DNA of 64,000 nt from Vicugna vicugna (lineage: Eukaryota). The stretch covers positions 1,614,001-1,678,000 of the forward strand of contig MU058153.1 in the NCBI GenBank assembly GCA_013265495.1. The letters run 5' to 3'. This document shows, in pieces, positions 1 through 64,000 of the stretch (positions are counted from its first letter, which is position 1; each line of letters starts with the position of its first letter). A program made the translations under genes and the position numbers. Under the pieces are notes generated by a model. It was not told the DNA's origin. It searched no databases and worked only from the letters and a program-made list of their open reading frames with translations.

Positions 1-1188
1 CTCCCAGACTTCAGACAATACTATAGAGCTACAGTCATCAAGACAGCATGGTATTGGTACCAAAACAGACATATGGACCAATGGAACAGAATAGAGAGCC
101 CAGAAATGAACCCACAAACTTTTGGTCAACTCATCTTCGACAAAGGAGGCAAGAATATACAATGGAATAAAGACAGTCTCTTCAGCAAATGGTGTTGGGA
201 AAACTGGACAGCAGCATGTAAAACAATGAAGCTAGAACACACCCTTACACCATATACAAAAATCAACTCAAAATGGATTAAAGACTTAAACATAAGACAA
301 GATACAATAAACCTCCTAGAGGAAAACATAGGCAAAACATTATCTGACATACATTTCAAAAATTTTCTCCTAGAAGAAATAAAAGCAAGAATAAACAAAT
401 GGGACCTAATGAAACTTACAAGCTTCTGCAGAGCAAAGGAAACCAGAAATAAAACAAGAAGAAAACCTACGGAATGGGAGAAAATTTTTGCAAGTGAAAC
501 CGACAAAGGCTTGATCTCCAAAATATATAAGCAGCTCATACGACTCAATAAGAAAAAAATAAACAACCCAATCCAAAAATGGGCAGAAGACCTAAACAAG
601 CAATTCTCCAAGGAAGACATACAAATGATCAAAAAGCACATGAAAAAATGCTCAATATCACTAATTATCAGAGAAATGCAAATCAAAACTACAATGAGGT
701 ATCACCTCACACCAGTCAGAATGGCCGTCATTCAAAAATCCACAAATGACAAATGCTGGAGAGGCTGTGGAGAAAGGGGAACCCTCCTACACTGCTGGTG
801 GGAATGCAGTTTGGTGCAGCCACTATGGAAAACAGTGTGGAGATTCCTCAAAAGACTAGGAATAGACTTACCATATGACCCAGGAATCCCACTCCTGGAC
901 TTGTATCCAGAAGGAAATCTACTTCAGGATGACACCTGCACTCCAGTGTTCATAGCAGCACTATTTACAATAGCCAAAACATGGAAACAGCCTAAATGTC
1001 CATCAACAGGTGACTGGATAAAGAAGAAGTGGTATATTTATACAATGGAATACTACTCAGCCATAAAAACCGACAACATAACGCCATTTGCAGCAACATG
1101 GATGCTCCTAGAGAATGTCATTCTAAGTGAAGTAAGCCAGAAAGAGAAAGAAAAATACCATATGAGATCGCTCATATGTGGAATCTAA
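1..1188 (+). CDS. LINE-1 ORF2p, C-terminal part (partial; frame open from window start)
   Basis: Frame 1 is open from base 1 ([32 protein letters not shown]...) to TAA at 1186-1188. It contains the L1 ORF2 CCHC knuckle [18 protein letters not shown] and the typical ending [22 protein letters not shown]. Confidence 0.95.
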
Positions 1189-1460
1189 AGACTCATGGAC
1201 AGAGAATACAGACTTGTGGTTACCAGGGGGGTAGAGGGTGGGAAGGGATAGACTGGGATTTCAAAATTGTAGAATAGATAAACAAGATTACACTGTATAG
1301 CACAGGGAAATATACACAAAATGTTATGATAAGTCACAGAGAAAAAAATGTGACAATGAGTGTGTATATGTCTATGAATGACTGAAAAATTGTGCTGAAC
1401 ACTGGAATTTGACACAACATTGTAAGATGATTATAAATCAATAAAAAATGTTAAAAAAAA
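1..1460 (+). mobile_element. Young LINE-1 (camelid-type), 3' end of ORF2 plus 3' UTR and A-tail
   Basis: ORF2 end, G-rich 3' UTR tract (gggggggtagagggtggg), AATAAA and A-rich tail at ~1440-1460. Near-identical to the minus-strand copy at 11145-11760. Confidence 0.95.
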
Positions 1461-1985
1461 TTCATATGGAACCTCAAAAGATCCCAAACAGTCACAGCAA
1501 TCTTGAGCAAGAACAGTGCTGTAGACATCACATTGCCAGATTTCAAAATATACCACAGTTACAGTGTGGTACTGGCATAAAAATAGACATATAGACCAAT
1601 GAAACAGGACAGCCCACACATAAGCCTACACATTTATAGTCAACTGATCTTTGATATAATATATAGCCAATACATACATATTTACACATATTGGTATGTG
1701 TATATTTATATATACATATTTTTCATAAGACACAGAGAGTAGAATTGTGGTTGCCATGGACTGGAGGAATAGAGGAAGTGGGAAGATGTTGGTCAAAAGG
1801 TACAAAGATTCAGATATGCAGGATGAAAAAATTCTGGAGAATTAATATCCAGCACAGCTAACTATAGTTAGTAACATTCTATTGTATACTTGAAATTTGC
1901 TAAGAGAATAGATAATAAGGGGTCTCTCTAAAGACAAAAAATTAAATATGTGAAGTGATGGATATATTAACTAGCTTGATATAGC
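1461..1985 (+). mobile_element. Older LINE-1 (L1MA-like) ORF2 and 3' UTR fragments
   Basis: Degenerate ORF2 segment (ttcatatggaacc...gcaatcttgagcaagaac...ccagatttcaaaatatac) and L1MA-type 3' UTR (agagtagaattgtggttgcc...ttgaaatttgctaagaga). The young L1 appears to have inserted into it. Confidence 0.75.
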
Positions 1986-4488
1986 AAGGCTAAGTCTTTA
2001 GAGTTGTCAAGTGCTGAGTAAAGTGTATAATATCTTCATGAGCAAGCAGTTATTTGAAGACCATAAATGTTTGATCAGTATCGTATGTCAGTGATCATTT
2101 ATATCAGCTCTTTTGTCCGACCTTGGGGTGATATTTACTCAATACAACGCTAGGAAGTTTGTGGGGGAATATTCATTGCTGCTTTTTTATAAAAAAAAAA
2201 AAAAAAAGAACAGAACCTAAGGAAGTTTAAATGAATTGCCCAAGGTCACAAAGGTAATAACTGACAGATTTTTAAAATTAAAAATCCTAACTCTCCAACC
2301 AAGTCAGGACTTTCCACTTAATATCAAGCTTCTCATAGAATATCATGCAGGTAAAGTCAAGATTATGGGCACTGACCTTGGACTCTGCATCTGTATAAAA
2401 TGGCATTTTGAACACACTCAACAACTAAGTAGGTTACGTTTTATTGCTGTTGTAATGCTTAATCAATAAGATAAAATTATAGTGAAGCTCCTCTAATTAC
2501 GGTGTGTTATATTATTTTATGTATGCTTCTAAGCATACGAAAACTGGATTTGCTTGGGTTAATAGATATAAATTGGGTTAATCTTTTTGAGCAGAGATTA
2601 TATGACTCTAGGCTGACATGCAATAGAACTCTTATTTTATTTTATGAAGTACGGCAGCATTTTGTCATTAGGGTTGTTCCTTTATTTTACCATATCTTTC
2701 CCATCTCCTTCTCAAACTGTTCCCCATCTGCATTACTGCTTTTCTTTTTGGTGTTAATGAGATACAGTCAAACAATATGTGTCATGAAACGTACCGTTTG
2801 ATGATGGAATCAATGCAGTTTGGTATTTACTTCCCAGTGAGACATTTTACAAATCACCTTATTACTTTTTATTTTTCTTTGGGAATTTAGTCAAGGGACT
2901 GGCTTTGCCCCCACTATTTCCTACCATTCACTGATCATGTTAGTAGAAAAACAAAGTGACTTTTTAAGAGTTAGGTGTGGGAAGTGCCTTTGCTGGGAGT
3001 CAGGGTAGAGTACATAAGCCAAAGGCCTGAAGAGACTTCATTGGTGCATTTGAATGTCACTAGGTCACACTGAGGGGAGGTCAAGAAAGGGAACTTGTCA
3101 CAGGGACCAGCCTTATCGTCCTCGTGCACCTGGTCACCTGAGCTGGGTGCTCACAGCCTGTTTGTGGTGATGTTGAGGCAAAAGGAAAATATGAGGTTTT
3201 GTAAATTTACAATACATGATCATAATATCTTCACATGTCAAAACTCACTAGAGAAAGCTTTATAACTGAAAGTCAATGTCATCATTTAAAGGATTACCAT
3301 ACCGGAAGCAAATCAACAAACATCAACCATTTAATTGATTAGTACACTTAAGGCTATATGAAATAAGGATACCTTTTTTTTTTTTGGTAAACTAATTTCA
3401 GCTCACCAATGTGATTGGTTGACTGTGAATCAGGTGGAAGAATTAGATAATCTTAAAAAGTTATAGTAGTCTGGTAAATCACTCTGATCCAGACATTTGG
3501 AGATTATTATATCTGGTGTCCTAGCATTCCTTTCTTTGGCACCGCTGTCAGAACTGTTTCATCATTACTTCCTCTTTCCCATAATTTACAGTGATCAAAT
3601 GCCAGTAGCTTTTCTTGGATCCTGTCCTTATGTCAACTTTCCTAATTTCAAAACATTTTCACAGCACAATATGGTTTCCAAGTTTGTGCCCTTAAATTCT
3701 TTTCCTCGTGTGGGTATCATCGAGATATGCATATGCTGGAATTTTATGTAAAGGCAGCATGTGATTGGGGAACAATTACTGTGCATATTTATAGAAAAAT
3801 TCAGAATAGATCAATTTGAATACATAAAAATTAAAAATTTTGCACAAATAATTATACATACTCTGACAACATTATTTATCTGTTTCTCTATGCATAGGTT
3901 TTGGTGAGGTTTTTTTTTATAATTATACTCATAAAATTGTATATTCTGCTATTTTTCTCATTATTAAGTCATAAGAAATTTCCCATTCTATCATTTTTCA
4001 ATATAAACAATAAATTTGAATGCTTAAGGAAAAAATATGATACCAACTGACTGAGAGTTTTTGAAAGATATTCAAAAGAGGTTGATGTAATTATCATTAA
4101 AAAAATCCTATCAAGCTAACTTAAATAATACTTGTAATAGGGAGATATTATACGTTGTTCTGCATTACTGTACGATACTCCGTATTTAACTGATTGTGAA
4201 TGTTACTTTACTTTTCTATGTTTCATAAACTTCATGGCTTCATAGTGTAGATATCATAAATTAGATTAAACAGTTTTGTGTTGTTGATCACTCGATCATT
4301 TGACTGTTTTTAAATAACAAACAATTGTGAGATGATGGTTTTCAAATAAAATCTTTTATCTCTTTTTACATCATTTCTTCAATTATGTTCATAGGAAACA
4401 TATTAATTGTTCAATGGTTATAAACAATTAAAAATGTAAATTGGTCAAATTAGTCTTACATAATTATTTTTTAAAGTATATGCTCTCA

Positions 4489-5538
4489 GACCTGGGAGAA
4501 AATATTTGCAAATGATGCTACCAATAGGAGATTAGTTTCCAAAATACACAAGCAGCTCATGCAATTCAATAATAAAAAAAAAAAAACTTAATCAAAAAAT
4601 GGGCAGAAGACCTAAATAGACATCAATCCAAAGAAGACATACAGCGTGCTCAACATCATTCATTATCAGAGAAATGCAAATCAAAACTATAATGAGGCAT
4701 CACTTCATACCAGTCAGAATGGCCATTATCAAAAAGTTTACAAATAATGTATGCTGGAAAAGGTGTAGAGAAAAGGAAACTTTCCTACACTGTTCGTGGC
4801 AATGTAAATTGGTGCAGCTACTGTGAAGAACAGTAAGGAGGTTCCTTAAGAAACTGAAAATAGAGTTACCATATGATCCAGCAATCCCACTCCTGGGCGT
4901 ATATCTAGAAAAGACAAAACCTCTAATTTGAAAAGATGCATGCACCCCAATGTTCATAGTGGTGTTATTTACAATAGTCAAGACAGGGAAGTAACCTAAG
5001 TGTCCATCAACCGATGAATGGAGAAAGAAGATGGGATACATATACATACATACAATGGAATATTGCTCAGCCATAATAAAGAATGAAACAATGCCATTTG
5101 CAGCCACATGGATGGACCTAACGATTGTTACACTAAGTGAAGTAAGACAGAGAAAGACAAATATCATATGATATCCTTTATATGTGGAATCTAAAAATTA
5201 ATACAAAGGAACTTATTTACAAAGCAGAAATAGACTCTCAGACATAGAAAACAAACTTATGGTTACCATAGGGGAGGGATAAATTGGGAGTATGAGATTA
5301 ATAGATGCACAGCTCCATATATAAAATAGATAAACAACAAGGTTTTACTGTATAGCTCAGGGAATCATATTCAATTTCTTATAATAAACTATAATGGAAA
5401 ATAATTGAAAAAATAATATATGTATATAACTGAATCACTTTACTGTATAACTGAAACTAACACAATAGTGTAGGTCAACTGTACTTGAATAAATAAATAA
5501 ACACATACATGCATACATACATACATACATACATACAC
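4489..5538 (+). mobile_element. 5'-truncated LINE-1 (artiodactyl-type) with TSD; tail decayed to (CATA)n
   Basis: Disrupted ORF2 C-terminus and 3' UTR. TSD aagtatatgctctca (4474-4488) / aagtatatactctca (5539-5553), preceded by a TT|AAAG target. Confidence 0.9.
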
Positions 5539-5569
5539 AAGTATATACTCTCACCAGAAACATATGTCA

Positions 5570-6075
5570 GTGTTGGTGGTAGATTGGTTTTAGAAAATTC
5601 TCTAACTCACATTGAAATATGATTTTGAAGCTCCTCCCATCAAGAAGTAAGGCTTGATTTCCTCACTCATGGAAACTTGTCTTATCTTGTGACTTGCTAG
5701 GGCCAATAAAATGTGGAAGAAATGATGATGGGCTTGTTCTGAAACTAGGCGTCAAGCTTGCCACTGCTTTCTCTTAAAAATCCTGTCTCCAGCATAATAA
5801 TAAGCTTGGCTGATTGGAAGATGATAGACCAAGTAAACACAGTATTTCCTTCTGAATTCATCACAGACCAGCCTAGAGCCAGCCAGCATCAGACGGGTAA
5901 AGGAGCCCAGCCTAGCTCAGCAGAACTGCCTCTTCGACTTGCAGTTGCATGAAGGAGCCAAGATGTTATCCAAAGTGCCCCAGATAACTCATAGATGCTG
6001 AGCAAAAATAAACGTTTCTTGTTGCATTCCACTGAAGTTGTGTGGGTACTTTTTTGAGGGGAGGCAGCATTATTT
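5570..6075 (+). mobile_element. MaLR LTR (MLT1-type)
   Basis: MLT1 motifs ctcctcccatcaagaag, cttgtgacttgct..ggccaataaaatgtgg..gaaatga, and 3' aaataaa..ttgttg..ccactgaagtt. Confidence 0.65.
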
Positions 6076-6254
6076 TGGCCATAGGTGGTGTCCAAATTAC
6101 TATATTCTCATGATCAAAGAATATTTTGTATATTAATTTCTTAGGCAAAAAGATTACCTATCTCTAAAACTCTATTAGGCCAGATTTATAGTAATTCAAG
6201 TTCTTGTTTATAATTACATGTTTGGAGCAACTGAACAAAGAACCACAGAGGCTA

Positions 6255-6288
6255 GTGTGTGTGTGTGTGTGTGTGTGCGTGCGTGCGT
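6255..6288. repeat. (GT)n(GCGT)n microsatellite
   Basis: Seen directly. Confidence 0.95.
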
Positions 6289-7154
6289 TGAAAATTCTTT
6301 ATTGATACCACCTTATAAATAAATATAGCACCTGCAAAGAAGGAATTTTTACTCACCCTTAATCTGGAAGATGTAAGTATAACTCATCATTAATTTGTTG
6401 CTTAGGTTTTATAATATAATGTCATTAGAGATAACAGAGTGATGCAAATATTGAAAAAAAATACACGTTAGTTGACATTGGTAAAATTTCAATTTAATAT
6501 GGTTTGGATGATGATTCCGGAGTCAGACAATATCTTGATATTTCCATTAAAATTTTTTATGGTAAAATAGCAAATAGGTTTTGAGTGTTTAAAAATATGG
6601 TTATATATTAAAACAAGGTTATAAAGGGGAAAATTGGACATTTTTTTCTCCTAAATTTTAGCATTATGAGAATGCAGAATACTTCAGCACCAGATATGAA
6701 TACAAGATGTGTCGGTATCTACGCTCAGGAAAATAACTAAAATAATGCTTTACGTTTATTAATAGAATGCCAGCTGTGCTGGAAACAGAGAGGTAGAGGT
6801 AGCAGAGAACAAGCTCATTTTTTGTCAAGATGGAAAATTTAAATATATCTGCCCTTTTAGCACCAGGGAATTAAAATTAAGTCAAGTTTGTGCTAAATGT
6901 GGTTTAGATCTATATACTGGCAAACTAGTGAACAAAGAAGGAAAAAACAGTCATGAAACGTGATCTCCTGGTCAGTAATGGAGAACAGTAAGACAGGAGG
7001 ACTGCAAAAACCAGGGCATGTAGAGTAAAGTCATATCCAGAAAAGGAGCCCCCAAATTACAACTCTTCAGAAAAATAGGAGTTCATAAATCAGTGAGAAG
7101 GAACGCTTAAAGTAACGGGGATGAGAAATGAGGGTTTAGCGCATCTACCAAACG

Positions 7155-7430
7155 TACCATTAGAGTTCTTATCTGCAGCGTCACCTCCTCTATTTATCCC
7201 ACCGACCTCCATCTCTCGTGCTCTTAGAGAGCTCTTCACCTGACTCTATCACAGATCATCCCAGAGTCCACTCCAACTGTGTATTTTTGTGCCTGTCTCC
7301 TTCATGAGATGGTAAAATCTCTGGAGGCAATAATCTTCCATAACCCAGTGCTGTATCCTCAATCCCTTACATAGTGTCTTGTTCATAAGAAGGTGTTCAG
7401 TGAAATTTTATTTTTTGAATTGATGGATGT
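7155..7430 (+). mobile_element. L2 3' end fragment
   Basis: tgtctcc...gctgtatcctca...catagtgtcttgttcataagaaggtgttcagtgaa...tgaattgatggatg resembles the L2 tail. Confidence 0.55.
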
Positions 7431-8789
7431 CTAAGTAGACAACCAGAAATAGTGCACCCAGACACTAGGGTGCCACAAAAAAGCAGAGAGAAAGGAAGGT
7501 ATGATAATGTTTGGGGCTCCTCTGGCTAGCGACGTTTGAAACAAGGTAGGTTAGGTATCCAGCCATAGCAGAAAGAAACCATGAGACAGCAGCATCCAGG
7601 ATCTGCTGAGGTGCAATCTTGACATAGTAAGTAACGTCTGCTTAAAAATTACCTGGGATCAGCCACTCAGAAGTTAGTAGGAGTAAAGGATTATACGTGA
7701 TTGAAAGGAGTAAGTGAATAGAACACATTCAAACAATTTGATACTTTGGCTTATTGTTCTCTCTCCATCTAATTAAAAGTTTCATAAAGATGATTAACTT
7801 CATAGTCAAAGTATTTTAGTAAGTCACTGCCATCCCATTTCCTTCACTGAGTATGTGAAGATGCCTGCCCTGTCAGCTTAGCCTCTTCAACCTACAACGA
7901 TGCCATGTTGCCCAGAGAGCTTGCCTGACTTCTTTTAGGATGACAATGAGTCACAGAAACACAGCTTTACATCTAGTTCTGAGGTCTCCTTCTGTCTCTG
8001 GCAAAACAACCTGGACGGATGGCACACAGATCTTCGATCATCCCAAGGATGCTGACCTCCTTTCCCTGAGCAGCCGCAATTAAACTTTTGTTTCTCAGAC
8101 CCAATCTTTCAACTTTAGACCAAGATGATCACTACACAGATGAGTCTGGTTTCTTCCCCAGGTCCTGTTTAGAGGGAAGTTTGAACTGGGGAAAAGAAGG
8201 TAGGAAGTCAAGGCTGAGGACTGAGTTGATCCAACTTTCCCAAGATGCCATAGACTGTGCTGTCTTGAAACCTTAGAAGAGAGACGTGTGAGGGACACGT
8301 CATAGCATAAAGCCATTAGGGTAGATGATAGATTCGCGGTTGTGCACTTCTAAGAATCACAGAGTATTGTTTCATACTAGGCTGCTAATGGCACCTAGGA
8401 TATGGTCACAATGAACTGCTCTAGCACAGGGCTGTTTGCCATTTTTGTTTTAAGCCATTTTTGTTTTTGTTTTTGTTTTTCAGAGCCATTTCTTTTGATC
8501 TTCCATTGTTTGATCCATTCAGGTGAATTTGGAAACATACTGCTAATCATTTGGTTGAAGGACAAAAATGCACATAAATAAATTAGAAAACAATATATGA
8601 CCTTGTGTAATCTAGGTCTTGAGCGATGCTGAGGTAGAAGTCATCAGGACAGGCTTTATAGTAAGGTGATATTTTGTCTTTTTTCAAACAATCAGAGATT
8701 GTATTTGGATGAAAAAGGAAAAGTTATTTATGGGGATTCAGACACAGTTATAATCAGATCATAGGACAAAAAGAAAACACTGGAAAAAT

Positions 8790-9070
8790 GTTGACATGTG
8801 GCAAAAAAAAAAAAGACAAATAAACCAATAGGAAAAATGGGCTAAGACCGTGGATAACAAATTCTTTAGTGAAGACATACAAAAAGATTGTTAAATACAG
8901 AAAAAGATGTTCAGCAGCCTCTCAGTTAAAGAAATTGACATCTAAAAAGGAGTGAAGTGTCATTTTTGCTTATAAGATTGAAAAGATTGATAACATTCTG
9001 TGTTGACAAAGCTTTGGGATAGAAGCACTCTCATACTTTATTACTGGGGGTAAAAATTAATAAAAAATGT
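8790..9070 (+). mobile_element. Old LINE-1 (L1ME-like) ORF2 3' fragment
   Basis: aaccaataggaaaaatgggc...gaagacatac...aaaagatgttca...gcactctcatac; continues at ~9420-9850 after an L2 piece. Confidence 0.55.
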
Positions 9071-9079
9071 CGTCTTTAT

Positions 9080-9415
9080 TCAGTGATGCTTTCTCAATGA
9101 GTTCTACCCTGAACACCCTGGAAAAAAATTGTGCTCATCCCACAACCCATCTCCCAACTCTGGGCTATTTATTTTTGCCATAAAACTTACCACCATTACA
9201 CATAATATGTAATACACTTATTTAACATTTTTTTTCAAATTTCCTTTCTCCTCTTGATAGTATGTAAATTCCATGAACCTAGATATATTTTAATCTGCTT
9301 GATTCACTGATAAAACCTAAGCATCTAAAATCGTGCTCAGTACACAGAACATACACAGTGTTTGCTGAGTGAATGAAAAATAAATGAATGGATAGACGGA
9401 TGGATGAATAAATGA
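9080..9415 (+). mobile_element. L2 3' end
   Basis: tgtaaattccatgaa...ttcactgata...gcatctaaaatcgtgctcagtacacag...tttgctgagtgaatgaa. Confidence 0.65.
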
Positions 9416-11002
9416 CTATGTACTAAAACTGTGAATGTTCTTATGTTTTAACCCAGGAAGTTCAATTTTAGCAAGTTATCTTGAGAAAATCTACAGGTAA
9501 ATGTTGCAGGAGTGTTTATTACAACGTTATTTACAACAAAAAACTTAATGTCCACTAATAAGACATTAGTTTAATAAATTGACATTACATACCAAGGATT
9601 GTAATAAAGCCATGAAAGACACCTACATCATAAATTAATACAGATAGGTGTCACAATAATCTATTATATTTGTTAAAAAAATCACAAATTAACAGATAAA
9701 ATGTACAATATTTGTTGAAAGGTCTAGAAGGATATGTATCAGCCACTAAAGCTGGTTATCTCTTGTGTAAATATGGATATAATTTCACTTTCTTCTTTAC
9801 CTCCATATTTTTAAATATTTTTTCATAATAAGCTCAAATAATAATAAAGAAAAAAATCAGTAAAGACATAACATTTTTACATAAATAAAAACGTCCTAAA
9901 AGATACAGTTTCAATGGGGAAGAAAACATTCTTGTTCTTTTTTGTGTTTTAGACATAATGTACATTTCTCCTATGGGTGTAACACTTCTTTCAAATAATT
10001 TTGCAAATATCTGAACTCACGAGTTTGAAAAATTACAGAAAACACAAAACTCTATGAGAAAAAATTTTGAAGTATATTTTCATCCCTCTGAACTTCAACC
10101 ATTTGTTAAAATGAACATAATAATGCCTTTATCAGAGGTTGTGAGAATGAAAGGAAATCTTTTTAAGAAATTTTACTAAATGCTTATTGTATGGCAGGCA
10201 CTAGAGAAAATACGTTTCTTTTCCACCTGCAACCCCTTTCTTTTCTCTTTTTCTTTCTTTCTTTTTTTCTTTTCTTCTCTCTCTCTTTTTTTTTTCCTTC
10301 AGTCTTCCAACTGACAAAATAAAACTCAGCAGTGGAATTTTTGCCAGAATAGCTTTCACACACTGCAACTGTCCAAATCAGATGGCTGAGATTCACTTTT
10401 AGGTCAAGTACTGACTTGGTCAACAATTATTTATGTGTCCTTGAATGTGTCATTGGTCTGCAAAGGCATTGGGGATCGTAACATCTGACTACCTTAAAGG
10501 GTGATAGTGAGGATAAACGTAAACTTCAAGTTGAAGGACACCAAATGTTCAAAGTGGGGAAGCATTTAGTAGCGTGATTCTGCCCTTCACATGATAAATT
10601 AGAAGCCACTTCTCAAGTGAAACATGAAAACAGAGAGGGGATCATGAACTTGACTGGCAGGAACCATGAATCTGTTGGCATACACTTGCTGCTTTCATCC
10701 ATTATCAGCTCAAGACACTCTCACACCAACTGCATGGAGATAAAAGGCTGAATATCTAATTATCAGTTCCCTTGAGCCCCGTGGCCAAATCTTTTTATGA
10801 TTGGAGCTTAATTACCTTGAAAGAGGTGCATCAGTTTTATGAGGTTACAAAAAACAGAAGATTTAGATCGTCCCTTGTGTGAAACTAGTCTATAGATTGA
10901 ACTCGAAACAATCGTCTCTGTTCCAGCTTTATGAAAGGCAAGTGGATTATTTCTTTAAGGGAATATACAGTGTCAAGTAGTCCTGAACCCCTGCTTGGTA
11001 TA

Positions 11003-11063
11003 TAATAATAAAATAATAAAATAACAACAACAACAACAACAACAACAATAATAATAGTAATAA
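11003..11063. repeat. (AAT)n/(AAC)n compound trinucleotide repeat
   Basis: Seen directly. Confidence 0.9.
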
Positions 11064-11144
11064 TATCATTATAAAATAAGGACAATTAAATTTCTTATTA
11101 ATAAAATTCCAAAGAACAACTACTTACCAGGGCATGTGATTCTT

Positions 11145-11760
11145 TTTTTTTTTTTTACATTTTTATTGATTCATAATCATTTTACAGTGTTGTGTCAAAT
11201 TCCAGTGTTCAGTACAATTTTTCAGTCATACATGGACATATACACACTCATTGTCACATTTTTTTCTCTGTGATTTATCATAACATTTTGTGTATATTTC
11301 CCTGTGCTATACAGTGTAATCTTGTTTATCTGTTCTACAATTTTGAAATCCCAGTCTATCCCTTCCCACCCTCTACCCCGCCCCCCACCCCAGTAACCGC
11401 AAGTCTGTATTCTCTGTCCATGAGTCCATTTCTGTCCTGTATTTATGCTTTGTTTTTGTTTGTTTGTTTGTTTTTGTTTTTTAGATTCCACATATGAGCG
11501 ATCTCATATGGTATTTTTCTTTCTCTTTCTGGCTTACTTCACTTAGAATGACATTCTCTAGGAGCATCCATGTTGCTGCAAATGGCATTATGTTGTCGGT
11601 TTTTATGGCTGAGTAGTATTCCATTGTATAAATATACCACATCTTCTTTATCCAGTCACCTGTTGATGGACATTTAGGTTGTTTCCATGTTTTGGCTATT
11701 GTAAATAGTGCTGCTATGAACATTGGGGTGCAGGTGTCGTCCTGAAGTAGATTTCCTTCT
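11145..11760 (-). mobile_element. Young 5'-truncated LINE-1 with perfect 17-bp TSD
   Basis: Poly-T at the left end. TSD cagggcatgtgattctt at 11128-11144 and 11761-11777, target TT|AAGA on the minus strand. Corresponds to positions ~909-1460 of the first L1. Confidence 0.97.
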
Positions 11761-11874
11761 CAGGGCATGTGATTCTTAATGTGTTTATGGATTCTATTAA
11801 GTACAAAATCTTTTTCTTTAAATCTCAATGTCTTTAGCATTTTTAATAGGTGAGATCACTCACATTTAAGTTTT

Positions 11875-12002
11875 GTTTGTTCATTTGTTTTTGGTGGGAG
11901 AGGTAATTAGTTTTTTTTTTCCTTTAACTGAGGTACTGGGGATTGAACCCAGGACCTCGAGCATGCCAAGCACATGCTCCACCACTGAGCTATACCCTCC
12001 CC
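11875..12002 (-). mobile_element. tRNA-derived SINE (camelid Vic-1-like)
   Basis: Reverse complement reads ggggagggtatagctcagtggtggagc...ggtcctgggttcaatccccagtacctc (A and B boxes) followed by an aactaattacctc tail. Flanking atttaagtttt direct repeat. Confidence 0.9.
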
Positions 12003-13454
12003 TCAATATTTAAGTTTTAAATCTTACAAATGTCATATTTCAGCGTGAAATCGAAGTACTTAAATAACTTTAGGACACTCAGTGAGTGCACCGTATTTCT
12101 CAGACTCAATGCTACTTTCCTTAGAGTAAATTTAAGAGCTAAAATTTATATAGCATTCACTGTGCTTAGCTGTGAGTTACGGTGAAATCCTGGATATTAT
12201 CCTCTTAGGGCCAAGCAATAGAGGGTGGATTGCCTGTGTAGACTAGGTGTTTTCTTAACACTCTTCTCACCTGCACAAAAGGCAGTTACGGTTTCCCCTC
12301 CTCATTGTTGAAGCAGTCAAATAAATTGCCTGCTTATTAGTTTGATATGAATGTCTCTTCAGGATATCTAGCAGTTGATTGTCCTTAAAAATGGAAATGA
12401 TTTAGTAGAGGAAGTTGAGAGTTTGCAATTTGAGTTAGGAGAATAATAACATTAGTAGCAATGCCCATGGACTGTCTCAGTTGGTTTCCCTGTTGTCTAA
12501 GTCAGACACAATAATGTTTTAGTTAGATAAATGTTGGAACATAAGGCGATTAATAGGATTCTCTCTTTATTCCATTAAGTCACCTATGCCAAGACAAGGA
12601 CGATCTTGTTAAGAACAGACACATGGAGCTTTTAATCTTAATTGAATTCCTTGCTGTCAGCTCTGTTTTTGATTCTGTCTACCCTTGTACCATTTTTTCC
12701 CGTATAATTTTGTTTTTATCAGTTCGTATCACAAAATTTAGTGCTCTATTTTGTATGGCCTTCCTCTACAATATTTTAAAAACTTACATATGTAGCCATT
12801 TTTTAGAAACACATCCACCATCTTTAAAATTTGAAAAATGAAAAAGCAAGAAACAAATACAGAAAAAAAAATTCTGGAAACCTCTTATAATCTAGGTTCA
12901 TTGAAGTTTAGCTCATTCAAATAGCCCTCTGAAACTACATGAATATCTTTCAACACAAAACAAAGTATAGTGTCTCTCACATTTTTAAATCAGAGTCCCA
13001 TTAAACATACACAGATCCATCTCCACAAGCTACTCAATTTCTCGAAAGCAGGGATGTTGCTTTTTGTTTGATACTCCCTCTGATTCTTAGATCTAACAGT
13101 TGAGTATGAAGAAAATAGTTAATTGAATATATATGGAAAATGTATGATTTTTTAATATATTACTTGATAATAGGCTAGAACAAATACATTATTGAAAATA
13201 TCTTGTTAGGTTCTTTGATGTTTCTCTGTTAGCTAGTGTAACAGAAGAAAAACCTAAACCTGTGCCCCATCCCCATCAAAATCAAAGAAGTGCTTGAAAA
13301 TGACAGCATCTCTAGAGTAAAATGTAACCAACAAAAGAGGAGGCTGAGGAAAGTATTACGAATATTTTTTAAATCCAAGTTGAAGTGATTAGTGGTAAAA
13401 AGTAAGAATCAAGTTGTCTCTAATTTAATAACATAAATAATAAATTATACTCAC

Positions 13455-13660
13455 AAATACTAACTAATATATACAAAATAGATACATAAAAAATTTATAC
13501 TGTATAGTACAGGGAACTATAGTCAATATCTTGTAGTAACTTGGGGTGAAAAAGAGTATGAAAACAAATACATGATGTTCCTGTATGACTGAAGCATTGT
13601 GCTGTACCCTAGAAGTTGACACAACATTGTAAACTGACTGTATTTCAATAAAATATATAT
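13455..13660 (+). mobile_element. LINE-1 3' UTR end (camelid-type)
   Basis: ctgtatagtacagggaactatagtcaatatcttgtagtaac...gacacaacattgtaaactgactgtatttcaataaaa. Confidence 0.85.
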
Positions 13661-16600
13661 AAATATATATATCATATAAGGCATATTACATTTTTATTAT
13701 AAAGTGGATTTTTTTTTATAAGTGAATTGGGGAGCAAATTAAGGTGTTTTGTTTCTGTTGTTTGTTCTGTTTTGTTTTTCTGGAAGAATTGCCATAATCA
13801 TCTTGTTGAAATTGTTTAAAATTGATTCCTTTCGTTGCCATATGGAGAGTGTTTGGGGAAGGGCAAGGGTTAGGGACTCTGGTAAGAAAGTCATTTCAGT
13901 AGCTCAATCAAGAGACGACTCTCGCTTGGACAATCAGCGGTGCTAATGGAGAGAGATCAGTGTATTCAGAGCTTTTTCAGAGAGTTGGAATTGACAGGTA
14001 TTACTCAGATATTGAATGCGATCTTGATCCCAAAGTCATTTTCTAAGTATAGAATTTTGTGAGATAGTGGGGTAAATCTTTCAAATTTAGGTATAATATT
14101 CAAACAAAACAGTGCACATCAATCAAGCTTTTAGCAAAATTGAACAGACATTATGTTATTTAAAACGTTTAAAACAAGTGGTTCATATTACTGATGAAGC
14201 TAAAGACAAATCATTCAAGTTACAATGCTCATAACAAAAACAGGTAAAATTCACGTTAATGCTGAGAAACGTGTAAAGGAAATCAAAATAAGGAAAACAC
14301 CCACATGAGGTGAAAATATTTTAGCACAGTTCATCTACACTCTGTTCAATGCGTGTCAGGTGAGATGGTCTAACCAGTATAGTATTTGTCCTATATGAAT
14401 AGTATTTAAATGTTGAAAACTATAATGGAGTAGCAGAGGAAAAAGTCATTAAAAATATTTTATCTCAAATTTGGGAAATATTTTGGAAAATTGTATTATG
14501 TATATAGTATATACATAAAAATTAGATAGTATTTATGTATTAAATTATTTATCAAATATATGTTATATATGATATATAATTATGATTTATTACCTGTATA
14601 TATTTTATGTATAATATGCACTACTTATTATGATATATATATTTATATATTTACACACACACACACAAAACAACCTGCAAACGACTTTATTATTTATGAC
14701 CCAACAGGAACCACGAGTGTTTCAATGATCACACTATGAACAACTCTTTATTCTCACTGGAGCTCAGGGCAGACAACTGAGGAACATCTCATACGTAGAA
14801 ACTTGGATTTGACCATTGCTGTAAGTACTCAAATACATTTGGAAAACAAGAACAGAAGAAAAATACACTGTCCTTTCTGACTAGAACCCTGTGATAGACC
14901 TGTCAGACAGGGACAAGAGAGGGACAGTAGATTTCAGCAGGAGACGTCAGCCCATGACAGCAGACCCAGTTCAGGTGAATCACATCTCCATGGATGTCAC
15001 GAAAGAATGTGTCTGTAGAAGACACATCTTATCCATCACTTCCTGGGACGTGCATGTATAAAAATCCCTTTCATAGACTGCATCAACATCCAGCATGTTC
15101 ACTGGAGTAAAATGCAATAGAAACAAAGAGGCCACATTTAAAATAGTGTGTTCAAGTTTTGTTACCTATTAGAACCATGTACTATCTTCCCATTAAATTT
15201 ACATATTAATTTTAGGTAACATTTATATTTAGCTTCTCTGCTTTTTTTTCACCACGGAGTCCATTAAAAAAAACTGCCAATTCTATGACCATCGGTAAAA
15301 GAAAAAGCAGGTTGTTTGATGAATCGCTGTCCTTTAGATCACCTTTAAGACAATGCCCCATCAGGCAATAAAAACTTCCAGTTCAATTTCCTTTAATAGA
15401 ACTAAGTTTTCCCCTGAATGAAATTCCCTTCATTTGCTGATGGAGGAAGACAGCTCATTTAAATAGAGATCGTTCCTTCATGACTACCTACGTTTGCAGA
15501 TTACTTAGGAAATATGAATTTCAGGAGGAAGAAAGTCATTAGCAATAGAGGTATTTAGAAGAAGTAAAAGGGTAAAATGTACATTTAGCACAAAGCGGCA
15601 ATCTCTTTGCTCATAGCTCCGGGGTTACCAGGATGCCATTAACAGCGTTTCACTATGTAAATGTTTTCAAACAAAATAAGCTAAATGAGTAGCAAGGTGA
15701 ATACGGTTCATTCCAAAACACTTATTTAGTGTTGCTTGAAAATTGAAGGGAAAAAAGTGGTCCCATTCCAACTCCTTTCCAAACACAGTAAACCCCCAAA
15801 TCTTCCCACAGCATCAAATCAACGTGTGTTCTAATGTAATTTGAGTTTCATACTATGTAGGTCAAACACTGTTCTTAGAACCCTGCAGAGTAACAAATGT
15901 TGTCTCATATTTCTGCTTTATTTTATTTCTACCTGGCATGCTGAAGAGAAGCACCTTGTGAATTTTTACTTCGGTGTAGTCTAAAAATCACCTTTTTCAC
16001 ACTTTTGAAGAGATGAGCTGATTTCTCACAAAACGGCCAGAGATTTGATGATAGAGGATCTAGAAATCAGGCAGGATTAATTTTTCCTATTTCAAGAGTA
16101 AATAAGAAGTTCTCAATAGCATGACTGTTTAAATAATACACATTTATTGGGTACCTCTCAGAACCAAGCTCTGAAGGGGGTTTTTGAATAAGACTTCAAC
16201 CTCTCCCTTCCTTTAAAATGCTCCAGTCCAGTGGAGAGAACCATAGTTCAACAGCCAGTCCATACTGTTGATTTACAAAGTAAACAAAAAAAAGAAATAC
16301 AGCCATCATCAATTATCTTATGGCACCAACGTAATTATTGTTAATATACTTGCTTGTATCTTTTCATAATTTTTCTACACAGTTATGTATATATGTTTTT
16401 CCCCAAGTGGGAATATACTATCCACAATTCTTTATGGCTTACTTTTTTTAACCTACTTTCCATTTATTAAATAGGGTGCATCCATGTCACCAGTTTTAAT
16501 GGTATTTACATATATGGGTGTATTAAATTTGCTAAGCTTACTTGAAGTGTTGGATACTATTAGGAAAGTCTTGCTATTATAAAAGAAAATACTGAACTGA

Positions 16601-16944
16601 ATATTATTGTAGATAGACTTTCTGCACAATGTTTAATAATTTCCTGAGATAGACTTCCTGGGGCAAATAATAGGTACAATTTTAAGGCCTGTGAAACATA
16701 GTCAAATTGTTCTTTTATATTGTTTTTTATTGGTATAAAAACAAGTTGTTTCCTTTTTCTTTCTTATTGTTAATGAGTCTCCTGATGTTTTCCCTATTAC
16801 AGAGCCTTTTAAAAAAAAGAAACACAAAACTTCTAGTTTGTGAATATTTTTCTGTTCAGTATTTGTTAGTTATGTGTAAGAGGTATTTATATGAAAAATA
16901 TCCTACCCAAATTATCCTTTCTTTGTAATTTGTGTTTATAGAGA

Positions 16945-17205
16945 GCCACACGCTAGGAGATGAGAATGTCCCGCAGTCAACATCCAACAAGGAAGTGGGG
17001 ACCTCAGTCCTCCAACTTTAAGGAACTGAATGCAGCCAATAATCTGGATGAGTTTAGAAGCAGATCCCTCCTTACAGCCTACAGATAAGAATCTAGTCAT
17101 ACGGACATCTTCAGCTTTAGCCCTGTGAGATGCTCATCTGGGTAGCCATCCTAGCGCACTCAGACTTCTGACCTACAGAGCTGTGGTTTAATAAAAGGAC
17201 TGTTT
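16945..17205 (+). mobile_element. MaLR LTR fragment (MLT1D/E-like)
   Basis: caaggaagtggggacctcagtcct..aaggaactgaatgcagccaa...gacttctgacctacagagctgtg..aataaa. Confidence 0.75.
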
Positions 17206-17277
17206 CCTTTCGTTCATGTCCTTACTTTTTTTTTAACACAGTCTATGTTTGTCTGTTTCTTGCCATCATTGACACTT

Positions 17278-17892
17278 TAAAAATTTTTTTTTATTAAAAT
17301 ACAGTCAGTTTACAATGTTATGTCAATTTCTGGTATATAGAACAATATTTCAGTCATACAGGAACATATATATATATATATTCATTGTCATATTCTTTTT
17401 CACCATAAGTTACTACAAGATATTGAATATAGTTCCCTGTGCTATACAGTATGAACTTGTTTATCCATCTCCAGCAGCCAGTCCCGGCTTCTCTTTGCTG
17501 GCTCGTGTCTAGGGCTGAGGATCGCAGGGACCCCCGTGTCAGTTTCCCTTAGTTCTGTCTGCCAAGTGGTTGCCACTTTCTCCTCCAAGCCTCTGAAGCT
17601 TCTCTTCCGTCCCCGCTGTCCTCTTGACTGAAGAGCTAGCATCCCAGCGTGAGGGCGCCTTTCTTCCTGTGCTTCTCCCTCCCTGCAGGACTAGTCCTGC
17701 ACCGATTTTTTCTTCTTTCTTTTTTTTCTTACCAGATTTTGTGAGAATCCTTCTGTATTTTGAAGTGAGAGACACTCTGGCAGAGTTCAGTAGGTGCTCT
17801 GTGCGATCAGTAGGTCTGTAGATGTAATTCTTGCTGTACTTGTGGGACAGGGTGAGCTGTGAGTCTCTCCACTCTGCCATCTTGGCTCTCTC
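17278..17892 (-). mobile_element. Internally deleted LINE-1 derivative: 5' UTR (~420 bp) fused directly to the last ~190 bp of the 3' UTR, TSD-flanked
   Basis: The minus strand starts gagagagccaagatggcagagtggagagac (L1 5' end), joins 3' UTR ataaacaagttcatactgtatagcacaggg at ~17468 and ends AATAAA-A-tail. TSD ccatcattgacactt (17263-17277) / ccatcattgtctctt (17893-17907). Confidence 0.85.
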
Positions 17893-17909
17893 CCATCATT
17901 GTCTCTTGT

Positions 17910-18327
17910 GGCAACTTCCCAGTTATTTCAGGAAGTCAATGTATGTATCTTATGTCTGCTCAAGACCAAGTTCAGGCAGCCACCCCTACTTTCTTCCTTT
18001 TCTGCTTCCCTGCTTCCAGCTCCTCCTGTGAAGTTCACTGCCTTTACATTGAATGTGAGCCATTAAGTTGCTTCCACAGCGTGAATCCTTCTGGGCATCT
18101 CTGCAGCCTCGGCTCAGTATCACAGTAGCCACTTATCATGGCTGATCTGGTCTGTACCAGCCACTGCCCAGTTTCCAGAGCTCTCAGGGTCCCAGAGGGG
18201 CGCTGGGTCATATGGGGTCTTGGGCTGCAAGTACATTGCCTTCTAGGCAGCTGTGGAAGCATCTTCCTTACCCTGAGCAGCATTCTGTTACCTGGCACTA
18301 ACGCTACTTTGTCCCAGTCTGTTATAA
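17910..18327 (-). mobile_element. Possible old ERVL-type LTR
   Basis: GC-richer block with the general look of old ERVL LTRs; family not securely recognised. Confidence 0.3.
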
Positions 18328-18682
18328 TTGCTTTAGAAAAACCATTATTTAAGATCAGATTTTAGAACTCACATATTCCAAGCTCTGATTGAACTTGAAG
18401 CTTATAGTTGGAAAAAGTTGTAGCAAGAGGAGCGATACTACATTCAGAGTTGTTAGGTGCTCCAGACGTTCTTCTGATCAGCTTGAAGATAGCAGAAAGC
18501 TATGTTACTCTGCCATTTTACTGTCTAAATTTGGATAACTCTTGCAATCATGAGTGGCTTCTTTGCTCCCTCACTCTCCAGATTTTCTCCCTTCTATCCA
18601 TATTTGAAGCCTCCTTCTCAAGCTTTCTTCTACCTGACTTCAAAATATTGGCTTACCTGACCTCAGAGTGTCAGGTTGGGGT

Positions 18683-19060
18683 CATTACGACTGAATTGTG
18701 TCCCACCCAAATTTGTAGGATGGGGTCCTAAACCCCAGGACCTCAGAATGTGACTGTGTTTGGATATAGAAACTTTAAAGCAGTAATTCAGCGGAAATAA
18801 AGTCATTAGGGTGGGTCCTAACCCAGTCAGACTGGCTTCCTTATTTAAAAAAGGAAATGAGGACACACACACAGAGGCAAGAGCACGTGAAGACACAGGG
18901 AAAAGACTGCAAGCCAAGCAGAGAGGCCTTGGAAAAAAAAATGCTGCCCACAGCTTGGTCTCAGACTTCTACATCCCAGAATTGGAAGAAAGTACATTTC
19001 TGTTGGTTACACCACTCGTCTTGTGGTACTTTGTCACCACAGCCCTAGCAGATGAACACA
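18683..19060 (+). mobile_element. MaLR solo LTR (MLT1A/B-like), near full length
   Basis: gactgaattgtgtccc...cctcagaatgtgactgtgtttgga...tgtggtactttgt..cagccctagcagatgaacaca. 5-bp TSD ggggt/ggggc. Confidence 0.88.
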
Positions 19061-19277
19061 GGGGCTGGTCTCTTCTCTAATTACAGATTTTCTTTAGGGG
19101 AATTTATCTGATTCCATGATATAATTAATACCATTATATTCCTGAGCTGAAAGGAAGACAATATATATTTTGTGAACTCTTTGAAGAGCTAAGTATAGCC
19201 TGAAATCTAATAAATAAATAACATTACTTTGTTTAGATGCTTTAACTTACTGGTATTTTCATGCATGAAAGTTACAA

Positions 19278-19421
19278 TAGTTCTCAAGTCCACAGAGGGT
19301 AGGTGAAGTTGTTAGAAACATAAACTCCGAGATTCTACCTTAGACCCACTGAATCAGGAACTCTGGGTTTTAACAAGCCTTCTAGGCATTTCTGATTCAT
19401 GCTCAAGTTTGAGAATCATGG
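19278..19421. mobile_element. MER5A-like hAT MITE
   Basis: agttctcaa...agacccactgaatcaggaactctggg..ttttaacaagc..ttctgat..aagtttgagaatcatg. Confidence 0.65.
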
Positions 19422-21279
19422 ATCATAACGGACTAGACATGGAAAAGAACATACAGCTCACTTATCCTTGTGCTAAGGATATATGGCATCCTGGTAAAGC
19501 CAGTAATTTCCCCAAAGTCACTAAACTCTGTTTTCTGGCTTTTCTCTCTTTGATTTGTACTTGTGCACCTTTTGGAGTTAGTTCAGGACAAAACATCATT
19601 TGATACAATCGTGATTTTACTATTCTTTGTTTCTTTCTTTGTTTATTTGATTGTTGTTTCTTCAGCAGACATACAAATCCTGTGTGTTCCTTTCTCCTCC
19701 CCCCATTCCCACATAACCAAGTGCATGTGCTGTAATGCCCTTTTCTTTACCCCCTAAAGAAATATTTGTAAAACAGCTGTTGCCCTGTGTTATTATCTAA
19801 TATGCTGCCAAAATGGAATTCAGCTTGTGTTTCCACTAATTTGATATAGATTAAAATATATTAAAGGTCTTCTTGTATGTAAGTCATTGCATGAAATAAT
19901 ACTAGCCTGTTATTAAATAGATTGAATATCTAATATTTTAAAGATATTAAAAATAGCAATTGTATCATTAGCTATGCCATATCAGTACCTTATATTTTGT
20001 CCTAAATCCTCTCAGTTTCTTTGGAATTTTTAATACTGCATATATGCTCTTATTTGCATTCAGAAGTTTAACTAATCTTTGGAAGAACCCACCAGTAAGC
20101 AACTTGAAACATATATTTGTGTGTTTGTGTGTGCCTGAATAGTCTGTATGTAGGTTAAGTGGCTTACCCAATGAAATACCCACATGTACCTATTTATAAG
20201 CCAAAAGTTGGCATAGGTACAATTAACCTGAGTCTCTTTAAGATTAAAATTTTACATTTTGATTTTAAGAAAAACCCTGTCTCAGTTTTTTTTTTTTCTT
20301 TCTAGTTTCCTAAGCAGGGCAGTGTCTTCTGCATGTGGTGGGGTTATATACTGCAGACCAGGCTCTTTGGATCCCCGATGTCTTTAATTCACACACACAA
20401 GGTCGTGTGAGTGCCCAGGAGCTGCTCATAGCAGAGGCTTTGCCTAATCATTATTGGATCCAATCACTATTAATCACCAGAGTTTCACTGGAGTTTGCAA
20501 TGTGTTGAAAGGAAACAGCAGGTTTTTCTATACAGCCCATTGAAGTTGTTCCTCTTGCCCATTAGCTCTCATGAGGTCATTGATGCTAATGCTTTCCCAG
20601 GAGGAGCATATATCTTCCTTTCCACACACTATGTGCTTCTGGTTGGAATCCCAGAGCCTGGTTTGGATCGCAGCCTATGTTCACTAATGGAAGCGTTTCC
20701 ATTTAGGATGACAGAAAATACAGGGCCGTCCCAGCAGTAGGGAAATCAATGATGAGTTCAGTTTGACCATGACCATCAAAAAGCATTATTATGAAGAACT
20801 ACTTTATAGGTGTCCCAAGACTAAGCTGCCAACTTGTCTCTTCAGTGCAACTTCTTCAAAATATTGCCTTAATTGTTGAGTTGGGATCAAGCTTAAAGAC
20901 TTCTTCCCTAGCTCTTGAATAAACTTGATGAAAGAGTTGTTTGAAATCATGGTTGGAGTTCTACATTATGTAAGATTACAAATGTGTTTATTTATTCCAG
21001 TAAAATACTTAAGAAGGAATGTGTAGGCAGATTTTTGGAGAATGGAGGCCATGTTCCTCATGGGTCCAGATCCAAAAACTGTGCATGGTTGAAGAGAAGC
21101 AATGTTTGAGTCTTAACTTGTCTTAACTGAATTTTGAAGCAGATGGACATCACCAAACAATTATACAATGGTTAATCTCATCTTTCCTCGGTAGGTACCA
21201 CCTAATCAAACTCATGTTCAGGAAACTATCAGTTGGCAACCAAATTCCAAGCCAAGATTTCCATTCTCTATTGTTTCTA

Positions 21280-22420
21280 CTATGTCTATTCAGGTTCATC
21301 CTATTGAACAAATATTTTAAGACCACTATTAAGTTGCAAGGCTCTGCCAGAGCCATAGTTGATACATAAATAAATATCAAAAATACAATTATTTTGCTTT
21401 TAGAACATTAAAAAATAGAAGAGATAAAATCTGAACACTAACAAATATAACATGGGTAAAATGTGCTAAATATTGTAAGGTGAGTTACAAGCAAGTTGGT
21501 ATTCAAGTGCGAGGGGTCTCCTTTGAATACAGAATAGAGTCTAAATGCTGTATAAGTCCATTCAAAGCCATTATAATGTGCTCCTCAGCACACTGGTTGG
21601 GCTCCACCTTCCAGTGGTTCCACACAGTGGGCACCAGGTCCGGCTTAACCAGATAATTTGCTGTCCCTACCTCAAGTCTCTATCAATTTTTTTCCCTGCC
21701 TTTTTTTTTTCCATTTCTTTTCACTTGGAAGAGCTTTACCTTTAATACTAGTAATGATGAAATACATTTTAAAAGATCAGTTATAATAGGCAAGCATGAA
21801 TAGAATTTTAAGGGAGACAGGACAAAGATTACTTGTATCATTAATCAAAAAATAAGGGGAAAAAAGATCAAAATGGAGGAGGGAAATGTTAGCTTAAAAG
21901 TCTGGCAAATAGAAGAAGTAATATACTAATTATTTGATATGTTGACATTGAGGTATCACCCTGTCATTCATGTAGAAATATCCAGTTGTAACTCGAAAAT
22001 GTCTATCTGGGGCTCTAAGGGAAAATGTTGAGTCTAAAGAATTAGATGTAAAAGGCATTGCCTTAAAAATTCTGTTTGAAACAAAAGAGATAATCAAAGG
22101 GAAGCACATAAGGTGAAGCACAGAAAGGTAGTCTCAGAACCTAGGAGTTCCTACAATTAATGTGCAACTGGAAGAATACAAAGCTATAAATAATGTACAT
22201 ATTCACTCATCTGGGAACTTTGAGAAAGAAAGAGAGATACAAGGGAGACTTTAAAGAAGCAAGGGTTCTTTACTGCTATCAATGACCAGAGAAAAGTCAA
22301 TGATTGGAGAATTGAGAAAAGGGCATTGGCATGGATGATGAAATTGGTCACTGACCTTGACCAAAGGGTTTTAGTAGAGTCAGAGCAATAATTTCCAAGG
22401 CGTTGGGACTGACTGGATGG
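21280..22420 (-). mobile_element. Scattered L2 fragments
   Basis: L2 antisense motifs (aacaaatatttt.., ggtcactgaccttgacca..gttttagtagag); highly degenerate. Confidence 0.4.
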
Positions 22421-23080
22421 TAAAATAAGGCAGAATTTTCTCTCAAGGAATTCAAAATCAAGTCAGAGACATTAGTTAGTAACAAGTTCTTTACCCTAAA
22501 TTTCTTATCTGTAAACTGAGATTATTGTAACCCACATTAACCCATTGTTGTAAGGATTAGCTACAACACTAAGTACAATACTAAGAACATAAGCACTTAA
22601 TTCTATTCTCTGTTACTAATTTAACCATTGTAGGAGTTGATCTCTCTTTGCTGTCTTTGGTCACCAATAATTTCTTCTTTATATCTTGCTCAGCCTCACT
22701 TCTAGGTAAGTGCCACTTCAGCTAGTTTCTGCTGTGTTTGCTAGAATGCAGTGCCTCAGTTGGCCTACCTTCACTGCTAGTGGGTACTTCTTGTATTTGA
22801 GACCCTGGATCCTGACATGGATTTTGTTGATAAGACTAGTGGGAGCATGCACATCTCTCTGGAACTTCAATTTGGATGAGTATCGCTACATCTTTCTGCC
22901 ATATTTTTCAGGCCAGCCTACTTATTCTGTTGACATCCAGATTTCAAAGTTTTAAATGTCAAAGCTAAGCCATGACTATACTGAGGGTTCAGAAAGAAGA
23001 CTCCCCTTCATTTTCATGGATCGCGTTAGAGGGAAGTGAAAGTGGAAATGCCTTGAAGACGAATGCTTAAATCCAGAGGG

Positions 23081-23309
23081 TTTTTTTCATACTCTTTTTT
23101 ATTACGGATTACTATAAGCCATTGACTCTAGTTCTCTGTGCTATACAGTAGGGCTTCGTTGTTCATCTATTCTGCATGTACTAGTTTGAAATGTGTGTGT
23201 GTGTGTATATATACATATATATATATATGTATGTATATATATAAACTGAATCACTAAGCTGTACACCAGAAACTAATACAACACTGTACATCACAAAGAA
23301 AAATGGGGG
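23081..23309 (+). mobile_element. Very short LINE-1 3' end with 5' inversion (twin priming)
   Basis: 23081-23188 is antisense 3' UTR. 23189-23309 is the sense terminal part (aactgaatcact..gctgtacaccagaaactaa). Flanking repeat aaatccagagg(g)tttt at 23069 / aaaaccagaggtttt at 23310. Confidence 0.8.
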
Positions 23310-23574
23310 AAAACCAGAGGTTTTGTTGCCAGTTCAGGAGTCTCTGGGAGATAGGCCAGTGGCAATTCTGAGTGAGACCTTGCTGTGCTAGAATCATATA
23401 TCTTTTTTCAGCAGAGATGGATATTTTTTAGCTGAAGCTTTCCCACTTCCTTAGGTCAGCTGGATAAGATACTCCTTCCCTGCCAGTTGGCCAGACATAA
23501 CCAAACAATCTGATTTCCAATCAAGGTTACCAAATTGTACCCCTCTGCTGCACAGACAAATCTCTAATGCCTAC

Positions 23575-24016
23575 TGTTAGAATACAGTTCTCCATGATTT
23601 TTCACATTTGTGAGCAATGCAGTGAAGGCCATTTGTTCCCAGCTATCTTTTTAAGGATTTCTGTATAATACCCACCTTGGGAGACAGTGACAGTGTCCTT
23701 CTCTGGAGCCAAGGGAAGGCAAGCTTCTTGCCCATTAGCAAGGATTCAGGTTTCCTAAGGTCAGGATCCCTTTGCTGTAGTGCAATCTACTGTGTGTGCT
23801 GGTGACATCTGGCCTTCTTTGTGTCACCGTGCAGGGATTTGGACTTGGGGATCAGGCACAGTAACGTGTTGATCCTCTAGTAATGCTATTTCTTGCGAGT
23901 AATAAAGTCCTTTGTTTCTGACCTCAAGTCTTCTGCCAGCATCCACGTAACTGTGGCACGTTAACTTATCAGCTTTCAAACAGGGAAAAATCTGAAACGT
24001 TTCACCACTCTTCACA
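23575..24016 (+). mobile_element. ERVL solo LTR (LTR40-like)
   Basis: TG...CA termini and gagtaataaagtcctttgtttctgacc..gtcttctgccagcatcca..actgtggca motifs. Confidence 0.7.
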
Positions 24017-24584
24017 CTTGTCTCGTAGTAAACATTCTAAATATGGCAGCTATTATTAGTCTTCCCTGCCTATCACTAAAATAAATCTCTGAGTTGGAAT
24101 ATATGGTGTCTAACTTGGCAATCTTCAAGAAGTCTGAAAGTTTTAAAATGCATTATGGAAAAAGGAATTTTGGTCTTGGAACTCTATGTTCTTTGAAAAG
24201 TTCTATAATTTCTCTGATTCCAAGACTTTTTTTTTATTGATCTGCCTGCTTCATAAGGTGGTGGTACAAATCAAATGAAAAAGTAGGTAACATGGCTTTG
24301 TAAACTGTGATGTTTATACAATGTAGGGTTGTACCTTCTGGGCACATGGGTTGGAATATTAGGGTCTAGAAATGATTCAAAAAGTCTTAACTTTATATAA
24401 AAGTTTGATTTAAAAACATTCAAATCAGGGTGTTTAGGTAACAACATGACAGTGAAAAAAACACCTGAATAGAAAGCTGGAGCCAACAGCTTTGATTTGA
24501 TATCAAATATATTTAACATATCTGGTTCTTACCTTTCTCTCCTGTAAAATGCCTTAGGGTAATAGGGTGTTCTGGGTAGAATAA

Positions 24585-24936
24585 TAATTTTCTATTACTG
24601 ATATAACAAATTTCCATAAACTTGGAGGCTTTAAACAACACAAATTTATTATGCTATCATTCTGCATTTTAGGTGTCTGACTCGGATCTTACTGGGCTAG
24701 AATAAAAACGTCCGCAGGACTGCATTCCTCTGTGAAAGCTCTAAGGAACAATGTCCTTCCTTCCTTTCCCAATTTCTAAAGGCTGCTAACATTCCTTTGC
24801 TTGTGGTCAGCCCCGCTTCCCCCTTTAAAGCTGAAACATTACACTTTTTCTGACCATTTTTCCATAGTCACATCTTCTTGGGACCACGTCCTCCACTGTG
24901 TGGTTAAATTGGACCCACTCCGTTAGTCTTGGATAA
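24585..24936 (-). mobile_element. MaLR LTR (MLT1C/D-like), partial
   Basis: ataacaaat..cataaacttggaggctttaaacaacacaaatttatt...ttctaaaggctgctaacattcctt. Confidence 0.75.
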
Positions 24937-26327
24937 CCACTGCAGGGTAACTCTTTTTGTGTGTGGGACAGTCCCTTACACCATAGGGACTTCCATGGAT
25001 GAGATGTCAGTTGGATGCCCAAGTCATTGTCCCTTTAGTTTTCAACACACTCCTTAGGGAGGCAACACTGACCACTAAATGGGTTCATCTCCTCAGACTC
25101 TTCCAATTTAAAGCTCTTGGTACACATATGCTTTCAGACATGTGGGTCTTCTCCTTAAATGCTAATAATGAATGTTTTAAACAACGGCCTTATCCGTTTC
25201 ATCCAACATTACGATATGTTTACATTTCCCAGAATGCCTGGAGTGTAGGAGGTCACATGTGGAAAGAAAGCACCTCTTTGGCTATAAAAGAGATGAAAAG
25301 TGGAGGTTAGCTCTAGTTGTATTTTTTCTGGAGCTATGCCTCTGTTATCTTTTAACATTTAATATCTGCAAATAGGCAAATGTTCCACGCTTTTCCAGTG
25401 GCTTAAGCATCTAAAATTTGAGTAGTATTCACTGGTCTCTAAGCTACTCCATTGGGAGGTGTGAAATGTAACATAACAGTCAGCTTTCGAGGATAAACTC
25501 TTATCCCTTGGTATGAAAATGATGCACTATGACTGCGAACGAAATGCCCATAACAAGTATAGAGATAAATTTAAGCATAGAACTCATTTTCTATATCTTC
25601 TGAACATCATTTGTCACCCACTTTCCCTTGTCATGTTCCATACATTTTTATTGCTTTTTCAGTCTTAAACGAAATTGTTAGCAGGATGGTGGTGAGACAT
25701 TATTAGATGATCCATTTCCACTGTAGTCACCATATGGGGTTTGTCATCCAAGTGTGGGTTGCAAAGTACGAGGATGGAAAAGTTACTCTTTTCATCTAAT
25801 GTACAAAGAACCTGATAAAATTTGTCCTTTACTACTTTAATCTGCCTTGTATGTCTCTAATCCACGGTGACTTGAATAATACTTAAGTCTGTGGCAAAAT
25901 AGCCAGTGATATGAAAATACAGGAAAAAATGACAACAAGGTTGTTTCCTATTTCAGTTACTGTCATGTTTGCTAGGCCCAGTGATTTGTTATAAGCAAGA
26001 CGAGGGGACAACATTGTCACTGCCATTGGCTCAGTGAGCCACACTGAAGCAAGGTGTCCAAATCAATCTCTTTTGCACATGAGGAAAATGTACATTTTAA
26101 ACATGTGAGGGAAGAAACTCTTTTAAAAATCATCTACCAACTACTTCCAAAGTTTATTAAAAAAGGCTTTTACCTGCTTCTTTGATTGGCATTATGTATA
26201 TTTTTAGAACTGTATATTAGTATGGTTAGTATCCACATGGTTATTTATAAGTTGGAGAAAAATAAGGCAGAGGTGATGACAAATTGGATAATAAAAGTAT
26301 CATTTTAATATATTATCTGAGTTAGTG

Positions 26328-26507
26328 CAGGGTTTCTGAATCTTAGCATAACTGACATTTGGATCAGATGAGTTTTTGTTATGGGGCGGTCACATTCATT
26401 GTAGAATGTCAGCAGCAACTTCCTCCGCTAGTTGTGACCATCAAAAACATACAAACACTACAAAGTGTTGTCTGGAGGGTAACATCACCCAGAGTTGAGA
26501 GCCACTG
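26328..26507. mobile_element. MER20-like hAT MITE
   Basis: cagggtttctgaatcttagca..actgacatttgg...agttgtgac...gttgagagccactg with inverted termini. Confidence 0.75.
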
Positions 26508-26735
26508 ATTTAGAGCTTGACAGTTTTTCTAAGTGTTTCTCTCTACTTTATCTCATTCTAACTTCACATGAACCCTAAAAATAGGTGATGTATTTTAGGA
26601 ATGAGAAACAGAAATCTTCGGGAATTAAGTGAATTATGAAGGTAACACAACTACTGAATGGCACTATGAAGACAGCAATTCATGTCTTTTATCTTCAATA
26701 TAGTGTGTTTCTTTTTTCCCCCCAACTCCCTTGGC

Positions 26736-26918
26736 CAGTGGTTTTGCAACCTTGTTGTGCATCAGAACCGAATGGAGGGCTTAATATAGTACTTAATGCC
26801 TGGTCCCATCCCTGAATTATTTGAGTCACAAGGTCTAAATTAGAGCTCAATAATCTGTATTTCCAACTAGCTCTCGGGTGATTCTGATGCTACTTTCCCA
26901 CACTTTGAGACTTGCTAG
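26736..26918. mobile_element. MER5A-like hAT MITE
   Basis: cagtggtttt...tgcatcagaa...ggtgattctgatgc...cacactttgaga. Confidence 0.7.
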
Positions 26919-28409
26919 ACTAGACTCCATTGAAATGTGTCTTGCTTAACATTGTACAGTGAGTCCAATACACTTCCCCAAGGCCCAGTCTCTTCCCTGA
27001 TCGTGAGTAATCTGCAGAATTTGAGTTTCTCTAAGCATGTGTTGAGGATTGTGACAACAGGTGATGAGCTTATGACAACAGGCAATGAGAGTGACTCTGA
27101 ACGCTTTTACTTGGAGGTCCAGAACTTACGTTTACAGTCCATTAGAATGCCTCTCTTGAGATATCTTTTTGCAAAAATAAAAAGTAACAAAAATAAAAAA
27201 TAAAAAAATAAAATTGGATCCCCACTAATTTTGTAGACACTTTGTGGTATAACTTTGGAATAGTTTCTTCAGTTCTCCCATTGATTTTTAATTACTTTAT
27301 GTATAATATAAGGGTTTTTAACATAGATGATCACTTCCAACGTCTATATTCCATTATTACTGTAACATTTTTTAATGCATTTAAACTAAGATGAAAGAAT
27401 CAGTGACATTTCTTATTTTTCTCTTCATGGATATCTGAAAAGCCATGTATTTATATAACAGACTCGGTCAGTAAACTTCAGGTGCTGCCAGTGGGATCTC
27501 AAGACCTTGTACTTTTCCTTATTGTCCAGCTGAGAAATCCAATTTCTCATTTCTTTGTATGAGTATAATCTGCCTGTTATTGTTTTTTCCCAATCTCTCC
27601 TTCAGTATTAAATATCTTCAAATTCTGTTCTAAAGTTCTCACTATATTTCAAAACTTATCCTACTTTTTATATAAATGTGTCAATCAAAAAAAATGTCTA
27701 GAACTAATTACATAGCAACTGGCTAAAGATCAGCAGGTTTTTCTTTTTTCCCTCAGTTGACATAAATGAATGTATAGTTTACCTGAAGAAAATACCATCA
27801 TCCTTTGGCAACAGAAAAACATGATTCTGTCTTTGATCATTTCAACTGGGGAACGTTTTTGTCACCTGTGTATAACACTGGAAACAATTTTGTTGGTCAT
27901 GTAAATCCCCATCAGCCTTTGTGAATCACTTAGCTACAGCAAGCAGAGATTAAATCATTTAAATGAGGAATGCTGTAATGCCAACAAAGGGGAGAGTTCT
28001 CATGGTTTTGTGTTTGCTTTCTCTGTGACTCATAGTCTGTGCTTTATTGTTTTTTTTTTTTTCAGCAAAGACTATATCTGAGCAAGGGGTCTCTGAGCAG
28101 TGAAGTGATAGAAACTGCATTAAGATCATTGCTATAATTTTCCTTAAGATAAATGCAAATTGTTAGCTACTTATCTAAATTATCCCTTATCTCGCTAATG
28201 CAGAAACTGCCACAGTTAGCCATGATGCCTCTCAATTTCAGAAAAGCATTACCTAGGAAAACAGCAGATTGCACAAGTGAGAAAATAGAAAAATGATGAT
28301 AAAATCCTCTATTGTGTTCTCTGCAGCCATTGGAACTGCATTCAGGCAAAATCTTATCACATCAACATTGAGATAAACACAATGCGAGAGCACTGCAGGG
28401 CACTGGGGT

Positions 28410-28620
28410 TGTAGTGCAATGAGGCTGGCTCCCCTGGTCACCCTCGCTTTGCCCAACTACAGGTTGAGTGACCTGGAACAAGTTGTTTGACTTCTCAGTC
28501 TTTTGATATTCACATCTGTAAAATGTAAATAAGAGTAGCTCCTGTCGCATAATGATTGTGTTATATATGAGGAAGCTTTATAGCACCTTGTAAGCCACAT
28601 AATGTAGTCTTAACAAATAT
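28410..28620 (+). mobile_element. MIR SINE
   Basis: Core gtgacctggaacaagtt..gacttctc...catctgtaaaatg. Confidence 0.7.
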
Positions 28621-29609
28621 GTATTTTTATTGCTCAAGCAGTAATCTCTGTTAAATTTGTTTAGCCTGTTTCCTTGTTGTAGAGGAATCATAAGTCATCA
28701 ATGATAAAAATAAACTAATTTGGATTCAAAGTTATATCACTTTTTCAGATAAATTGCTTTTTGTACTAAGATTTAATTTAATTCAACAAGTCTTTCTCAA
28801 ACACATACTGTGTGCCTACCACAAAGCTATACGGATTAAAAAACAAAAAAAACAAAAAGCTGAGGCTATGATGACAAGATTGTTCACTGTGCTTAGGTTT
28901 AAAGAAATATTCTTATCTTTAAAATGGTAATCATAAAATTGCTTTATGTATTTCACAATCATATTGTGGACAGTAATATAAGGTTATTACTCTATTAACT
29001 CATTCAAGATCAGATTTCCAGTTACAAAATAATGGATACTGACATACATAATCATATAATTTAAAGTACAATATCAAAACCAAAGACTCAAATGTAAAAA
29101 GATCATATTGAAAAGGTGTAGACATCATCTCAGAAAATCCACTCAAAAGATATTTTTTAATTATATGACAGACAACATCTGAATACTATATCAAGCTTCG
29201 TCAAAGCTGAGCATCACCTTTGAATAAGGGGGTTACTCAATAGATGAGTAGGTTTTAACATGCCATAAATTATTTTAATGCCAGGCACTACTGATAACTG
29301 ACAAAAGATATCAGAAAGGAAGAACTGGGCAGTAAGAATGTGTCACTGGGTCTCGACATCACTCAGGAACACAGGGCTTGATTTTAGTAACCGATGTCAA
29401 TTTTTTCTCAGATTCTCATACTCAAGTGCTTTCGTTGGTTGCTGTTGTAGAGCTAAGAGGTAACGTATAAAAGGTGTATGATATTAGATGAGGAAAGGGT
29501 ACATTTCCTCTCTACAATTACTGAAATTTAAAAATATTCAACATCATGTGGGTCAAACAGAATGCTTTCAATGGCGAGACTGGATTCTTTGGCTGAAGAA
29601 TAGAGACAG

Positions 29610-31915
29610 TGGAAGATGGAGGAGAAGGAAGCACCAGGATCTGTCTCCCCACCTGGCCAACAATTGCACTGGCAGAATCTCTCTGCAGTCTATGGAAGTC
29701 TTGTAATTTCCAGGGGAAGGCTTGGATGGTAAATTGTGGTTAATTTGGTCAATTACATTTTGACCAAAAGAAAGAATCAGAAAACTTGAAGACAGGACAA
29801 TGGAGATGACCAAGTCTGAGGAGCAGAAAGAGAAACTAGATTAAAGAAAAGTGACCAGAGCCTAAGGGACATGTGGGATGCCTTCAAATAGATACGCACA
29901 TTGTGGAAGTCCCAGGAGGAGAATAGAAAGAGAGGGACAGTAATAGTATTTGGAAACAAATAATAGCTTAAAGCTTTCCCAATTTGATGAGAGAGATGAA
30001 TAAAAGCATCCAAGGTCAACAAACCACAAGTAGGATGAACTCAAAGAGACCCACACTGAGACATATTATAATCAAAGGTTGAAATACCAAAAACAGAGAA
30101 TCTTGAAGGCAGTAAGAGAGAAATGACTTATCACAATCAAAGGCTCCTCAAGATTATCAAATTTCTCACAGAAAATTTGAGGGCCAGAAGACAGTGGACT
30201 AATATACCCAAAGTGCTAAAAGAAGAAAAAAAGTCCTGTTAGGCAAAACTGTCCTTCAAAAATGAGGGAGAAATTAAGACATTCCCAGATAAATAAAAGC
30301 TGTTTGAGTTCTTTACCTCTAGACTTGTCCTGCAAGAAATGCTCAAGGGGGTCCTGCAGGATGAAATGAAAGGACCCTGGACCATAATTGGAAGAAGTAT
30401 GAAGAAATAAAGATCGCAATAAAGTCAATGCATAGACTATAATCAAATATAATATTATTGCAACAACAGTTTATAATGCTCACTTTTTGTTTTCCACATG
30501 ATTTAAAAGACTTAACACATTAAAAACAAAGCAATTATTAGTCTAAAACCTAGGTGTTATTATAACTTTGGTTTGTAACTCAACATGTTGCTTGCTACAT
30601 AATTTAAGAGAATTATTAGTTTATGTTTTTGAGTATAAAGGTATAAAGATGTAATTTTGTGACATTAACAACCAAAAGGGGTGGGAATGGAGCTATTAAG
30701 TACCAGAGTTTTTGTAGGTTATTGAAGTTAAGCAGGTCTAAATGCAAATTGGAGTGTTACAATTTTGGGATGTTAAATGTAATTATTGTGGCAAACAAAG
30801 AAAAGAGCTATAGGATATATACAAAGTGATATGAGAAAGAAATAAACATTTCCCTACAAAGAATTAACTACACATAAAAAACACTAATGCAGGAAATAAG
30901 GTACAGAAAAGCTATAAGCATATGTTTTTTGTTCCTCATTTCCGGCATCACTGTCTCATTTTGTGTTAATCCCTCCTTATCAGTTATTATGTTAAATGTA
31001 GATAGATTAAACTCTCCAATCAAAAGATGAAGATTAAAAGAATGAATAAAAACACAGGATCCAACTATATGCTGTCTACAAGAGACTCGTACATAGAACT
31101 TGTACAGATATTGCTCCAGAAGACACACAAATGGCCAATAGGCCCATGAAAAGATGCTCGGCATTAATGATCTTTAGAGAAAGGCAAATCAGAACTACAG
31201 TGAGATACCGCCTCACAGCATTAGGATGGCTACTATCAAAAACCCTCAGAAAATAACAAGTGTTCACAGGGATATATAGAAATTGGAATCCTGGTGCATT
31301 GTTGAGGCTGTAAAATGGTACAGCCACTGTGGAAAACATTGCTGTCATTCCTCAACAAATTAAAAATAGAATTACCACGTGATGCAGCCATTCTGCTTCT
31401 GATTATATACCCAAACAATCGAAAGAGATCTTTATATACTCATGTTTGTTACAACGTTACTTACAGTAGCCAAAACGTGCAAGGAACCCAAGTGCCCATT
31501 GATAGATGAATAGATAAAAAATAGTATACACATACAATGGAATATTATTCCTCCTTAAAAGGAAAATAATTCCTCAATATGCTACAACATGGGTGGACCT
31601 TGAGGACATAATACTAAGTGAAATAAGCCAGTCACAAAAAGACAATTATTGTATAATTCCATTTATATGAGGTACTTAGTCAAAACTATAGAGACAGAAA
31701 GTGGAATGATGGTTGCTGGGGCTCAAGGGAGGGACGGCGAGTCACTGTTTAATGGGTATAAAGTGTTAGTTTTACAAGAAGAGAAGAGTTATGGAGATGG
31801 ATGGTGACGATAGTTGCACAGCATTACGAATTTTCTTAATATCACTAAACTTTAAACTCTAAAATGATTAGGATGGTAAATTTTACATTGTGAGTATTCT
31901 ACCACAATAAAAAAT
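29610..31915 (+). mobile_element. Old LINE-1 (L1MB-like) retaining 5' end, ORF1 part, ORF2 start, ORF2 end and 3' UTR, with large internal deletions
   Basis: 5' aagatggagga..; ORF1 remnants ~29770-30400; ORF2 endonuclease start ~30980-31088 joined to the ORF2 C-terminal region from ~31096; L1MB-type 3' UTR ending accacaataaaaaatt. Confidence 0.8.
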
Positions 31916-32467
31916 TGGGGAAAATTATGGACACTGAGATTAAAATCCCAGACATATGCGTAGAGCAGGAAAGAGCATATAGATTTAGACCCACAGGTTA
32001 TATGGGACACACAGTTTATGAGAAATCATAATTTTCCTTCCTGAGAGTTTACGGTAAAAATCTTTCAATATTTGGTCCAGTTATTTCATTTTATTTTCCA
32101 GGTTACACCAAGGCAGTTCATCTATTGTTGGTCTATATATTGGACTTGGATATTATTTCAATAAAGTGTTTTGCTGCTAAAATATTTTAAGAACCACTGT
32201 TTTAAAGCAAACACATTTCAAGATGCAAATGGTTATTATTATCCCTTGCTTTTTTCCTTTAACTGCTTCACATTCTTCTTCTTTTTTCTCTTTAACAGAT
32301 TCGATTCTTAATCTTAAAAAGCAACCTCAAAATTACCTGGCTATGAAGGCTGTTTCTCAGCTCCTCCTGAGTCTTCTTAGCTTCAGGCTAGGTTGTGATC
32401 CAAGGCCATCTTCCAAGTTCACTTTGGGCACGTTACTCAAGGTCATTATTTCTATGACCACCATTTG

Positions 32468-32581
32468 TTTTCTTCTGGGGGAAGGCAATTAGGGTTTATT
32501 TGTTAATAGAGGACCTGGGGATTGAACCCAGGACCTTGGGCATGCTGAGCATGCCCTCTACCACTGAGCTATACCCATCCC
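32468..32581 (-). mobile_element. tRNA-derived SINE (Vic-1-like)
   Basis: ggggattgaacccaggacc...ctctaccactgagctataccc; flanking ccatttg repeat. Confidence 0.88.
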
Positions 32582-33147
32582 AATGGCCATTTGAATAGCT
32601 TGATTCTGGAGCCATTTTTTCAAGCATCTCAGTTTCTCTCTCACACCATTTCTTCTTATCTTTTAGAGGATGGCTTATAGGAAGAGAAGACAAGCTAATT
32701 ATATTTTCCTAAAATTAGATCTCTATCCCAGACAAAGGAAATCTATTGTTTCTTCAATGGGGAGTGGGGTTAGGTGACAGGGTGTAGGGAATGGCACTGC
32801 TCCTGTCACTTCACTGCTCTGGTGGACTGGGGCTGCTGCCTTTCCCTAACAATTTATTCTCTATCATTTATGGATTTGTCCTCAACAATCCTGTTAGGAG
32901 CAACATTCCTTGACGTCAGGGATTTTGCCTGTTTCATTTTGGGGTTACCTTCCTTTCACCAACATGACTGAAGACTAGTAAATTTCAAAAAGAAGACATT
33001 TAAAAATATTTACGGGAAAGCATAAAGAAATGAAAGTGCATCATGAAAGGATCTAAGGAGATTAACTTTATCTGTGATTAAAACTAATATTGTAATTACT
33101 CTGCAAGTAGGTGTGTATGTGATATTTGAATAATGCCTAGCTGGTCT

Positions 33148-33176
33148 ACACACACACACACACACATGCACACACA
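33148..33176. repeat. (CA)n microsatellite
   Basis: Seen directly. Confidence 0.9.
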
Positions 33177-35546
33177 GTATGTGAAGATAAAGCTTTGCAT
33201 GGGTCCATGTTTTCTGTCACTGTGACCTCTGTATCTGAGAACATATTTTACATGAATAAACTAATTTATACTAAACTCATTTTTTTTTGGTATTACAATA
33301 TATGTAGCATTGGAAGGAATTAACTATGTCTATTGAGAAGCAACTTTTGTCTAACTTTGCCATGTTGCTCACTGACTTGTCGTTATTTGACTATAAATTA
33401 ATTCACTTTGGCACTGAATCTCTGTACATATTTATGACTTAAGACATCAGGCAAAACTTCAGAGTGGGGGTAGAGAAGGGCACTTATAATTTGAGACTCA
33501 TAAAGAAATGGTTTTATGAGGACAGTAATACCTTGGATGGGTTTTGAACAAATTTATTGCCTTCTCCTGGAAGAGCTTAATGTAAGAGTTATAAAAGATG
33601 CCCAAGTGCAGGGCCATCACTCATTCGCGAAAAGAAGACTGAATGGATAAATAAACGGTCAATGATTTGTTTTATGCCCACAGTAGCTTAACCACAACCC
33701 TTTATAATATTTTAGCACAAAGATATTTATGAAGAGGCATTAATATCTCAGCACATACCTTGATGGCAGTGCTGAAATGCCTGTAATATATTTTCAAACT
33801 ATTTTTATTTGGAAATAACAAATTATTGATTAACATTTGTAGTCAAATCTACTTTATCTTGAAATAAGAATGAGTTTAAGAACATAACATCAATTTTAAT
33901 CGATTATCAGACTGACACATTTTTAAATGACTGTAATTGATGGTGAATATATTCACAAATTGTTTACCCTAAGAAACAAAGAAGAATCATTGTTCTCTAA
34001 GATGATAAAATAGTTCATTTTTTTTCAACATAACTGAAATTCAACTACCATAATACTTAGTGGCCATGACTATATGCAGATTATAACTGCATATAACTGA
34101 TTTAAGTTAATTCCTCAGGTAATTTAAGTTTTAGAAACATTCAATTTCATGAAATGCTTCTGTATAGTAACTTGAACAGAGCCACAGTATAACAAACAAT
34201 GAATATATATGTGTTATTTTTGTCTATGTGTCACCAAACAACTGGCTATCAGTTTTTTTGTTTCAATAGTCCTTTAAGGATGATTTAGAAGTAAACATAA
34301 CAGCATAGAGACACCATGTTTTGTGTAATATGATCTGAGGTTTTTTTTCCTAACGTGATGTAAGTTTTCTTAATACGATCTTAAACAACTCCTCAATTTT
34401 TTTGGAAAAAAAAAACTCAGCTATACGAGGACAAACTAATTTAATCCTATTTTCTTAAACTCTCATGTCTGATGTTCCCTGAAAGCCAAAAAAAAAAATG
34501 ATGTGAAGGAAATTGTGCTGTGTGAAATATCTGGTGTAATTTATGACTATGTTATTGAACACAGAATAAACTTAAGCAACTCTACTTACTACCAAGGTGA
34601 CTAACAACGGGAAATCAAATACTGTTATTGGATAGTAGAAGCATACAGCGGTCCCTTTGTCCTTGGCTTGTTCATCTCTGTATTTTCTCTACACTATCTA
34701 AGTGGACAACAAAAGAAGGTTTTAGAGTTGAATTAGTTACCAGCACTATGAAATGCCATAATTATTCCAGGAAAGCAGCAGAATTATTATAAGCAATAGT
34801 TAACGTGTTTATGAAATGGGCCAAACTATCTGAGGGTTTTTCTAATGTCTTATTTGGCCAGGAAGAGTTTCTTTAATTACCATCCAAAGAATTACTTTCC
34901 TGCCATGGTTTTATGAGTCTGCTAGCTCAATCCCCATTTAAAAGATAATAAAGTAAGAGAGATGAGATCTAGATTCCTCCCCCTTCCCAAGGATATGCAA
35001 CAGATAAATCTTGAATTTAGGCTTGAATTTAGGTTTATTGACACCCTCTGACGCCTATTATTCTAAATTATGGTTAACAAAAATGGATGTAGCAATGCTT
35101 TGTACTTAGCCATATATTTATTTCTGATATTTCCAAGTAATACATAATTATACTGCTACCACATTGAATGACAAGGAATCTAAAGCAGTTTAGATCTTAC
35201 TCTGGAATTCATCAAACTCAGAAGTTCTGAAACCAGTCATGAGTTTAAAGCTGTACTCTGACACTAAGGTGCCTTTTTACTGTTTATTTATCTGCCTCCT
35301 TTATAGTCGAGGATACAGGAGGGTAGGGACTCAACCTGGTTCACTCACCACTGTATCCTAAACAATTCACCAGGATAGGTGCATAGTAGATGCTAAATAA
35401 GTATTAGTTGATCAAATAAATGAACTCGAGGGGAGAAAAATATATGCTGAATTTCATTAAACAAATATGTTGTAAAAAATAAGAAGAAATTCAAGGGAAA
35501 GAAATCAACAGTCCCCCAAAGGTCCCCGTTTAACTTTGTGCCCAGC

Positions 35547-36950
35547 ATTATTTAATACATATTGTATATTTTTAGGTTCTACAATGTGATGTTTTGATAT
35601 ATGTTTACACCATAAAATAGTTACCACAATCAACCTAATTAACATATTTATCACCTCACATAGTTGCTCCCCTTTCCGTTTGTAGTGAAAACCCTCAGTA
35701 AATTTCAAATATACGATACATTATTCATGACTCTAACCACCACACTATACATTAGGTCTACAGAACTCATTCCTGTTATAACTGAAAGTGTATACTATTT
35801 GATCAATATATCCCCTTTTCCTCCAACCTCCCAGTCCCTGGGATGTATCATTCTACTCCCTGGTACTATGCGTTTGGCTTTTTTCATCTTCCACATAAAG
35901 CGAGATCACGCAATATGTGTCTTTCTGTGTCTGGCTTATTTTGCTTAGACTCAGATCCTCCGGGTTCATCCACATTGCTGCAAATGGCAGGATCTCCTTC
36001 TTTGTTAAGGATGAATACTATTCCATTACATACAAAGATATATGTATATGTAAAATTTCACTTGTCAGTGGGCACTTAAGTTGTTTCCATCTCTTGACTC
36101 TTGTGAATCATGCTGTCATAAACACGGGGGTGTATACATCTCTTTAAGATAATGATTTTATTTTCTTTGTTTATATACCCAGAAGTGAGATGGCTGGGCC
36201 ATATGGAAGTTCTTTTGATTTTTGATGGTAGCCTTCATAGCAGGTATGAAGTGGAATCTCATTGTGGTTTTGATTTGCATTTCTCTGATGATTAGTGATG
36301 TTGAACATCTTTTTATATATTTGTTGGCCATTTGCATGACTTCTTTTGAAAAATACCTCTTCAGGTCCTTACCCTATTTTTAATTGGGTTACAATTATTA
36401 TTATCATCATTTGCTATTGAATTGTACGAGTTTCTTAGACAGCTATAGTAATCAAAACTGTATGGTACTGACATGAAAATGAACACATACACTCATGAAA
36501 CAGAATACAGAGCCCAGAAGTAAACACACATATATGAGGTCAACTAATCTTCAACAGAAGTGCCAAGAATACACAATGAAGAAAGGATAGTTTATTGAAT
36601 AAGTGATGCTGGGAAAACTGGATATCCACATGCAGAAGAATAAAATTGGCCTTTACCTTATACTATATACAAAAATCAATTTGAAGTGGATTAAACATAT
36701 GATCTGAAGCTGTACAACTCCTAGAAGAAAACATAAGGGAAAATCTCCTTGACATTGGTCTTTGCTATTTTTGGTGGGGGGGGGGAGGTTGACAACAAAC
36801 ACTTAGGCACAAAAGTGAAAATAAACAAGTGGGACTATATCAAACTAAAAAAGTTTGTAGAGAGTAAAGGAAGCAATCAGCAAAATGAAAAGGCAACCTC
36901 TGGAATGGGAAAAAATGTTTACAAACCATATATCCTATAAAGGGTTACTA
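35547..36950 (-). mobile_element. Old LINE-1 (L1MA-like) with 5' inversion (twin priming)
   Basis: 35547-~36438 is antisense 3' UTR plus ORF2 end. ~36440-36950 is the upstream ORF2 segment in the opposite orientation. Flanking repeat cccagc..ttatttaat at 35541 and 36951. Confidence 0.82.
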
Positions 36951-38089
36951 CCCAGCTTGACTTATTTAATTAGTTATTTTTGTGATGTTGGCAATGTCCT
37001 AAAGATTCCAGTAAAATGAAACAACTCAGCAATCGAACCCAGTGAACTGTTGGGCAAAATAAAATTGGCAAATATATGAGCAGATGCATTTTGGCAAAGA
37101 ACACTGCAATAACAAAGTTGCGCTGATCATTTGAGCATTGGGTTATTAATAAAGTTCTCCAGGCAATTATACTGTTCTCTTCCTGTGCATATCTCCTAAA
37201 GCACAAGGTATAATTTTTTGTCTCTGGAATTAACATCCTACCGTTTGATTTACAAGATCTGTTCCCTGTCTCCACTGATAAATATGAGTCATCAACAAAT
37301 GTACACTGCTATTGCGTTGCATTAAATATGTGCAATTTAGATCCCTTGGCTATTGAATTTAGTATAGACATCAGAAAGTAATTCGAATTTAGAAGCCAAC
37401 TCCTTGAATGGAATTGTAATAGCCTAGAGCTAATATCCTGCAGCTCATCAATGGTGACTGTCTTTATTAATTTCCAAATTTTTGTATTAAGATTCAAATT
37501 TTCAAACTTATATGACTCACAGTATCAATAAATCTGGAGAGATATTTCTCTAGCATATATTTTCTAGGCTTACCTAGCTTCAGATAGACTCAAATGTTTA
37601 ACAGTTTTACATCATATTCTACCACAATTCCAGTTCAGCCATTAACTAGTGGGGGAGCAACTTGAAATCTTCCATATTGTAAAGTCATTTAGGATGTGGT
37701 TCTTAAGCTTGTATTTTATATTCATTAAGCTGTTTTAACAACAGTCACAAAAAAGGATTGTCAGGAGATTAAATTGCCTAATTATGAAATATTTATTCTG
37801 AGATATTCAGTGGCTTTGTATCTAATTATGATGTCTTTTGATGAAGAATCAATTACTAATGCTAAATAAATAATTGTGCCCAGGTAGCAGAAAGTTAATA
37901 GAACCAAGTTTACACCCAGCTTTGCTACTGTTGGTTTTCTTAGGTCTTGAGCCTGTTTTTGCAAAAAAATCACAACAATTTCTAAGGAGTCTGATATTAC
38001 TATTATTATTATTAAATTAAATGACTTCGATATTTCTCATTGGTTATTAGCTTGCTTTTCTGTCTCTCAAGTGAATAGATTGCTATAGA

Positions 38090-39245
38090 TTTCTGGTGAG
38101 CACATTGAACTGAGTATATCTTGTACTCAGTTCATCGTATTTCCTGGGAGTCTCCATGAAAATCTGTTCAATCTGCTCCTTTCCTACTCTTCATCTTGGT
38201 TAATGTCAACACCACGCATCTGCTTTTCCAAAGCTAGAATCTCGAAGTTATCCTGAATATTTCCTTCTGCTTTACCATTGAGTTCTCATTCGTTACTAAA
38301 TATTATTGCTTTTCTTTCTCCAATATCACTCACATCCATCCATTCTCCATTTCTACTGCCTTACCGTGGGTGGGTAATATCTCATTGAAGGATTACTGCA
38401 ATGCTCTTGCTCACTTTTTCTTCTTCTTTTCCTCACCCCTAGCCTATCCTTCATGTCTTGTGGCAGTGACCATGCTGTGTGTCCTTCCACTGTTTCTTCT
38501 TTCCGGGCACACAGGTAGGTAGACTGGGGCCAAAACAACCAGTCTGGTCAATGGAACGTGGCCAGAAGTGAATTAGGCTTAGTCCTTAAAGACGCATTTT
38601 GCCTTAGCTTATACTCATTCTCCTCTCCTTCTTGGGGATCTTGGAAGCTTCACGGTCCTGATGGCAAAGCTATGATGGGCAAAGCACAGAGGCAGTGTAG
38701 CCAATGCATTCCTGCTTAATGTGTTTTCTCTAATACACACTTACTCATAGTTTTACAATACCGATGGCTCCCCATTATCAGTAGGATAAGAACTAAATTT
38801 CTTCTTTTGAATCGTAACTTCCTTTAAAACTATGGCCCTGATTTACTTTTCTGTTCTGTTTTTTCCTGCTTTGCGTTCTGTAATCCATGAACTTCTTTCC
38901 CAAGTACACTTCTCTCTGCCTTTGCATGAGTTATTCTTTCTATCTGAACTGCCCTTGCCTCTTCTGTCCTATTCAGACTCAAGACTTAGCTCAAAGGAGG
39001 CTAGATATTCTGGGCAAAGTCATAGACTTTTTTCTTGGGGTTTACACATTTGTCTTCTCTTCCCTTTGTTCAGCCCTGGACGTATCGTCTCAGTGTGATC
39101 TGCTGAAATACTTATTTTCCCCTTTTGACTATTAGTTGTCTGAGGCCAGAGACTGTATGCTTTCTTTTCTCATTCCAAAGTGCCTTGCCCACTGGCTGGC
39201 ATGCAGTTGGCATTTAATATGTATTTGTTGAATGAATGTCGAATG
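38090..39245 (+). mobile_element. L2 fragments interrupted by an MLT1-type piece (~38460-38700)
   Basis: L2 motifs (atccatccattctccatttctactgcc; tgcagttggcatttaatatgtatttgttgaatgaatg tail); MLT1 motif ggtcaatggaacgtggccagaagtga. Confidence 0.55.
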
Positions 39246-41250
39246 AGGAAGAGATTATGTCAACATGGAAAGCTTGGAGAGGCTATTTGAAACTGGTAAA
39301 AGGACTGCTGATGAACTTCAGATGTCTTTTTCCTGGGTTGTTCAAAGTTCTGTCTTTCTTGCCACAGTCCCTGGCCAGCTTGTGTATTTTAATTAACTAT
39401 TAGCTCCCCTGGGATATTCAGAAGTGAGCAGTTACTTTGGTAAATATCGTCAGTATAGAGCATCTGGTCTTCTAAGTTTAAAAGCCTCATGTTCAGGTTC
39501 TGTAGGATCGTTCAGTCTAGACAGAGGCAGACCTCTCTCCTGTGGTAATGGCAGGGGAGATTTAAACTCAAGAATGCATCCTGCTACTTAGCATTCGCAT
39601 GCTCTCCCAGACAATGACCTTTCATCAGAGTCTCAAGAACCCGCCTCAAAACCAAGCAAAAAGTCAGAGGCGGCTTGTTTCCAGGGATGGCACTGTTTTA
39701 CTTGTTTTCTTGATTATTCCATTCACATACTTGGGTGCCCATTAAGAGCGCTGAGGCTGCTTATCAGAAGAGAAGTGGGAATATGAACACTCATGAGTCA
39801 TTCAGAAGTATTTACTGTCCCAGGAAAGCCCAGAAGTCATCGAAGTTTAGAACCAAAGCTGAGAGTGATAAAAGATTATCCTGCCCAGAGAGAGAAAGGC
39901 ACCAAGGTCATAAAGAAACTAAGGTTGAAAATATTTTTGAAATAAAATTATGGAGCAGAAAATGTGGTGGAGAGGAAGAAAGGGTTTTTAAAAAAATTAT
40001 TATTATTTCTCGAGACTGCAGTAGGGTTGTATGACATCTTAATGTCCCTCAACTGTACAAGATTCTTGAGTAGCTCTGGGAATTGGGAAGTCTGCAATTT
40101 ACAACCTCTCTCCTCTGTTCTTATAAGCAATTTAACCAAGCTCCTGTTAGCCAGAGACACTTAAGCAACAGAAATCCTAGAGGAGATTTTTAAGCCCATA
40201 GTAAAGATAGTACAATCCTTCTGCATAAAAACAAAGGATTATTAATGCGCGCTGCTGGTGAAGTCTCATTTCACAACCGACGTAACTTTCTGTATTACAT
40301 CAGCCCACCAGCACTGGAATGAGCCAAGTCTGGGTGTCATTTATCACTAGGCATTTTGGGTGCACCAGCCATACAGCCAGCCCTCAGTCTGACCCTTCCG
40401 AAGCTCACCCCCTGTGAGCACAGAGGTTTTTATCTGTAGACATGCTGCTCTTCCTCAGGATTCAAATTTATTTTCCTGACATGGTTCACAGCTCCCGTCT
40501 CCAGGTGCTTGTCCTCTGGAGTGAGATCCTGCTTCCGCAATGCACTTCCCACAGCAGGTTGTACCCCTCTGGCAATTTGCAGCACTGGCTCCTTTTCAAC
40601 TCTTCAATCTCAGTTTACGACCCATTTACCTGAATAATTCGTAATCAACTGAGTCGCTGATGTTGCCTTTTGCTGAATCACCCAGGGATGTATGTCACGA
40701 GAAGATGCTGTTGAACGGCTATACTTTGTTTTGTTTTTGTTTTGTTTTATTTTTGCTTTGGTTACTTTTACAGACCTGAGAAAAATACAATCCTCCTCCT
40801 TTCCCGAATGAAACCCTATGTTGAAACAGGCAACATTATTTTACATTTGTCTTTCTTTTTTGTCTTTCTCTTTCTTTCTTTCTTCTTTCTCTCTTTTTAA
40901 AAATAAATCACCTTGAGGAAAGCTGCAGAATAATAACTGTGGAGAGGCAAGTCCTTTGCTCACACCTAGAATGGACCGTTAATTAGAGATTTTCCCCATC
41001 ATTATATTTCCCCTCTGTTCTCCAGACATTAGATCAGTGGTGCATCACAGTTATACGTTATATGTGAGGTCACACCAGTGTGGCTGTAAGTGCCAACATT
41101 ATTCAATGCATTCATTCCTCAACAAATGTTTATCAAGTGCCTACTATACCGTTGTAGTTATTTACCTACAGGTGCTGAGAATACAGAGTAAACAAGAAAG
41201 ACAGAGTTTTTGCCTCCTTGTATTTTATATTCCTTGGACTCCCATGGTAA

Positions 41251-41799
41251 TATTGAAAGCAATTCTTTTGCCCCTTTCCTGTTTGCCCATTTCTGTTTCC
41301 CTCTAACCTTGAAAGAACCTAATTATAGGAATGAAATCACGAGGCAATTTAACCTAACTCCTGACTTGTGCTCTCCTGAATGCACACCATGTCTTGACGA
41401 ACCTGTTGACTCTTTTCCTAGATAGAAGGAAGTACGAATGAAGAATTAAGTAAAGAACGACTAGCTCCCAACCCCCCAAAACCCCCTTTACAGTCCTGCA
41501 GCCAGATCAGGTGGGCAATATAACATCTGAAGGGAGAGTCAGTCAGTCTGCAAACAGTGGAGAATGGTGCAGAATCCAAGCTCCTGCCTCAGTGATTCAC
41601 TGAGATTCTTCCCCCTTTTTTCCCTTTAAAAAAAAAAAGAGTCATGACTAAGCAGACTCTTCAGAGTTGGCCTCAGGACAGGAGTCCACCTTCCCCCAGA
41701 TTGCTGGCTTTTCTGGAAAGCACCTTTCCTCTCTATTGACACTTGGCCTTTGATTATTGGCTTTTGAATAGCAAGCAGCTGGACCTGAATTCGGTAACA
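41251..41799 (+). mobile_element. ERV1-type solo LTR
   Basis: Ends gcagctggacctgaattcggtaaca, starts tattgaaag (TG mutated), 4-bp TSD gtaa at 41247-41250 and 41800-41803. Confidence 0.7.
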
Positions 41800-42631
41800 G
41801 TAAGGTGTCACTAAAAGATTGCAGGCTTTGAGATCAATGAACCTGAACTTAGTTTCCCCAAATACTAGCATTGTGATATTACAACATACAAGAAAGGATG
41901 GTACCAGTGGTTTTTACATGGCCTTTGGAAACAGCCAGCCAGTTTCTCTTTCTGACTTTTTGTGACCTTAACCAAATTATTTAACTTCTCTGAGTCTCAG
42001 GCGTTTTTCACTTGTACAGAGGTGGTATTGATATCATTTCCCATCCTAGACAATTGCAAGGCGAAGATCAAGGATAAGGATGAAGTTCATCATACCATTT
42101 GTCTAAGTGTTTAAGGCAAGTGAATATACGGTTAAATATAATGTGCTCCTTACTCTTACCTTGACATTATCATGGAAATCCCAATTTAAAATTTCATAAT
42201 CTTGAATTCCACAAAGTTTTGAACATGGAAATCTGGTGCTTGGTGTGCAGGTTCCAGCCTGTAGCTCATGCGTTCTTCTGTTCCCACTCCCAGCTCACTC
42301 TCTCACCGTAAGATGACCTCAGACACAAAGCATGTGAAAGCCTGAGCCCACCCAAGTTCCATCTACAGCCCCCCAAACAACTGTCCCCTGAGCACCCCCT
42401 GGCCTAAGGGTGCGTCTACCAGGGTCATAATCTGTTTGCAGGAAATGGGCCTTCAAGTGGTGCTCCTGCAGGCGCTGAAAGTTTGCTTGAAAAGAAGTTG
42501 AGAAATTCCATAATCTCAGGTACCCAGAGCATTACCTATGTTAGAAGATAAACACAGGCGTATTAAACATTTTAAGAGTTTATTTGAAAAAAATCAACTT
42601 AAATTGGACAGCATTCGACCTAGCAGATGGA

Positions 42632-42726
42632 GGGGGAAGGGCATAGCTCCTGGTAGAGTGTGTACTTAGCATGCACGAGGTCCTGGGTTCAATCCCTCGT
42701 ACCTCTATTTAAAAAATATTTAAAAA
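42632..42726 (+). mobile_element. tRNA-derived SINE (Vic-1-like)
   Basis: gggggaagggcatagctc..ggtagagtg..gaggtcctgggttcaatccc. TSD tcgacctagcagatgga (42615-42631) / tcaacctaacaaatgga (42727-42743). Confidence 0.88.
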
Positions 42727-43016
42727 TCAACCTAACAAATGGAAAGGAGTGCCAAGGAGCTGTACAAAATAAATAGAAGTTAGCAGAAGGGAGTGGGAAT
42801 AAGGAAGGTACATTGGCAAAATGCAGCTTGGTTATTGCAAACTTACTTTCTTTTAGGGAATGGAATGGGTCTATGGCAGAATACCTAATGAGTGCTGATC
42901 AGGTGAGTCCTGATTGACTAGTTATTTAAATTTCCATTTCTGGAAGAACTGAAGCTATAAGTTAATTCTTGTTTTGGTGTTATGGAGCTTAGTATAAGCA
43001 ACTCCATTTTGACCCT

Positions 43017-43420
<404 letters not shown>

Positions 43421-44299
43421 AACATCCAGGATTGAAAAAATATCTCTGGGTTCTAATACGCATGCTCTTTTTGGATCCTTGGACTCTTTTCCCATAAGAG
43501 TGGCATGGTAGGAGTAAGGCCACAGGGCCAGAGTGGAGCCTTGTTAATTGAGCGACTCTTAATAACTAAGGGGATTGTGAGTCTTAAATGAAATAACAAA
43601 AAGTTCTCAGTTCTGGGCTGGAATCATGGTAAATACTTTATAGGCTGGGGATTCAGGGTTCATGTGTATCAATAGTAGAATAATAAAAAATTTATCATCC
43701 TCAAAAAGATAATAACATATTTATAGCTTCCAACTCAGGGCCTGGTATTTAGAAAGACATTAAAAGATGTTTAAGCCACTTATTCTTCATAGGGCAATAA
43801 AAGGTTAGCTGATACCAGTGCCAAGGTCATTGGTGCACTCAGATTCCTAAGTTCTCAAAGCATCTCCTTCAGCTCTGGTGTCATGCCAAGCTCTGGATAT
43901 ATTTGAAGACAATTTCTCCTTTTTGAGAATATATATTTTTGGGACGGACAGATAGTTTTCCACTGAGAACAAGGGAGAAGACATCACTGTATTTACATCA
44001 ACACCAAGCTATCATGAAATTGCTCATCTTTTGATTTTAATTTCATGCCCCTACAGAGGTGCACTCATAAGAAAACTAGTTTATTCCACTTATCAAAATG
44101 AGATGAATGGGTGAGATTTAACAGCAGCAGCTTGATGAATGAATGAGCATATTTTTGTGACATTAACACAGTTAATATTCACTCTCTCTCCCCATGATCT
44201 CCTACGTCTCCCGATGGCTTGTGGCATAAGAAGAGGCATATTTTAATCCTTAAACAATTGTAAAAATAAATAAAATAAATGCATTTGAAGTACATAGGA

Positions 44300-44570
44300 A
44301 ACTATTTTACTAAAAGAAAAGAGGAAAAGAGGAACAAATATTCATGAGACATAGAGAAAATAAATAGCAAAATGGTACATATGTAGGGAAAGATTGAGTG
44401 ATTTTCCTCTAAACTCAGGACCAGGCAAGAGAGCTACTCTCTGCCCTTACTATTCAATATTGTCTTGCCAGTGCAATGAGGACAAGAAAAAAAAATCATG
44501 TATGTGAGGAAGAAGCAAAACTGTCTTTAATCTTTGAAAGTATGATTCTCTATGTAGAAAATCCTAGGAA

Positions 44571-44607
<37 letters not shown>

Positions 44608-45010
44608 CTCTCCTAGCTCTAACAAAGCAGTTCAACAAAGTCATTCAATAAAATACCAGTATGTTTCTATAAAACAAAAGTCACACCAAAAATTAAATTT
44701 AAAAAATTATGGCATTCACATTTGTACCAAAAAGTATGAAATACTTCACAGTAAAAGTAACAAAAATGTGAGATGTGCACTGAAATCTACAAAGCATTGC
44801 TGAAAGGCGTTAAGGATTTAAACAGGTAAAGAGACACTCTATGTTTATGGATTTGAATATTGACTATTATTAAGGTAACAATTCTCTCAGATCAGTGGTT
44901 GCCGGGGGCCAGTGTGGGAGTAGAGATTGAGTACAAGCGGACACATTCTTTATGGAATGATGGAAATATTCTAAACATAGGTCCTGGTGATGGTTGAACA
45001 GCTCTATATG
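44300..45010 (+). mobile_element. Old LINE-1 fragments with internal (CA)n at ~44574-44604
   Basis: ctctaaactcaggaccaggcaaga..ctattcaatattgt; ctatgtagaaaatcct; 3' UTR cagatcagtggttgcc...gatggaaatattcta. Confidence 0.65.
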
Positions 45011-46296
45011 TTGAGATTCATTTAGGTTAGAAAAGAACTTGAAGTTAACTCAATTGATCTCTTGCTTCCAAATCATATTGTAGAATGCTGTAAGATCACA
45101 TTTATTGTGGGGCTTCTATATGATATGAATTATGAATTTAAGTCATCAAATTCTCAAAATCTATGCCTCTGTTTTATTAGAGTATGATTCTAGACCCCGG
45201 AGAGGCTGAATGTGATGCCTAACATAATACGGCCAGTAAATGGTGAAGCCAATATATCAGCCTGGACCGTTGTAGCTTGAAAGTCTGCGTGTGTTTGTGT
45301 GTGCGTTTCCAATTATGTTTCTATGTGACGTATACATCAACAATGGTGCCGTACATTTGAAATGTACTCAGTTTTGATGGCTGCAGTTTATCTTGTCTTT
45401 GACCTAGTCGTGTTTTCTAAAACTTTTGGCCAACAAAGGAGAAGGTTTTCTTTCCTTAAATCAAACTCTTCATTTGGTACTTGTTTAAACTCCAGTTCAA
45501 AGAGTCTCAATGAACAGAGTCTGGACGTGGATTAATGGGCTGCAGATTCAGATATGAAGTCAGAGTTGAGATTATAATCTCAGATTCCACAGTTTCTAGC
45601 ACTGTGAATTTAGAAGCTTCTTCTAATCTTCTTAAAATCTCTGAATGTCGGTTTAAATTGATTTAAAAAAAACTAGAAAAATAACATATCTCACTTTGGA
45701 ATTGGTAAGAATTCGAGTCGGATGAGGATGGTAAACACTGTCCCTATGCAAACCCATTCGTATGGGTCTATTGTTTTCTTTTCTGCATTGGCTTACAAGG
45801 AAGCTCATGAGAAGCTCTGGTCCTCACATAACTTCACATAAGAAAGTACCTTTTAATTGTGAACTTCCTTCATTGGCTTTTCTTGAAATATAAGCAAACG
45901 TCTCCTTTTCAGCTGCTCTGATATTTTTAACTTTAATTATTACTGTAAATTCAGTGAATGAACTGCCTTGTCTACTCCCTTGTACTCCAGATTGTTCTCT
46001 CTCAACTTATAAAGTGACTCTTGATTAGATAGTCGATACACAGTCACTTGAAAGGGGCACAGTAATTGTGTTCACCTCTTCCTTGATGATTCAAGCATCT
46101 GATACATTTTCAAGAGACTAGAAGGAATATATCAAGGGACATGAAGTTCTAAATTTTAACCAGTAATTGTCATCTCTACTCACCCATACATGAACATATC
46201 CTCCTAAATCCTAGTGCATAGTCACCAGGGGTTGAAAAGGTTGTATCAAGCCACCATTTTAACCTCATCTTTCAAAGTAGGTCTCTGCAAGTTGAT

Positions 46297-46354
46297 CACT
46301 TCTCTGACATCTTCTTTCTCCTCACCACTTCTCTGACATCTTCTTTCTCCTCAC
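46297..46354. repeat. Perfect 29-bp tandem duplication
   Basis: cacttctctgacatcttctttctcctcac at 46297-46325 and 46326-46354. Confidence 0.95.
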
Positions 46355-46479
46355 CTTCCAGTGTTCAAGTCTTTTCTTGTTAATACAATTTATCTCCCCA
46401 GTTACAGAACATCACCAATCTCAATAGTTATTAGAAGAACTAATTTCCTTGCAAATGTATCACCTTTTTTTTTTTTTGG

Positions 46480-46800
46480 TTGACTTTAAATGGGGGAGCT
46501 ACACGGAGCCTCTAGCAGTTGCCCCTGAGAAGTTCACAGCATTGGTATTTGCTTTCTTCCTCCCGGCCAGTGGGAATACATCTCTCTCTGACTTCTGTCC
46601 TCAGAAAAGGAAATCTCTGCTTATAAGGGGTTTATTTGTTTGGATCGGGACCACTCAGACCATCTCTAGGAGTGTAAACTCTTTGAGAGACTTCAATTAC
46701 AACTGCAAAATCCTTCTGTGGCAGTACCTCAGTGAGTATTAGATTGAACAGAGGATGAGGATCTTTGAAGAGTCTTCTTTAGAATTCTGTGCTCCCCGCC
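46480..46800 (-). mobile_element. MaLR LTR fragment (MLT1-type)
   Basis: gacttcaattacaactgcaaaatcc...ctttagaattctg. Confidence 0.5.
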
Positions 46801-49800
46801 CCTCATCACCCACCTAACTTCCGCCCAACCCTCAAGGCTCATCTCAAGCTTCATCTGCTTGTTTCTTTCTCCAAATTCCTATTCTTTGCTATAAACTACT
46901 AGGTTGTGAATATTATTTACTTATTTATCTTAATATTTATCAGCATACACAAAATGTGCTTTTATTTGACTGGAAGTGTGTGACCCACTCAACTACCCAT
47001 CCACAATGGCAAACACACATACGTATACACATATACTCCCCCCATTTTGGTTTTGATGTACTTGAAGGTACAGAACATTTTTTCAAATTTTTCTTTTGCA
47101 TGAAACAAATTCTTTGACTCCTATATACTAAACACCCTGGTGAGAAGAACTCACAGTGTCTAAAATAGCATTAGACTTACAGGGTCATATGCTCATTTTT
47201 TCCTGAGACAGCAGAGGAGCTCAGAACTACCACTTAGGCTGAAAGCTCACTGTAATCTCCCCCTATTCACAAGCAGCAGAACTTGGAGCCACAATTGTAG
47301 GATATTAATGAAGCTCAGTCGTGAACTAAATTGGGTCAAAGACAATCAGCCAGCGCTTTCTAATGGTCTTTTTCCAAATATTGCCACAGATCCAAAACAT
47401 AAAGCATTTTACTTGGTAAGTGCACATTTAGAAGATGTCTGTGTAAAAACACTATCTTCTAAAGAGGTAGAGAGGGCCCATGCTCATTTTTACTTGTTCC
47501 TGAACTAAGACTTGAAATCTAATGCATTTACAAATTATTTCTTCACTTTGGAAGGGGAAGGAAGTTAGGATGAGGACACTTTTTTAGACAGAAATTTTTC
47601 AGTATTTTGGATTGTCAGAGTCCAGAAGCTGTCTCTTATGCCCAAATTGATATAATATGGAGACAGAAACAAATTTCCTTTCACAGTGAAGGCAAACATT
47701 TCCTAATACTCTCATCAGATTACATGATAGCAAAAACTAGGATTCAATATTTGATGCAGAATAAACATTTTTATACATGTGTATGGTTAAACATATGCAC
47801 ATAGAAGGTTCCCCCAATTTTAAATGTTCTGATTTCTCTTTTTTGAGAAGGTTAAATTATTTCAGCGCAGCTTTGGTTATGGAATAATGCCCGGCATTAC
47901 TGTGATTAAACTGGGTACATTAAAGTAAGTACTGATGAATTAAAAGCACAGTAGAATTCTTGGTGGGTGTGAACTGATGAGTAATCTTAACTAAAGGTAA
48001 AATGTGGCCATTATATTTGTACTATAAATAAAGCTTTGTATTATGAATCACAGAGATAAAGACAGTGTGTGGTGCAAAGACACATTCAAAGACTGATTCT
48101 AAGTGATCTAGGTACAGTTACTTCTTTCGGAAAAGAAGAAGAAGGAGAAAGAGAAGGAAAAAAATCAAACTGTCAGCATCTGATGACCTCAATTTAACTA
48201 AATATGAATGATTCACACATTTTTCAGTTGGTGATGCCTTATTATATAGTTCATGACTTGGATTTACACTATGATTTTGCTATAGCTAACATTCAAAAAT
48301 AAATGGATATTCAGTTTGATAGTCAATATAACCTGACATATTAGAAAAGTGCCCATTCCAGCCCAGTCATAGAGCAAATGTAAATTAGGAAAATACACAT
48401 CGACTAACTCCTTTTCTGGCAAATGTTGCATATTAACTAATTATTAGAAAATAAATTTACCATTTCTTGAGGTGAAGCATCTATTTGTGCAGATAAATAG
48501 AGGTAGTGTGCGGAAGATCAGTAACCACAGTTTATTATAAGCGACAACTTCATCATTGAGCTGTATTTTATTTTACTTTAATTGTTTGACATGAAGTAGC
48601 AGCCTGACAACTGATTCATAAAGCATCTGAGAGCATTAGTCAGAGAGAAATGAGCTTGTGGAGTGTCCTGCCCTGTGATCTGAGCATCCCGTGGAAGGAG
48701 GATGCTCACTGAATCCTTAGTATGTACACAAGTTTGGGATGCATTATGCAGAACAATCCTAAAATGTAAAAAGATTTGCTTCAAAATATTACATTTATTA
48801 ACCCATGTAATACTTCCAACAGCTTCAACAACGTTCGATAAAGAGGAAATTAAAGCTCAGTTAAGGACTCAAGTCTTCAAGTATCAAACATCAAGTAGGT
48901 AGTAAAAGACTCTTTGATTCCAAAGAGCTTGTGCCTTTCCATGTATCCCCAAGAGGCCTTCTTAAATGTTCTGAAGATAAAACCACAAGGGGGCTTGGCT
49001 TCCTCTTTTATTGTCTCAGTAAACCAAGACAGAAAAGAGAACAGTGTTTTTTTCATCCAAGGTCTCTATTTTCTTTTGATATCTGAATGAACTTTAGGAC
49101 ACCTGGACCACTCTGTGAGGTCTTCCCCCAGGAAGCATTTGTAATCACATAATCTGGGGGAAACAATTCTTGCAAGAATTCACATTGTGTACACTTGAAC
49201 TGATCTTTATATGCCATCGTGAGTCAAACTTCTAATAACTAAGTGTAATTGGGCCTTCTGCTAGTAAAAATATCAAGCTATACAAATCACATATTGTTTC
49301 CCAAACATACTATCTACTTTCCATTATATTTTACTCATATCCTGAAATTTTCTATCTTTTGTTTACTAATTCCATTCCCAGTTGTCTCCCAATCTTGTGT
49401 ACATTTACCTCCTCTTTGAATTCTTCAAATAAACTACCAGGTAAAATTAATCATATCATCTCTTGTGTTTCCTTAGCCCTTTGTATGTTTCTTGTAATGG
49501 TTATAACCCTGCGTTGTGAGCCGGTAATGCTAATATCTAACCATTTTTTTTTAGGACTCTTTGTCTGACCTAAACATTTCACAGGTTTGTTCATTTAAGC
49601 CTCACAAAAACCATATGAATCAGGTATTTTTATCATCCCACTTTTGCAGACACACCATGAGGTAAACCCATCTGAGTTCATCCAGCTCAGCCTTCTCATG
49701 TTTCCTGTTCTCGTATTATATCTTTTCCCACCCATTTACTTTCACTCTTCTTATTTTATATTTAAAGTTTATCACTTGCTGACAGCAGACAGTTGGGTTT

Positions 49801-51829
49801 TCCTTGTGGATCCATTCTGGATATCTCTGTCTTTTAATGGGAATGCTCATAAAAAACAGATGTTGTGTGTGCTCGTAAAAAACAGAGGTGCCACGTGAGC
49901 ACAGAAGCTAGAGAGGTGGGGGAAGCCATCACAAGAGAGAGAATATCGATTTCACCCTTGAAGACCAAACAAACAAGGCTGTATGTACATAATGGCTGTG
50001 GCATCACTGACAACCAAAATCACATGTGCAAAGACACAAAAGCCAGGCAGCATAAAAGTGTAGTGTCAAAGAGATCTTTGGTCCATGCATCTTTTTGGAG
50101 ACTTTCTATGGGAGCACTTTATATCCTTCCCTGAAGATTTTATACCAGAAGAACTGCAGGACCTATTTACCTGCTGGCAGAGCTGTGATTAATTGGGCCA
50201 GTATTTCACATGTTAGCAAAGTTAGATTCACCAAATCTCTCTTTTGAGGATTAGGACTAGGAAATATGGACACCAGTATTGGAAAATGGTGACACACCAA
50301 AAAGCATATTTGAGGAGGGGAAAAAAGAACTCCAGTTTCATGCAGTGGTTCTGTCTTCATTTACAGAGCACAGTATATTCCTTCCAACATCATTTCCATT
50401 CAGTAGCATGGCGCTATTTATTCCAGCCATATAGCTCCATTAGGTTTACTGCAGAGATGTTTTCAAGTTTCCTATGGTGCCTTTTTTGGCTACCCCTAGG
50501 AGGATAGTGAAAATGATAACCTACACAATCATGGCAAAGAGAGCGTGTGCAAATAAAAAAAAAAAAAGAAATCAACTCAGTCCTTTCCATTTTCTCTGTG
50601 CTATCTTCGTGTCATGTCATGAATATTTAATCATACCTCACTGATGCAAGGAAAGAGCAGGGTAATACGAGCTAAGATGAAAATGGATACTAACGTGATG
50701 GGAGATGATTATGTTTTTATGTGTTTTATAAAGTTCCATATACAGTTATGAAATTCCATAAACAATGTCAACGCTGGCTTGACATATTCAGTAACTGATA
50801 CTCCATTTGAGGCTGGGATTGACTGTTTTTATATTAGAGAGAAATAATACTAATCCAAAACAGTTTTAACAGGGATAGAAAACACTACAAATCAAAGTTG
50901 TGAAGAAATGATAGGCCTTTTTCTTTATACTTAAAAAAAAAAAAGTGAAGTGTGGAATTATAGCAGAGACTTGAATGGACCGTAATGAATCTCAGCAGCT
51001 GAAAAGCTGATTCAAAATAAATGGAGATAATTAACAGATTGGAGATCTGCAAGCAACAGGTAATTGGATTATCAACGGATAATTTGTTTCCATGGACGTT
51101 TCCACTATCTGCACATCTGCAATATTTCATTCTTGTCGTTTTGTTCTCTCAAAGAATGTCCTTAAAACTCAGTTATTCCCCCATATGAGCTCCGTAATTA
51201 AGTTATTTTGAGGAGACAGGCACTGCATTTTTATCCTCAAACAACGTCCAAAACCCTCATTTTAATTACAAATGACACTTTATTTCCGCTGCTTTGGTAC
51301 TGACCCTTGGAGAAGATTGAGGCTTTTTCATTCTCCAAAAAGCATAAATTCAAGTTTAGTAACTTTGATCTTTTAAAATATTGACCATTATTCTGAGTCT
51401 TTTTGCTTTTCACAGCAATTCAAATTTGAAACTTGAAAACTTCAAATGGAAAGTTTTTCTGTAACTTTGAATGTTAAAATTTACAACCAGAGCCTCCACG
51501 TTCCCTGTTTTGCTCTTTGTAGTCCTGTCAAGCTGATGATAAGAGTCAAATTTCTCTGTCCTGAGGAGTATGGGAGACCACTGCCCTTTGCTGGTGGGAA
51601 GAGAAATGGATGGTTTTCAACACTATCGTGAACATTTTGTGCAATTCATCTGAAGCATGTAGCAAAATTTCAAACACAGGAAGAGCACACAATAAAACCA
51701 AGACGACTAACCCCGTCCAGCCCAAAGTTACAGAAATGAGGAACAAGAATTTCATGAAGCGGCGTTATGTGTGACAGAGAGAAACACCATTCACGATTCT
51801 AAGCTTTGACTCCCAGACTCAAGTATGCC

Positions 51830-52060
51830 ATGAAGAGCATGCTCCGAAGCCAGACACTCTGGCTTCCTATCCAGACCCACTTTTATTAGCCTTATATTGT
51901 TGTGTAAATTACTAAACTTCTTTATTCTGTGTTTTCATCTTCGAGTGGGGAATAATCGTAATCCCAAAATGGTAGATTTGCAGAAATGATTAAAAAATAA
52001 TTAAGGTCTTTGAGAAGTCTCTCCTGGCACATGGTTATCACTGTATTAACATTTATTATT
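51830..52060 (+). mobile_element. MIR SINE
   Basis: gagcatgctccgaagccagacactctggcttc...cctggcacatggt..ttattatt. Confidence 0.6.
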
Positions 52061-55000
52061 ATTTCAGCCAATGAAATGAATGAACATGAATGACCACGGA
52101 AACTGTGAACTCCTAGTCAAGTTAAATTGTGAAAGCCAACCAACATTCAATCAGATGCTGTTGTAATATTGTGCTGTGTTCCTATAAGACTGGTAAAATA
52201 CAGAAAGAATGAATACTTTAATCAAGTTCAATGGGCTTTGAGACTAAACCAAAGATCTTTAAATATCATATAACTGATACTTTATTTAAATATCATGTAA
52301 TCGATTCAAAATGATGATTTTAAGTGAGAATTATATTAAGTTTTTTAAATACAGCATTAGAATACTTTAAGATAACTTAATACCACATTTGTCAATTTAC
52401 ATTTTTAAACTTGTGACATTTAAATTTTTCGGAAGGTTTAATTGCTAGAAAATTGAAATTGTGGAAAAGGAAGTTGAATACATTAAATTTTTAAAAATGA
52501 TTTGAACCATTTGAATATATCAGGAAATTTGATTAATTAATTAAGCAGTGAATGTCTTGCTAAAATAAAGATCAACATTTTCTTTTTTTAGTTAAAAATA
52601 AGATAGTAAGTTGAAATACTTGATTTTAAAAATTTGTCTGAAAATTTAATATTTGAAACTAAAGAAACTTCTGGATAATCTATTCTTGGGGGAAAAACCT
52701 TCAAGGGAATATGTGTATGTGTTTGTGTATCATATTTAACAACCATTATGATATTCAAATTACTTGGATAATTTACTGTCATTAATATCTTTCCACTCTT
52801 TCATTGAGATTGTGAAGTGTTTCTGAAAATTTGGAAGTAATTTGAAGATCTATTGGAGTTTAGGGTATTGCATCTGGGAATCATAAATTGGATGTGAAAA
52901 GGCTTTATTCATTGAGGTTTTGGGGGAAGGAATAATATGCATACTTGTAGAATACTCTGGAGTCTCAGAAGACAAATTTCATAGTTGGAGGTCAAGAGGA
53001 CCACAGATGACTGGAGTCTTCTTACTCTGACAGGATCCCAGGAACATAGGAAGCCAATGAGTATAGAGTTACACCATGCTTTTAAGAAAAAAATAACTGT
53101 TACGTGAGAATGAGGAATTTAGACTATGTAAAGGTCCTACCATGTACATTTGTGTTTTTCAAGACAAAAAACGTTTCTTCCGAACCCTGGGTGTTTGCAC
53201 ATTTTGTATGATTTTGCCATTGCTTTTTCTTTTTCTTCTCTAGATTTTAATATAATGTCTTTGTAAATGGGGTTTGAATAGCTGCTGGCCTCAGTTATTG
53301 ACCAAGAGGAACCAAGGCTGGAGGTTCTGTACAAGCTCAGGAAAGTATTTTGGAGGGTTCAGTGGTTCCCAGGGGAGTACAGTAGGAGAAAGAGAAGAGG
53401 CGGGAGCTGACGTTTCCTGAGATCATAGCAGACGCTCTACTTTCTTCAATAATTCAGTCATCTTGGCATAATTATCCCCATTTTGAAGATTTAAAATAAA
53501 ACAACCAAAAATCTGAGATTGCGACCAAGGTCACAAAGTAATTAAGGTGGGTATCAAACCCAGGTCTAATGACAAAGTCCTTCCTCTTTCTAAAAACTGC
53601 AAAGGGAAATAAAACCTCATGATGAAGGCAGACTTGTTTCCCACCAAAAGGTTTGCATTTCAGATTTCTTTGATCCTCTCTTTTAACATTCTAAGGAATA
53701 TCTTTATCTGACCTTTACAATTAAATTTATCATGAGAAATCTATTTGTTTATCCCTGAAAGTTACGTATCATGTTCTAAGTCTACTAGGTCGAACATCTC
53801 ATTCATTTACAGAAGTCATTTTTTATTCTTATTTTGTATATGCTATTTCTTATTTTGTTTTGCCACGTGGCATTAAATAGCACAAGAACCTTTCTTGATG
53901 ATTTTCAAAAATATGTAAAATCAATGCCCACGGCCAAATTTATTTGATTTCACTGGAAGAGTAATGTTAATGTCAAGTGTAGGTGTTCTTCCCCTTAGGA
54001 CCTGTTTTAATGACCCTATCTTTAGATAATCCACGACTTTTGAATACAAACCAAAGACAATTGCTTTGCCTCACACCATTATAACAATCCTTTTATCCAG
54101 AAGAGGCTAATGGGAGAAACCAAATTAGTGATGTTTGCATTGATTGGGTGTGAAAATTATTGTAATGGAAATGTCTACACTGTCTTGATTTTTTTTTCCC
54201 CCTACTGGTATTTAAGAAGCAGTACAATTGTTTTCTCAATGTATCACCAACTGGTTTGGGGAGGAGAGGAGAATGTAGCTACCTGTTCCCATTGCTTACT
54301 TGATACCAGACATTTTGCTAAATGTATTACAAACATTTCCTTAATAGGATATTGGTTTTCATTAGTTTGGGAGTACTTATTTGTGTTTTCTTTTAAGCAA
54401 AAGCTTTATCCTAATGCTAAAAAGATCTATCAGAATGCAAAATAGATGCGCATCTGATGATGGTTCTCTTTAAAAAACAGCCATTTTATTTCCACTCTTA
54501 CTTCTGTAGAATTCCTGAGAGTAAGAGGAGATGAAATTAGAGAGGCAGTGGGGTTTTTCATTGACAGGAAGAACCTCAGGTAGTGCTTGGAACTCAAGTT
54601 GTTTTGGGGTTGTAAAATTGTCAGTAGAGTTGCTATTTATAACAGGTACCATTCTGGAAAGATTTTACCTCCCGTGGGGGCAGCAAGAGTTCTGAGGGGT
54701 GTTCAGGCTTTGCAGCAAGGATGGAACTGTTAAAAATCTTGCTAAGGGACAATGATTGATTAATCACAAAGCTGACCAGGGACCTTTGACAGCAATCTGT
54801 TGACTTGTATGAGCTTCTCTCCCCGTCTTAGCCCTTGCTGTGGTTTTGATGCGGGGCACTGACAGCCACCTGCTATGATGGATTCACTGTATTCTGCATG
54901 GGGACATTACACTCATCATTTCTGCATTCTGTCTGCCTCCGGCATTTATTCTTTTATTTTAAAACAATTCACTTAGTGATGACTGTATGTCAAACATACT

Positions 55001-55096
55001 GACATCTTTATAGACACTTCTCAAGTTACTACAGGTCATTTCTCCAGGTGATACAAAAACTAACATAAGACGCAAATTTTAACATTAAAACAGTGT

Positions 55097-55691
55097 TATT
55101 GTCGGCGATTATGTTCTTGTCTTTTCGCAGAAAGAATTCAGAGATGAGAGACGAAGGTTAAGAAAGTAAAGCGAGGACTTATTAAGGGATGGAGAGAACA
55201 CTCTCAAGAGGAGGGCGGGCAGGCTCAGGTGAGCAGCTGCGCTGAGCTTCTTTGGCAAGTTGGTTACATAGGGTGTAAAAATGAATGGGTAGAATATTCA
55301 CTAGGGAGGGAAGGGTTTGGGGTTGTATTGCCTGATTTCCATCCCAGCTCTACTTTCCCAAGGGGAAGAAGGATTTTTGTCTTTCTTTAGTCTGGATCAG
55401 AAGTGTCATGGCCCCAGTGCATGATGGGTACTTCTAACCAGCAAGGCTAATTTTACTGAAATCAGGGTACAATGAGCAAAATGTTAGATTTGGACACCAG
55501 AGATTCCTATCTTTCCCCACCTTTCTTTGCCAGCCTCCAGGACATTTGTCACCACAAAATGTGTGATCTCAGATCAGTCCTGAGGTTCCTGCTTTTTTCT
55601 GTCTGCACAAGGACCTCTGATGTATAGGTTCCTGTCATTTGGCCATTGCCCCCTTTCTCTGATCACATCTAGCTATCTGCTTGCTCTAACA
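55097..55691 (-). mobile_element. ERV1-type solo LTR (copy A)
   Basis: Reverse complement of the LTR at 56061-56706; terminal ctctaaca; 4-bp TSD gtgt/gttt. Confidence 0.9.
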
Positions 55692-56060
55692 GTTTTACTT
55701 CTAAGACTTGTGCCATAGAGACAGAATGTTTTATTGGGGCCATTTCTATAAGCAGTTTCTGTACAAAATAGATGCAAGGTGAATAACGCTTAAGAAGTGA
55801 CCCCAGAATTGTTGATGGAAACAGGACTCAGTAGATAGAAATTTACTGTTAATGTCCCGCATTCAAAGAAATTGGCTTGGTGAGCTGATACGGTTACTAA
55901 GTGTTAGAAATGGACCTCAGTTCCATCAAATATCTGGGCTGTCAATAACGAGAGAACATTTTAAGCTTTCAATGAGAGGTAGATGATGCAAGTAATTTGA
56001 TTCTAAGATATTAGTCTCTCTGTTCTTTAAGTTTTATGAAAGCTGATGTCTTAAGGCTGT

Positions 56061-56706
56061 TGTTAGAGCCGGCAGACAGCTAGATATGAGTAGAGAAAGG
56101 GGGACACAGGCCAAATGGCAGGAATTGGGCCAAAAGGAGGGGCACTGGCCAAATGCAGGAAACCCTTCATCATGGAAACACCAGGGTTCCCTGGGCAGAG
56201 GAAGAAAAGTAGGAATCTCTGGGCCATTAAGAAGTCGTATATTTGGGGGTGACAAGTGGCTTGGAGGCCAGTAAAAAGAAAGGTGGGGAAAAGCAGGAAT
56301 CTCAGGCATCCAAATGTAACCTTTTGCTCGTTATGCCCTCATTTCAATAAAATTAGCCTTGTAGATTACAAGCATCAATCATGCAATGAGGCCGTGACAC
56401 TTCCTATCCAGCTAAATAAGGGCAAAGATCCCTCCCTCCCTTCAGGGAGATGGAGTTGGGATGAAAATCAGGGACTATGATGCCAAACCCTTCCTTCCCC
56501 AATGAATATTCCACCCATTCATTTTTACACCCTATGTAACCGACTTGCCAAAGAAACTCAAGGCAGCCGCTCACCTGAGCCTGCCCGCTCTCCCCTTGAG
56601 AGTGTACTCTTCATCCCTTCATAAATCCTCACTTTACTTTCTTAACCTACGCGTCTCATCTCTGAATTCTTTCTGCGACAGGATAAGAACCTAGTCACCA
56701 GCAACA
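56061..56706 (+). mobile_element. ERV1-type solo LTR (copy B)
   Basis: tgttagagcc...gcaaca termini; 4-bp TSD ctgt/ctgc; poly(A)-signal-like cataaa at ~56620. Confidence 0.9.
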
Positions 56707-58344
56707 CTGCGATGACTCTTTCTGTTGTAAATGGCCTCACCACAGTTTCTAATGAGGGCTGTTGAATCAGTTGAATTTGAGTGTTGTTCTGGAATTAAGA
56801 AATGGAGTCTCTTTTTCTAAAGACACACAATCTGTGGCACCCAAAAGATTTTTCCTTGAGTTGATTCAAGTCTTTCCTCTCATGGAGGGAAGATTTATTC
56901 TTTGGCAAATGTTTAATAAAGCAATTGAATAATTATCTAAGTCTTTTGCAGTATGTCTGCATGTTTGTGTGCCTTGTACCCTGTCATAGTTTGTTAACTG
57001 GTAAAGCTTAAGTTAAAAATGTGTTTCGAGTGTATTTATATCTATCTTAATATATCGAGCTTACCAATTTGTTAGAAAACGAGTCGTTTTAATTTATAAG
57101 CTGGCTGATTGGTCCAATGAACAAAACATTTAAATTATGAGAATCGGTTGAACTATTTGTACATGTAGAAATAATAAGCAATTTATAATCCTGATCTCAA
57201 TTTGCCAAAATAATGAAGACAGGATGATGTAAAATGTATACTATCACTGTTTCCCTTCTAGCAGTAGAAAATAAAACTCCAGGGGGCCCCATTCACACAG
57301 ACTTCTTTTATTTTTTTCCCTGTCTTTTACCATGTGTCTTTTTCCTGCTCAGTTGCTTTGAGTTAGAACTTCTAGAAGTATCTGTCAAAACATTTAATGA
57401 TTTTTGATGGCACCATTGGCTTATTTGAGTTCCTGCATAGGGGTGAGACATGAACTTCAACTTTGAAGAACACCCTTGGACTCTTATATAATAATTCGGG
57501 ATTTGATAGACACAGAGATTCCATAAGAGAAAAATAAGCCAATTTGTTGTAATTTTCTCTTCTATCAAAAGTTATTGTTTGTGCAGGAAGAAAGGGATGG
57601 AAATACTGCTAGAGGTATTGGAAACAGTTATTAAATGATAAGTACAAAGAAGAAATTTTCTTTTGTCTGCCAAACCCCTCTGGTGTTGCCAAGTCATTTT
57701 GTATCTGATGTTCAAGAGAGACAGGATCGCTTTCTTCAAAGGCTCATGAGAAAAGAATCAACTTTGCAACATCTAAAGAACAGAGGAAGAAGGTAATGAC
57801 AAGAAAATATTTGTGTCGCTTTTCAAATCAAAGAGAAATTTAAAAGTATTAATAGAAAAGTCTCCCTGGGAAGCTGAACCTTATTAATACTAACAGGTTG
57901 AATGATTTAGTGTTCTTATTCTATTTTGTCTAAAAGTATGGATTGGGAAATATCTAAATAGTGAAGGCGATCCAGCTTATATTCTTTAATCTTTTTATGT
58001 GTGTGCATATTTACTTTCAAATACGACTTATTACAAAGATGTATGGATTCACTTCTGCGTAATATACAAGTATATAGATCATTAGAATATGCTTAGACTG
58101 CCTGAATCATATGGGTGGATTACAGATATATTTATTTCTAGAGATGAATGTCTTTTATCCCAACAGCACATTTTTAGACGTTTAGCCTACAGGAAGGTAT
58201 ATATGAATACCTCTCTTCTGCAAACCCAGAGAAAAATCATTTGCTCCTTTGCATTCTCCTGAAACTAACCAAGAATTTTTATATCACAGTCCTTAGGGAA
58301 TCATTTTCAGGAAAAGGTAAAATTATGAGTCTCATACAGAGATA

Positions 58345-58666
58345 GAAAGAACCCGTGATAAAGAAACATTTCATTTAACTCATTAATGAGGAAACTGAAA
58401 GATGTTACAACTATGTCAAAAGAAAAAGCCAAGAACACGTTTATAAATCAGGAATGTTAAAGCTAATATGCAAATGAGGGCAAACTAGCTTCTAAGACAG
58501 TGGGGGAGGGAAGTCAAGTGAACTTTTACCAGACGAAATTTATTTTCATGTCTATAAATAAGAATCACTTTGTACTGCCGTGAATTATCTATTACTTAAA
58601 GAATTATCTATTACTGGTAAATGGAGGCAGAGAAAGGCTAGCATCAGATAACAAAGAAAGATTACA
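58345..58666. mobile_element. Old ERV1 LTR (LTR37-like)
   Basis: atttcatttaactcattaatgagg..aagatgttacaac..caaactagcttcta..ggaagtcaagt..accagacgaaatt...attaca, recalled from the LTR37 consensus. Confidence 0.55.
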
Positions 58667-59179
58667 TGGTTAAAAAAATACTTAGTTTTTCACTATAAAT
58701 ATCCAGCAGTCCTTTACCATTATTCCAAATTGTCTTTCACACTAAGTATTCCAGTTGAGATGTTGGCTACCACTTACTGCATATTTGTACATCATTTTGG
58801 TTCTAGCTAGGTACTGAGACTTTTCTGGGGTAAGAACTGTGCTTTGAATTATTTTTGTCTCCTTGTTTTGCCAAAGATAGAAACAGGGGAAAAACAGCTA
58901 CTTCTTAAATAGTTGGTGGAATGAGATTATAACATTGGGTGTTGTTGATCAGCCACAATGAAAATTTGATCTTCATGGCATGCACAATAGAAGATGTTTT
59001 TGGAAGCCTACAGAAGGATGATGCTTATTTTGTTGGGCATAACTATTTGCTTAAGAGCAAAATTCTCAACATTGCTTCATGCCCTTAACTTAGGTTGTTA
59101 TAAGATTTTTACTGGTGAGACAAGTTTTGACCCCAGCTTAGCCTGAGCATAAAAAAAAAAAAATTGGGTACAACTTTAA

Positions 59180-59910
59180 AACAGACAGAGTTCTATTCAA
59201 ATCCACTTTTACTACTTTTTGCCTTAGGAATTGTGTGATCAGAGAAAGAGTTTGTTACTCCAGAAAAAGGAAAAAAACCTCAGCTCTTGTCTTGCCCAGA
59301 AGAGAAGAATTCAGATGGGAGACAAAAGCATTGAAGGATTTTGAAGATTTTATTAGCAAAGAAAAGTACACTTCTCAGAGTGGAAGGCAGGCTGATCCTC
59401 GAACAGATAGCAATGGTCTTTGTCCCTTCTCTTATACCCTCGCTTAAAGGTGGTCTCTTGATTGATTGACAGCTCTTGCCCTGGAATGCCTGGTCATGCT
59501 CATCCCCTTTCATGTCCTTACATGATGCACACAGAAAAACCCAGTGAGGGTTGGGGTCTAAACCACGATGCTAATTATATTACAATGAGCATTGGGTCAC
59601 GTCCATGCAGTTAAGTCTCCGTCACTACCGCACAGTCGCAGCTGTTGGATTCTAACCAGTTTCTTGCTGGCGCTCATTTAGAGGAAGTAAAGCCTCTTTA
59701 TGCTGGAGGTCGGGCATACCGCCAACTGCCAGACCATCCTGCCTTTCCTCCACCTATCTGCCCGGTGCCCCCACTCATCTAACTACCTAACAAGTTGACT
59801 AACTTTTCTGAAACTTAGTTTTCTCATTCTTTAAATTGAGATAATAACACTATATCCCAGGATTGTTATGAAGATTATGTAACATAGATTAAAAAGCTTC
59901 ACCTAGTGAG
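59180..59910 (+). mobile_element. MIR SINE split by the LTR
   Basis: ...ttgtgtgatcagagaaagagtt | gactaacttttctgaaacttagttttctcatt..gagataataacac reconstitutes the MIR core. Confidence 0.65.
59253..59792 (-). mobile_element. ERV1-type solo LTR with perfect 4-bp TSD, inserted in a MIR
   Basis: tgttactcc...cctaaca; TSD agtt (59249-59252) / agtt (59793-59796); tttatt near the left end. Confidence 0.9.
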
Positions 59911-61388
59911 GAATGCAGAAACACTGTTTTCATTTATTACCCTCTTTTTCCATTGTAATTTGAAACAAATAAGAAAAAATCAAAATGAAGACTTGAACTC
60001 CACCAAACACAATTTCAGACCTGAAATTAGCCTGAATAGTCACAAAATGGATTTCTTAAAAATGCCTGAATCATTTTAGTTTATAAGATCACACTTGTTT
60101 ATAAGACTAGTTGCAACTTAAAGTTTAAAATGTATTTTAAGGTTAGAGCAACTTTAAAAACCAATACATTTCTCCCTAATAATTAGAAAAAGCCTACTTT
60201 ATTAAAGAGCTTCCTCCTTTTTCAACTGTTAGAAGGCAAAAACGTCTGACTGTTTCTGGAATGCAAACATTTTCTCTCTCATTTCATTCATTTTCCGCTT
60301 CTCTCCCTCCCTCCCTCCCTCCCTCCCTCTCTCCCCACCCCCCTTTTAATTATGGGAATTTCCATTATCGAATTCAGAAAACAGATTAACTATCACATTT
60401 ATATTCTAGGACAGAAAATACCAGCATTCAGAGCACTCAGTTTATAGACATAGCTGATCTCACACTCTCTTACTCCTTTCATACATAAAAATAGAAGCTA
60501 AAATTCAATCTCTTGAAAGGTCTAACTACATGGTGGAAGTAGTATATGGTATATGGTATCCACAATGGGCAGATACATGTCCTCTTTTATGTGTTGTCTT
60601 GTCATTCCCAGTTTAGAGCGGGCCTTTCAGCTACCATAGCAGGAAGACAGCATGGCAGCTGCACACTTTACTGTGATTTTAAACCATACTTGTTTTCTCA
60701 GAAACACAGAGAAGCAGCAACGCATTTTGCTCTCTTTATTTGCTGGTATTTTTATGGCAGCTACACAATCACTTTTTTCCCTGAACAAAACAAACAAACA
60801 AAAAAATTGTGTCTACTGATGGATGAAAGCAGTTGGAGCAACTTTAATGCACTACTAATTTGTCAAATATTTGTCAAAACAGTTTTGTCACCTTATTGTC
60901 TCCTAGACATTGCCTACTATTTAGAAACAAACACAAGATAAACAAAAATAAACAAATATATTATGTCATCCGAAAAGTGTCTGAATAATGAGAAGTTAAA
61001 TGCTGAAATTCCCATCGATGTATTTAGAGATGCCTGGGTTTCTGAGTTTTTTTTTTTTAAGGCATATTTGAGGTCACTGTACATGATTCTTCAGTACAGG
61101 ATTTTTTAGAGACTCAAAAATTCCCTGTAAGATCCATTCACAGGAAAAAAAAAATCTTCAAATTTTACTGCAGCTGATTCTAATCCTTCAGGGTTTGGAG
61201 CCCAGAATTCGGCAGACTGTATCCTGAGTACTTCACCATCTAGAGAACTCTCCTGGATGAGCAGGAATTAACAACAGGGCGGTGGCCACTCGCTGGGCAG
61301 AGCTGATGACGTTCATGTGACCCACATTCTAGATGATTTTGATTTAGAGGCTGCTCAGACATGAACCAAATCCTCTTTACTTCTCTTT

Positions 61389-61720
61389 AAAAAAGAAAAA
61401 GACAAATGAACTTATTTATAAAACAGAAACAGACTCACAGACCTAGAAAATAAACTTATGGTTACCAGAGGGGGAAGGGGTGGGAAGATATAAACTGGGA
61501 CTTCGAGATTTGCAGATACTGACTGGTATATGTAAAATAGATAAACAAGTTGATACCAGCACAGGGAACAATATTCGATATCTGTAGTAGCTTACAGTGA
61601 AAAAGAATATGAAAATTAATATATGTATATTCATGTATGACTGAAGCAATGTGCTGTGCACCAGAAACTGACACAACATTGTAAACTGACTATACTTCAA
61701 TTACAAAAAAAAAAAAAAGA
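61389..61720 (+). mobile_element. LINE-1 3' UTR end (camelid-type) with poly-A
   Basis: gacaaatgaacttattta...ggttaccagagggggaaggggtggga...gtaaactgactatacttcaatt followed by an A-tail; TT|AAAA target. Confidence 0.9.
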
Positions 61721-62777
61721 ACTAACGGAGCAGGAGAGAAGTCAATCTTCCAAGAGTCCTTTCTTTCCTAAGAAATCTGGGTAGAGGTCATGTTTTCTCT
61801 TTACAAAATTTACTCACGCTAAAGTTGTGTTTAATCTGGGGGAAAAAAGTGCCTACATTTCTGAATGAGTTGCATCCCATATCAGTAAAATCTCAGAAAT
61901 AGTAAGACTCATTTCAGAGAAAGAGTTATTTCAAATGAAGAAAACTTTGCATCATCCACTTTTTAAATGGATGAAATACAGTTTGGATAAAAAGTAATTA
62001 AGAATATAAAGTCAGGGCAAGAGATGAACATGGATTTGAATTGTGAGGCCAGCTGTGGGACCCAATTTCCAAATCTGAACTTTTTATTCTGGCCTCTACT
62101 TTGTCTCTACTTCAGCGGTTTTTGCACTAAGTAAAGATTATTGTCCCCAGCTGCTCAGACTAGACATTGCAAAGCTTTTCTTCACATCAACCATGTGGGC
62201 TAAAACAATTTTACCTCTGAATTATTGTTTTACCTCTTAAATATTAATTCATACATTAATACTTAAATATTAACTAATACCTCTTAAATATTGTTAGAAT
62301 TTGTATATCTCCTTTTTTCTCCTTACTCAGCACTCAGGTCTAAAACATCAATCATCTCTAGGTATGTCCTGTAGAAACAGCTTGTAAGCGCTCTGCCTTG
62401 GGGTTTTATTGCTTTGTTTTGTTTTGAATTTTTCAACCATGTAGTCTATTTTTTTTTTTAATTTCTCAACCATGTAGCCAAAGTGGTCTTCAAAATCCCC
62501 TAAATAATCTGGTCTCTGTCTGTCTCTCCAGGCTCTGAAATCACTGTATCTAAGCCCCCATATTTACCCTTTAACCAACTGGCATTGAAGAATATAGATT
62601 TCCCAGCAAAAATCCAGAGATTCACTCTTACGAGATGTAGAGTTTAGTGTAGTGTGGATTGTGTAGCTAGGTATGGAGTTACCTTTCTGGAACCAGCTGG
62701 TTTTCTAAGCCAGAATTATGAACATTCAGGGGAAGGATGGAATGGATGTTAAGAAGAGAACCCACCAGCATCCACTA

Positions 62778-62900
62778 GCATGGTATTTCTAGAATTTCAA
62801 TGTGCATGAGGGTCACCTAAGATGTTGTTAAAATGCAGATTCTGATAAAAGGTGGGGCCTGAGATTCTGCATTTCTAACAAACTCCCGGGTGAAAGCTCA
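62778..62900. mobile_element. MER5A-like hAT MITE
   Basis: ttgttaaaatgcagattctga...ggtggggcctgagattctgcatttctaacaaactccc. Confidence 0.8.
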
Positions 62901-62959
62901 CAGATCTCAGAGGAGCCAGGCATTAGTGTGTTATTCATTTGTGGGTCAGATAAAGTAGA

Positions 62960-63210
62960 GTCATTAGCATCTGAGTCTGGGAGTCAGACAGGTCAGAATT
63001 CAGATTCTGAATCCAATTCCTTTTGGCTGACTTGGGCATTTCCTTAAAATACCTAAGCCTCAGGTTTTACAACCATTAAACACAGTATACCCACCTCAAA
63101 AGGATGTTTTGAGTATTATTAAATGAGATTATATTACTCATATCACTGCATATAGGCTTTCAAGCCATTGAGTATAACCTACACACAGTAAGTGTTCAAT
63201 ATTGTGTTGA
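62960..63210 (+). mobile_element. MIR SINE
   Basis: ctgggagtcagaca...tgacttgggca..aagcctcaggttt...acacagtaagtgttcaata. Confidence 0.7.
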
Positions 63211-64000
63211 TACTGATTTATGAGATAAAACACAACACAATAGTAAAGACTATTACTCTCAAAGAAGTTACTACATTCAGAGAAAGAACAAACATGGCTG
63301 TGTGAAAATTTGTGAAGGCTCACTCAATTCAAAAATTCTATTAGCAATGACATAAACATATAATTATCAGTAAAATCAAGAAAATACAAGTATTTTTTAT
63401 AATTCATGTAATTGGGGTCTGAATTAATAAAATTTTCTCTAGACTGAATTTCTTTTTAAAATCTATTAGGAGAAGAAAATGTGGACTAAAATTTCAGTTC
63501 TTTCCCAAAGATCAAAAAAAGTTTAGTCTCAATTTATTCAACTGCTTACAGAATTCACATGCAATTTAAAAAAGAAAATAAAATTTAGATATTGGCCAGC
63601 TTAAAGAACATTGTTTCGTATTATGCCTAGAATTCATGGAAATAAGGTAAATGTACCTAAATTCAAATTGCACTTACACGCCAAATTACAAGTTACTTTG
63701 GGAAAATTCGCTCTTTTCTTGAATTTTATGAGTAGCAGCCTGTATTAGTTATGCCTTGCTTGCCCAGCTGGAGCACATAACTGACAAATAAATTAGAATT
63801 CAAGTGTTTTTTCTGTGATTACTATTTCTGGTTGAAATAAAAGGACACGAGTCTTTACTGTATGAACTTTACTTGCATTTGGCTGCAAATTGAGAATAAA
63901 ATCAGGAGTGGGGAGTGGGGGAGGAATGGTTTTAGCCAAATTTGAGATCAGTTGGAAGGAAAGAGTGACTGTAAATAAAGATGCCACAGGACCATCTAAC

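Follow-up and report, generated by a model that had tools for sequence, protein, structure and literature searches.

We identified, on the minus strand of a 64,000-nucleotide stretch of vicuña DNA (hereafter the window), a 615-bp mini-L1 (17892..17278) in which nucleotides 1–427 of an L1 5′UTR are joined to the end of an L1 3′UTR. One aged 15-bp target-site duplication (TSD) encloses both L1 ends, and the element consists of UTR sequence throughout its 615 bp, with neither ORF1 nor ORF2. With moderate confidence, we interpret this copy as a retrotransposed, ORF-less spliced L1 RNA of the SpIRE kind, derived from a rare long isoform and later shortened by a small deletion. The existence of a class of ORF-less L1s formed by a 5′UTR-to-3′UTR splice is well supported, within which the window copy probably represents a rare long isoform and not the type member of a separate family.

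The front of the element (17892–17466, 427 nt) has a GC content of 52%, in contrast to 24% over the 188-nt tail (17465–17278). The motif CCAAGATGGC stands near the 5′ end (Table 1) and includes what we take to be a YY1 site. The front is single copy within the window; contigs paralogous to the 5′UTR were present in all four sequencing runs compared (4/4), and a by-eye comparison found it colinear from its first base with the pig L1B1–B5 5′UTR consensus given in the supplement of PMC6501411. The tail is 82% identical to 13480–13653 and 80% identical to 61537–61710, with four weaker copies elsewhere in the window, and after the AATAAA it closes with nine A followed by TTTTTA. An earlier, sequence-only reading of this DNA had the element start at the L1 5′ terminus and continue through ~420 bp of GC-rich 5′UTR into ~190 bp of the 3′UTR type seen at 13455 and 61389, and these measurements agree with it on each count. 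The AATAAA that it reported is in place, and the A-tail is present but short; the junction, which it had put at ~17468, is placed instead at 17467/17465.

Table 1. Positions in the window of the parts of the mini-L1 and of the reference sites used to interpret it (a slash marks a cut or joint)
Feature	Position	Strand	Basis
L1 5′UTR nt 1–427, from the L1 5′ terminus	17466..17892	-	Colinearity with pig L1B1–B5 by eye; paralogous contigs in 4/4 runs; protein matches to the 113-codon frame
CCAAGATGGC motif near the 5′ end	17876..17885	-	Sole exact match in the window; also opens the pig L1B consensus
Splice donor at nt 160, CTG/GTAAGA	17727..17735	-	Intact and unused in the window copy; cut in 5/5 readable joints of short relatives
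5′UTR/tail junction	17465..17467	-	Base 17466 fits neither side; paralog alignment stops at 17467 and 17465
Last ~188 nt of the 3′UTR, from the recurrent acceptor AG/ATAAAC	17278..17465	-	AATAAA at 17295–17290; short, decayed A-tail
TSD, 5′ copy, 15 bp	17893..17907	-	13/15 against the 3′ copy; 12/15 with the X14 and X18 letters
TSD, 3′ copy	17263..17277	-	13/15 against the 5′ copy
Unspliced reference tail, TACTAAC and acceptor AG	13458..13484	+	Motif scan
Second unspliced reference tail, TACTGAC variant and acceptor AG	61517..61543	+	Motif scan

A 113-codon frame (17539–17880, minus strand) starts with the ATG found in the 5′ motif. Fifteen predicted proteins match it with E values up to 0.001, and several share its start codon (14 of the 15 matches were retrieved). 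The matches are probably spurious protein calls on GC-rich L1 5′UTRs; the frame may be a sense upstream ORF of the L1 family, a reading that we do not favor.

A 15-bp TSD with two mismatches around the whole unit was also part of the sequence-only reading, and we recovered it: a match of 13/15 has a chance of ~2e-4 over 150 placements, and one other 15-mer alone among 127,970 equals it. Contigs from two of the sequencing runs, X14 and X18, differ at two letters within the 5′ TSD copy, which lowers the agreement with the window's 3′ copy to 12/15 (chance ~3e-3). These letters make the 5′ copy (17893–17907) resemble the adjoining L1 5′ start motif, possibly by chance. The nick site, 5′-CTCTT/GT, is a relaxed pyrimidine/purine match only to the TTTT/A type. 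Taken as a set, the complete 5′ end, the AATAAA, the A-tail and the TSD agree with target-primed reverse transcription (TPRT) of a whole RNA. The X14 and X18 contigs show 3 differences and 8 differences plus 3 gap letters, respectively, in 231 nt across the 5′ insertion point, the only one that they bridge, with 34 letters inside the element; because they bridge it, the insertion is older than a split of ~3.5% divergence. The listed paralog pieces differ from the window copy by 10–19%, and the copy is an old, probably inert fossil.

To characterize related loci, we compared contigs of four public sequencing runs with window positions 17190–18089 at 80% likeness. Among the 15 joints listed (of 59), 5 tie the tail to the 5′UTR; three with unknown letters between were left out of the exact count. 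Joint letters were listed for 12 of the 15 rows, and 5 of these give readable tail-to-5′UTR letters, in four distinct sequences from runs X1, X14 and X18. In all five (reverse-complemented by eye), the head stops at 5′UTR nt 160 and runs straight into the start of the tail. The heads end in CTG, CCG or CCA, with G160 joining the base after AG, and the variation among CCG, CTG and CCA probably reflects the decay of a CpG in old copies that are separate from one another. The nt 160 donor scores 7/9 and was the sole GT site reaching at least 6/9 in a donor scan of the 427-nt 5′ part. At the resumption point, unspliced tails read AAAATAG/ATAAAC, with the branch A of a TACTAAC 19 nt before, and the heptamer lies upstream of the acceptor AG in the tail loose-end consensus of all four runs. 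Within the window, the heptamer before the acceptor AG, exact or as TACTGAC, has two matches; the mean in shuffled sequence was 0.14, and none of 100 shuffles reached two. The nt-160 relatives are exact GT–AG junctions that leave out both ORFs, and since 5/5 readable joints in four distinct sequences are cut exactly at the GT donor and the AG, splicing out both ORFs appears to be recurrent in the lineage.

These joints also speak to the proposal that the AG at the resumption point is a splice acceptor lacking a pyrimidine tract. The acceptor looks real and is recurrently used, and the tract is indeed weak, offset by the TACTAAC branch point; the suggestion of retrotransposed spliced L1s is strengthened by the several other loci that carry 5′UTR-to-3′UTR joints. 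One short-form junction contig has a depth of 61 in X1 and 54 in X14, whereas the single pieces listed have 6–16. The difference points to several near-identical short-form copies, with the proviso that depth is not equal to copy number. Depth over 17733–17892 (minus strand) is several-fold above that of the region past the donor in 4/4 runs; in X1, the summed contig depth is ~5–14 thousand over 5′UTR nt 1–160 and 0.3–3 thousand downstream. The excess would fit either many short elements or a more conserved first 160 nt, and summed depth, again not being copy number, was not counted as evidence. We discounted a joint at 17503–17642, which we attribute to misplacement across two 5′UTR stretches of similar sequence.

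Two other L1 tails in the window, at 1255–1290 (plus strand) and 11315–11350 (minus strand), are without a ~21-nt segment bearing the branch point before the acceptor AG. Their mutual identity is 87% over 614 bp, and for that reason they are probably younger. The loss of the branch point in these tails may represent an escape from the ORF-removing splice.

At the window copy's own junction, the two sides differ in clarity. Tail paralogs cease aligning at 17465. On the 5′ side, 7 of the 32 pieces listed (of 93,189) reach to within 4 nt of the break; the alignment of five stops exactly at 17467, leaving an overhang of 11–146 unaligned letters, and the other two pieces simply end there. Given these stops at 17465 and 17467, the tail starts at the recurrent acceptor within 0–2 nt; and as five paralogous contigs match no further than 17467, the next base in the relatives is not the window's G. 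We estimate the chance of a random break falling within 2 nt of the acceptor at well under 1%, if the break could have occurred at any point of the final 1 kb or a longer stretch. The 5′ side of the break has no GT in the relatives represented by the pig L1B consensus and the peptides. The nearest candidate donor, GAG/GTCAGT, stands ~12 nt past the homologous break in the pig L1B1–B5 consensus sequences, with no GT before it, and peptides P0003, P0005, P0007 and P0013, which are spurious products of 5′UTR paralogs, read across the break in two frames and are compatible with the pig-type continuation. An equally good reading of the junction is a 2-nt microhomology (AT) plus one substitution. 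With the donor side unclean in this way, the junction is therefore either a second-donor splice with one substitution and ~10 nt lost later or a microhomology join that coincides with the acceptor.

Among the 32 listed pieces (of 93,189), none spans the window's junction; the window's own locus is itself absent across the junction from that listing, which makes the count weak evidence of rarity. None of the five contigs reaching the break with an overhang continues into the tail. Of the GT…AG boundaries proposed for the missing segment, the AG side stands, as a recurrent acceptor within 0–2 nt, and the GT side may lie ~12 nt past the present break. A spliced-RNA origin fares alike, favored by the use of the acceptor and the spliced L1s at other loci and disfavored by the lack of a GT cut at the copy's own break. 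The proposed search for the junction at further loci yielded none among the 32 listed pieces, but the same tail start recurs with nt-160 heads. A SINE-like family carrying the window's junction, also suggested at the outset, is not borne out: all readable recurrent junctions use nt 160, and the overhanging contigs lead elsewhere than into the tail.

Under the splicing interpretation, the internal Pol II promoter of a full-length L1 would have driven its transcription, and the spliceosome would have removed both ORFs as one intron of several kilobases, from a donor in the 5′UTR to an acceptor ~190 nt from the 3′ end, the latter defined by the TACTAAC branch point and the AG 19 nt later. Polyadenylation at the L1 signal would then give an RNA of ~0.6 kb. 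Because such an RNA encodes no L1 protein, ORF2p from another L1 RNA would be needed in trans, and its copying of the spliced RNA by TPRT would have left the 15-bp TSD. The common product would come from the nt 160 donor and the window copy from a rarer, longer isoform, for which we infer most likely a second donor ~12 nt beyond the present break and a later small deletion of ~10 nt. Human L1, with two 5′UTR donors at 97 and 290, offers a precedent for alternative donors (PMC2896524); the pig consensus L1s have lengths of 5.8–8.8 kb. Against the splicing interpretation, the ~10-nt deletion and one substitution must be assumed, the strong nt 160 donor is skipped in the window copy, and the continuation past the break is known from the pig consensus and peptides alone, not from a full-length L1 of the host species.

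The clearest competitor dispenses with splicing. In an internal deletion during insertion, the reverse transcriptase would copy the last ~190 nt, jump via 1–2 nt of microhomology to nt ~426, on either the original L1 RNA or a different one, and complete the copy at the 5′ end. This would explain a break with no GT, the 2-nt microhomology needs just one substitution, and one TSD with a complete 5′ end is consistent with a single event; template switching by the L1 reverse transcriptase is, moreover, a route proposed for chimeras in PMC13174262. The jump is nevertheless improbable in our assessment, as its 3′ break must land by chance on the acceptor of 5/5 readable recurrent junctions. The coincidence of the 3′ break with the recurrent acceptor counts equally against a full-length L1 having been inserted and having later lost several kilobases by end-joining at microhomology. 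The age of the copy (10–19% from the listed paralog pieces) would have left enough time for such a loss, and the junction seems to have no counterpart in the pieces listed, yet we regard a loss of this kind as decidedly improbable.

We gave a comparably low weight to a self-amplifying, nonautonomous L1 derivative with the window's exact junction, in which a master with the 427-nt promoter would produce a Pol II transcript mobilized in trans in the manner of a SINE. The mini-L1 retains both features needed in cis, the 5′ end and the A-tail; the depth of the short-form junction contig (61 in X1 and 54 in X14 vs. 6–16, though no copy number) is in its favor; and just 32 of the 93,189 pieces were listed, with even the window's own locus omitted. 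However, the absence of the junction from the listed pieces (0/32) and of the tail from the overhanging contigs (0/5) disagrees with it, and the multicopy signal is that of the nt-160 form, not of the window form. Starting from the splice itself, one can conceive of a wider scheme: an ORF-less, Pol II-driven, SINE-like camelid L1 family founded by splicing, with masters of its own that re-amplify it and with two or more isoforms, whose heads measure 160 nt and ~430 nt. Later L1s would have evaded the splice through deletion of the branch point, an outcome seen in the two more similar tails, near 1.3 kb and 11.3 kb. We consider this scheme conceivable but unlikely.

The literature searched contained no description of this mini-L1 or of a 5′UTR-to-3′UTR L1 splice class; Repbase, Dfam, Belancio 2006 and the PMC8605555 supplements were outside the scope of the search and may already contain one. 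Two acceptor-region motifs had no match in the pig L1 consensus sequences. The plasmid collection gave no match and the viral contigs 0 junction-motif and 0 tail-motif matches; these blanks are uninformative because mammalian sequence is scarce or absent in the DNA collections. Two matches to the head–gap–tail pattern in metagenome contigs were chance bacterial sequence, and one match in genome contigs was likewise due to chance. At the protein level, a search with the junction frame gave three candidates, none of which scored. The tail frame returned ordinary L1 tails or tail-only frames in 32/32 cases, and a start derived from the 5′UTR in 0/32, a count of little weight as these proteins belong to another subfamily. 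A short-protein search, confined to 30–34 aa, gave nothing.

Other repeats in the window include three short tRNA-derived copies at 11929–11999 (minus strand), ~32462–32581 (minus) and ~42627–42718 (plus), the first an Rfam tRNA match of 48.8 bits. They resemble a simple SINE, for which vic-1 is no more than a tentative name; in the account of PMC8605555, the lineage has few SINEs besides MIRs. The window also contains an inverted pair (55104–55652 and 56139–56699) with 79% identity over ~560 bp and ~490 bp apart, and a long compound purine–pyrimidine microsatellite at ~42900–43500 that appears as low-complexity frames.

The interest of the mini-L1 rests on the class and not on the single window copy. 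A recurrent 5′UTR-to-3′UTR splice, if true, would offer a direct path by which an autonomous L1 gives rise to a short noncoding parasite. In the human SpIRE classes, described as dead ends, ORF2 is retained, and the 2018 Repbase survey, in the parts covered here, names no ORF-less bipartite family of the L1 clade. Genomes alone could then tell whether cis preference still allows spliced L1s to give rise to families, and whether L1 evolution tends to eliminate the splice signals that gut it.

Among known systems, the mini-L1 is set apart from SINEs as defined by SINEBase, whose Pol III head comes from tRNA, 7SL or 5S RNA, by its L1 5′UTR head; no Rfam match fell within 17278–17892, the sole match in the window being that at 11929–11999. 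It shares with vic-1, as presented in PMC3531059, the status of a short nonautonomous camelid element, but vic-1 is a simple SINE. HAL1 is similarly a nonautonomous L1 derivative without ORF2 (PMC5786205, PMC13756887), but by these accounts it retains ORF1, and the mini-L1 has neither ORF. The spliced human L1 RNAs, including SpORF2, resemble it in joining the two alternative 5′UTR donors (97 and 290) to distant acceptors; they differ in being reported as RNAs and in the position of the acceptors (1837 and 1920), which preserves ORF2 (PMC2896524).

The human SpIREs come closer. As reported by Larson et al. 2018 (PMC5860796), they comprise 131 copies with acceptors at 620–974, in the 5′UTR or ORF1, keep ORF2 and are termed dead ends. 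The likeness lies in the full 5′ end, the removal of a segment between a 5′UTR donor and a downstream acceptor, the A-tail and the TSD, and in several splice classes having one common splice site. Here, however, the acceptor is in the 3′UTR, both ORFs are gone, mobilization would be wholly in trans, and the common site is the acceptor, not the donor. The window copy has the L1 5′ start and the TPRT hallmarks (A-tail and TSD), as well as an acceptor AG with a branch point on the 3′ side, with 0–2 nt of ambiguity from base 17466. A GT donor on the 5′ side is seen in the nt-160 relatives (5/5 readable rows); for the window copy, the relatives, as represented by the pig consensus, have no GT at the break and a candidate ~12 nt further. 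A repeated junction is represented by four distinct nt-160 sequences, known from joints without flanks, and the window junction by 0/32 listed pieces. With the acceptor in place but the donor side without a GT at the break, we do not firmly class the window copy as a SpIRE.

In its overall design, the mini-L1 matches the bipartite ORF-less LINEs, or SIDEs, such as RIME, NARTc, Bov-A, RTESINE, R2 SIDE and Persaeus (PMC5786205, PMC6740152). The Repbase survey of Kojima 2018 gives RTE, Ingi, Vingi and R2 as their only sources and internal deletion as their origin (PMC5786205), and a CR1 case was added later (PMC6740152). As in these elements, the parent's 5′ and 3′ ends alone are present, without an ORF, and the transcript is presumably made by Pol II. 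Self-amplification, the defining trait of such families, is a candidate property here, and the mini-L1 differs from them in its L1-clade parent and in the GT–AG form of the junction that recurs in its nt-160 relatives.
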